Shown: positions 1-32,000 of the stretch, piece by piece
How positions within the stretch are numbered: the stretch's first letter is position 1
How the letters are laid out: each line of letters begins with the position of its first letter
Origin: Halalkalibacterium halodurans
GTDB taxonomy: Bacteria > Bacillota > Bacilli > Bacillales > Bacillaceae_D
DNA: 32,000 nt
Direction of reading: 5' to 3'
Assembly: GCF_004376175.1 (NCBI RefSeq)
Contig: NZ_SNUY01000004.1
Coordinates: 9,789-41,788, forward strand
Notes under the pieces: model-generated
Databases searched by the model: none
What the model saw: the letters and a program-made list of their open reading frames with translations, nothing else
Told to the model about the DNA's origin: nothing
Position numbers and translations under genes: made by a program

Positions 1-406
1 TTTCAACTTCCTGCCAATCAAAGATTTCCTTTTCGCGGAGCGCTTGTTTAAACATATCAATTGAGAAGTTTTCCTTTTTTAAATTGTGCTCTAATAGCTT
101 CCCATCCTGAATGAGAAGGGTTGGTGTACCGTCTAACCATTTACGAATCGCCCGGCTTTTCCAACTTAAACGAGTAGTGAAAAAGCCTAAAACCGCAATT
201 AATAAGAGAGAGGTTGTCATCAGCCAAAAGTTTAACGATGAATTAAACGCAAGATTGGCTGCGATCGCCCCAAGCATGACCATCGTAATAAAATCATGAT
301 TTGTCATCTGGGCCATCGAATGCTTCCCTAGTATACGATTCATAATTAGTAAAAAGCCAAACGACCAAATCGTGCGGAGTATGGTTTGAACGAGCTCCTG
401 AACCAC
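1..406 (-). CDS. DUF421/YetF-family membrane protein, N-terminal part (gene continues beyond the left edge)
   Basis: Absent from the ORF track because it is open at the window edge. Manual minus-strand translation from GTG 404-406 gives VVQELVQTILRTIWSFGFLLIMNRILGKHSMAQMTNHDFITMVMLGAIAANLAF...RKWLDGTPTLLIQDGKLLEHNLKKENFSIDMFKQALREKEIFDWQEVE. This resembles the LGK-x-x-x-SQ(I/M)T-x-xDF and (D/E)G-x-(I/L) pattern I remember from B. subtilis YetF-type proteins. AAGGGGA lies about 10 nt upstream of the GTG and an in-frame TAA lies just before it. Confidence 0.7.
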   Translation of the reverse strand, partial: MVQELVQTILRTIWSFGFLLIMNRILGKHSMAQMTNHDFITMVMLGAIAANLAFNSSLNFWLMTTSLLLIAVLGFFTTRLSWKSRAIRKWLDGTPTLLIQDGKLLEHNLKKENFSIDMFKQALREKEIFDWQEVE

Positions 407-488
407 GGTGCAAACATCCCCTTAATCATTTATTCAAATGATTCCCATTACTTGTATTTTTATTCTAATGGTAAACAGGGGCACTTCT

Positions 489-1121
489 TTATAAAATGCC
501 AGATTGTTCATTTTCCGTTTTCAAACGCTTGCTCTTCTCTCGTCTTTTCTTATAAAGCGTTAAAAGTGTAACGAGTAGGAGCAGAGCTAGCACCGCAATC
601 ATTCCGTAGGTTTCAATAAAATTTCCAACATAGCTGATCGATTCATGGAAGGAATAGCCGATCAAAAAATAAACCGAGCTCCAAATTACTTGTGAGGGAG
701 CGGCGGCGACTAAAAACTGGTGAAATCGATAGTTTGATAGCCCAACCGAAAATGGAGTGGCATGGCGAAGGAATGGTAAATAGTAACCGAAAGCTACAGC
801 CCAAAGGCCGTATCGGTTAAGAAAAGCCTCCCCCTTCTCCACCCGAACGACAAAGAGACGGGTATCTTTTAATTTTTGCAAGGAAGGTTTGCCCCCCCAC
901 TGACCAAAACCATACAGTAAAATTCCATGGGCGATTACACTAGCGATGATCGTGAAATAGGTTGGGATTGGCTCTAACATCGAAGTAGTGGAAAGGAAGC
1001 CTCCTGTCATTAGAAGTATTTCATTGGGGACAGGAAAAAGAAACAAACCGATCAAAAAAAAGACGAAAATGGCACAATAACTCCATTCTTGTACAAGGAC
1101 ATTGATCGTCTGAATATCCAA
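489..1121 (-). CDS. DedA/SNARE-associated (VTT domain) family membrane protein
   Basis: Track ORF 489..1172. Multi-TM protein with the PVPNEILLMTGGFL and YGLWAVAFGYYLPFLRHATPFSVGLS segments typical of DedA proteins. I prefer TTG at 1119-1121 (MDIQTINVL...) because AAAGGGAGGGGG lies 9 nt upstream. The longer ATG start at 1172 has no RBS. Confidence 0.8.
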   Translation of the reverse strand: MDIQTINVLVQEWSYCAIFVFFLIGLFLFPVPNEILLMTGGFLSTTSMLEPIPTYFTIIASVIAHGILLYGFGQWGGKPSLQKLKDTRLFVVRVEKGEAFLNRYGLWAVAFGYYLPFLRHATPFSVGLSNYRFHQFLVAAAPSQVIWSSVYFLIGYSFHESISYVGNFIETYGMIAVLALLLLVTLLTLYKKRREKSKRLKTENEQSGIL

Positions 1122-1238
1122 CTTACCTAGCCCCCTCCCTTTGACTTTTGTAGTTGTAAAATAGTATACCATGAAAAAGTTGAAAAAGTTTGAAATCTTT
1201 TTTTGCTTTATTCACGTTTTTCTTACTGCTAAAACTTA

Positions 1239-1268
1239 AGCCGCCTTTCATTTTGACCAAAGGCGGCT
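1239..1268 (-). terminator. Hairpin terminator downstream of the 1275..1478 ORF
   Basis: agccgccttt (1239-1248) pairs perfectly with aaaggcggct (1259-1268), a 10-bp stem with a 10-nt loop. It lies 7 nt after the stop. The T-run after it on the minus strand is only moderate. Confidence 0.55.
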
Positions 1269-1274
1269 CGCTCA

Positions 1275-1478
1275 TTATGTATTAGAAAAGTACTCTTTGA
1301 AATAACCAGCGACTTTTCCCGTATTATCAACAATAAAATAAAATTCTTCCGTTTCATTTTTGACTTCATACGTTTTTCCTGGCGTTAATACTCCACTCAC
1401 TTTAAATTTCTTTGCGTCCGTATGTACGCATGTAACGGTCTTCAATGTTTCTTTTGTCGTCCACGTTTCATGAATCAC
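1275..1478 (-). CDS. Small hypothetical protein (about 67 aa)
   Basis: Track ORF 1275..1502. AAGGGGAG lies 8 nt upstream of an in-frame GTG at 1476-1478 (VIHETWTTKETLKTV...), so I trim the start. It is followed by a hairpin. I recognise no family. Confidence 0.45.
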   Translation of the reverse strand: MIHETWTTKETLKTVTCVHTDAKKFKVSGVLTPGKTYEVKNETEEFYFIVDNTGKVAGYFKEYFSNT

Positions 1479-1614
1479 ATCGTTCACTCCCCTTAAATAC
1501 ACTTAACTCCATATCCATTATATAACGAATGGGCCAATAAAGAAAACTCACTCGGCGCACCAGTTAGTAAAACTAGCTTGCCACCAAAATCCTTTAACCT
1601 AAGCTGTTATTTAA

Positions 1615-1644
1615 CAAAAAGCCCTAGAGATTCAACTCTAGAGC
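1615..1644 (-). terminator. Rho-independent terminator of odhAB
   Basis: On the minus strand gcucuagag / cucuagggc form a 9-bp stem (one G-U) with loop uugaa, followed by uuuuug. It lies 15 nt after the odhB stop. Confidence 0.75.
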
Positions 1645-1658
1645 TTTTCATAGAACCA

Positions 1659-2894
1659 TTAACTATCTAAGAGCAACGATTCTGGATCTTCTAGCATTTC
1701 TTTGACTCGTACGAGGAAGCTTACCGCTTCTTTCCCATCTACAATTCGATGATCGTAGGAAAGGGCAATGTACATCATCGGACGATTTTCAAAGTTTTCT
1801 TCGTCAATTGCCACAGGGCGCCATTGAATCTTATGCATTCCTAAGATCCCCACTTGAGGCGCATTTAAAATCGGTGTTGACCAAAGAGAGCCAAACACGC
1901 CGCCATTAGTGATCGTAAACGTTCCTCCTTGCAATTCTGAAAGGGAGAGCTTATTCTCACGTGCTTTCTTTCCAAGGTGCATGATTTCTCTTTCTATGCC
2001 TGCGAAACCGAGGCGATCTGCATCGCGGACAACAGGAACAACAAGGCCCTCGTCTGTCGATACGGCGATGCCGATGTCATAATATTTTTTCAGTAAGATT
2101 TCATCTCCTTGGATCTCGGCGTTAAGAAGCGGGAACTCTTTTAATGCGCCGATAACTGCTTTTGTAAAGAAAGACATGAATCCGAGCTTCACATCATGCT
2201 TCTCAAAAAATTGGTCTTTGCGGCGCTTTCTAAGTTCCATTACCGCCGACATATCTACCTCATTAAACGTTGTAAGCATGGCTGCTGTTTGCTGTGCTTC
2301 GACAAGACGCTTGGCGATCGTTTGACGGCGACGGGACATTTTTATTCGCTCCACTGGCTTTCCTGGTGATTCAACGTTAGCTGCGGCAGGAGCCGCTTTT
2401 TTCTCAGGTGCCTTCGCCGGAGCAGAAGCTGCTGGTTTCTCTTCATATGAAGCCACATCCTGCTTGCGCAAACGTCCTAACGGGTCAGCTGTTGGCACAG
2501 CTTCCAAATCAATCCCTTTCTCCCGCGCAAGCTTTCGTGCCGCTGGTGACGCGACCGGACGATTCCCAGGGGCAGGGGCTGCTTCCTCAGAAGCTACACG
2601 AGAAACCTTCTTCTCTTCTTTCGGAGCCTCTGCTTGTTCGGTTGAAGCCGTAGGAGAGTCGCCTTCCGCTAGAACGGCGATCACTTCTCCTACCTCGACT
2701 GTGTCACCTTCTTCTCTTTTTAGTTCTTGAATGACACCCGAGTGCTCTGCCGTAATTTCTACATTGACTTTATCTGTTTCAAGCTCTGCAATGTATTCCC
2801 CTTGGGATACGTGGTCCCCAACCTTTTTCAACCATTGCGCGATGGTTCCTTCTGTAATCGATTCTGCTAGTTCCGGTACTTTAATTTCAATCAC
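1659..2894 (-). CDS. odhB: Dihydrolipoyllysine-residue succinyltransferase, E2 of 2-oxoglutarate dehydrogenase
   Basis: N-terminal lipoyl domain with [10 protein letters not shown], an Ala/Pro-rich linker, a peripheral subunit-binding domain ([15 protein letters not shown]) and a catalytic domain with [12 protein letters not shown] start with GGGAGG 8 nt upstream. It sits directly downstream of the E1 gene. Confidence 0.96.
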
Positions 2895-2914
2895 GATGAT
2901 GGCCTCCCTTTGCG

Positions 2915-5752
2915 TTATCGAGTCAAAGTTTCTGTTACGATGCGTTCTTGTTCTTGTTTATGAATGATAGGGTCGCCTTCCGCTGGACTTGAGCGATACG
3001 TGCGGCCTTCGTAGCGAACATTGATTCCGTTAGGAGCAGCACGGCGAATTTTCGACTGAACAAACGGCCAAGCTCCCATATTTCGTGGTTCTTCTTGCGA
3101 CCAAACGATTTCCTTTACGTTCGGATAGCGGGCAAAGATTTCTTGTAGCGGCTCTTTCGGGAATGGATATAACTGTTCAACGCGAACGATGTGCACCCAA
3201 TCCCAATCTTTATCCGCCTCTTTTTCAATCCGATCTTGCAAATCAATGGCAATCTTTCCACTACAAAGAACAATCCGTTCTACCTTCTCATGGCTTTCCC
3301 CTAAATTTGGTTGCTCCAAAACGGTTTTAAATCTTCCTGTCGTCAGCTCTTCCACGGAAGAGGCAACCTTTTGGTTTCGCAACAAGCTTTTTGGCGTCAT
3401 CATTATGAGTGGGCGCACAGAATCTGTATTTAATATCGCTGCTTGGCGGCGAAGAATGTGGAAGTATTGCGCTGCTGACGTACAGTTTGCAATCGTCCAG
3501 TTATTCTCTGCTGCTAAGACGAGGAACCGCTCGAGCCTTGCACTTGAATGCTCAGGTCCTTGCCCTTCGTAGCCATGTGGAAGCAAGCAGACTAGACCTG
3601 ATTTTTGTCCCCATTTTGCTCGGCCGGCAGACACCCATTGGTCAAACATAACTTGGGCTCCGTTCGCAAAGTCGCCGAATTGAGCTTCCCAGAGTACGAG
3701 CGTCTCCGGAGCAAATACGTTATAGCCATATTCAAAGCCGACAATCGCCATTTCACTTAACGGGCTATTGTGGACCGCAAACGAGGCATTCGCATGACGG
3801 AATGATTGTAAAGGCGAGTGCACATCGTTTGTGCGAGAATCATGCAATACAAGGTGACGGTGGGCGAATGTTCCACGTTCAGAGTCTTGACCCGTCAAAC
3901 GAATTGGCGTGCCGTCATGTAAAATCGTCGCAAAAGCGAGAGTCTCAGCTAATGCCCAGTCGACCTTTCCATCACCATCAAAAACGTTCAGGCGCCGCTT
4001 TAAAATTTTCTCTAGCTTTGGATTCACCGAGAAGCTCTCTGGCCATTCGAGCAATTCATTATTGATCGCCTTTAACGTTTCACTCTGAACTCCTGTATCG
4101 AGTTTCGGAAGGCCATTCACCACTTCGACTGGAGGCGTATCTGGTAGATGTTCATCTGTGCGATTTCTTAACGTCTCCTCGTATACGCTTTGCAGTTTGT
4201 CTTGCACCTCATCATCAAGCTGCTTGACTGTTTGCTCGTCGATCAAACCTTTTTTAACTAGCTGCTTGCTATAAAGCTCGCGAACAGTCGGATGCTTGCG
4301 AATGATTTGATATACCCCAGGCTGTGTCACAGCCGGCTCATCCATTTCATTGTGTCCGAAGCGGCGATATCCAATTAAATCAATCAAGAAATCCTTCTTG
4401 AAGCGTTTCCGGTATTGGAAAGCAAGATGGACAGCTGCCAAACAGGCTTCCGGGTCATCGGCATTAACGTGTACAATCGGAATCTCAAACCCCTTGGCAG
4501 GATCACTCGAATATAGTGTTGAACGTGAATCGAATGTTTCTGTCGTAAACCCGATGTTGTTGTTCGCAATGATATGCAACGATCCACCTGTTTGATAACC
4601 GGTTAAGCGGCTAAGGTTCAATGTTTCTGTTACAACACCTTGACCAGGGAACGCGGCATCTCCATGAATTAAAATCGAGTAGGCTTTCATGATATCCTGC
4701 TCAGGAGCACCAGGTGATGTCCGATCCTCTTGGGCCGCTCGGGCGTACCCTTCAACGATTGGGCTTACGAACTCTAAGTGACTTGGGTTGTTCGCAAGCG
4801 TTAACCTTGCTTCGGCAGTATTTTCATCGCGAATTTGCCTGTCAGCTCCAAGGTGATATTTCACATCTCCCGTCCAGCCATAGTTAATTCCAATCGAGCC
4901 TTCCGATGGGAATAAATCTTTATTTAGCGAGTGTAAAAACTCAGCGAAAATCATTTCATATGGTTTGTTTAATACGTGTGCAAGGACATTCAAACGGCCG
5001 CGATGGGCCATGCCAATCATCACGTTTGTCGTTCCTTCATGAACAGCTTCTCGAACAACTTCATCTAGCATTGGCACTAAGGTATCTAAACCCTCGATCG
5101 AAAACCGTTTTTGTCCAACGAATGTCCGATGCAAAAACTTTTCGAATCCTTCTACATCAGTTAAGCGCTTAAGTAAGGATTTTCGTTGTTCAGTCGATAA
5201 GTTTGGTAAGTAGAGCCCAGATTCAATCATACGATTCAACCATTTGCGCTCTTCTTCATCGGTAACGTGTACAAATTCAAAAGCAATCGTCTTTGTATAA
5301 ACTTCTTTTAAATGATTGATCGCATCTAACCCATTCTTAACATGGGCAGGTGCATATGGACAGAGTAAGTCCACAGGTACGGAGCGAATGTCACTTTCTG
5401 TTAAGCCAAAACGATCCAAATCGAACATATCTTCCCTGCGCTGCTCTTTGAGAATTGGTTGAATATCCGCTGCTAAATGACCGAACGCACGAATATGATC
5501 AGCTAATTTCACTGCACCCACGAACTTCTTAATGACGTCTGGGTCAGTGATTGATGCTGCTGTAAACGTTGATTGCGTACGCTCTGGTGCTGTTGCCGGC
5601 GGTGGTCCCCATTTTTCAAATGCTTCTCTCAATTCATCATCGACCGCATTGGGATCCTTTTGGTACTCTTCATAAAGCTCTACTGCTACACCAAGGTTAG
5701 GACCATAAAATCCTTGCCAAGGCTCTTCCGACGTGTGCTCCTTGCTGGACAT
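2915..5752 (-). CDS. odhA: 2-oxoglutarate dehydrogenase E1 component
   Basis: A 945-aa ORF of the size and architecture of Bacillus OdhA (for example [39 protein letters not shown]). It lies 20 nt upstream of odhB on the same strand. Confidence 0.96.
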
Positions 5753-5801
5753 GAAAAAACCCCCTACTTTCTAGTCAGTCAAAAACTATCAAAGGTTTGT
5801 T

Positions 5802-5850
5802 TTATAACGCTTTCATCAAGTATTTTAACATGTTTGTCACATTTGCTCAA
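5802..5850 (-). promoter_or_regulatory. Putative sigma-A promoter of odhAB with an overlapping cre-like site
   Basis: Minus strand: TTGAGC (5850-5845), a 17-nt spacer, then TGtTAAAAT (extended -10, 5827-5822). Immediately downstream is ATGAAAGCGTTATAA (5816-5802), which fits WTGNAANCGNWNNCW with one mismatch at position 14. Confidence 0.45.
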
Positions 5851-6070
5851 AGGTAATCTGAATTTACGATTTTTCGCATAATTACGCGGGAAACTATTGG
5901 TCTATTAAGGTTTTTAAGTAGCAACGCGTTGCCGAATCAAGGCAAAACGACAAACTTAATTTAAGTCTTTAAATTCTGAAAATAAAGTCTTTTTTACTTC
6001 CTTTCATTTTCTTCCCTTGCATCCCTCTTCTTTTCATAGTATGGTGTGCTTAGTTTCAATGGGAAAGGTG

Positions 6071-6691
6071 ATGATGATGACCGCTACTGTAGACCAGCAA
6101 AACAACCAGATCCTCTCACCTCTTTGCTCAAACTGTCCAGAACCTTATTTCAAGAAAGCTCATCCAGATCTTCCGAATGCCGGTTGTTGTAGTTATAGCC
6201 CGACCTTTTCCTTATTCGAGCTATGGAAAATGGTTCAGAAAGATGAGCGCTTTGTCCGAAGGTTATTCGAACTCCCGACAGCTGAGGTGCTGGAAACAGA
6301 GGTAAAAGTACATGCCCACGTTCATGAAGGATACTCTGATCGTGATGACCTTTCCAGTCTTTCGCCGATTGAGCAAAGCGATTTAATTGAACGGTACTCT
6401 GTCTGTGTTTTTTTACGTAACGGCAAAGGCTGCATGCTGGATGCTAGCTTTAAAAATGCCGTTTGTCGCTCCTTCATCTGTCCTTCTGTTGAAGCGACCT
6501 TATCCAACGAATTACTACACGAGATCCAAGCTGCGATTCATGCCATTCAGCACGAAGCAAAGCAATTCCATACAACGTGTAAACAAGTTTTACAAGAGCT
6601 CGGGCTCTCCTTAAAAAAAGACCATGATGAAGTGATTCGATTTTTAAAACAATATTACCCAGAGCCAGACCTTCATGAAAAAAGGAGCTGA
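6071..6691 (+). CDS. Cysteine-cluster protein, possibly YkgJ/CxxCxxCC-type zinc or iron chelating family
   Basis: Track ORF 6017..6691 starts at an RBS-less TTG. GGAAAGGTG precedes three in-frame ATGs at 6071-6079. The protein has C-x2-C...GCC-x-Y near the N-terminus (CSNCPEPYFKKAHPDLPNAGCCSY) and further Cys (CVFL, GKGCML, CRSFICP). The family call is from memory of the motif only. Confidence 0.55.
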   Translation: MMMTATVDQQNNQILSPLCSNCPEPYFKKAHPDLPNAGCCSYSPTFSLFELWKMVQKDERFVRRLFELPTAEVLETEVKVHAHVHEGYSDRDDLSSLSPIEQSDLIERYSVCVFLRNGKGCMLDASFKNAVCRSFICPSVEATLSNELLHEIQAAIHAIQHEAKQFHTTCKQVLQELGLSLKKDHDEVIRFLKQYYPEPDLHEKRS

Positions 6692-6707
6692 TCTAGGCTC
6701 CTTTTTT
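6678..6707. terminator. Bidirectional terminator between the Cys-rich gene and ku
   Basis: aaaaaaggagc / gctcctttttt form a hairpin with an A-run on one side and a T-run on the other. It overlaps the TGA at 6689-6691 and lies 11 nt from the ku stop. Confidence 0.7.
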
Positions 6708-6717
6708 ACTACGTATA

Positions 6718-7560
6718 TTACGCATTTTTCTTCGTTTTGGCGTTTGTTCGCTTGCGTGGCGTTTTCTTTGCCCCTGCTTTTTTTGTTTTATCGATCGACG
6801 CTTGGAGCGCCTCCATCAAGTCGGTTACATTAGAAGCTGCTGGTTCTTTCTCCTTCGCTGTTACTGTCTGTTTTCCTGCCTTTTTGTTTTCAATCATTTC
6901 CATCAGTGCTTGTCGGTAGTCATCCTCATACTTATCAGGGTCAAACGTTGTCGTCAGTTGATCAATAAGCAAAAGGGCTGTATCGACTTCCTTTTTCGTT
7001 ACGTCTACCTTCTCAGGTACATTCGGCACTTGATCTACGGCTCTCACTTCATCGGGAAAATGGATCGTTTCCATAAGAAGCGTATTTTTGTATACACGAA
7101 TAACAGCCAGATGCTCTTTGGCACGAATGATGATTTTTGCAACACCGATTTTTTCCGACTCCGCTAGGGCTTCTCGTAATAACGTATAGGCTTTGCCCCC
7201 GCCATCTCCTGGAGACATGTAATAGCTCTTATCAAAGTAGATCGGGTCTATTTCCTGTAGTTTGACAAAGTCAATGATTTCTACCGCCTTATCTTCCTGC
7301 TCTTTTTTTAAAGAGGCAAGCTCCTCCTCATCAAGCTCAACGAACTTATTTTTCGCGTATTCATAAGCTTTCACAATATCATTTGGCTCCACTTCAGCAT
7401 CACAGTTGGGGCAAACCTTTAAATAATTAATCGGGGTCTTACATTCTTTGTGAAGCTGTCTTAAACGAACATCTTTATTTTCTGTTGCAGCATGCAATTT
7501 GATGGGGATATTCACAAGGCCAAAACTGATCGTTCCCTTCCACATCGTGTGAATCGTCAT
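6718..7560 (-). CDS. ku: Ku protein (non-homologous end joining)
   Basis: MTIHTMWKGTISFGLVNIPIKLHAATE is the canonical bacterial Ku N-terminus, and the C-terminal tail is Lys-rich. I trim the track ORF (to 7644) to the ATG at 7558-7560, which has GAAGGAAAGAAGGTG just upstream. Confidence 0.93.
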   Translation of the reverse strand: MTIHTMWKGTISFGLVNIPIKLHAATENKDVRLRQLHKECKTPINYLKVCPNCDAEVEPNDIVKAYEYAKNKFVELDEEELASLKKEQEDKAVEIIDFVKLQEIDPIYFDKSYYMSPGDGGGKAYTLLREALAESEKIGVAKIIIRAKEHLAVIRVYKNTLLMETIHFPDEVRAVDQVPNVPEKVDVTKKEVDTALLLIDQLTTTFDPDKYEDDYRQALMEMIENKKAGKQTVTAKEKEPAASNVTDLMEALQASIDKTKKAGAKKTPRKRTNAKTKKNA

Positions 7561-7702
7561 CACCTTCTTTCCTTCTTCCCTAGCCTTCATAATGTGTGAT
7601 GAAACCGGATTGATTATGTAACGGAAGTTTTTCTGAAACAGCATGTATCGGCCTCATTAAAAAATAAAAAACGGGTATTCGGATTTCATGGTGGAAAAGG
7701 GC

Positions 7703-9034
7703 TTATAAATCACCCTTCTCCAAATTCTTAATAAGTGTGGAAAAATCGACACCAAAGTTGTCTGTAATGTCGTGATCATTCACTTCATACCAATTGAAAG
7801 TATCGTATAACATAGCTTTATTGAAAGCACTTGAATTAAATCGTGGCTTACGCTTTTTATGGAGCTTCTCATTGAAAAGGATTTTGGCTCGTAAGGCATC
7901 AAACGAGTAACCTCTACCCATTCGCTCTACCTGCCTAATAATGCTGTTAATTGACTCCGTATAAGCATTAGTGAGCCTTTTATCAAAGTAGTTGAATATT
8001 TCGACATGCCAGTTGTCTACGGCTCTCACGAGGTCTTTATATGCGTCTTTAGAGTTGCTGGACATACAACGGTGTCTCCATTGACTATAACGAAGATGAC
8101 CTTCATCTGGATCAGGAGTATCCCATATCCAGTAAAACTCTTCTTTGAGTTCATAGGCTTCTTTTAAAGCAGGAAGATTACCTAACCAAGTATCTAAGAG
8201 GAATGATTCACGTTCATTTAGATCGTGTTTACGCTTTAGAAGGATAAACCTTTCACGCATAAGGGTACGTCTTTCTTTTTGGCTCATATGGGCTTTCAAA
8301 GACTTTCTGACGTTATCTAAGGCTTGATTAGCCATTCTAACTACATGAAACTTATCTACGACAACTTTAGCGTGTGGAAGGATAGTGTTCACTGCGTCTT
8401 TGTAGGGCTTCCACATATCCATTGTGACGTACTCAATGTAAGTCCTGTCACTGATTTCTGAAAGACGTTGGATGACTGTTTCCTTGTTACGGTTAGGCTT
8501 GATGTCATAAATAGTCCTGCGTTCAATATTAGTCAATACAAGCCGAGGTCTACGGATAATATGTATCTCGTCTATCCCAAGCCACTTAGGAGTTTCAAAC
8601 TGGTATTCACGTTCTTTGAGTGCCACATAGTCCTTAAAAACGTTCCTAATGGTTTTCTCGTCAACACCAACGCTTTCTGCGACTTCTACAAAGGTCTTAG
8701 ACATGGATTGCTCTTGAATGGACTTTAAAAGCCTTTTGGTCATACTACGCTTTTCATCTACAGATATTAGGCGTTCCCAGAAGGTAGATCCGCATTCACG
8801 ACACTTGTATCGTCTACGGTTCAATTGTAAGCCCACTCGCTTTAAACGAATGGGCAAATCCATAATTAGTTGATTTCTTGAACTGTGTTTGTACAACTTG
8901 TCAAAACCACATTCAGGACAACGTTCAGGTGGTCCGACTGCTTCAACTTTAAACATCATATCGGTTTCATTTTCTTGTGGCGGTTCTATTGTTTTAATGT
9001 ATGGTAGGGATAATAAGTCTGACATATTATTCAT
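7703..9034 (-). CDS. ISL3-family transposase
   Basis: 443 aa with an N-terminal double Cys-pair zinc ribbon (CPECG...CRECG) followed by the long DDE region (GIDEIH..., VTMDMWKPY, DKFHVV, NAYTESINS) that I associate with ISL3 transposases. The stop lies only 9 nt from the inverted-repeat arm at 7679-7694. Confidence 0.88.
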   Translation of the reverse strand: MNNMSDLLSLPYIKTIEPPQENETDMMFKVEAVGPPERCPECGFDKLYKHSSRNQLIMDLPIRLKRVGLQLNRRRYKCRECGSTFWERLISVDEKRSMTKRLLKSIQEQSMSKTFVEVAESVGVDEKTIRNVFKDYVALKEREYQFETPKWLGIDEIHIIRRPRLVLTNIERRTIYDIKPNRNKETVIQRLSEISDRTYIEYVTMDMWKPYKDAVNTILPHAKVVVDKFHVVRMANQALDNVRKSLKAHMSQKERRTLMRERFILLKRKHDLNERESFLLDTWLGNLPALKEAYELKEEFYWIWDTPDPDEGHLRYSQWRHRCMSSNSKDAYKDLVRAVDNWHVEIFNYFDKRLTNAYTESINSIIRQVERMGRGYSFDALRAKILFNEKLHKKRKPRFNSSAFNKAMLYDTFNWYEVNDHDITDNFGVDFSTLIKNLEKGDL

Positions 9035-9184
9035 CCTTTATTACTCTGCGGTGTTAAGGTATCAATTATAGATTTGATGTCGAAATCATCAGTGTTAAAT
9101 TATTTTTGTGACCACAAATGCACTTAGAAAATCCCTTAAAGCATTAGCTGGTTCACTTGAATAGGGAGTTGTAAAAAAGTTCCC

Positions 9185-10825
9185 TTAGCCTGCACAACAA
9201 GATAATTTCGAAATATCTTTATCGAACGTAAGTGCAGCTAATTTTAGCCCTTCAGCCATTGTTAAATATGGTGCTAGGGTTTCTGTTAAATCTTCTATCG
9301 TTAAGCCAAATTTAACAGCTAATGATGCTGCATAGATGACATCTCCTGCATTCTCAGATACAATATGAACCCCTAATACTTTTAGTGTTTCTGCATCTGC
9401 TACTAGTTTAAATACACCGGTTGTTTCACGGTTTACAATTGCTCTTGGAACAGCATCTAAAGGTAATACAGATGTCTTCACATCATACCCTTTCTCTTTT
9501 GCTTGTTCTTCTGTTAAACCAACCGTTGCAACCGTCGGATTCGTAAACGTAACAGCAGGAACTACCGATAAATCTATTTTTTTGTTTAATCCACCAATAG
9601 CATTATCAGTAATAATTCCACCTTCATAGGCTGCTACATATACAAATTGTGGTCCTAAAGTCACATCTCCTGCTGCATAAATCTTTTCATTACTTGTTTG
9701 ACCAAAATCATTGATCAGGATTTCATTATTTTTTCCAGTTTCAACACCTGCTGCACTTAAATTTAAAGAATCCGTATTTGGTTTTCTTCCAGTGGCAACA
9801 AGTAACTGATCTGATTCAATGACTTCTCTACTGCCATTTACTGTTACGTAAACCCTTTTTATCTCTCCACTTTGTTCAACACGCTCAAAAGTTGCCCCTT
9901 TGACAAGGTTTATACCCTGTTCAATTAACGCTTTTTCAACTGACTCTGAAATCTCAGGATCATACTCCTTTAAAAGTCGCTCACTTCTTTGCATAAGCGT
10001 TATTTCTGAACCTAAATGATGAAATAGTTGTCCAAGCTCCATTCCAATGTATCCTGAACCAATTACAGTTAATCGTTTTGGTATTTTCTTTAACTCAAGA
10101 AGTGTTGTACTAGTTAAATAGTCCATTTTTTCAAGTCCTGAAATTTGGGGCAACGAAGGCGATGCACCTGTTGCAATTAAAAAGCGTTTTGCAGATAACT
10201 TTGCCCCATTGACCTCAACCGTACTAGCATCAACGAATTTTGCTTCACCTTTAATTAAATCAAAATTATATTCATCAATTAAATCCATATATTTTTGATT
10301 CCGAAGTTCGCTCACCAATTTATCCTTTTGCGTGATTAAACTAGCTAAATCCACTTCTCCAGCGGATGTTTGTAAACCTATAAACGGATTGTCTTTTGAT
10401 AAATGATTGATTTCCCCTGCCCTAAGAAGAGTTTTTGACGGAACACAGCCAATATTCACACAGGTTCCCCCAACCGTTCCACGCTCAATCATTCCAACTT
10501 TTGCACCGTATTCTATAGCTTTAATTGCCGAAGAAAAGGCAGCAGCACCAGAACCAATAATAAGAAGGTCATAATTGTCTTCATTAATTAACGCCACGTT
10601 TTCTAGTGATGATACTTCTTCAATTTCTCCGGCTTGGTAATTTGCTTCATCAATCGCCTTTATTGCACTTTCAACCTCAATATCATCGGGCAGTTCAAAT
10701 ACTGCTTCACCACGACGATAACTAGACTCAATATTTTTAGCACCTATCTTTTCAAGTGCTGATTCTACGTGTTTTTCACAACTCGTACAAGTCATTCCTG
10801 AAATGTTTACCTTAAATTTATTCAT
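9185..10825 (-). CDS. merA: Mercuric reductase with a single N-terminal HMA (NmerA) domain
   Basis: GMTCTSC metal-binding motif, redox-active [21 protein letters not shown] Rossmann motifs and a C-terminal vicinal Cys pair (KLSCCAG). AAAGGAG lies 7 nt upstream of the ATG. Confidence 0.96.
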
Positions 10826-10853
10826 AAAAAAGCTCCTTTCGTTAATTAATCTC

Positions 10854-11246
10854 TCATGTTAATGTTTCTATTATTGGACACGAATGTAATTGCTTTTCAT
10901 CTGGACATCGTTGTTTTAAGTCGTCTAACATAGTTTCAATTCGTTTTAAATCCTCTATTTGTTTTTGCACTTCCTTTTGTTTTTTAGAAACAAATTCGAA
11001 CATATCTTGACAACGAACTTCATCTTTATCTACAACACCAAGTAATTTATAAATCTCGCTTAAAGAAAAACCAAGTTCCTGTATTCGTTTAATAAACCCA
11101 ACACGCTTAACGTCATCATATGAATATATCCGATAACCAGCTTCCGTTCGGTGAGGTTCTTGTAATAAATTTTTTCGCTCGTAATATCTGATCGTTTCTT
11201 TATTAACTCCACATTTATCTGCAAACTCACTAATGCGATAAATCAT
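10854..11246 (-). CDS. merR: Hg(II)-responsive MerR transcriptional regulator
   Basis: MerR-type wHTH ([21 protein letters not shown]) with Cys at residues 79, 114 and 123. These are the three Hg-ligand positions I remember for Gram-positive MerR. It is the first gene of the operon, as in Gram-positive mer loci. Confidence 0.93.
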
Positions 11247-11265
11247 CTTATTTCACCCCATGAAT

Positions 11266-11297
11266 ATTATAAACCGTGTACCATAGTACACGGTCAA
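11266..11297 (-). promoter_or_regulatory. mer promoter/operator with over-long spacer and MerR dyad
   Basis: Minus strand: TTGACC (11297-11292), a spacer of 20 nt by my count, then TATAAT (11271-11266). The spacer holds the perfect dyad ACCGTGTAC-n4-GTACACGGT (11273-11294). A 19-20 nt spacer with a central dyad is the signature of MerR-activated promoters. Confidence 0.85.
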
Positions 11298-11493
11298 GTG
11301 AATTGGACTATTTTATTTTTTTCCCAAAGTATCACTCGTATGTGATTGATACTTTTATATAATACTATTGATTATCCTAACATCCCACCAGAAAATCCGA
11401 TTTAAACACCAGTTGTTTTTAAACTATTAAGAAAGTAATTCCACTATATATTCCGAAGACCCTAAAAAACTAAAGGTGTGAGGTGACGATTTA

Positions 11494-13329
11494 GTGAAAC
11501 CAATGCTTTTACAGACGACGACCGATTTACCGACAGGCGATAACTGGCGCTATGAAGTGAAGTACGATGGGTTTCGTACGATCCTCTTTTGGACAAAGGA
11601 GACGATTCGCCTTGAGAGCAGAAATGAACGACTTTTGACCGATCAGTTTCCTGAAATACACGATTTTTGCCAACGAATTTCCAATAAAGTGGAAGCCTGG
11701 CTCCCTATAACGATTGATGGTGAGCTTGTCCATCTTGTTAGCCCGTACCGAGCCCACTTTGCCCCGATTCAGACGCGATCGTTTATGCGTAAGCACGAAA
11801 CGATTGCAGCTAGTAGCATTAAGACACCTGCTACTTTATTGGCGTTTGACATCCTTGAACTAAAAGGAAAAACGCTTGTAGACTTACCGTATGATGAACG
11901 AAAAAAACAACTTAAGGCCCTCCTAAAGGCGATCGATGTTCCGTTAGAACCAACGATCCAATCGAATGCGTGCTTGCAAATGATCCCAGCACAAACCGAT
12001 GGTCAAGCCCTTTGGCAAGCCGTAGAGCTCCATCACGGGGAAGGAGTCGTCGCTAAGGATAGGTTCTCCGATTGGACAGAAGGAAAACGCACAAATCGCT
12101 GGTTAAAAAAGAAGAATTTTCGACAGGTGACCGTTTTTTTAACGGCCTATGATCCTGTGAACGGCTATTTTCATTTTGCTGTCTATCGGGATGGAACTAG
12201 CCTAGAGGTTGGAAATGTCACCCACGGTTTTGAGGATCACGAACGAGAAACACTCATTGCTTTTATGAAACAAAATGGAATGAAAAAAGGGAAAAGATAT
12301 GTCCTTGAACCGTCCGTTTGCTTTGATGTAGATTGCATCGATTTTGATGGGAAACATTTGCGCGAACCGATGTTCCATCGATTCAGACTCGATGTCAAAC
12401 CTGCACAATGCACGTGGAAATCGCTGCAAAGACAGCTAGCCCCGCTGCCTCCACAAGTTGAGATAACTCATCCAGATAAGCCGCTTTGGCCGAGACAAAT
12501 GATTCAAAAGATCGATTATCTTTACTATTTGCAGGAGGTTGCGCCTGCGATGTTACCTTTTTTAAAAGATCGACCATTGACCGTCATCCGTTACCCTCAC
12601 GGTGTACGAAGCAACACAGAGCGCGAGGCATTCTATCAAAAGAACTGCCCCGATTATGCCCCGTCGTTTGTTAAAACGGTTCGTTTAGACGAAATCCGTT
12701 ATATTGTATGCAATGATATTCAAACATTAGTTTGGCTCGGAAACCAGCTTGCACTTGAATTTCATATCCCTTATCACCCCGTTCCTTACACAAAGCCGAG
12801 TGAGATTGTTTTTGACTTAGACCCACCATCAATTAGTCAGTTTTCACTTGCTGTTAAGGCGGCTCAACTAATGAAAAACATGTTCGATGCCCTTAAATTA
12901 CAATCATTTGTGAAAACATCGGGAGGAAAAGGGTTACAGCTCTACTTGCCACTCCCAGACAACACGTTCACCTATGACGATACTCGATTATTTTCGAAAA
13001 CGGTTTGCGAGTTGCTTTGCAGCCAATTCCCTGAAGATTTCACGACCGAACGATTAAAAAAACACCGAGGACAGCGGCTCTATTTAGATTACTTACAGCA
13101 CGATGAAGGAAAAACGATCGTCGCCCCCTTTTCTCCCCGAGGCAATGAAGGAGGATTTATCGCGACCCCTTTACGTTGGGAAGAAGTGACTAACACCTTA
13201 TCTCCCGATCAATTTCCGATGAAAGCTGTCCTAGAGCGGTACCGAAACGGCATTCAGCCTTTTGCAACCTTTGCCGAGGCAAAGAAAACTCAGCCTTTTG
13301 CCGACGTTTTAAAAAAATTCAAACGTTAA
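11494..13329 (+). CDS. ligD: ATP-dependent DNA ligase D (ligase domain + primase-polymerase domain)
   Basis: N-terminal adenylation motif EVKYDGFR. The C-terminal half has the LigD PolDom pattern (VFDLDPP, KTSGGKGLQLYLPL, YLDYLQ). No phosphoesterase domain, as in Bacillus YkoU. GTG start with AGGTGA 7 nt upstream; ATG at 11503 is an alternative. Confidence 0.93.
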   Translation: MKPMLLQTTTDLPTGDNWRYEVKYDGFRTILFWTKETIRLESRNERLLTDQFPEIHDFCQRISNKVEAWLPITIDGELVHLVSPYRAHFAPIQTRSFMRKHETIAASSIKTPATLLAFDILELKGKTLVDLPYDERKKQLKALLKAIDVPLEPTIQSNACLQMIPAQTDGQALWQAVELHHGEGVVAKDRFSDWTEGKRTNRWLKKKNFRQVTVFLTAYDPVNGYFHFAVYRDGTSLEVGNVTHGFEDHERETLIAFMKQNGMKKGKRYVLEPSVCFDVDCIDFDGKHLREPMFHRFRLDVKPAQCTWKSLQRQLAPLPPQVEITHPDKPLWPRQMIQKIDYLYYLQEVAPAMLPFLKDRPLTVIRYPHGVRSNTEREAFYQKNCPDYAPSFVKTVRLDEIRYIVCNDIQTLVWLGNQLALEFHIPYHPVPYTKPSEIVFDLDPPSISQFSLAVKAAQLMKNMFDALKLQSFVKTSGGKGLQLYLPLPDNTFTYDDTRLFSKTVCELLCSQFPEDFTTERLKKHRGQRLYLDYLQHDEGKTIVAPFSPRGNEGGFIATPLRWEEVTNTLSPDQFPMKAVLERYRNGIQPFATFAEAKKTQPFADVLKKFKR

Positions 13330-13361
13330 TCGCTCGCAAAATGTTTCATCATGCGAGCGAT
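13329..13361 (+). terminator. Terminator of ligD
   Basis: atcgctcgca / tgcgagcgat form a perfect 10-bp stem that starts on the last base of the ligD stop codon. It is followed by ttatt. Confidence 0.65.
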
Positions 13362-13564
13362 TATTAAGTTTACATAATGAAATTATGGTTTATTAATTTT
13401 AACAGGAACATTCGTTCTACATCTTTTGCTGTATGATGTCCAAGACGAATTTCGTAAGCAGCCTCGTTCTTGCTGACGATGAGCGAAAGAAAAAAACTTA
13501 ATACACTAGCATTGTAACGATGAGTTCACAGCTCACAGTCCTTACAATGAAAGGTGGATAAACG

Positions 13565-14299
13565 ATGAATGATACAAAAGTAGTGATGATAACTGGAGCA
13601 TCAAAAGGGCTAGGAAAAGCATTAGCGCTCACATTTGCGAGAAACCATTGGTCCTTAGCCTTGTGTGCAAGAAATGAGCAGGCGCTAGAAGCTGTTAAAC
13701 AAGAGGCGTTAGAATCCGGAGCTGAATCGGTTCTCGCCATCCAAGCAGATGGTGCAGTAGAAAAGGATATGGATCGATTCGTCTCTTTAACGGAATCAAC
13801 GTTCGGACACATTGACGTACTCATTGTCAATGCCTCCATTTTCGGCCCTGGGCCGGCATGGCTTCTCGATTATGATCTCTCTTCATTCCAAGACGTTTTG
13901 CTGACGAATGTCCTCCATTCGTTTATGATTACGAAACGTGTGCTACCAGGCATGCTTCAACGAAAGAAAGGAACCATTTTACATGTCACATCAGAGGCAG
14001 GAAAAACAGGCTTTGCCGAATGGGGGGCTTACGGGATTAGCAAATTTGCGCTGGAAGGCTTAGCTGAGACATGGGCTAATGAGCTAACGGAGACGGATAT
14101 TGCTCTTAGCTGGATCGACCCTGGTGAAATGGATACAGACATGCACGCCATCGCTGTTCCTGATTGCGATTACCCTCTTGCAAAACCAGAAGATGTAGCA
14201 AATGTATTTTTCGCGATTGCTAGCCGAAAGCGAGAGGAAGTTCACGGCAAACGTTTTGAGGCGCAGGCATTGATGACAAAAGGAGGGGTAAGCTTATGA
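13565..14299 (+). CDS. Short-chain dehydrogenase/reductase (SDR) family oxidoreductase
   Basis: TGASKGLGKA cofactor motif, NAS, and catalytic YGISK (YxxxK). AAAGGTGGA lies upstream of the ATG. Confidence 0.9.
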   Translation: MNDTKVVMITGASKGLGKALALTFARNHWSLALCARNEQALEAVKQEALESGAESVLAIQADGAVEKDMDRFVSLTESTFGHIDVLIVNASIFGPGPAWLLDYDLSSFQDVLLTNVLHSFMITKRVLPGMLQRKKGTILHVTSEAGKTGFAEWGAYGISKFALEGLAETWANELTETDIALSWIDPGEMDTDMHAIAVPDCDYPLAKPEDVANVFFAIASRKREEVHGKRFEAQALMTKGGVSL

Positions 14300-15306
14300 A
14301 TCACGCACCGACGTTCTCCATCCCTGATCATCTAAACGCAAGTGAACCGATTGAACGGCAAGGGAAACAGCGAAGTGATGTGAGAATGCTCGTTCTCGAT
14401 CGAGACTCTCACCGAACATTCCATGAGCCTTTTACGGCAATTGCGAACTATTTACAACAGGGGGATATCCTCGTCTTAAATCGAAGCCGTTCGATCCCTT
14501 CCCGATTAATCGGGTCGCTACACGGGGAAACCATTGAGCTCCGGCTGTCCCATGAACGGAGGGACGGCCTATGGGATGGATTAATTCTTAGTTCTAGTGA
14601 GCTACACGCCGGTGATAGGATCTTTTTATCTTCAAGTCTTTCGGCCACACTTATAGAGAAAGATGAACATACCCCATTATGGAGGGTGGCGTTTAGTAAA
14701 AGAGGCGCTCAACTACTTGAATATGTTTATCGTTATGGAGAGCCGATCGGCTACGAGTATATTAAGAGCTCCCTTTCGATCCAAGACTATCAAACCGTCT
14801 ACAGCTCCGCTCCTGGTTCTGTGGAAATGTGCTCTGCGGGAAGACCGTTTACGTGGCAGCTGCTAGCGCGCTTAAAACAAAAAGGTGTCCGCATCGCCTT
14901 TTTAGAGCTTCATACTGGGTTAAGTTATTATGAAAACGACGTGTGGCCAGATCCTGCACACCATCCTGAACATTACCATATCCCGAAGGAAACAATCGAG
15001 GAGCTAAAGAAAGGAAAACGTATAATTGCCGTCGGAACAACGGTCGTCCGAGCATTAGAAACATACGCCCAAACAAATCGTTCACAAGGAACAACGACGC
15101 TATCCATTGATGCTGGCTATGAACTGCAGTTAGCAACTGGCCTATTGACAGGATTTCATGAGCCTCAGGCTAGCCACCTTCATATGCTAGCAGCCTTCGT
15201 CCAAGAACAAGAGCTATTTCGCGTGTACGAACAGGCGATCAGGCAAGGCTATCAATGGCATGAATTTGTGGACGTGAACTTCATTCTCCCGCTAGGAGAT
15301 ATGTGA
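14296..15306 (+). CDS. QueA-family (S-adenosylmethionine:tRNA ribosyltransferase-isomerase-like) protein, probable paralog
   Basis: Collinear with QueA as I remember it: GDILVLNRSRSIPSRL (compare GDLLVFNNTRVIPARL), YQTVYSSAPGSVEMCSAGRPF (compare [21 protein letters not shown]), IAVGTTVVRALE (compare AVGTTSVRSLE), TGFHEPQASHLHMLAAF (compare TNFHLPESTLIMLVSAF). The start overlaps the SDR stop (ATGA). Confidence 0.8.
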   Translation: MNHAPTFSIPDHLNASEPIERQGKQRSDVRMLVLDRDSHRTFHEPFTAIANYLQQGDILVLNRSRSIPSRLIGSLHGETIELRLSHERRDGLWDGLILSSSELHAGDRIFLSSSLSATLIEKDEHTPLWRVAFSKRGAQLLEYVYRYGEPIGYEYIKSSLSIQDYQTVYSSAPGSVEMCSAGRPFTWQLLARLKQKGVRIAFLELHTGLSYYENDVWPDPAHHPEHYHIPKETIEELKKGKRIIAVGTTVVRALETYAQTNRSQGTTTLSIDAGYELQLATGLLTGFHEPQASHLHMLAAFVQEQELFRVYEQAIRQGYQWHEFVDVNFILPLGDM

Positions 15307-15653
15307 TGAACTGGGATCATGTCGGAATGGAAACAAGTCGCCTTGATGAGACACTGAAGTTTTATGAAACGTTCTTCAAGTTCGAAGAAGAACAAGCGAT
15401 TACATTTCAAGAGGAGAACATCCTCTTCATCCGCCGAGGAGTCATCCGACTCGAATTAATTGAAAATCAGCAAGCCTCTCCCCCTTCTCAACAGCTTCAT
15501 ATATGCTGGCGAGTCCCTTCATTGAAAAAGGAAATGATTCGGCTTCAGAAGCTCGGCCTTTTACCAGTTGAGGGTCCCTTCGCCTTCGACCTGTTTAAAA
15601 CGGTTTTCTACAAAGGCCCTAACAATGAAATCATTGGACTGATTCAAAGGTGA
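15303..15653 (+). CDS. VOC (glyoxalase/bleomycin-resistance/dioxygenase) superfamily protein
   Basis: About 115 aa. The WDHVGMETSRLDETLKFYETFF N-terminus and later RLELIE / H-x-C segments fit the paired beta-alpha-beta-beta-beta VOC fold. The start (GTG 15303 or ATG 15306) overlaps the QueA-like stop. Confidence 0.7.
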   Translation: MMNWDHVGMETSRLDETLKFYETFFKFEEEQAITFQEENILFIRRGVIRLELIENQQASPPSQQLHICWRVPSLKKEMIRLQKLGLLPVEGPFAFDLFKTVFYKGPNNEIIGLIQR

Positions 15654-15672
15654 CACTCTGTCTCACCTTTGA
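15644..15672. terminator. Hairpin between convergent VOC and response-regulator genes
   Basis: aaaggtga (15646-15653) pairs with tcaccttt (15663-15670). It overlaps the VOC stop and lies 9 nt from the regulator stop. Confidence 0.5.
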
Positions 15673-15678
15673 ATCAGG

Positions 15679-16332
15679 TTAAAACCGATCATACTCAGAG
15701 ATTCCATACTTTATCGCAAAAAGGGCTGCCTGCGTCCGATCATGAACATCCAACTTCCAAAAAATATTTAATACATGGGTTTTCACCGTCTTTTCAGAAA
15801 TGTGCAACTCGCTCGCAATTTCTTTGTTACTTTGCCCTTTGGCCAATTCTCGTAATACGTCTTTTTCTCGATTCGTTAAGTCTCTTAACCGCTTCTCTTC
15901 CTCAGACTCGTCCCCGTTCATCCTCGTCAGCACATGCTTGGTCACTTTCGGGTGTAAACGGCTCTCTCCTGAGCAAACGGCACGAATCGTTTCTGCAAGC
16001 ATTTCCGGGTCTACTTCCTTCAATTGATAACCATTTGCCCCTGCTTGCAGTGCAGGAATCACCGACTCTCTTTCTGCACTACTTGATAAAACGACAACAT
16101 GTACAGTTGGCCATTTTTGTTTAATTTTCTTCGTCGCTTCTATCCCATTTATTCCTGGCATGATGACGTCCATTAATACAATGTCAGGTTGGACTTTTTC
16201 AACTAAGGTAAGGGCTGCCTCACCATCTTCAGCTTCCCCTACAATGGTAAAATCGTGATAGGTTTCTAAAAAGTAGATCAACCCTTTGCGAACGACATGA
16301 TGATCATCCACTACTGCAATCCGAATACTCAT
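15679..16332 (-). CDS. NarL/LuxR-family two-component response regulator
   Basis: Receiver domain (VVDDHHVV...DIVLMDVIMPGINGIE...VVVLSS) plus a C-terminal LuxR HTH (LTNREKDVLRELAKGQSNKEIASELHISEKTVKTH). Confidence 0.93.
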   Translation of the reverse strand: MSIRIAVVDDHHVVRKGLIYFLETYHDFTIVGEAEDGEAALTLVEKVQPDIVLMDVIMPGINGIEATKKIKQKWPTVHVVVLSSSAERESVIPALQAGANGYQLKEVDPEMLAETIRAVCSGESRLHPKVTKHVLTRMNGDESEEEKRLRDLTNREKDVLRELAKGQSNKEIASELHISEKTVKTHVLNIFWKLDVHDRTQAALFAIKYGISEYDRF

Positions 16333-17765
16333 CCTTGCTCCTCCTCATCAAACGGGACATGAATGGAAATAACCGTTCCCTCACCCGGTTGAGAGCGAAC
16401 ATGTATCATTCCCCCTATTTGCTTCGCCCTCTCTTTCATATGTTTCATTCCGAATCCTTCTGCATTGGTTTCCTTTATTCCACAGCCATCATCCTGAATT
16501 GAAATAATCCCCGTCCCTCGATTCTTGTACATGTGTACGACAACGTTCGAAGGATTGGCATGCTTTTTACAGTTGTTTAACGCCTCTTGAACAATCGGAA
16601 ATAGCGCAGCCTCTTTTGCCTTTGACCACCGGATTACTTCACAGCTTGAGAAAGAAACCGGCAGTTGAATTTGACCTGCATACGTTTCAATTGCGAAAAT
16701 CAACCCTTTTTCAAGCCCGAGTGGTCGCAATTGCCAAATGAGATGACGCATCTCCACCATTGCTTCGGAAGAAAGCTGTTGAATCATCGCAAGCGGTTTT
16801 TTTAAAGTATCGTCCTTCGTCCGTTGCTCCCCTCCTTTAGCTGTTAGCCCGATCGAAAAAAGGAGTTGGTTAACCGAATCATGTAAATCTTGGGCGAGCC
16901 GTTGCCGCTCTTGGGAGATTAATACGTCCGTTGCCACCTCTTGTAATCGCTCTCTTTCGATGAATAATGCAAGATGATTCGCAATTCGCTCAATCAATTT
17001 TGCTTCTATCTTTGAAAATGATGGCGCGTATACCGTTAGACAAATCTTTGTATCACCCATCTGCTCATTAGTGGTTCGTGCTTTTTCATCGCTTTTCCCA
17101 TAAAAGATCGTAGCCCCATTTGTTAGCGTAAGTGATAGTCCAGACCACGAGAAGTAATCGAGAAGGGATTGGGAGGTCTCCCTTTCAATTCCCTTTCTTC
17201 TACTTTTATTTACGTAGGTAACCCATTGATTAAAATTTTCAAACAGATTCGCCCGGAGCTTTTCTTCTTCTAACAATTGAATCCGATGAACTGCCGCTCC
17301 CATTTGATAAGCAATCACTTCAAGAATCTCTAATTCTTCTTCTTGAAAATGAAATTTTTCAGAGGCCGCTACGTTCATCAAACCGTATGTTCGATCCCCA
17401 GCACGAATCGGGATCGTCGCATGGTGAGTAATTTGCGCGGTCGATCCCCAGTTGTTGAGCTTAGCCCGTTCAAGACGACGACACTCTAAAATATTGACCG
17501 CCCCTTGTAGCTTGCCATGGTGTAAACGATCGACACACCAACAGCTTCCTTCGCACATGGGCCGAAACTGATCGTGAACGAGTCCTTCCGGTAAGTTTGA
17601 ATGGGCCACTAAATGTTGCTTCTCTCCTTCCACCATAAAGATCCAGCCAGTGTCAAGCCTCGTTAATTCTAACGTTTTCTCAAGCACACGCTGGAACATT
17701 CTTTGGAGATTTTCACCTTCGTGTAAGGTTTTCGAAAGTTCTTTTAAGATGTGAATCGATCTCAT
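16329..17765 (-). CDS. Cytoplasmic GAF-domain sensor histidine kinase (HisKA_3 / NarL-partner type)
   Basis: No TM segments are evident. N-terminal GAF-like region, H-box DLHDSVNQLLFS, and HATPase_c motifs (NNCKKHA, DDGCGI, GFGMKHMKERA). A 4-nt overlap with the response-regulator gene. Confidence 0.9.
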   Translation of the reverse strand: MRSIHILKELSKTLHEGENLQRMFQRVLEKTLELTRLDTGWIFMVEGEKQHLVAHSNLPEGLVHDQFRPMCEGSCWCVDRLHHGKLQGAVNILECRRLERAKLNNWGSTAQITHHATIPIRAGDRTYGLMNVAASEKFHFQEEELEILEVIAYQMGAAVHRIQLLEEEKLRANLFENFNQWVTYVNKSRRKGIERETSQSLLDYFSWSGLSLTLTNGATIFYGKSDEKARTTNEQMGDTKICLTVYAPSFSKIEAKLIERIANHLALFIERERLQEVATDVLISQERQRLAQDLHDSVNQLLFSIGLTAKGGEQRTKDDTLKKPLAMIQQLSSEAMVEMRHLIWQLRPLGLEKGLIFAIETYAGQIQLPVSFSSCEVIRWSKAKEAALFPIVQEALNNCKKHANPSNVVVHMYKNRGTGIISIQDDGCGIKETNAEGFGMKHMKERAKQIGGMIHVRSQPGEGTVISIHVPFDEEEQG

Positions 17766-17904
17766 CCTCTGTCTCCATTTCAGCTTTTACATTCATTGTA
17801 AAAGGACACTCCCCCAGTTGTAAACTTTCTGGCCCATAAACGTCTTCACCTTTTTCCTATGTTCCCCATACCATACAGTAGCTTTGAATTGGAGGAAGGC
17901 GTTT

Positions 17905-18873
17905 ATGAAACGATTCTGTTTACAAGGCATTGTCCTATTAACAGCGTTTTTATTAGCCATTTCTAGCTTTGTCCTTTTTGTCGTCCGAGATGATTATGAA
18001 ACGGGACAACTTATTCATAACGAAAAACCTAGTTGTTCGAAAAACGTGTTTATTTACCATACGGAAAAACAGGTGGAAATTACCAATGAAGAAAACGACG
18101 ACCAAAAGGAGAATGGCAACGGTGAAGAAGACGGAGTGCAGGAAGAGGAGCCTAGTGGAGAAAATGAAAATGGCGAGGAGAAGGAAGGGCAACGAGATGG
18201 TGACGACTTGCCCGAAATCGTATGGGGTGTTGATTCGGTGAATGTAACTGATTCCTCATTTCTTGATTGTGTCACGACAAACTTTGGCTCCCCTACCATT
18301 TGGGGGCGCTATTTAGGCGATAAAGAAGATGTATCATACGGACTGACTCCAGAAGAAATTGAGCTGTTACATGATCATGACATTTCGATTCTCATTATTT
18401 ACAACCAATTTATCGATGCGACTGGATATGAAACAGGAGTAAACGAAGCGGAAGGAGCGCTAGCGTTTGCTGAGGAGCTAGGCATACCTGAAGGGGTTGC
18501 TATTTTTGCAAACGTTGAGCCTGAATACCCTGTTGATGGTGCCTTTTTAGCTGGTTGGTACGATACGTTAACGGAAGCGAACTACCCGCCTGCTTTATAC
18601 GGATTGTTTGACGACGATAGCAATGTTACGATTGCACTCGAAGAAGCAAGAGAAGAAAACGAGACGATATTCGAAGAATTAATTTTATGGTCGAATCAAC
18701 CACAAGTCGGTATTACGTCAGAAGAAAATGCTCCTGATTCCTTCGACGTGAACGCTCCAGATGGCAGCCGCCCTCTCGGTTGGCAATACGGGCTTGAAGC
18801 GGATACGTGCAACATTGATACGAACCTATTTGTTGGAGAAATGCTAAATTATACGTGGGGAAGCGCTGAATAA
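17905..18873 (+). CDS. Membrane-anchored or secreted protein with an acidic linker and a DUF1906-like (glycoside-hydrolase-like) C-terminal domain
   Basis: GGAGGAAGG lies 5 nt upstream of ATG 17905; the TTG at 17884 in the track lies upstream of the RBS. N-terminal hydrophobic helix (GIVLLTAFLLAISSFVLFVV), a Glu/Asp/Asn/Gly-rich low-complexity stretch, then WGVDS...IWGRYLG...ILIIYNQF. I recall this as DUF1906-like, with modest certainty. Confidence 0.6.
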   Translation: MKRFCLQGIVLLTAFLLAISSFVLFVVRDDYETGQLIHNEKPSCSKNVFIYHTEKQVEITNEENDDQKENGNGEEDGVQEEEPSGENENGEEKEGQRDGDDLPEIVWGVDSVNVTDSSFLDCVTTNFGSPTIWGRYLGDKEDVSYGLTPEEIELLHDHDISILIIYNQFIDATGYETGVNEAEGALAFAEELGIPEGVAIFANVEPEYPVDGAFLAGWYDTLTEANYPPALYGLFDDDSNVTIALEEAREENETIFEELILWSNQPQVGITSEENAPDSFDVNAPDGSRPLGWQYGLEADTCNIDTNLFVGEMLNYTWGSAE

Positions 18874-18881
18874 CACGGTTA

Positions 18882-18914
18882 AAACCCCATGAAACGTATG
18901 ATTTCATGGGGTTT
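18882..18914. terminator. Bidirectional terminator between the DUF1906-like gene and treP
   Basis: aaaccccatgaaa / tttcatggggttt form a perfect 13-bp stem with a 7-nt loop, flanked by A on one side and T on the other. Confidence 0.85.
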
Positions 18915-18921
18915 GCTCTGC

Positions 18922-20334
18922 CTATGCAGCTTTGCGAATTCGAGCATATAGATACGTTAAGACAAGCGGTAAAATGAAGGCGATCACCATGCCGATAAAG
19001 AACACTCCCCAGAAGCCTGCCTGAATTGAGAAAATTCCAGGAAGCCCTCCTACACCAATTGAGTTCGCTAAAACGCCATTAACCGTAATGAACGCACCCC
19101 CAATGGCAGCACTAATAATCGCGCAAACAAATGGGAACTTATAGCGAATGTTCACTCCAAACATGGCCGGCTCCGTAATGCCTAAATAGGCGGATACCGC
19201 GGATGAGAGGGACAGTCCCTTGAGCTTCTCGTCACGGGTTGCAAACATCATGGCGAGAGCTGCGGACCCTTGTGCAATATTTGAAAGAACTAAAATCGGC
19301 CAGAGGAAGGTTCCACCGATCGTACCGATTAACTGTAAGTCAACCGCAAGGAACGTATGATGCATCCCAGTGACTACGAGGGGAGCATAAATGAGTCCAT
19401 ATAAGAAGCCGCCGACGAGGGGAACAGCTGCAAAGATCGATGTGAATACGTTTGTAATCCCATTCCCAATCGTAAAGGTGATTGGCCCAATCGCAGCAAA
19501 AGCAATAAATCCTGTAATAAGTAAGGCAACAGGTGCAACAACAAGCAATTGAATGGAATCAGGTACACGTTTACGCAAGAAGATTTCAATTTTTGCTAAG
19601 ATCCAAGCCGAGAATAAAATCGGCAACACTTGGCCTTGATAACCAACTTGTTCAATCGTTAAGCCAAACAAATTCCATGTGGGAATCTCCCCTTCTAACT
19701 GTGCTTGCCCGTACCCCCATGCGTTTAAAAGATCAGGGTGGACGAGCATGAGCCCGAGGACAATCCCTAGCAATTCACTCCCGCCAAACCGTTTGACGGC
19801 AGACCAACCGATCAGACCAGGCAAGAAGACGAAGGCGGTGTTCGCGATTAAATTAATAATGCCAGCAAAATCTGCCCATTGGGGATGAATGTCAATGACA
19901 GAGGCACCGTCATAAAAAATCCCTTCCGCCGTTAAAATATTGTTTATCCCCATAAGTAAACCAGCAGTTACAATGGCCGGTAATATCGGGATAAAAATAT
20001 CAGCAAGCGTTTTCACAGCACGTTGAAAAACATTCGTATTTTTCGCTGCCGCATCTTTAACATCTTCTTTCGTTGCTTCGCCGATGCCAGTTTCAGCCAC
20101 GAGTTCCTTATACACTTTATCCACGGTCCCTTGACCGATGATCACTTGAAACTGACCGTTCGTGGAGAATGATCCCTTTACAATGTCAAGGCTTTCAAGT
20201 TTTTCTTGATCAACTTTCCCCTCATCGCGAAGGACAAAACGAAGCCTTGTAACACAATGAGTAGCTGTCTGAATATTGTCCGCACCGCCAATGGCTTCGA
20301 CAATTGCGTTCACTTCTTTTTTATATTGAGCCAT
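18922..20334 (-). CDS. treP: PTS trehalose-specific EIIBC component
   Basis: 470 aa, near-collinear with B. subtilis TreP as I remember it (IVEAIGGADNI..ATHCVTRLRF, VKGSFSTNGQFQV.IGQGTV.KVY, TLADIFIPILPAIVTAGLLMGINNILTAEGIF, GMHHTFLAVDLQLIG). No EIIA domain. AGGAGGAG RBS. Confidence 0.88.
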   Translation of the reverse strand: MAQYKKEVNAIVEAIGGADNIQTATHCVTRLRFVLRDEGKVDQEKLESLDIVKGSFSTNGQFQVIIGQGTVDKVYKELVAETGIGEATKEDVKDAAAKNTNVFQRAVKTLADIFIPILPAIVTAGLLMGINNILTAEGIFYDGASVIDIHPQWADFAGIINLIANTAFVFLPGLIGWSAVKRFGGSELLGIVLGLMLVHPDLLNAWGYGQAQLEGEIPTWNLFGLTIEQVGYQGQVLPILFSAWILAKIEIFLRKRVPDSIQLLVVAPVALLITGFIAFAAIGPITFTIGNGITNVFTSIFAAVPLVGGFLYGLIYAPLVVTGMHHTFLAVDLQLIGTIGGTFLWPILVLSNIAQGSAALAMMFATRDEKLKGLSLSSAVSAYLGITEPAMFGVNIRYKFPFVCAIISAAIGGAFITVNGVLANSIGVGGLPGIFSIQAGFWGVFFIGMVIAFILPLVLTYLYARIRKAA

Positions 20335-20383
20335 GGTGTTCTCCTCCTGTTATCGTTTTCATGTTGCGTTTTCTTATTAAAAT

Positions 20384-20441
20384 TTGTATATACAAGTTCA
20401 ACTGCTACTTGTATTTTATCTTGTATATACAAGTTAGTCAA
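20384..20441 (-). promoter_or_regulatory. treP sigma-A promoter with two identical palindromic operators (TreR-type)
   Basis: Minus strand: TTGACT (20441-20436), a 17-nt spacer, then TAAAAT (20418-20413). The perfect palindrome TTGTATATACAA occurs twice, at 20421-20432 inside the spacer and at 20384-20395 downstream of the predicted start. Both copies are followed by the same bases, giving an identical 16-nt TTGTATATACAAGTTN. An extra half-site ACTTGTAT lies at 20407-20414. Confidence 0.75.
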
Positions 20442-20633
20442 TCCTTTTATGTCTGCTTCCTGTTATTTTCTACTTCTTCTCTCATTCTATAATCGAGACC
20501 TTCCCTTTGTACGAATGATTTCTGTTACGTTAAACAAAAAAGGCATACACGGATGATAGAGATGAATCTCTACCGTTTCAGAATCGCGGAAATTTTTAAC
20601 GATAAAGCTTTACCGAAATTTAAGTTGTTTATA

Positions 20634-20671
20634 AACAAAAAAGGTTAACCAGTGTTAAACCGGTCAACCTT
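20634..20671 (-). terminator. Rho-independent terminator after the 92-aa gene
   Basis: Minus strand: aagguugacc / gguuaaccuu form a 10-bp stem (one G-U) followed by uuuuug. It lies about 28 nt after the stop at 20699. Confidence 0.7.
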
Positions 20672-20698
20672 ATCCATCACTTGATAAATCTTATTACT

Positions 20699-20977
20699 TC
20701 AGCTACTCGCTCGGAACCAGCGAATCAGTTGCTCCTTTTCTAATTCGGTAAACTGATAGTTAGGAGAATCACAGCCCTCTTCGTATAAAACAACTTGAAG
20801 TACGTCGCCACTTTCACTAAGGATGAGAAGGGCTTCTGGATCGATGATGTCTTCCGGCATCGCATCACATTGAAAAGAAACAACTACGTGCGTCCAGTGC
20901 TGAATCTCGTACGTGCGGACAATCGCAAAGTTTGTTAAAGTTGCTTCTGTATAGCGTTCAAAATTTAAATCAATCAT
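20699..20977 (-). CDS. Hypothetical 92-aa acidic protein, co-transcribed with the radical SAM gene
   Basis: AAGGAG lies 7 nt upstream of the ATG. There is only a 12-nt gap after the upstream radical-SAM stop, and a terminator follows. I recognise no family. Confidence 0.5.
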   Translation of the reverse strand: MIDLNFERYTEATLTNFAIVRTYEIQHWTHVVVSFQCDAMPEDIIDPEALLILSESGDVLQVVLYEEGCDSPNYQFTELEKEQLIRWFRASS

Positions 20978-20989
20978 TGTTAAACTCCT

Positions 20990-21802
20990 TTATGGCAAAA
21001 ATCCTTCCTGGCTCAGTTTAACACGACTTTCGTCAAAATGGGCACAGAACTGCCGATGAACTTTTTCAAGCGCCGCTTCTTCATACCAAGTTTCATAACC
21101 GAGCTCAGTCAGTCTCTCCGGCATCCTGAGAGCTCGCGAACGCTTCCCATTAGCCCCGTCACCAAGCTCAAACGTATCGATACACACTTGGTCAGCAATC
21201 GAAACGTAGGATTCAGCAAAACGATCACTTGATGGAAGGATTGGCGCGACTGTTAACTGAGTCGGTATCCCCGCTTGATATAGAGCATGGAGCGCTCGCT
21301 TTCTCCCTTGGATTGGTGGTGCTTTCGGCGCAAATGCTTTCCGAACCGACTCTAAATCAGTTTCAATGGTCAGGCTCACGCGAACGCGCTTACCAAGCTG
21401 CTGCAGAATGTCTACATCTCTTGTTACAAGCGGACTACGTGTTTGAACAAACAAAAAGTCCGGCGGATTGTCTGCCATTACTTCTAACAACGAACGGGTT
21501 ACCTTTTCCTCCACTTCAACTGGCTGATATGGATCTGTGCTAGAAGACATGAAGAGATGGACTCGCCCTCTTTTCTTTGCTCGTACTAGCTCATTCGAAA
21601 AGGTTTCTTTTACCCCTTGTTTTATATCAACCCAGTCCCCCCACTCACCTTTATGGAAAAGAGCGACCGGCATTTTTCTTACGTAACAATAGGAGCACGC
21701 GAACGTACAACCAACGTACGGATTTAACGAATAATCATAGCCTTGTAAAAAGCCAGATGTTTTCGTTAACCACGCTTTAGGTGTTCGGTAGGATCGATCC
21801 AT
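20990..21802 (-). CDS. Radical SAM protein, SPL/DNA-photolyase-like (COG1533-type) family
   Basis: CxxxCxxC cluster motif in NPYVGCTFACSYCYV near the N-terminus. The size and SSSTDPYQP segment resemble spore-photoproduct-lyase-family radical SAM proteins. GGAGG lies 6 nt upstream of the ATG. Confidence 0.8.
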   Translation of the reverse strand: MDRSYRTPKAWLTKTSGFLQGYDYSLNPYVGCTFACSYCYVRKMPVALFHKGEWGDWVDIKQGVKETFSNELVRAKKRGRVHLFMSSSTDPYQPVEVEEKVTRSLLEVMADNPPDFLFVQTRSPLVTRDVDILQQLGKRVRVSLTIETDLESVRKAFAPKAPPIQGRKRALHALYQAGIPTQLTVAPILPSSDRFAESYVSIADQVCIDTFELGDGANGKRSRALRMPERLTELGYETWYEEAALEKVHRQFCAHFDESRVKLSQEGFLP

Positions 21803-21904
21803 CGAATTCCTCCTCTATCCCCCATGTCAGGATCTTTTCCTATCATATCGTGTGAAGGCAAAGGCAGTAAAGAACAGATTAAGGTCCTGTTTGCTTTCAC
21901 GAGC

Positions 21905-21930
21905 AAAAAAAGAACCCGGCATGTCGGGTT
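21905..21930 (-). terminator. Terminator of the LacI-family gene
   Basis: Minus strand: aacccg / cggguu, a 6-bp stem overlapping the stop codon, followed by a run of 7 U. Confidence 0.55.
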
Positions 21931-22936
21931 ATGTTGCAATCGTTTCATTTTTCGTCGTTCCGCGTATGATCAGCTCTGGGGTATAGAGCACTTTCTCATT
22001 TGTTAGCGCTTTTGTTTCAATCGCTTCAAGCAGAAGATCGACAACCTTTCTCCCCATATCGGCCACGGGCTGAGCGACTGTCGTCAATGCAGGCACCGTC
22101 GTTGTTGCGAGAATGGTATTATCGAAGCCAATGACAGATAGATCTTCAGGAATCCGAATGCCTAACTCTTTTGCACCATGAATAACACCGATCGCGATCA
22201 AATCGTTACAAGCAAATATCGCGGAAGGGAGCAGACCTTTTTCATGCATTGTCAAAAGACAGAATTTCCCGTTTTCTGTAGAGGCGGTCGTTTTGTAAAT
22301 TTGCTCTTCAACAAACGGGATGCCGTGGGAAGCATGTGCTTCCTTGTATCCATAAATCCGCAACCGACTGCTACTCACGTGTTCAGCAATGATCGCAATC
22401 CGCTCATGCCCAGAAGTGATAAGATACGATGTCGCTTCAAACCCACCCTTATAATCATCAACTGAGATAGAGGGGACCCCAAGTCCACCATCATCCTGGG
22501 TTAACATGACGATCGGCGTTCCCTGTTCCTTTAGTCGTTTTAATCCTTCCCGATCATGAAAGCTCGACGCGATAATAAAGCCGTCCACCCGTTTTTGCTG
22601 CAACAGTTCAAGATATTTTTTTTCTTTTTGTTCATTTTCGTCCGTGCTGCAAATAATCACACTTAGGCCTGCTTCATGGGCGCGATCTTCAATCGTTCGT
22701 GCCATTTCTGAGAAGAACGGGTTAGAAATATCCGGAACGAGCAAGCCGATCGTTTTTGTCGCTTTCCCAGTCAAGGCAGTGGCCATCAAGTTTGGTCGAT
22801 AGTTCAGACGCTCCATCGCTTGTTTAACTTTCAACCGCGTTGCTGGCCGCATATTCCCCGTATGATTGATCACTTTAGAGACAGTTGCGATCGATACCCC
22901 GGCTTCTTTCGCTACGTCATATATCGTTGGTTTCAT
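21929..22936 (-). CDS. LacI-family transcriptional regulator
   Basis: N-terminal HTH MKPTIYDVAKEAGVSIATVSKVIN plus a periplasmic-binding-protein-like sugar-binding core. Confidence 0.93.
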   Translation of the reverse strand: MKPTIYDVAKEAGVSIATVSKVINHTGNMRPATRLKVKQAMERLNYRPNLMATALTGKATKTIGLLVPDISNPFFSEMARTIEDRAHEAGLSVIICSTDENEQKEKKYLELLQQKRVDGFIIASSFHDREGLKRLKEQGTPIVMLTQDDGGLGVPSISVDDYKGGFEATSYLITSGHERIAIIAEHVSSSRLRIYGYKEAHASHGIPFVEEQIYKTTASTENGKFCLLTMHEKGLLPSAIFACNDLIAIGVIHGAKELGIRIPEDLSVIGFDNTILATTTVPALTTVAQPVADMGRKVVDLLLEAIETKALTNEKVLYTPELIIRGTTKNETIAT

Positions 22937-23033
22937 TATATTGCCTCTTTTCTGACTCTGTTGCTTATTCCCATTCTACCATAGAGGCACACCACTTTTG
23001 CACGGAGAACACTTCTTTCATCGACACTTCCTA

Positions 23034-24092
23034 TTAAGCTAGGATGACTTCTTGAACATTGATTAATGTTTTTGTTGTAAACGATTGTTTGCATGCGTAA
23101 CCAAGCTTCGTAGACTCCACACCATCCTTTACGGTCACATCCGGCTTCCGTCCTTCAAGAATACAGCGAATGAACTCCTCGGCTTCCGCTCGGTATGCTT
23201 GCTCGAAACGCTCAATAAAACCTTGAACACATTCATGAATCACCCCGTGCTCATTCATCACGATCGCTTGATTCCGCTCGGGAATGGAACCAATTCGAAT
23301 CGTCCCTTTCGTTCCGATGATTTCGGTTTCAATATGGTACCCATGGGCACAGTTTCGACCAGCTACAAACAAACCGATCGCCTGATTGTCAAAGCGAACC
23401 ATTGCTGCCCCAGTTTCAGCATCGCCAAGCTCAGCAAATTCAGGCCTTGAATAACTTCCACCGATCGCCCACGCTTCAGACGCCTCAGCCCCTAAATACC
23501 AGCGAGCTAGGTCAAAATCGTGGATCGACATATCTAAAAACAAACCACCGCTGTCATTCGCTTTTGCGAAAGCAAGAAAACCGTCAATTTGGCTTGCCGG
23601 ATCAAGTCCGTAGCATCTGATCATCACTGGCTCTCCTATCTCTCCACGGTTGATTTTTTCTTTTGCTGCTTGATACGATGGATCATAACGGCGCATGAAG
23701 CCAAGCATAAACACTTGGTCTTCGTGGCGATTGACCGCGTTCTCCACTTCCCTAACTTCAGCCAAATGAAGGCCTAAAGGTTTTTCGCAAAAAACGTGGA
23801 AGCCTTTTTCGAGCCCTTTCTTGATTTGTTCACAGTGAAAACCTGACGGTGAGGCAATGAAAATGGCATCTAATTCTTCGTTTGCTAGCATCTCCTCGTA
23901 GCTCGTATAACCGTAAGGCACGCCCCACCGTTCCCTTGCTTGTTTTACCTCGGCTTCAACGACGCTACATACAGCAGTGAGCTCGCAACGAGGAATGCGA
24001 AATGCTAGATTGTCCCCATGCTGCTGCCCGAGCCGTCCGAGTCCGACCAAGCCTACCTTGACACTTTTCAACTCTCCTAGCCCCTTTCTCAC
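23034..24092 (-). CDS. Gfo/Idh/MocA-family NAD(P)-dependent oxidoreductase
   Basis: VGLVGLGRLG Rossmann motif and the EKP motif (FCEKPLG). The start is uncertain: GTG 24092 overlaps the upstream stop, or TTG 24071 has AAAGGGG 9 nt upstream. Confidence 0.88.
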   Translation of the reverse strand: MRKGLGELKSVKVGLVGLGRLGQQHGDNLAFRIPRCELTAVCSVVEAEVKQARERWGVPYGYTSYEEMLANEELDAIFIASPSGFHCEQIKKGLEKGFHVFCEKPLGLHLAEVREVENAVNRHEDQVFMLGFMRRYDPSYQAAKEKINRGEIGEPVMIRCYGLDPASQIDGFLAFAKANDSGGLFLDMSIHDFDLARWYLGAEASEAWAIGGSYSRPEFAELGDAETGAAMVRFDNQAIGLFVAGRNCAHGYHIETEIIGTKGTIRIGSIPERNQAIVMNEHGVIHECVQGFIERFEQAYRAEAEEFIRCILEGRKPDVTVKDGVESTKLGYACKQSFTTKTLINVQEVILA

Positions 24093-25126
24093 TCCGATTT
24101 AGCGTGTTCCTCCAATACTTCTACATCCTTCACAGCAACTGGACGATTTTCTAACCAAGACTGCTTTGCCGCCAAGGCGAGCAATTCTGCTTTGTATCCA
24201 TCTTCTCCTGTGCAGCGCAACGGCTGATCCTCTAAAATCGCTGTTGCAAACTCAGCTACCTCGTCTTTATACGCTTGCTCGTAACGATCAAGGAAGAAGT
24301 GCTTTGGCAAATCGAGTGTCACTGTATCTTTTGTGCTAATTTGTACATTTGTTTTACGCTCATTATCCGCAGATACAGAGCCGAGGGAACCGAACACTTC
24401 GACGCGTTGATCGTAGCCATAGGCCGCTTGTCGACTATTATCGATGACCGCAATCGCACCATTTTCTAACATTAGCGTAATGATCGCTGTGTCCACATCC
24501 CCGACTTCTCCGATCCGAGAGTCCACAAGATTAGCCGCTTTGACGGATACTTCTGTCACCTCGCTCCCTGATAAGTAACGAACCATATCAAAATCATGGA
24601 TCGTCATATCCATAAACATTCCACCTGATCGTTCCACATAAGAAAGGGGCGGAGCTTCTGGATCACGAGAGCTAACACGTATAATGTGCGGCGCACCGAT
24701 CGCTCCTGCTTGCACGCACTCTTGCACACGGCGAAAGTGTTTGTCATAGCGACGGTTAAACCCTACTTGAAACTTCACTCCTGCCTCGTTCACGATATTT
24801 AAGGCACCCTTCGTTTCCGTTACATGAAAACTGATTGGCTTCTCGCAAAAAATATGTTTGCCCGCTAAAGCAGCGGCCTTGATGAAAGCGGCATGGGTAT
24901 CTGTTGACGAGCAAATAAAAATCGCATCAATGTCCCGATTGGAAAAAAGCTCGTCAGGGTTCGTCGTCATTATCTCGACAGAACGCTCAATCTCCGTCCC
25001 TTTTAAATGATCCAACTGTACATCTGATACCGCTTTCAACTCCATGTAAGGTGACGAGATAATATTCCTTGCATGAAGCTGTCCAATTCGCCCTGCGCCA
25101 ATTAATCCAATGTTTACTGTTTTCAT
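24089..25126 (-). CDS. Gfo/Idh/MocA-family oxidoreductase, inositol 2-dehydrogenase-like
   Basis: I trim the track ORF (to 25381) to ATG 25124-25126 (MKTVNIGLIGAGRIGQLH). AAGAGGGGAA lies upstream, and the ATG overlaps the symporter stop as ATGA. FCEKPIS and GFNRRYD motifs. The 85-aa extension in the track overlaps the symporter gene and is not credible. Confidence 0.9.
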   Translation of the reverse strand: MKTVNIGLIGAGRIGQLHARNIISSPYMELKAVSDVQLDHLKGTEIERSVEIMTTNPDELFSNRDIDAIFICSSTDTHAAFIKAAALAGKHIFCEKPISFHVTETKGALNIVNEAGVKFQVGFNRRYDKHFRRVQECVQAGAIGAPHIIRVSSRDPEAPPLSYVERSGGMFMDMTIHDFDMVRYLSGSEVTEVSVKAANLVDSRIGEVGDVDTAIITLMLENGAIAVIDNSRQAAYGYDQRVEVFGSLGSVSADNERKTNVQISTKDTVTLDLPKHFFLDRYEQAYKDEVAEFATAILEDQPLRCTGEDGYKAELLALAAKQSWLENRPVAVKDVEVLEEHAKSE

Positions 25127-26889
25127 GTTTGTTCCCCTCTTTTCGTTAACCTGATTTTTGATTGAATGTGATTTAATGGGACTCTTCCACCACGGATACG
25201 GTCTGTTTTCTTCCAGAACAAGACGACCCCTCCCATGAATGCAAGAGTTACGATAAAGAAAATGAATTGATAGATCGTGTAACCACCGGAAGACTCCGCC
25301 ACACCAAGAGGTGAAAAGAACGTGTACACACCGAGCATGGTTAGTAAAATGAATGCTGAAAAAGGCTTCGCATACTTCCACGGCGTTAGATCGACTTTAT
25401 TGGCAGTCGGAAGGACAAACGGCGTTTCCCGCGGCTTCAGACGACCGACGATCAACATGACGAGTACATTGATCGGGAATAGTACACTTAAGACATATAA
25501 AAAGTTGACTTCGCCTAAGACAACTTTTGATCCGGCGTATAAAACGACATGAACGGCAACTAACACTTTTGGTGCCGATGCCGGGACATATTTACTGAAA
25601 AAGCCGACAATCACCATCGCGATGATAGGCAAGCTATAAAAGCCATTCATCTCCTGTAAAAAGTAATACAGGCCTTGAGGTGCATAAAGAATAAAGGGTG
25701 CAATTACGACAGCGGTAATGGCTAAACATGCCGCAAAAATTCGTCCGGCCTTGACGAGCTCAGGTTCTTTCGCATTTGGTTTAAAGATCGGCTTATATAT
25801 ATCCAGTGTAAACAACGTAATCGAGCTGTTTAACACATTATTAAACGAACTTAAAATCGCTCCGAATAACACTGCGGCTAAAAATCCTGAAAGAGCAACC
25901 GGCATAACGTCGATGACAAGGCTCGGATACGCCATATCTGCATTCGCTAGCACATCCCCATAGAGAAGATAGGCAATAATCCCTGGCAACACGAGAAAGG
26001 CGGCGCCGAAAATTTTAAACATACCTGCAAACAGGACACCTTTTTGACCTTCTGCTAAATTTTTCGCTGCAAGTGTCCGTTGAATAATCGATTGGTTCGT
26101 GCACCAATAGAACAAATTGTTAAATAGAAGCCCTGTTAGGAGAACCGCCCAAGGAACGGATGCCTGATCATTCCCAATAGCATTAAGTTTCGTCGGATTC
26201 GCGCTTACCAGTTCACCTACACCACTGGCAAAATCGCCCCGTCCAAGGACAAATAAGGCTAGAATGGGAATAAGTAACCCTCCGATAATCAACCCAATTC
26301 CGTTAATCGTATCACTCATGGCGCACGCTTTAAGTCCACCTAAAATAACATAGCCGCAACTAATGATACCAATCGCAATCGAAATGCATAGCACAATCAT
26401 AAAGGGGCTTATATCCATAACGCTTGATAAAGAAAAAATGCTATCGATCACTAGAGCACCGGAATAGAGAACTGTCGGAAGGAAAACGGTTGCATAACCG
26501 AGTAGAAACAAAACGGAAACGATTTGCCGTGTCCGCAAATCAAAACGCTGTTCCAAAAAGTCAGGGATGGTCGTAATGCCAAGCTTTAAGTAGCGCGGCA
26601 AAAAGACAAATGCCATTAAGATTAAGGCAATGGGTGCTGTTACTTCCCATGCCATGACGACCATGGATTCCCCAAATGCCTAGCCGTTTAACCCTACTAC
26701 TTGCTCAGTTGATAGATTTGTTAAAATAAGGGAGCTAGCGATGACGATTCCTGTCAGGCTGCGCCCACCAAGAAAATACCCGTCGGAGCTCGATAGATCA
26801 GTGCCTCTTGTTTTATACCAAGAAAACCACATAACAAAAATAGAATACGTTAAAAAGGATGCAAGAATGATCCAAATCAAGCCGTTCAC
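25123..26889 (-). pseudogene. Sodium:solute symporter (SSS) family transporter interrupted by one in-frame TAG
   Basis: Track ORFs 26680..26889 (N-terminal 69 aa, GYFLGGRSL...LSTEQVVGLNG) and 25123..26664 are in the same frame (225 nt apart). They are separated only by TAG at 26680-26682. Continuous reading gives ...VVGLNG*AFGESMVVMAWEV..., which spans a conserved SSS segment. Confidence 0.8.
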
Positions 26890-26904
26890 TCCTTTAGAGG
26901 CATA

Positions 26905-26920
26905 AGTTAAGCGCTTAACT
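26905..26920. promoter_or_regulatory. Perfect 16-bp palindrome, candidate LacI-family operator in the symporter 5' UTR
   Basis: AGTTAAGCGCTTAACT lies 16 nt upstream of the symporter start codon. The central AAGCGCTT core is typical of LacI/GalR operators. Confidence 0.6.
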
Positions 26921-26984
26921 AATTTGTAAAAAAATAAACAGAATACTATAATTCTATTTAATTCCTTCTAAGGGAAAAAGATAA

Positions 26985-27035
26985 AGTAAGCGCTTTCCTT
27001 ATGCTGAGTATAATATAGGCTTGATTGGAAATCAA
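26985..27035 (-). promoter_or_regulatory. Putative sigma-A promoter of the symporter-oxidoreductase operon with a cre-like site at the start point
   Basis: Minus strand: TTGATT (27035-27030), a 17-nt spacer, then TATACT (27012-27007). AGGAAAGCGCTTACT (26999-26985) fits the cre consensus WTGNAANCGNWNNCW with one mismatch. Confidence 0.5.
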
Positions 27036-27080
27036 TCTTTTTTTTGATTGATTTGAAAATTCATTTAAGAACGATCGCCG

Positions 27081-29327
27081 TTAATGGCGATCGCTCTCGA
27101 TTCTTTTCAGTTTAAAAACGTACGATTGGAAATCCCCTGATTGCTCATCCTCTCTTAAAGCACTGGCCCCCGAAAATTCATTCGGCAATTGCAGACCAGA
27201 ATGCATCAGCTCATCTCCGCCATACGTTCCAGTCATGCCGTCAATTTGATATAAGCCACATTCCTGTAAGCCGGTAAGCTTCAGCTGACGAAACCCAGTA
27301 TTCACCTTTGCTAGTGTTTGGTAATAGCCGACGAGCGCTTCTGATTGATCCTCTGACACGACGATCCAACTCGTCACATTTCCATCCCCTACAAATGGAC
27401 TACGTAACCGATAAAACGTACCAAACATGATCAGCTCACGGTGTTCTTTATAAAAAGCGATTTGCTTTTTCATGTTTTCTTTTTCTTCGTCTGTCAATTG
27501 GGTCACGTCCAATTCGTAGCCAAACGCTCCGAAGAAAGCGACGTTGCCGCGAGTCTCAAGGCTTGTTACTCGACGTACCTGATGGTTAGGAACTGCCGAT
27601 ACGTGTGCACCGATTGAGCTCAACGGATAAACCATTGATGTACCGTATTGAATTTTCAATCGTTCAATCGCATCGGTGTCATCGCTCGTCCATGTTTGCG
27701 GAGCATAGTAAAGCATACCAGGGTCAAAGCGGCATCCACCGCTCGCACATGATTCAAATAAAACGTCAGGAAATTCCGAAATGAGCCGCTCGTATAAGTC
27801 GTAGACACCAAGAATATATCGGTGGGCAATCTCTTGCTGCCGCTCTTTCGGCCACGCAGGTGAACCGATCTCTGTTAAATGACGATTCATGTCCCATTTG
27901 ATATAGGAAATCGGTGCTTTTCTTAGAAGCTCCGCCATCATCTCATAAATAGCATCCACCACTTCAGCCCTTGAAAAATCTAGGACATATTGGTTGCGAC
28001 CATGGGACTGGCTACGGCCTTCCACATGGATGATCCAATCTGGATGTTTCTTAAAAAGTTCACTCTCTTTATTGACCATTTCCGGCTCAAACCATAGCCC
28101 GAAAGCTAGACCGAGCGCTTCTATTTTTTCAGCTAATCCTTCAATGCCATTCGGAAGCTTTTCGGAATTTACGAACCAGTCTCCTAACGATGTCGTATCA
28201 TCGTTTCTTGTTCCGAACCAGCCGTCGTCAAGAACAAACAGCTCTACCCCAAGCTTTTTTCCTTCCTTCGCAAACTCGACTAGAGAGTCCTCTGTGAAAT
28301 CGAAATAGGTGGCTTCCCAGCTATTTAATAGAATCGGTCTTGGCCGATCTCTCCAATTCCCGCGGACGAGACGAGACCGGTATAAAGAATGGTAGAGCTG
28401 ACTCAAATGATTTAATCCCTGATCGGTATAGACCATAACGACTTCTGGCGTTTGGAACGACTCTCCAGCTTCAAGAAGCCATTGAAAATCGAAAGGATGG
28501 ATTCCCATCTGAACTCTTGAAACATCATATTGGTCCACTTCCACTTGAGCTAAAAAGTTCCCACTATAAACGAGACTAAACCCATAAACCTCACCATGGA
28601 ATTCTGTTGTTTGTGGTCTTTTTAAAGCTATAAATGGGTTTTGCTGACTACTGCTCGCCCCTCGCGTGCTTGAAATTTGATGAATCCCTGGAACGAGAGC
28701 ACGCTCCTTCACATATCGCTCTCTTGACCACGATCCTGAAAGTTGAAGCATTTGAAAATCGGCATCAGGAAGATCAACCGACATGCTTAGAGCGCGCATG
28801 AGCTGAACCGGCGACGAATGATGGTTAATGAACCGCGCATGCCGTGTAATCACGTTTGTTTCTGCAAATACGGTATAGGTCAACACAAGCTCAACATCAA
28901 TGAGTGAATCATAGAGGAACACCTCAAGCGTTGCGGCTTCCTCTTCCGATTCGACGTACGTGGCCGGAAGTCCCTTCAATGGTTTCTTTCCGCTGGAGAT
29001 CACATGGTTTTTATACTCAAAGTTCGTAATTCGGCTCCCATTTTCCTGAAGAATTTGGAAGGCGGGCTCACGATAATCGGTTGTGCCATATGAAGGAAAT
29101 TCCTGCTTAATCAAATCGAGGGAAAACTCTAAGTTTCCTTCAAACACACATGAACTTGTCGCCCGTCGTTGAAATCGAAGTAAATGGGTAAAAGAATCCC
29201 GGTGTTCAATCTTTTTCCCGTAATACAGGTGCCCGAGTTGCTGATTGTCCAAAACCGTAAAAATATAGCTGCTTCCTTTTGTTTGTAAATGAAACTCCTT
29301 TGTTTGTTCTGTATAAAAAATAGGCAT
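27081..29327 (-). CDS. Alpha-galactosidase, glycoside hydrolase family 36
   Basis: About 748 aa with YIKWDMNR and ESCASGGCRFD, the GH36 catalytic-region motifs I recognise from AgaA/RafA/MelA-type enzymes. ATG 29325-29327 is preferred over the GTG at 29342 because GGAGGGGGAG lies between them. Confidence 0.92.
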   Translation of the reverse strand: MPIFYTEQTKEFHLQTKGSSYIFTVLDNQQLGHLYYGKKIEHRDSFTHLLRFQRRATSSCVFEGNLEFSLDLIKQEFPSYGTTDYREPAFQILQENGSRITNFEYKNHVISSGKKPLKGLPATYVESEEEAATLEVFLYDSLIDVELVLTYTVFAETNVITRHARFINHHSSPVQLMRALSMSVDLPDADFQMLQLSGSWSRERYVKERALVPGIHQISSTRGASSSQQNPFIALKRPQTTEFHGEVYGFSLVYSGNFLAQVEVDQYDVSRVQMGIHPFDFQWLLEAGESFQTPEVVMVYTDQGLNHLSQLYHSLYRSRLVRGNWRDRPRPILLNSWEATYFDFTEDSLVEFAKEGKKLGVELFVLDDGWFGTRNDDTTSLGDWFVNSEKLPNGIEGLAEKIEALGLAFGLWFEPEMVNKESELFKKHPDWIIHVEGRSQSHGRNQYVLDFSRAEVVDAIYEMMAELLRKAPISYIKWDMNRHLTEIGSPAWPKERQQEIAHRYILGVYDLYERLISEFPDVLFESCASGGCRFDPGMLYYAPQTWTSDDTDAIERLKIQYGTSMVYPLSSIGAHVSAVPNHQVRRVTSLETRGNVAFFGAFGYELDVTQLTDEEKENMKKQIAFYKEHRELIMFGTFYRLRSPFVGDGNVTSWIVVSEDQSEALVGYYQTLAKVNTGFRQLKLTGLQECGLYQIDGMTGTYGGDELMHSGLQLPNEFSGASALREDEQSGDFQSYVFKLKRIESDRH

Positions 29328-29367
29328 GGGCTCCCCCTCCACAAACTAAGTCTAGTCTCTTTAACGT

Positions 29368-30102
29368 TTATCCTTTTACCGAACCAGATGATAAGCCGGC
29401 AATAAAATATTTTTGTAAGAAAAGAAACAAAATCGTCATTGGCAACATTGCCATGAAGGCCGCCGCAGCGACGAGGTTCAAATTGCTTTGGTTTTCTCCA
29501 AAAAAGCTCGCTAAAGCAACGGTCAGCGTATGAACATCTTTGCTTTGCAAAAAGAAAATCGCAAACTGATAATCGTTCCAAATAAACACGCACGAAATAA
29601 TGAGCACTGAAGCTGTGACAGGCTTAAGCAACGGAAAGACGATTCGGAAAAAAATACTAATGGTGTTACACCCGTCAATTTTCGCTGCTTCTTCAAGCTC
29701 TTTCGGGATTGTTGAACGAATGAACCCTGCGTAAAGAAAGATCGTTAGCGGTAAAAATGCAGCTAAATTGTTTAAAATCGCAATCGTTCTCGTATTCAGC
29801 ATCCCTAAATTCACGACCATTTGGTAAAGCGGAACAAGGGCGGTTAACGGGGGAACGACCATAATTGCGACAAAAAAGAGCAAAACGAATCGATTTAATT
29901 TCGTCTCACGTCTCGCTAAAGGATAGGCTGCCATCGACCCAAACAAAATGAGGAGCACCGCTGCACCAGCCGTAATCAACCCAGTATTAATAAACGCATT
30001 TCCTAGGTTGGCACGCTCCCAAGCTGTCGCGAAATTTTCAAGCGTAAAATAGTCCGGTAATGCCCAGCGTGAGCTAAAATCTCCCCGTTCCTTTAGCGCC
30101 AT
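29368..30102 (-). pseudogene. Carbohydrate ABC transporter permease (MalG/BPD_transp_1 type), 5'-truncated by IS insertion
   Basis: EAA loop (EEAAKIDGCNTISIFFRIVFPLLKP) and five TM segments. The ORF begins in the first external loop (..LKERGDFSSRWALPDYFTLENF), so roughly the first 35-40 aa including TM1 are missing. IS-related sequence starts within a few nt of 30103. Confidence 0.8.
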
Positions 30103-30160
30103 CGTGTTAGAGTAAAATATTAGTGGGCAGAAAAAAGGAATTAGAGGAAAAATGTGTAAG

Positions 30161-30207
30161 CTTGTTGGTGAAGGGGGAAGTGGATTTCTTCCCCCTTCAC
30201 CAACAAG
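30161..30207. repeat. Perfect 20-bp stem / 7-nt loop hairpin inside the IS left end
   Basis: cttgttggtgaagggggaag (30161-30180) and cttcccccttcaccaacaag (30188-30207) are exact reverse complements. Confidence 0.95.
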
Positions 30208-30317
30208 ACACCAAGCGGAAGCGCGGTAGATATAAGCATTTTACATGAAAAAAAGGACCTCTTTTTGTATAGTTGATAACATCTAAACCACCAACATACA
30301 AAGAAAGGGTCCTCACT

Positions 30318-31676
30318 ATGAAAGATACCATATCTGAGATCACAATGAAAGCCTTAGAACAACTTACCTTCCGTGCATTACAGGAAAGTTTTACTCAAGT
30401 AATGACCGAGATATTAGTAAAGCTGGATGAAGAAATCGCTGAAAAAAGAGATAAAAAACGCTTCCGTTTTCACGATAAGAAAAAGTTAAGCTTTGAATCT
30501 GTTTTTGGTCGAATTGAATTAAAGCGCGCTTATTATAAAGACCGTGAAAAAGGGCAGTATGTTTACCTTCTCGATCAATATTTGGATTTTGACGGCTCAA
30601 AAGGGATGAGCCCTGTAATACAGGATGTGGCTATGGAGCTCGCTGTCACAGGCGTGTCCTACCGGCAGGCAGGAAAGGCTTTAGAAAAGCTGTTAGGGTA
30701 TCAGGTAATCAGCCACGAAGGTATCCGCCAACAAGTCTTGAATACAGACATCCTTCCAAAGGAGCCGGAAACTGTAGAGCGGGAAGTCCTGTTTGTGGAA
30801 GTGGATGGGCTATACACAAAAAGCCAGGAGAAAAACAGGAAAGGCAGAGAGGTTAAAATCGCCAGTATCCATCAGGGGTGGGAAGTCAACGGAAAGCGAA
30901 CCAGGCTGAAGAAAAAGCGCCACTTTATCCACAAAGGAAAAGGTCCTTTCTGGGAAGCTTTTGAGGATTTCCTGGTGACGAATTATGAGTACGATCCCAC
31001 AAAGCACCACCTAGTCATTAATGGCGATGGGGCGCCCTGGATTACAGCGTGCCGCGATTACTTCCAGCACAATGCGACCTTTGTGATTGACCGGTTCCAT
31101 ATCGCCCGCGATGTGCAAAGAATCTTCCGGGATCACCCGCGTTACCGTTCGATTCGAAAGAAACTGGCAGCCTATGACACAGATGGATTTATGGTGGAGG
31201 TAAACAGTGCGGTCGGCACGATTGAGCAGGAAAAGAAAGAGCAGCGTCTGGAAGAGTTAATCGCCCAGTTATCCCAGTATCCGGAGGCACTGGGGGATTA
31301 CCGGGAGAAGCTGAAGAAGAAAGGCATTGAGACAGAAGGATTTCGCCCAATGGGCAGTGCGGAAGGTATGATGAGTGTGTTTGCCAAAAGGCTAAAAAAT
31401 GGCCGAAGCTGGAGTGCTAAAGGGCTTGATAAGTTTATCGACTTGATGGTTGCATTGAAAGACCGCCTGGAAGTGAAAACCTTAAAGGGCTCCTTAAATC
31501 AGAGCCTCGAACTGGAAGAAGAAAAGAGAACGAAAAAGGATACCAAACCTCCAAAACACTTTGTAGAAAAGCTTAAAAGCAGTGCCGCAGAGGCAACGCG
31601 CAATAACATGGCTTACTTGCAAAACGCTATTGGAAAGCCGATTACAAACGCATTAAAAGGATTGAGAGGATTTTAA
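30318..31676 (+). CDS. ISLre2-family (UPF0236-like) transposase
   Basis: The architecture matches my memory of UPF0236/ISLre2 transposases: YLLDQYL, VEVDGLY, INGDGAPWI, IDRFHIARD. I prefer ATG 30318 (AAGGG 8 nt upstream) over the TTG at 30273. Confidence 0.72.
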   Translation: MKDTISEITMKALEQLTFRALQESFTQVMTEILVKLDEEIAEKRDKKRFRFHDKKKLSFESVFGRIELKRAYYKDREKGQYVYLLDQYLDFDGSKGMSPVIQDVAMELAVTGVSYRQAGKALEKLLGYQVISHEGIRQQVLNTDILPKEPETVEREVLFVEVDGLYTKSQEKNRKGREVKIASIHQGWEVNGKRTRLKKKRHFIHKGKGPFWEAFEDFLVTNYEYDPTKHHLVINGDGAPWITACRDYFQHNATFVIDRFHIARDVQRIFRDHPRYRSIRKKLAAYDTDGFMVEVNSAVGTIEQEKKEQRLEELIAQLSQYPEALGDYREKLKKKGIETEGFRPMGSAEGMMSVFAKRLKNGRSWSAKGLDKFIDLMVALKDRLEVKTLKGSLNQSLELEEEKRTKKDTKPPKHFVEKLKSSAAEATRNNMAYLQNAIGKPITNALKGLRGF

Positions 31677-31726
31677 AAAGGCTGATTTACGGAGCAAAAG
31701 AAAAGCAAAAAGTAAAGAAAGCGCTA

Positions 31727-31752
31727 TCATTTTCAAACATGTTTGAAAATGA
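31727..31752. repeat. 26-bp perfect palindrome downstream of the transposase gene
   Basis: tcattttcaaaca|tgtttgaaaatga has no loop. It lies 51 nt after the transposase stop. Confidence 0.9.
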
Positions 31753-31862
31753 AAACGGAGCGTAGTGGGACGGAATCAGGGAGACTCCTGCGGAAAAACG
31801 GGCCAGACGAGACCCCGCAAGGTGCTTTTCCTGAGGAGGCTCGGCGGTTCGTCCGCGGAAAG

Positions 31863-32000
31863 GTATGAGTAAAATGTTTGTGGGAGAAGAAACAACCTGC
31901 TCAACCAGGTAATGGAAGTTCATTACCTGGTTGAGCAGGCCACCAAGCGAAAGCGCGGTAGGGTTTAAGCAAAATGCATGAAAAAAGGGTCTCTCCTTGG
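31863..32000 (+). mobile_element. Start of a second, diverged copy of the ISLre2-like left end (runs off the window)
   Basis: 31867-31884 gagtaaaatgtttgtggg parallels 30110-30127 gagtaaaatattagtggg. 31940-31961 ccaccaagcgaaagcgcggtag parallels 30208-30229 acaccaagcggaagcgcggtag (20 of 22). The following taagca..catgaaaaaagg.ctct is also shared. Confidence 0.65.
31896..31939. repeat. Perfect 19-bp stem / 6-nt loop hairpin at the equivalent position of the second IS-like left end
   Basis: cctgctcaaccaggtaatg (31896-31914) and cattacctggttgagcagg (31921-31939) are exact reverse complements. The sequence is unrelated to the hairpin at 30161-30207. Confidence 0.95.

Follow-up and report, generated by a model that had tools for sequence, protein, structure and literature searches.

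QueA (tRNA preQ1(34) S-adenosylmethionine ribosyltransferase-isomerase, EC 2.4.99.17; PDB 1VKY, 1YY3, and 1WDI) is, to our knowledge, the only enzyme that uses S-adenosylmethionine (SAM) as a ribosyl donor, and the formation of epoxyqueuosine in tRNA is the only job we know it to perform. YciK of Escherichia coli, a short-chain dehydrogenase/reductase (SDR) whose family includes the structures 3F1K, 3IAH, and 3I1J, has no assigned substrate that we know of. QueG and QueH, the normal epoxyqueuosine reductases, are Fe-S enzymes. This property is covered in part by PMC5699537. The sensor kinase AirS holds a [2Fe-2S] motif of the form C-x7-C-x-C-x17-C (PMC4601167).

The window analyzed here, a stretch of 32,000 nt from Halalkalibacterium halodurans (NZ_SNUY01000004.1, positions 9,789-41,788; all coordinates below are those of the window), contains genes for an SDR, a QueA-like protein, and a VOC protein. 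The preliminary description of this DNA had claimed them as three overlapping reading frames, and reading the sequence confirmed all three (Table 1). The locus is best explained as one copy of a conserved module and not as a queuosine gene.

Table 1. Features of the SDR/QueA-like/VOC locus (the ribosome-binding site and the putative promoter were read from the sequence).
Feature	Position	Strand	Description
Candidate operator CTACATCTTTTGCTGTAT	13417..13434	.	Degenerate 7-2-7-type palindrome
Leader inverted repeat CATTGTAACGA / TCCTTACAATG	13510..13549	+	5'-UTR hairpin
Ribosome-binding site AAAGGTGG	13550..13557	+	7 nt before SDR ATG
SDR gene	13565..14299	+	244 aa, classical NADP(H)-type, YciK-like
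QueA-family paralog gene	14296..15306	+	336 aa, divergent member of 'WHEFGD.N' clade
VOC gene	15306..15653	+	115 aa, small metal-type, glyoxalase/epimerase-like; alternative GTG start 15303
Inverted repeat	15639..15677	.	18-nt arms, between convergent VOC and response-regulator genes
NarL/LuxR-type response regulator gene	15679..16332	-	217 aa, Pfam Response_reg and GerE
Sensor histidine kinase gene	16329..17765	-	GAF (GAF_2), HisKA_3, and HATPase_c (Pfam), Cys cluster
Kinase-regulator promoter (putative)	17784..17824	-	TTTACA-18 nt-TACAAT

Gene organization and its conservation

The start codon of the QueA-like gene and the stop codon of the SDR gene share the sequence ATGA (14296-14299). The GTG and ATG start candidates of the VOC gene both overlap the TGA at 15304-15306, and the ATG was favored by an alignment with 29 homologs and by the public annotation of a 115-aa protein (P0241). 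Of 80 related loci, 40 have an overlap of 4 nt at the SDR/QueA-like junction and seven more an overlap of 1 nt, and thus the overlaps are not due to chance. The inverted repeat between the VOC and response-regulator genes is likely a bidirectional transcript end; no T-run follows it. A stringent scan of 13250-16400 found no sigma-70 promoter matching 9 or more of 12 positions between ligD and the SDR gene.

Related loci (n = 83) were collected through the QueA-like protein alone and represented about 10 phylum-level lineages. An SDR gene on the same strand preceded the paralog in 81 of these loci, and it overlapped the paralog or was within 15 nt of it in about 60 of 80. The complete triad of SDR, QueA-like, and VOC genes was found in 32 of the 83 loci, all in Bacillaceae-type genomes, where it recurred in several genera with differing flanking genes. 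Co-conservation of the triad, which the preliminary description had proposed to assess, therefore holds within Bacillaceae-type loci but not across phyla, where the conserved unit is the SDR/QueA-like dyad, with the VOC gene added in a lineage-specific manner. No conserved third gene was found outside Bacillaceae among the 83 loci, the downstream neighbors being heterogeneous. An apparent SDR-QueA-like fusion in a Solirubrobacterales MAG (L068) was rejected; the read-through is in the same frame, but the contig is ridden with frameshifts.

A PADLOC search gave no match for the SDR, QueA-like, VOC, or kinase proteins; the HTH region of the response regulator weakly matched a CARF-associated model. 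The VOC protein is probably BH2212, and a literature search on BH2210-2214 yielded nothing but the discussion of BH2212 in the clusterMaker paper (PMC3262844). No paper describing the paralog clade was found, nor any characterized pathway with this gene set, in agreement with the preliminary description. The clade is an undescribed branch of the QueA family.

The QueA-like protein and its partner enzymes

The QueA-like protein matched Pfam PF02547 (Queuosine_synth) with 267.7 bits (gathering score of 25) over its full length, residues 6-330 corresponding to profile positions 5-322 of 322. Its AF2 model (pLDDT 82.9, pTM 0.80) has the two-domain fold of QueA, an alpha/beta domain with an inserted beta-barrel, and a Foldseek search with this model retrieved only 1vky, 1yy3, and 1wdi at E ≤ 1e-3 (TM 0.55-0.66), 1vky being the best match (E = 3e-25). 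QueA and the paralog are also similar in length and have the invariant YQT, GS..AG, VGTT..R.LE, H.P, and GD elements in common. The protein nevertheless missed both NCBIfam cut-offs for QueA equivalogs (214.2 vs. 324 for NF001140 and 188.8 vs. 267.45 for TIGR00113), whereas the true ruvAB-linked QueA of Neobacillus (L022) scored 499 and 486.5, respectively. In the NJ tree of QueA homologs, 84 paralogs split cleanly as a separate clade from four canonical sequences, and the paralog HMM gave every paralog an advantage of at least 98 bits. The canonical reference set comprised these four sequences from three phyla; it was kept at four because the profile search gave only proteins of the B. subtilis group and Neobacillus.

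The QueA-like protein is 27-42% identical to canonical enzymes. Relative to the four canonical sequences, the paralogs retained 43 family-wide invariant positions, did not retain about 40 canonical invariants, and carried a different conserved residue at 13 positions invariant in that set. For example, the canonical PLPPYIK is replaced by P.RYE.I and NFHLP by a motif starting with G, GTFRPV is lost, and EMPSAGR.F and.WHEFGD.N.I are further paralog forms of canonical motifs. New conserved polar residues in the clade consensus are R152, Y153, E177, R183, E289, H294, H322, and E323. Charge and pI did not separate the paralogs from canonical QueA. We know of no SAM- or tRNA-bound QueA structure, and the switched residues could thus not be placed in a pocket.

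The genomic context also differs from that of queA. The window contains no ruvAB, tgt, or queCDEF, and the gene is thus outside the ruvAB-queA-tgt neighborhood of Bacilli. BH1226 is presumably the annotated queA of H. halodurans; a literature search on BH1225-1227 gave no result. No tgt, que, or dpd gene was found among the conserved neighbors of the related loci; unlike canonical queA, the paralog has no adjoining tgt and is nearly always downstream of the SDR gene. The paralog and a true queA occurred in the same genome in two cases (L020 and L022). In Neobacillus niacini, a clade member coexists with a true ruvAB-queA 4 kb away, the SDR/QueA-like module being directly upstream of ruvAB-queA, and of the two copies in L022 it is the canonical one that is linked to ruvAB. 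Clade members are common in Actinomycetota, which are reported to hold most of the tgt-less species (PMC10570037), and one was found in a Nitrososphaera MAG; the paralog occurs in lineages reported to be without queuosine. The scores, the separate clade, and the neighborhood support the preliminary description in reading the middle gene as a paralog of the QueA family that stands apart from queuosine genes.

The SDR matched Pfam adh_short with 154 bits, and its best NCBIfam match was the YciK family (NF006509; 159.8 bits, below the cut-off of 269), consistent with its PDB matches, 3i1j and YciK structures. TGxxxGxG, R36, NNAG, and N115-S143-Y156-K160 were conserved in 78 partner SDRs. The window SDR carries T10-G11..G15.G17, N89-A90, N115, S143, Y156, and K160, and its catalytic tetrad is thus intact. 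Like the YciK-family SDRs, this protein has an NADP-type Arg following strand 2 and an N-S-Y-K tetrad, but the invariant WG-Y and DPGxMxTxMH elements are its own.

The VOC protein was just at the threshold of Pfam Glyoxalase_4 (27.7 vs. 27 bits) and above that of Glyoxalase (24.2 vs. 20.6 bits), and its sole curated NCBIfam match was far below the cut-off of that model; none of its residues could be assigned as substrate-defining. The metal ligands H6, E51, and H66 were invariant, and E109/E112 was present in 29 of 30 homologs. Methylmalonyl-CoA epimerase, glyoxalase I, and FosB have the same H-E-H-E ligands and the same size, that of one paired-module subunit; unlike these small metalloenzymes, the window VOC family is confined to the Bacillaceae-type operon. 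The family profile matched methylmalonyl-CoA epimerase and glyoxalase I at E of about 1e-11 and FosB structures at 1.5e-8. Fos models were weakly matched by 13-15 of 29 VOC members, and the window protein matched none. Since FosB was the weaker match, the Fos-like epoxide opening suggested in the preliminary description is possible but not specifically indicated. A word-index search for VOC homologs gave only a near-identical H. halodurans cluster, and a single-sequence AF2 model of the protein had a pLDDT of 46, too low to confirm the paired beta-alpha-beta-beta-beta modules of the VOC fold.

Two-component system and upstream elements

The regulator and kinase genes (15679-17765) are convergent to the operon and were absent from the preliminary description, although they and the upstream motif described below are the most informative neighbors of the operon. 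The best NCBIfam match of the response regulator was NarL, below the cut-off. Kinase and regulator homologs adjoined the dyad in about 35 of the 83 loci, in four different orientations. The kinase carries the Cys motif C-x3-C-x-C-x17-C starting at residue 71; this motif was present in 14 of 32 adjacent kinases, with a 3-Cys version in six more, and GAF kinases with the Cys motif occurred in Bacillota, Chloroflexota, Acidobacteriota, and Deinococcota. The actinomycete kinases beside the dyad were without the GAF/Cys region, and the redox link is therefore not clade-wide. The closest described systems, AirSR (YhcSR) of Staphylococcus aureus and YhcYZ of B. subtilis, have the N-terminal C-x-C-x17-C end of the cluster and a NarL/LuxR-type regulator in common with this pair. 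The last three Cys and their spacing match those of AirS, but the first spacing is x3 (x3-x7 in relatives) rather than x7, about 110 extra residues lie between GAF and HisKA_3, and AirSR has no reported link to an SDR/QueA-like operon.

A conserved motif, likewise absent from the preliminary description, was found upstream of the SDR gene. Its family consensus is CTCAkmCwAAAGTTGTAG, and a perfect form (TACAACT-AA-AGTTGTA) is present in L011. NarL 7-2-7 heptamer operators served as the standard of comparison. They consist of two 7-nt half-sites (TAC...T and A...GTA) with a 2-nt gap, as does the L011 palindrome, but the inner bases of L011-type palindromes differ from the NarL consensus. In about 30 loci, a palindromic candidate operator lies 100-154 nt ahead of the SDR start, and with a PWM built from related loci, about 33 of 52 matches in 1.69 Mb were within this interval. 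The candidate operator of H. halodurans is the sole window site scoring at least 12 on the PWM, and it is degenerate (14.6 vs. 22-29 elsewhere). The pattern TACANCNNNNGNTGTA had one match in 32 kb, compared with 0.35 expected by chance, and 30 of 100 shuffles gave at least one match. The motif also precedes the kinase gene of L001, and a TACAACT half-site overlaps the -35 element of the putative kinase promoter in the window. We infer that the response regulator binds the candidate operator.

The leader repeat, whose arms CATTGTAA (13510-13517) and TTACAATG (13542-13549) had been described as a hairpin, has arms that extend to 11 nt, and an outer 4-bp stem pairs part of the Shine-Dalgarno sequence. 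The leader RNA was predicted to fold with -16.1 kcal/mol (z = -1.9); a fold as stable arose in 6 of 200 shuffles, making the hairpin modestly better than chance. Shine-Dalgarno-proximal stems were also seen in orthologous leaders, with a score slightly above that of controls (0.68 vs. 0.57, p = 0.019) and with 0.54 for the window. No match to Rfam 15 was found in the window at gathering thresholds, the matches in the leader being at chance level (E ≥ 0.25). The inverted repeat is real, and a role as a functional element is weakly supported in view of the z-score, the Rfam result, and the orthologous leaders. TACAAT in the 3' arm was rejected as a -10 box, as it has no -35 partner and the ribosome-binding site would be lost from the transcript.

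Possible functions of the module

Our leading interpretation, tentative and judged to have somewhat less than an even chance of being right, is a redox-regulated module that would form a SAM-derived carbocycle on a non-tRNA acceptor. The QueA-only structure matches and the 43 retained invariants make QueA-like chemistry plausible, and the SDR gene in 81 of the 83 loci, the 4-nt overlaps, and the intact tetrad argue for functional coupling with the SDR. The abundance of the clade in Actinomycetota and the absence of queuosine genes nearby were counted for an acceptor other than tRNA. The paralog probably performs QueA-like SAM chemistry on a non-tRNA substrate. It would use SAM as the ribosyl donor, releasing adenine and methionine, and the ribosyl carbons would be transferred and isomerized to a cyclopentane-type unit. 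The acceptor of this unit would not be preQ1-tRNA but most likely a small molecule. The translationally coupled NADP(H)-dependent SDR would oxidize or reduce the product of the paralog or prepare the acceptor, and in Bacillaceae the metal-dependent VOC enzyme may add an isomerization or ring-opening step. The adjacent NarL-type regulator probably controls the operon through the 7-2-7-like palindrome, in response to the AirS-like kinase, whose GAF-domain Cys cluster would hold an Fe-S center sensing O2, oxidants, or NO. Of this picture, the paralogy, the conserved pairing with the SDR, the neighboring two-component system, and the conserved motif are direct results, and the use of SAM, the kind of acceptor, the sequence of steps, Fe-S binding, and binding of the operator by the regulator are inferred.

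Alternatively, the paralog may be a second nucleic-acid-modifying QueA, with preQ1 in tRNA or a different 7-deazaguanine of RNA or DNA as its substrate, that together with the SDR provides a stress-specific, Fe-S-independent route to queuosine or a derivative. This reading would fit the fold, the shared invariants, and the position of the operon beside an Fe-S-type redox sensor, QueG and QueH being Fe-S enzymes; the canonical pathway of Bacillaceae would supply preQ1-tRNA, and the Neobacillus module lies directly upstream of ruvAB-queA. We consider it quite unlikely, as the canonical invariant motifs are systematically replaced, the clade abounds in Actinomycetota mostly without tgt and reaches the Nitrososphaera MAG, and neither conserved tgt, que, or dpd neighbors nor a PADLOC match were found. 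QueA chemistry may also have been abandoned for another ribosyl or sulfonium ligand, or for an acceptor-free cleavage of SAM or an analogue in detoxification or salvage, with the SDR reducing the resulting carbonyl product. A new catalytic or metal site could be made up of E177, R183, E289, H294, H322, and E323, and the SDR pairing fits the reduction of an aldehyde or ketone from ribose ring opening, an argument drawn from the published QueA mechanism. Most family-wide invariant QueA residues are retained, however, and no other activity is known for the fold, which makes this loss of the original chemistry unlikely. QueA was called a unique enzyme in a 2022 review (PMC9092360).

The H. halodurans copy is unusually divergent and, from its sequence, may work differently or poorly: its nearest homolog is 53% identical, and 7 of 80 clade-conserved positions are altered in it (median of 2 in the clade), including R152G as well as G325V and P179C at positions conserved in all other paralogs and in canonical enzymes alike. 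This divergence and the degenerate operator would fit a gene decaying under relaxed constraint in a relic operon with little or no function. Such decay is improbable, as the frame is intact, both coupling overlaps, the ribosome-binding site, the SDR tetrad, the VOC metal ligands, and the two-component system are kept, and two other paralogs (L044 with eight deviations and L080 with nine) diverge to a similar or greater extent. An accidental juxtaposition of three unrelated enzymes has nothing in its favor except that SDR and VOC proteins belong to generic families, and it is a reading of negligible probability already refuted by the conservation data, since the SDR gene accompanies the paralog in loci found via the QueA-like protein alone and the triad recurs in several genera.

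Within the carbocycle-forming interpretation, the dyad may represent an unrecognized and widespread SAM-dependent route, often redox-switched, from ribosyl carbons to a free or small-molecule-bound cyclopentane compound, a proposal that we regard as possible but doubtful. Its product could be, for example, a signal or a redox-active metabolite of the cyclopentenone or reductone type, and the pathway would operate in aerobic soil lineages belonging to about ten phyla, many of them switching it by an Fe-S redox-sensing two-component system. If true, a second type of reaction would be known for the QueA fold, and SAM would gain a new fate. With two or three small soluble enzymes whose inputs are likely SAM and NADPH, the module is a defined system open to testing. 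The public label 'S-adenosylmethionine:tRNA ribosyltransferase-isomerase' on the paralogs can falsify genome-based predictions of queuosine capacity. The sister clade is large and coherent, is found together with true queA in at least one genus, is common in the Actinomycetota with their reportedly many tgt-less species, is nearly always paired with an SDR, and is often linked to a redox-type sensor, and these properties together point to a second biological use of QueA chemistry.

Operon layout and surroundings

The source assignment fits the window: its QueA-like protein and one from public H. halodurans data share 100% identity. Three ORFs overlapping at their boundaries had been claimed in the preliminary description; all were found on one strand with the Pfam families as named, and both junctions were confirmed. 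The SDR and QueA-like genes overlap by ATGA (14296-14299), and the TGA of the QueA-like gene (15304-15306) overlaps both candidate starts of the VOC gene (GTG at 15303 and ATG at 15306), of which the ATG was favored by homolog alignment and the public annotation of 115 aa. One flank of the operon holds odhAB, ku, an ISL3 transposase, merA, merR, and ligD; the other holds the response regulator, the histidine kinase, an Rv2525c-like protein, a PTS component, and sugar-utilization genes. None of ruvAB, tgt, and queCDEF was found among the genes of the 32-kb window, in agreement with the claim that the QueA-like gene lies outside a queuosine neighborhood.

The NHEJ genes ku and ligD are kept apart by the transposase-merA-merR block, which looks like a mobile mercury-resistance insertion splitting the two repair genes. 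The inverted repeat behind ligD is probably its terminator and the upstream limit of the SDR operon control region. The repeat at the VOC stop codon is not followed by a T-run. Farther away, on the minus strand, the oxidoreductase and symporter ORFs share 259 nt; the true start of the oxidoreductase is probably further downstream, because its domain begins only at residue 89.

Features of the window discussed in the text
Feature	Position	Strand	Details
ku	6718-7644	minus	NHEJ gene
ISL3-family transposase	7703-9034		between ku and ligD
merA	9185-10825		between ku and ligD
merR	10854-11246		between ku and ligD
ligD	11494-13329	plus	NHEJ gene
Inverted repeat	13327-13363		17-nt arms; directly 3' of ligD stop codon
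Candidate operator	13417-13434		CTACATCTTTTGCTGTAT; sole pattern match in 32 kb
Leader inverted repeat	13510-13549		
SDR	13565-14299	plus	244 aa; Pfam adh_short, 154 bits
QueA-like protein	14296-15306	plus	336 aa; Pfam Queuosine_synth, 267.7 bits
VOC protein	15306-15653	plus	115 aa; Pfam Glyoxalase_4, 27.7 bits (just at threshold)
Inverted repeat	15639-15677		18-nt arms, 94% complementarity; spans VOC stop codon and end of convergent regulator gene
Response regulator	15679-16332	minus	NarL/LuxR-type; recurring neighbor of the dyad
Histidine kinase	16329-17765	minus	GAF_2, HisKA_3, HATPase_c
Putative sigma-A-like promoter	17784-17824	minus	TTTACA-18 nt-TACAAT, read from sequence; upstream of kinase gene
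GFO/IDH/MocA oxidoreductase ORF	24089-25381		
Sodium:solute symporter ORF	25123-26664	minus	

The QueA-like clade and its SDR partner

The QueA-like protein scored 214 and 189 bits with the two main NCBIfam QueA equivalog models (cut-offs 324 and 267) and shared 31% identity with one true Bacillaceae QueA. Three solved QueA structures matched it (E = 1e-41 to 1e-48), and since its AF2 model (pLDDT 82.9) matched the same three structures only, the protein has the QueA fold. The public name given to its nearest relatives (45-53% identity) is the generic 'S-adenosylmethionine:tRNA ribosyltransferase-isomerase', and canonical proteins are listed as 'tRNA preQ1(34)... QueA'. The Neobacillus niacini locus L022 reads SDR, QueA-like, kinase, regulator, ruvA, ruvB, and a second QueA of 499 bits, above the equivalog cut-off; thus, both genes coexist in one genome. 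In an NJ tree and by reciprocal HMM scores, 84 paralogs grouped without exception apart from canonical QueA, which was represented by four sequences (Thermotoga, Thermus, B. subtilis, and Neobacillus). The sub-cut-off scores, the separate clade, and this coexistence bear out the proposal that the middle gene is a paralog.

In L022 (4270-10835) and in the related locus L020, also of N. niacini, the SDR-QueA-like-kinase-regulator module lies directly upstream of ruvA-ruvB-queA, which leaves just 4 kb between the paralog and the co-oriented canonical queA; the VOC gene is present in L020 and absent from L022. An SDR and QueA-like pair was also seen on a contig binned as an ammonia-oxidizing archaeon (a Nitrososphaera MAG). 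To our knowledge, QueA homologs are considered bacterial, and this pair could represent horizontal transfer or a binning error.

Paralogs and canonical QueA share 43 invariant positions, including YQT, GS..AG, LH.G, VGTT..R.LE, H.P, and GD. At another 13 positions, invariant in the four canonical sequences, at least 90% of the paralogs agree on some other residue. The canonical PLPPYIK is switched to P.RYE.I, a block opening with GS. and continuing for ten letters to GSVEMPSAGR.F, TNFHLP.S.L to TG.HEP.ASHL, and an 11-letter block to.WHEFGD.N.I, while the GTFRPV element is lost. These switches add up to new conserved Arg, Glu, and His residues, a pattern that fits a kept catalytic scaffold acting on what would be a different, more polar second substrate; QueA structures exist only in ligand-free form, and we infer this substrate change from the motifs.

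The clade was collected by scanning 185,579 species genomes with the peptide patterns WHEFGD[MIV]N and AVGTTVVRA and taking the best 80 loci of at least 600 matches, selected through the QueA-like protein alone and not through the SDR. These best 80 loci came from Bacillaceae, Symbiobacteriaceae, Chloroflexota, Cyanobacteria and Melainabacteria, Acidobacteriota, Verrucomicrobiota, Fibrobacterota, and Deinococcota, as well as many Actinomycetota and one Nitrososphaera MAG. Among the loci listed, an SDR homolog lay upstream on the same strand in 81 of 83 loci, and one of the two exceptions was cut by a contig end. Of the 80 junctions from the matches listed, 40 had a 4-nt and 7 a 1-nt overlap between the SDR stop and the QueA-like start; altogether, about 60 either overlapped or were separated by no more than 15 nt. 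The partner SDRs retain the cofactor motif, an NADP-type Arg, and the N-S-Y-K tetrad, and have invariant elements of their own (WG.Y and DPGxMxTxMH). In the Solirubrobacterales MAG locus L068 (3591-6035), receiver, SDR, and QueA-like domains occupy one stop-free frame; this could be an SDR-QueA-like fusion, but assembly errors are likely because the regulator HTH lies in another frame.

The three-gene set of the preliminary description was real but lineage-specific: among the matches listed, the VOC gene followed the dyad in only 32 of 83 loci, mostly in Bacillaceae (elsewhere in a Paenibacillaceae isolate, a Symbiobacteriaceae MAG, and a Bacillota MAG), and loci without it had heterogeneous downstream genes. 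As the SDR pairing is near-constant, the universal unit is the SDR and QueA-like dyad. The usual VOC metal ligands (H6, E51, H66, and E109/E112) are kept in 30 VOC homologs. Epoxide opening had been raised as a possibility for this protein; the VOC family profile did match FosB (1.5e-8), but it matched methylmalonyl-CoA epimerase (1e-11) and glyoxalase I (7e-11) better, and chemistry of the enolate or isomerase type is no less likely than epoxide opening. By locus order inferred from ligD, the protein is probably BH2212 of B. halodurans, which a 2011 paper singled out as an uncharacterized member of the VOC superfamily on the margin of the epimerase cluster (PMC3262844).

Two-component system and control region

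Flanking-ORF clustering revealed two recurring neighbors that the initial operon picture had left out: 33 of the loci listed have a NarL/LuxR-type response regulator, and 29 have a HisKA_3 kinase. When the window regulator and kinase were used as direct queries, about 35 of the 83 loci listed had homologs next to the dyad, in downstream co-oriented, upstream co-oriented, divergent, and convergent arrangements. An adjacency that persists across phyla despite such rearrangement suggests that the two-component system and the dyad are functionally linked.

The window kinase carries C-x3-C-x-C-x17-C (first Cys at residue 71). In S. aureus AirS, the [2Fe-2S] site has the form C-x7-C-x-C-x17-C (PMC4601167; PMC8774646), so that the two have C-x-C-x17-C in common and differ in the first spacing. 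Of 32 adjacent kinases, 14 have the four-Cys form (Bacillaceae, a Trueperaceae MAG, and a Bacillota MAG), and a further six have a three-Cys form, C-x-C-x17-19-C (an Evansella isolate, a Bacillota MAG, Chloroflexota, an Acidobacteria MAG, and an unclassified MAG). Actinomycete kinases align over the catalytic half only and lack the motif; therefore, the proposed redox-sensor link is confined to part of the clade. Between GAF and HisKA_3, the window kinase (478 aa) and a Litchfieldia kinase (481 aa) have about 110 extra residues, to which no Pfam domain was assigned; Neobacillus-type kinases of roughly 370 aa lack this stretch (comparison with L008-L027).

An 18-nt motif, CTCAkmCwAAAGTTGTAG, occurs upstream of the SDR gene in about 30 Bacillaceae-type loci, 100-154 nt before the start codon and in either orientation. 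In the related locus L011 it forms a perfect palindrome (TACAACT-AA-AGTTGTA), a 7-2-7 layout that we take to resemble NarL-family sites. Scanning 1.69 Mb with a PWM yielded 52 matches, about 33 of them at this distance upstream of the SDR and one strong match just upstream of the kinase gene in the locus L001. The window copy is degenerate, with a chance expectation of 0.35 for the pattern in 32 kb. We infer that the adjacent regulator, or its orthologue encoded elsewhere in the genome, may control the operon through this candidate operator. A perfect half-site, TACAACT, overlaps the -35 element of the putative kinase promoter, and the palindrome TTTTACAATGAATGTAAAAG upstream of the kinase holds the octamer TTACAATG, also present in the SDR leader hairpin arm.

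The leader hairpin reported earlier is a real repeat that folds at -16.1 kcal/mol (z = -1.9), but its significance is uncertain; it had no Rfam match, and its sequence is not conserved. Many orthologous leaders pair the Shine-Dalgarno region with an upstream pyrimidine stretch, with a mean pairing probability of 0.68 versus 0.57 for control genes of the same loci (p = 0.019, relatedness ignored) and 0.54 for the window leader.

Proposed role of the dyad

Our tentative joint reading, held at somewhat less than even confidence, combines QueA-type SAM chemistry on a non-tRNA acceptor with NADP(H) tailoring, a Bacillaceae VOC step, and AirSR-like control. The QueA-like protein would transfer and isomerize the SAM ribosyl moiety onto the acceptor, NADP(H)-dependent redox tailoring would follow, Bacillaceae would add the VOC step, and in many lineages the genes would be under an AirSR-like redox-sensing two-component system. 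A non-tRNA acceptor is supported by the switched canonical motifs, by the lack of conserved queuosine genes near the dyad, and by the abundance of the clade among the listed matches in Actinomycetota, reported at the phylum level to be mostly without tgt (PMC10570037).

As alternatives, a move to different chemistry or simple cleavage of SAM is unlikely, and a QueA that modifies nucleic acids specifically under stress is slightly less likely still. Within the clade, divergence is unusually high in the H. halodurans protein, which is off consensus at 7 of 80 conserved positions (median 2). Its deviations include R152G and two at positions conserved family-wide, P179C and G325V; of the 83 other paralogs and four canonical sequences, nearly all have P at 179 and every one has G at 325. 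Decay of this copy is improbable in our estimate. Chance juxtaposition of the genes, set against the near-constant SDR pairing, is effectively refuted.

No paper describing the paralog clade turned up in the literature searched, and QueA was still treated as a unique enzyme with one role in a 2022 review (PMC9092360). The clade adds to the QueA family an enzyme of predicted function that has a new obligatory partner in the SDR, would be regulated in a new way, and probably acts on a new substrate.

Follow-up and report, generated by a model that had tools for sequence, protein, structure and literature searches.

What keeps a perfect hairpin in place beside a transposase gene when its sequence differs completely from one copy to the next? 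The question is raised by a 32,000-nt window of Halalkalibacterium halodurans DNA (the window being the whole stretch that was analysed), in which two paralogous modules, at 30106-30265 and 31863-31995, share three conserved blocks and each carry a flawless hairpin, the two hairpins being unrelated in sequence. A sequence-only reading of this locus had left two answers standing: either structure is selected irrespective of sequence, or the palindrome is generated or acquired anew in each copy. Deciding between them depends on where the elements begin and end, on how the hairpin behaves among their relatives, and on what else travels with it.

Left ends of two insertion sequences

The window contains the left ends of two different insertion sequences (IS) of the ISLre2 family. 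The three blocks shared by the modules are real, with 16 of 18 positions identical in block A (30110-30127 against 31867-31884), 88% identity in block B (30204-30229 against 31936-31961) and 79% in the third block (30233-30256 against 31966-31989); in the whole window there are exactly two occurrences of the 18-nt core of block B, where chance would give 0.03. Both hairpins are also as had been described, with arms (30161-30180/30188-30207 and 31896-31914/31921-31939) that are 100% complementary and stems that have only the first and last base pair in common. Folded as single strands, the two regions give z = -7.9 and -7.8, with none of 200 shuffles folding as well, and as DNA the hairpins fold at -26 to -29 kcal/mol.

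The boundaries of the elements are set by inverted repeats and 9-bp direct repeats in the relatives, the window itself showing left ends only. Every relative, whole-element contigs included, begins with a 23-nt GT(A/T)(T/A)GAGTAAAAT..TGTGGGC, and the right ends, ..GCCCACAAATACTTGACTCAATC, repeat block A imperfectly in inverse orientation; each repeat has 23 nt, and left and right agree at ~17 of 23 positions, the right repeat ending in ..C. Because the right ends are inverse and direct repeats of 9 bp (8 bp in one case) flank the elements, block A is identified as the left terminal inverted repeat (IRL), which puts the hairpin inside the element, as the sequence-only reading had supposed. The alternative it had kept in reserve, a REP-like or host-terminator palindrome caught between adjacent insertions, fails on the same ground: every copy has the hairpin on the inner side of its left repeat, and whole-element contigs start at that repeat and include the hairpin. 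The elements fit the definition of the ISLre2 family (PMC3942029) in having a Mutator-like DDE transposase of the UPF0236 (p-MULT 3) type, annotated in the relatives as ISLre2 family transposase, terminal inverted repeats in the range of 18-39 bp that end in C, and direct repeats of 8-9 bp. A circular transposition intermediate has been reported for ISLre2 and for TnGBS (PMC3942029).

The order at the left end is IRL, A-rich spacer, long hairpin, linker of 3-4 nt, 18-nt box and transposase promoter. The IRL of copy 1, GTTAGAGTAAAATATTAGTGGGC (30106-30128, plus strand), corresponds to block A, has the same 23-nt end as the relatives, and adjoins the flanking host gene, as had been noted. That gene is an ABC-transporter permease ORF on the minus strand (29368-30102, 244 aa; Pfam BPD_transp_1, E = 2e-19), interrupted by copy 1 and probably truncated at its N-terminus. 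The features that follow are all on the plus strand. A spacer (30129-30160), A-rich in all relatives and variable in length and sequence, leads to hairpin 1 (30161-30207; perfect 20-bp stem, 7-nt loop), which is followed by the linker ACAC and the box CAAGCGGAAGCGCGGTAG (30208-30229, with the box at 30212-30229); linker and box are the former block B, and within the box is the mini-hairpin motif GCGGAAGC (30215-30222). A promoter scan places the transposase promoter, ATGAAA-17-TATAGT, at 30245-30273, the third block being its -35 region, and the gene itself, coding for a 452-aa transposase of the ISLre2 family, runs from 30318 to 31676 (Pfam UPF0236, PF06782, E = 4e-110).

The 3' non-coding region of copy 1 (31677-31862), which includes a GC-rich repeat at about 31757-31862, is cut off by copy 2. 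It is colinear with positions 1576-1761 of L026, a contig from another sample in which the copy 1 element is complete with its own right end, and L026 runs on past the colinear stretch to the right repeat ..CCCACTAATAGTTGACACAAAC. This comparison indicates that copy 2 sits inserted in the 3' non-coding region of copy 1. Copy 2 begins with the IRL GTATGAGTAAAATGTTTGTGGGA (31863-31885), followed by hairpin 2 (31896-31939; perfect 19-bp stem, 6-nt loop) and by the linker CCAC and the box CAAGCGAAAGCGCGGTAG (31940-31961, with the box at 31944-31961), which contains the motif GCGAAAGC (31947-31954). The same element, with other flanks, is found in L113. At the opposite end of these elements a conserved motif, TGAATCCGCTTTCA, lies 44 nt from the right tip and shares GAAAGCG, inverted, with the box, which would be ~41 nt from the left tip if the hairpin were taken out.

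The left-end promoter of the relatives consists of an ATGAAA -35 and a TGn-extended -10, followed by a leader and the start codon, and the extended -10 is at the same place in most of them, including three of the four distant ones. In all relatives the promoter spacer is complementary to the Shine-Dalgarno region (30254-30313 in copy 1). RNA folding gives -20.3 kcal/mol for an RNA started upstream as against -1.9 kcal/mol for the native leader, and this anti-Shine-Dalgarno fold-back is predicted to form only in transcripts begun upstream of the native promoter. A candidate junction promoter, made of an outward TTGACA in the right repeat and an inward TAAAAT in the left repeat, looks attractive at first; given the 6-10 bp reported between the repeats in circles, however, its spacing would be 18-22 bp.

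Inheritance of the hairpin

Protein similarity in Bacillaceae genomes yielded 25 related loci, and further relatives were found on plasmids. The worry that most copies might have no palindrome at this position can be set aside: all 18 genome relatives with upstream DNA have a hairpin and then the box, four of these loci with a one- or two-base box variant. In the genome relatives the box reads CAAGCG(N)AAGCGCGGTAG and is preceded by a CCAC or CCAG linker, and plasmid-borne relatives down to 43% amino-acid identity have both hairpin and box. The stems are perfect and 17-24 bp long, and the module is subterminal, 30-55 nt from the tip. Distant ISLre2 members (~25% amino-acid identity) have the same type of end and the same promoter, with neither hairpin nor box. 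In L029, a relative from Anoxybacillus, the box is absent and an 11-bp stem runs into TTTTTTT on the minus strand, and a decayed copy, L124, has kept the box and lost the hairpin.

The sequence-only reading was mistaken in calling the hairpins copy-specific. Hairpin 1 is identical in L026 and hairpin 2 in L113; identical hairpins are shared among copies at different sites (L012-L015; L005/L009/L017), those of L003 and L007 differ by a single loop base, and the hairpin of one element recurs in copies from different species. Neighbouring lineages show graded, compensated divergence of the stems, not replacement. Among 25 distinct left ends, whose left arms are ~52% identical on average, 366 of the pairs at the first 15 stacked positions are Watson-Crick, with 1 G·T and 2 A·C besides. 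When 18 distinct hairpins, representing 18 lineages, are aligned, all 15 stem pairs change on both sides, with 99.3% pairing against 63% in shuffled data; this alignment is arm-anchored and built from the structure, and so leans towards structure. A cross-pairing control that is independent of the alignment gives 99.5% pairing for an element's own arms and 64% for arms taken from different elements. Given the shared hairpins, the compensated changes and the cross-pairing control, the hairpin is inherited and its structure selected, rather than made anew, and of the two answers left standing at the outset it is selection for structure irrespective of sequence that holds.

What spoke for a palindrome generated or captured afresh at each transposition, whether as target DNA, as a fold-back or as a copy-specific guide, was that the two hairpins of the window are unrelated. 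Against this stand the identical hairpins at different sites and in different species, the graded compensatory changes between related stems, and direct repeats (CCATTCGTT, CATTTGAAA, TTTGTAAGC and CTGAAATAG) that bear no consistent relation to the stems; the probability of this reading is next to nil. With the same hairpin found at different sites and between different direct repeats, nothing here has the pattern of a guide RNA, a bridge RNA or captured target DNA. The sequence of the stem being free, the shape of the duplex alone would matter, and arm-to-arm correction of quasi-palindromes probably contributes to the perfection of the stem. Two further candidates were tried and dropped. An oriT or HUH nick site does not suit stems that vary freely, whereas relaxases read specific arms, and for a class C group II intron inserted after a terminator the box is unlike an intron 5' end and there is no room before the promoter.

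A box shared with phiX174 and with other replicons

Block B had been taken to be specific to the family, and this too must be revised, since the box is also found in phiX174, microviruses, plasmids and other IS families. The window boxes match phiX174 nt 2355-2371 except for one extra loop base, and in the phage, CAAGCGAAGCGCGGTAG stands directly 3' of a hairpin on the single strand. That hairpin folds at 2302-2355, with interruptions, inside the F-G intergenic region (2285-2394). The box of 17-18 nt is thus invariant but for its loop and directly 3' of a hairpin in the IS and in phiX174 alike; the stems are not similar. The primosome binding site of phiX174 has been placed in the F-G intergenic hairpin, nt 2305 included (PMC3606162; PMC9865509; PMC5778457), and is described as a site ahead of gene G at which PriA, PriB, PriC and DnaT load DnaB on a fork-like hairpin (PMC5778457; PMC3606162; PMC9865509). 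The GenBank records of phiX174 have no feature annotated for this site. The 55-nt fragment of Shlomai and Kornberg (1980), which reportedly activates protein n' (PriA), is said to end near nt 2355; if so, the box itself lies just outside that fragment.

Linker and box fold together into a second small hairpin, ACC-AA-GCG(N)AAGCGC-GGT. The boxes hold GCGAAGC or GCGNAAGC, and both window boxes have a mini-hairpin of the form GCGNAGC or GCGNNAGC. The general form, GCGN(N)AGC, is an extraordinarily stable DNA mini-hairpin that is found at single-strand priming sites and is poorly bound by SSB (PMC13037366). Among the protein-sampled relatives the box variants (GAAA, GGAA, GATA, GTTA, GGGA and GAA) stay within GCGN(N)AGC, with two exceptions. 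A search of the window against Rfam gave no match at the gathering threshold and, at permissive thresholds, only generic hairpins far below it.

Scanning metagenome contigs with the box pattern returned at least 120 loci, phiX174 itself being a repeated match among them. ISLre2 left ends are only ~20 among the box matches listed, and many of the others also have a hairpin 3-4 nt before the box, which is where the hairpin-to-box spacing peaks; among the matches listed, 43 of 130 distinct sites have a strong hairpin ending no more than 6 nt from the box; for random positions in these contigs the figure is 11 of 1208. Across unrelated replicons, hairpin and box go together as a single unit. Microviruses, recognised by Phage_F capsid and Rep, have the module on the coding strand, that is the viral, packaged strand, in 7 of 8 small contigs, and inovirus-like loci (with Zot, G2P Rep or a GspD-like secretin) carry it as well. 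In more than 1500 enterobacterial plasmids a hairpin is followed by the variant GAGGGGTTGGA-CAAGCGAAGCGCG(T/G)(C/T)AG. Of the 794 module places in complete E. coli genomes, 792 are on plasmids, and since only 2 are chromosomal, the module is apparently missing from the well-studied copy-out elements of that species. ColE1 is reported to have a primosome assembly site (PMC4595007), and a search of it for the box found none; therefore the box marks a subfamily, and not all, of the primosome assembly sites.

The module is also present in other insertion sequences. IS3-family elements have it between the orfB stop and the right repeat (L041, L127 and L130/L092), and in an annotated IS3 element of a Priestia plasmid it follows orfB, the box ending just before the right repeat. 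It lies downstream of the transposase in two elements of a distant ISLre2/UPF0236 type (L142 and L055) and next to other rve-type transposases in L154 and L089. Wherever the element's own transposase could be identified, its sense strand is the one that carries the module. In L060 an IS110-family gene that could not be assigned to the module's element lies on the other strand, 394 nt away. The records examined have no feature annotation on the module. As a marker, the box with its hairpin appears to be widespread across phyla in microviruses, inoviruses and plasmids, and to be without an Rfam family.

Strand, molecule and rival readings

The strand on which the hairpin acts can be read from its mismatches. 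Counted over 49 strong hairpins, G·T pairs number 36 on the box-sense strand and 3 on its complement, A·C mismatches 2 and 17; the sense strand gives the more stable fold in 36 cases and the less stable in 12. Because of this asymmetry between G·T and A·C, the hairpin must act single-stranded, on the box strand, and the folds, the strand asymmetry and the viral-strand copies of the microviruses agree in pointing to a stable hairpin on a single strand. Within ISLre2 the stems are too perfect for the G·T test, which at 1 G·T against 2 A·C has no power. Moreover, since the box strand is also the mRNA or sense strand, and in phages the viral strand is likewise the mRNA strand, neither the G·T test nor the orientation test can separate single-stranded DNA from RNA. 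Three other considerations favour DNA: the variants GATA and GTTA fit GCGN(N)AGC and not an RNA GNRA loop, the module lies upstream of the promoter in the window elements, and the other carriers are replicons with a single-stranded DNA stage.

These considerations weigh against an element that acts in RNA, namely a barrier, a processing site (for RNase III, for example) or a 3'-end stabiliser on the sense strand, insulating transposase expression in read-in or run-off transcripts. Such a role is unlikely, though it has points in its favour. Perfect stems of 17-24 bp are present on the sense strand, IS3-type and L142-type elements have their hairpin after the stop codon of the transposase, the elements already guard against read-through by the anti-Shine-Dalgarno fold-back, and the phiX174 F-G hairpin reportedly doubles as a weak terminator and stabilises mRNA. 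On the plus strand, however, there is no T-run 3' of the hairpin (mean 0.12 T in 9 nt), hence no U-tract in a sense transcript and no rho-independent terminator, and the window hairpins, being upstream of the promoter, are absent from the native mRNA. An RNA-level role would also leave unexplained why an invariant box is common to plasmids and single-stranded DNA phages of other phyla, and why box variants, the non-GNRA GATA and GTTA included, obey a DNA rule; nor is there a matching Rfam family. The opposite strand has a different look, in that the A-rich tract lying 5' of the hairpin makes the minus strand resemble a terminator, and we regard it as very improbable that the module is an intrinsic terminator there, either stopping transcription that leaves the left end or setting the 3' end of an antisense RNA. 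The tail is indeed T-rich on that strand in ISLre2 left ends (mean 4.9 T in 9 nt), hairpin 2 is called terminator-like there, and L029 couples its 11-bp stem to TTTTTTT with the box absent. Yet hairpin 1 is not so called, the G·T/A·C asymmetry speaks for the box strand, no A-tract precedes the IS3-type, phage and plasmid modules, and the box is left unexplained. ISGka4, an ISLre2 element of Geobacillus, activated a silent gene when it lay 32-40 bp upstream in opposite orientation (PMC8024623), which implies transcription leaving an IS end, presumably the left one, and so speaks against a terminator there. An antisense RNA like IS10 RNA-OUT was dropped, together with the minus-strand terminator, on account of the asymmetry, the lack of an A-tract elsewhere and the position of the hairpin upstream of the promoter.

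A site acting in double-stranded DNA, as a cruciform or as a subterminal site for end synapsis bound by transposase or a host architectural protein, would suit the distance of 30-55 nt from the tip and the similar distances of TGAATCCGCTTTCA and of the box, counted without its hairpin, from their respective tips. We nonetheless hold it to be quite improbable. Phages, plasmids and IS3-family elements with unrelated proteins of their own carry the same module, IS families differ in where it sits and which way it points with respect to the tip, the mismatch asymmetry indicates a single strand and not a symmetric cruciform, and distant ISLre2 members with the same type of end do without it.

A possible priming signal for the transposition circle

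The reading we prefer is that hairpin and box together are a phiX174-like single-strand priming signal that would help the transposition circle become duplex DNA; we consider it equally likely to be right or wrong. In copy-out-paste-in transposition one strand is bridged and the donor 3'-OH primes the copying of the circle (PMC3942029), and both the ISLre2 and the IS3 families are reported to transpose via circles from a single-strand bridge (PMC3942029). On the proposed scheme the transposase-sense strand would be bridged or circularised and then displaced, and both hairpins, the long one and the small GCGN(N)AGC one, would fold on the displaced sense strand. Host priming proteins would load there, which in Bacillaceae would be PriA with DnaD, DnaB and DnaI, helicase and primase, and the second strand of the IS circle would then be made, as it is on phiX174 viral DNA. 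The circle would bring the ends together, so that the left-end sites of ISLre2 and the right-end sites of IS3 both adjoin the junction; a right-end site could contribute little if the displaced strand were linear, and so fits a circular template. For Firmicutes the idea gains plausibility from ssoW of plasmid pWV01, where a region like the phiX174 primosome assembly site reportedly supports RNA-polymerase-independent priming in Lactococcus (PMC4595007).

The wider claim, that ISLre2, several IS3-family lineages and other rve-type elements carry a dedicated phiX174-like primosome assembly signal on the transferred strand by the circle junction, is one we put forward tentatively and lean slightly against. 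If it were true, the transposition intermediate would be handled like the genome of a single-stranded DNA phage, with the host restart primosome starting the second strand at one defined place. The module itself appears to be of a known kind, a phiX174-type priming signal, and its presence as a standard part of an insertion sequence appears to be new; our literature search found no paper connecting primosome assembly sites or PriA to insertion sequences or copy-out transposition. The conversion of the bridged intermediate to a duplex circle is the least understood step of a very common transposition pathway and is attributed to host replication, and we know of no cis-acting site for it. A portable, conserved priming signal within the IS would make this step directly testable, and it would link insertion sequences mechanistically with single-stranded DNA phages and with rolling-circle or conjugative plasmids. 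From a more practical perspective, an 18-nt box after a hairpin of free sequence is a simple, searchable marker.

Comparison with known systems

Several known systems resemble the IS module in part. IS110 bridge RNAs and other IS guide RNAs are likewise encoded by a structured, non-coding region in a non-coding IS end; in ISLre2, unlike IS110, loop and stem match neither target nor donor and identical hairpins occur at different insertion sites, and a guide-RNA role for the ISLre2 hairpin is not supported by these comparisons. The subterminal hairpins of IS200/IS605 and of IS91-type elements are also near IS ends and also act in single-stranded DNA. They are, however, binding and cleavage sites of HUH transposases, conserved in sequence along with the cleavage sites, whereas ISLre2 has a DDE (Mutator-like) enzyme, a stem of free sequence, and a module that it shares with replicons that have no transposase.

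The other systems are priming signals. The complementary-strand origins of G4, St-1 and alpha3 contain the mini-hairpins GCGAAAGC or GCGTTAGC, the latter also present in the IS relative L018, and thus have the motif GCGNNAGC in common with the IS boxes; they differ in relying on primase alone, in having three specific hairpins, and in showing no similarity beyond the 8-mer. The ssi and sso signals of plasmids (the ColE1 site, ssoW of pWV01, ssiA of pAMbeta1 and ssiA of RSF1010) are, like the proposed module, cis-acting hairpins on the strand present as single-stranded DNA that recruit host or plasmid priming. As a class they are heterogeneous in sequence, as the ColE1 site without a box illustrates, but the enterobacterial plasmid version described above is clearly the same module.

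The closest counterpart is the F-G n'/PriA site of phiX174, which has the same arrangement of a hairpin and then the box on a strand that exists as single-stranded DNA, and whose box, like those of the IS, contains a mini-hairpin of the GCGAAGC type. The differences lie in the hairpin and in the host. The phage hairpin is interrupted (12 bp plus extensions), where the IS stems are perfect over 17-24 bp; its perfect 12-bp core ends 11 nt before the box, with the extended hairpin abutting it, where the IS stems end 3-4 nt before. One carrier is a DDE insertion sequence of Bacillaceae and the other a single-stranded DNA phage of enterobacteria; across that distance, it is the hairpin followed by its box that the two have in common.

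Nesting of the two insertion sequences

Comparison of window positions 31677-31885 with positions 1576-1902 of L026, a complete copy 1 in a contig from another sample, shows that copy 2, whose left terminal inverted repeat begins at 31863, is nested in the non-coding region 3′ of the copy 1 transposase gene. Copy 1 must continue past copy 2, beyond the window, with the rest of its sequence and its right repeat (..CCCACTAATAGTTGACACAAAC). The same 3′ non-coding region carries a GC-rich repeat of ~110-130 nt (window about 31757-31862; 1655-1790 in L026), which reads ..GGGAGACTCCTGCGG..GACCCCGCAAGG..GAGGAGGCTCGGCGG..CCGCGGAAAG.. and has a related repeat within the 3′ region of another ISLre2 element (L010). 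It has no match in Rfam, and its fold is not clearly superior to those of shuffled sequences (z = -1.9).

Distribution and natural variants of the left-end module

The enterobacterial version of the module, that is, the long hairpin with its conserved 3′ box (block B), is very frequent on small mobilisable plasmids and on IncX3 plasmids, in the latter adjoining the thermonuclease gene (L200-L202). Of the 794 places where it occurs in complete E. coli genomes, just 2 are chromosomal, so that it is nearly missing from the chromosomes. Two further loci are natural variants of the module. In a metagenomic locus, L124, the box directly follows the left repeat, the hairpin is deleted and the transposase gene is broken, and on an Anoxybacillus plasmid, L029, the hairpin is 11 bp long, the minus strand shows a T7 run there, and the box is absent. 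An element on Enterococcus hirae plasmid pfas4-2 (L027), closely related to copy 1 (73% amino-acid identity), has both hairpin and box; it sits immediately upstream of the cfr resistance gene, beside an IS21-like element.

Right end and candidate circle-junction promoter

In right ends L003-L021, a small hairpin surrounds a conserved TGAATCCGCTTTCA ~44 nt from the tip. Its stems covary (GTGAA/TTCAC, TTTGAA/TTCAAA and ATGATGAA/TTCATTAT, for example), and the GAAAGCG that it contains recurs, inverted, in block B. This hairpin could serve as a terminator of the transposase gene or as a subterminal site. In the right repeat of all relatives, an outward-facing TTGAC(A/T) lies 5 nt from the tip (TTGACA at 1862-1867 in L026), and the left repeat has an inward-facing TAAAAT 7 nt from its tip (window 30113-30118); mismatches between the two repeats fall exactly at these positions. 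By sequence, the pair looks like a circle-junction promoter. However, circles are reported to hold 6-10 bp between the two repeats, so the spacing of such a promoter would be 18-22 bp.

Transposase promoter and read-through

In the transposase promoter, the spacer that separates the -35 and -10 elements is the complement of the Shine-Dalgarno and start region (window 30254-30313, and the same place in loci L001-L035), and this complementarity is retained even in distant Lactobacillaceae ISLre2 elements. Transcripts arriving from upstream are predicted to fold at -20.3 kcal/mol with the ribosome site buried; the native transposase leader is open (-1.9 kcal/mol). This predicted fold-back of the read-through transcripts is a protection against read-through activation similar to that which guards IS10 and IS50.
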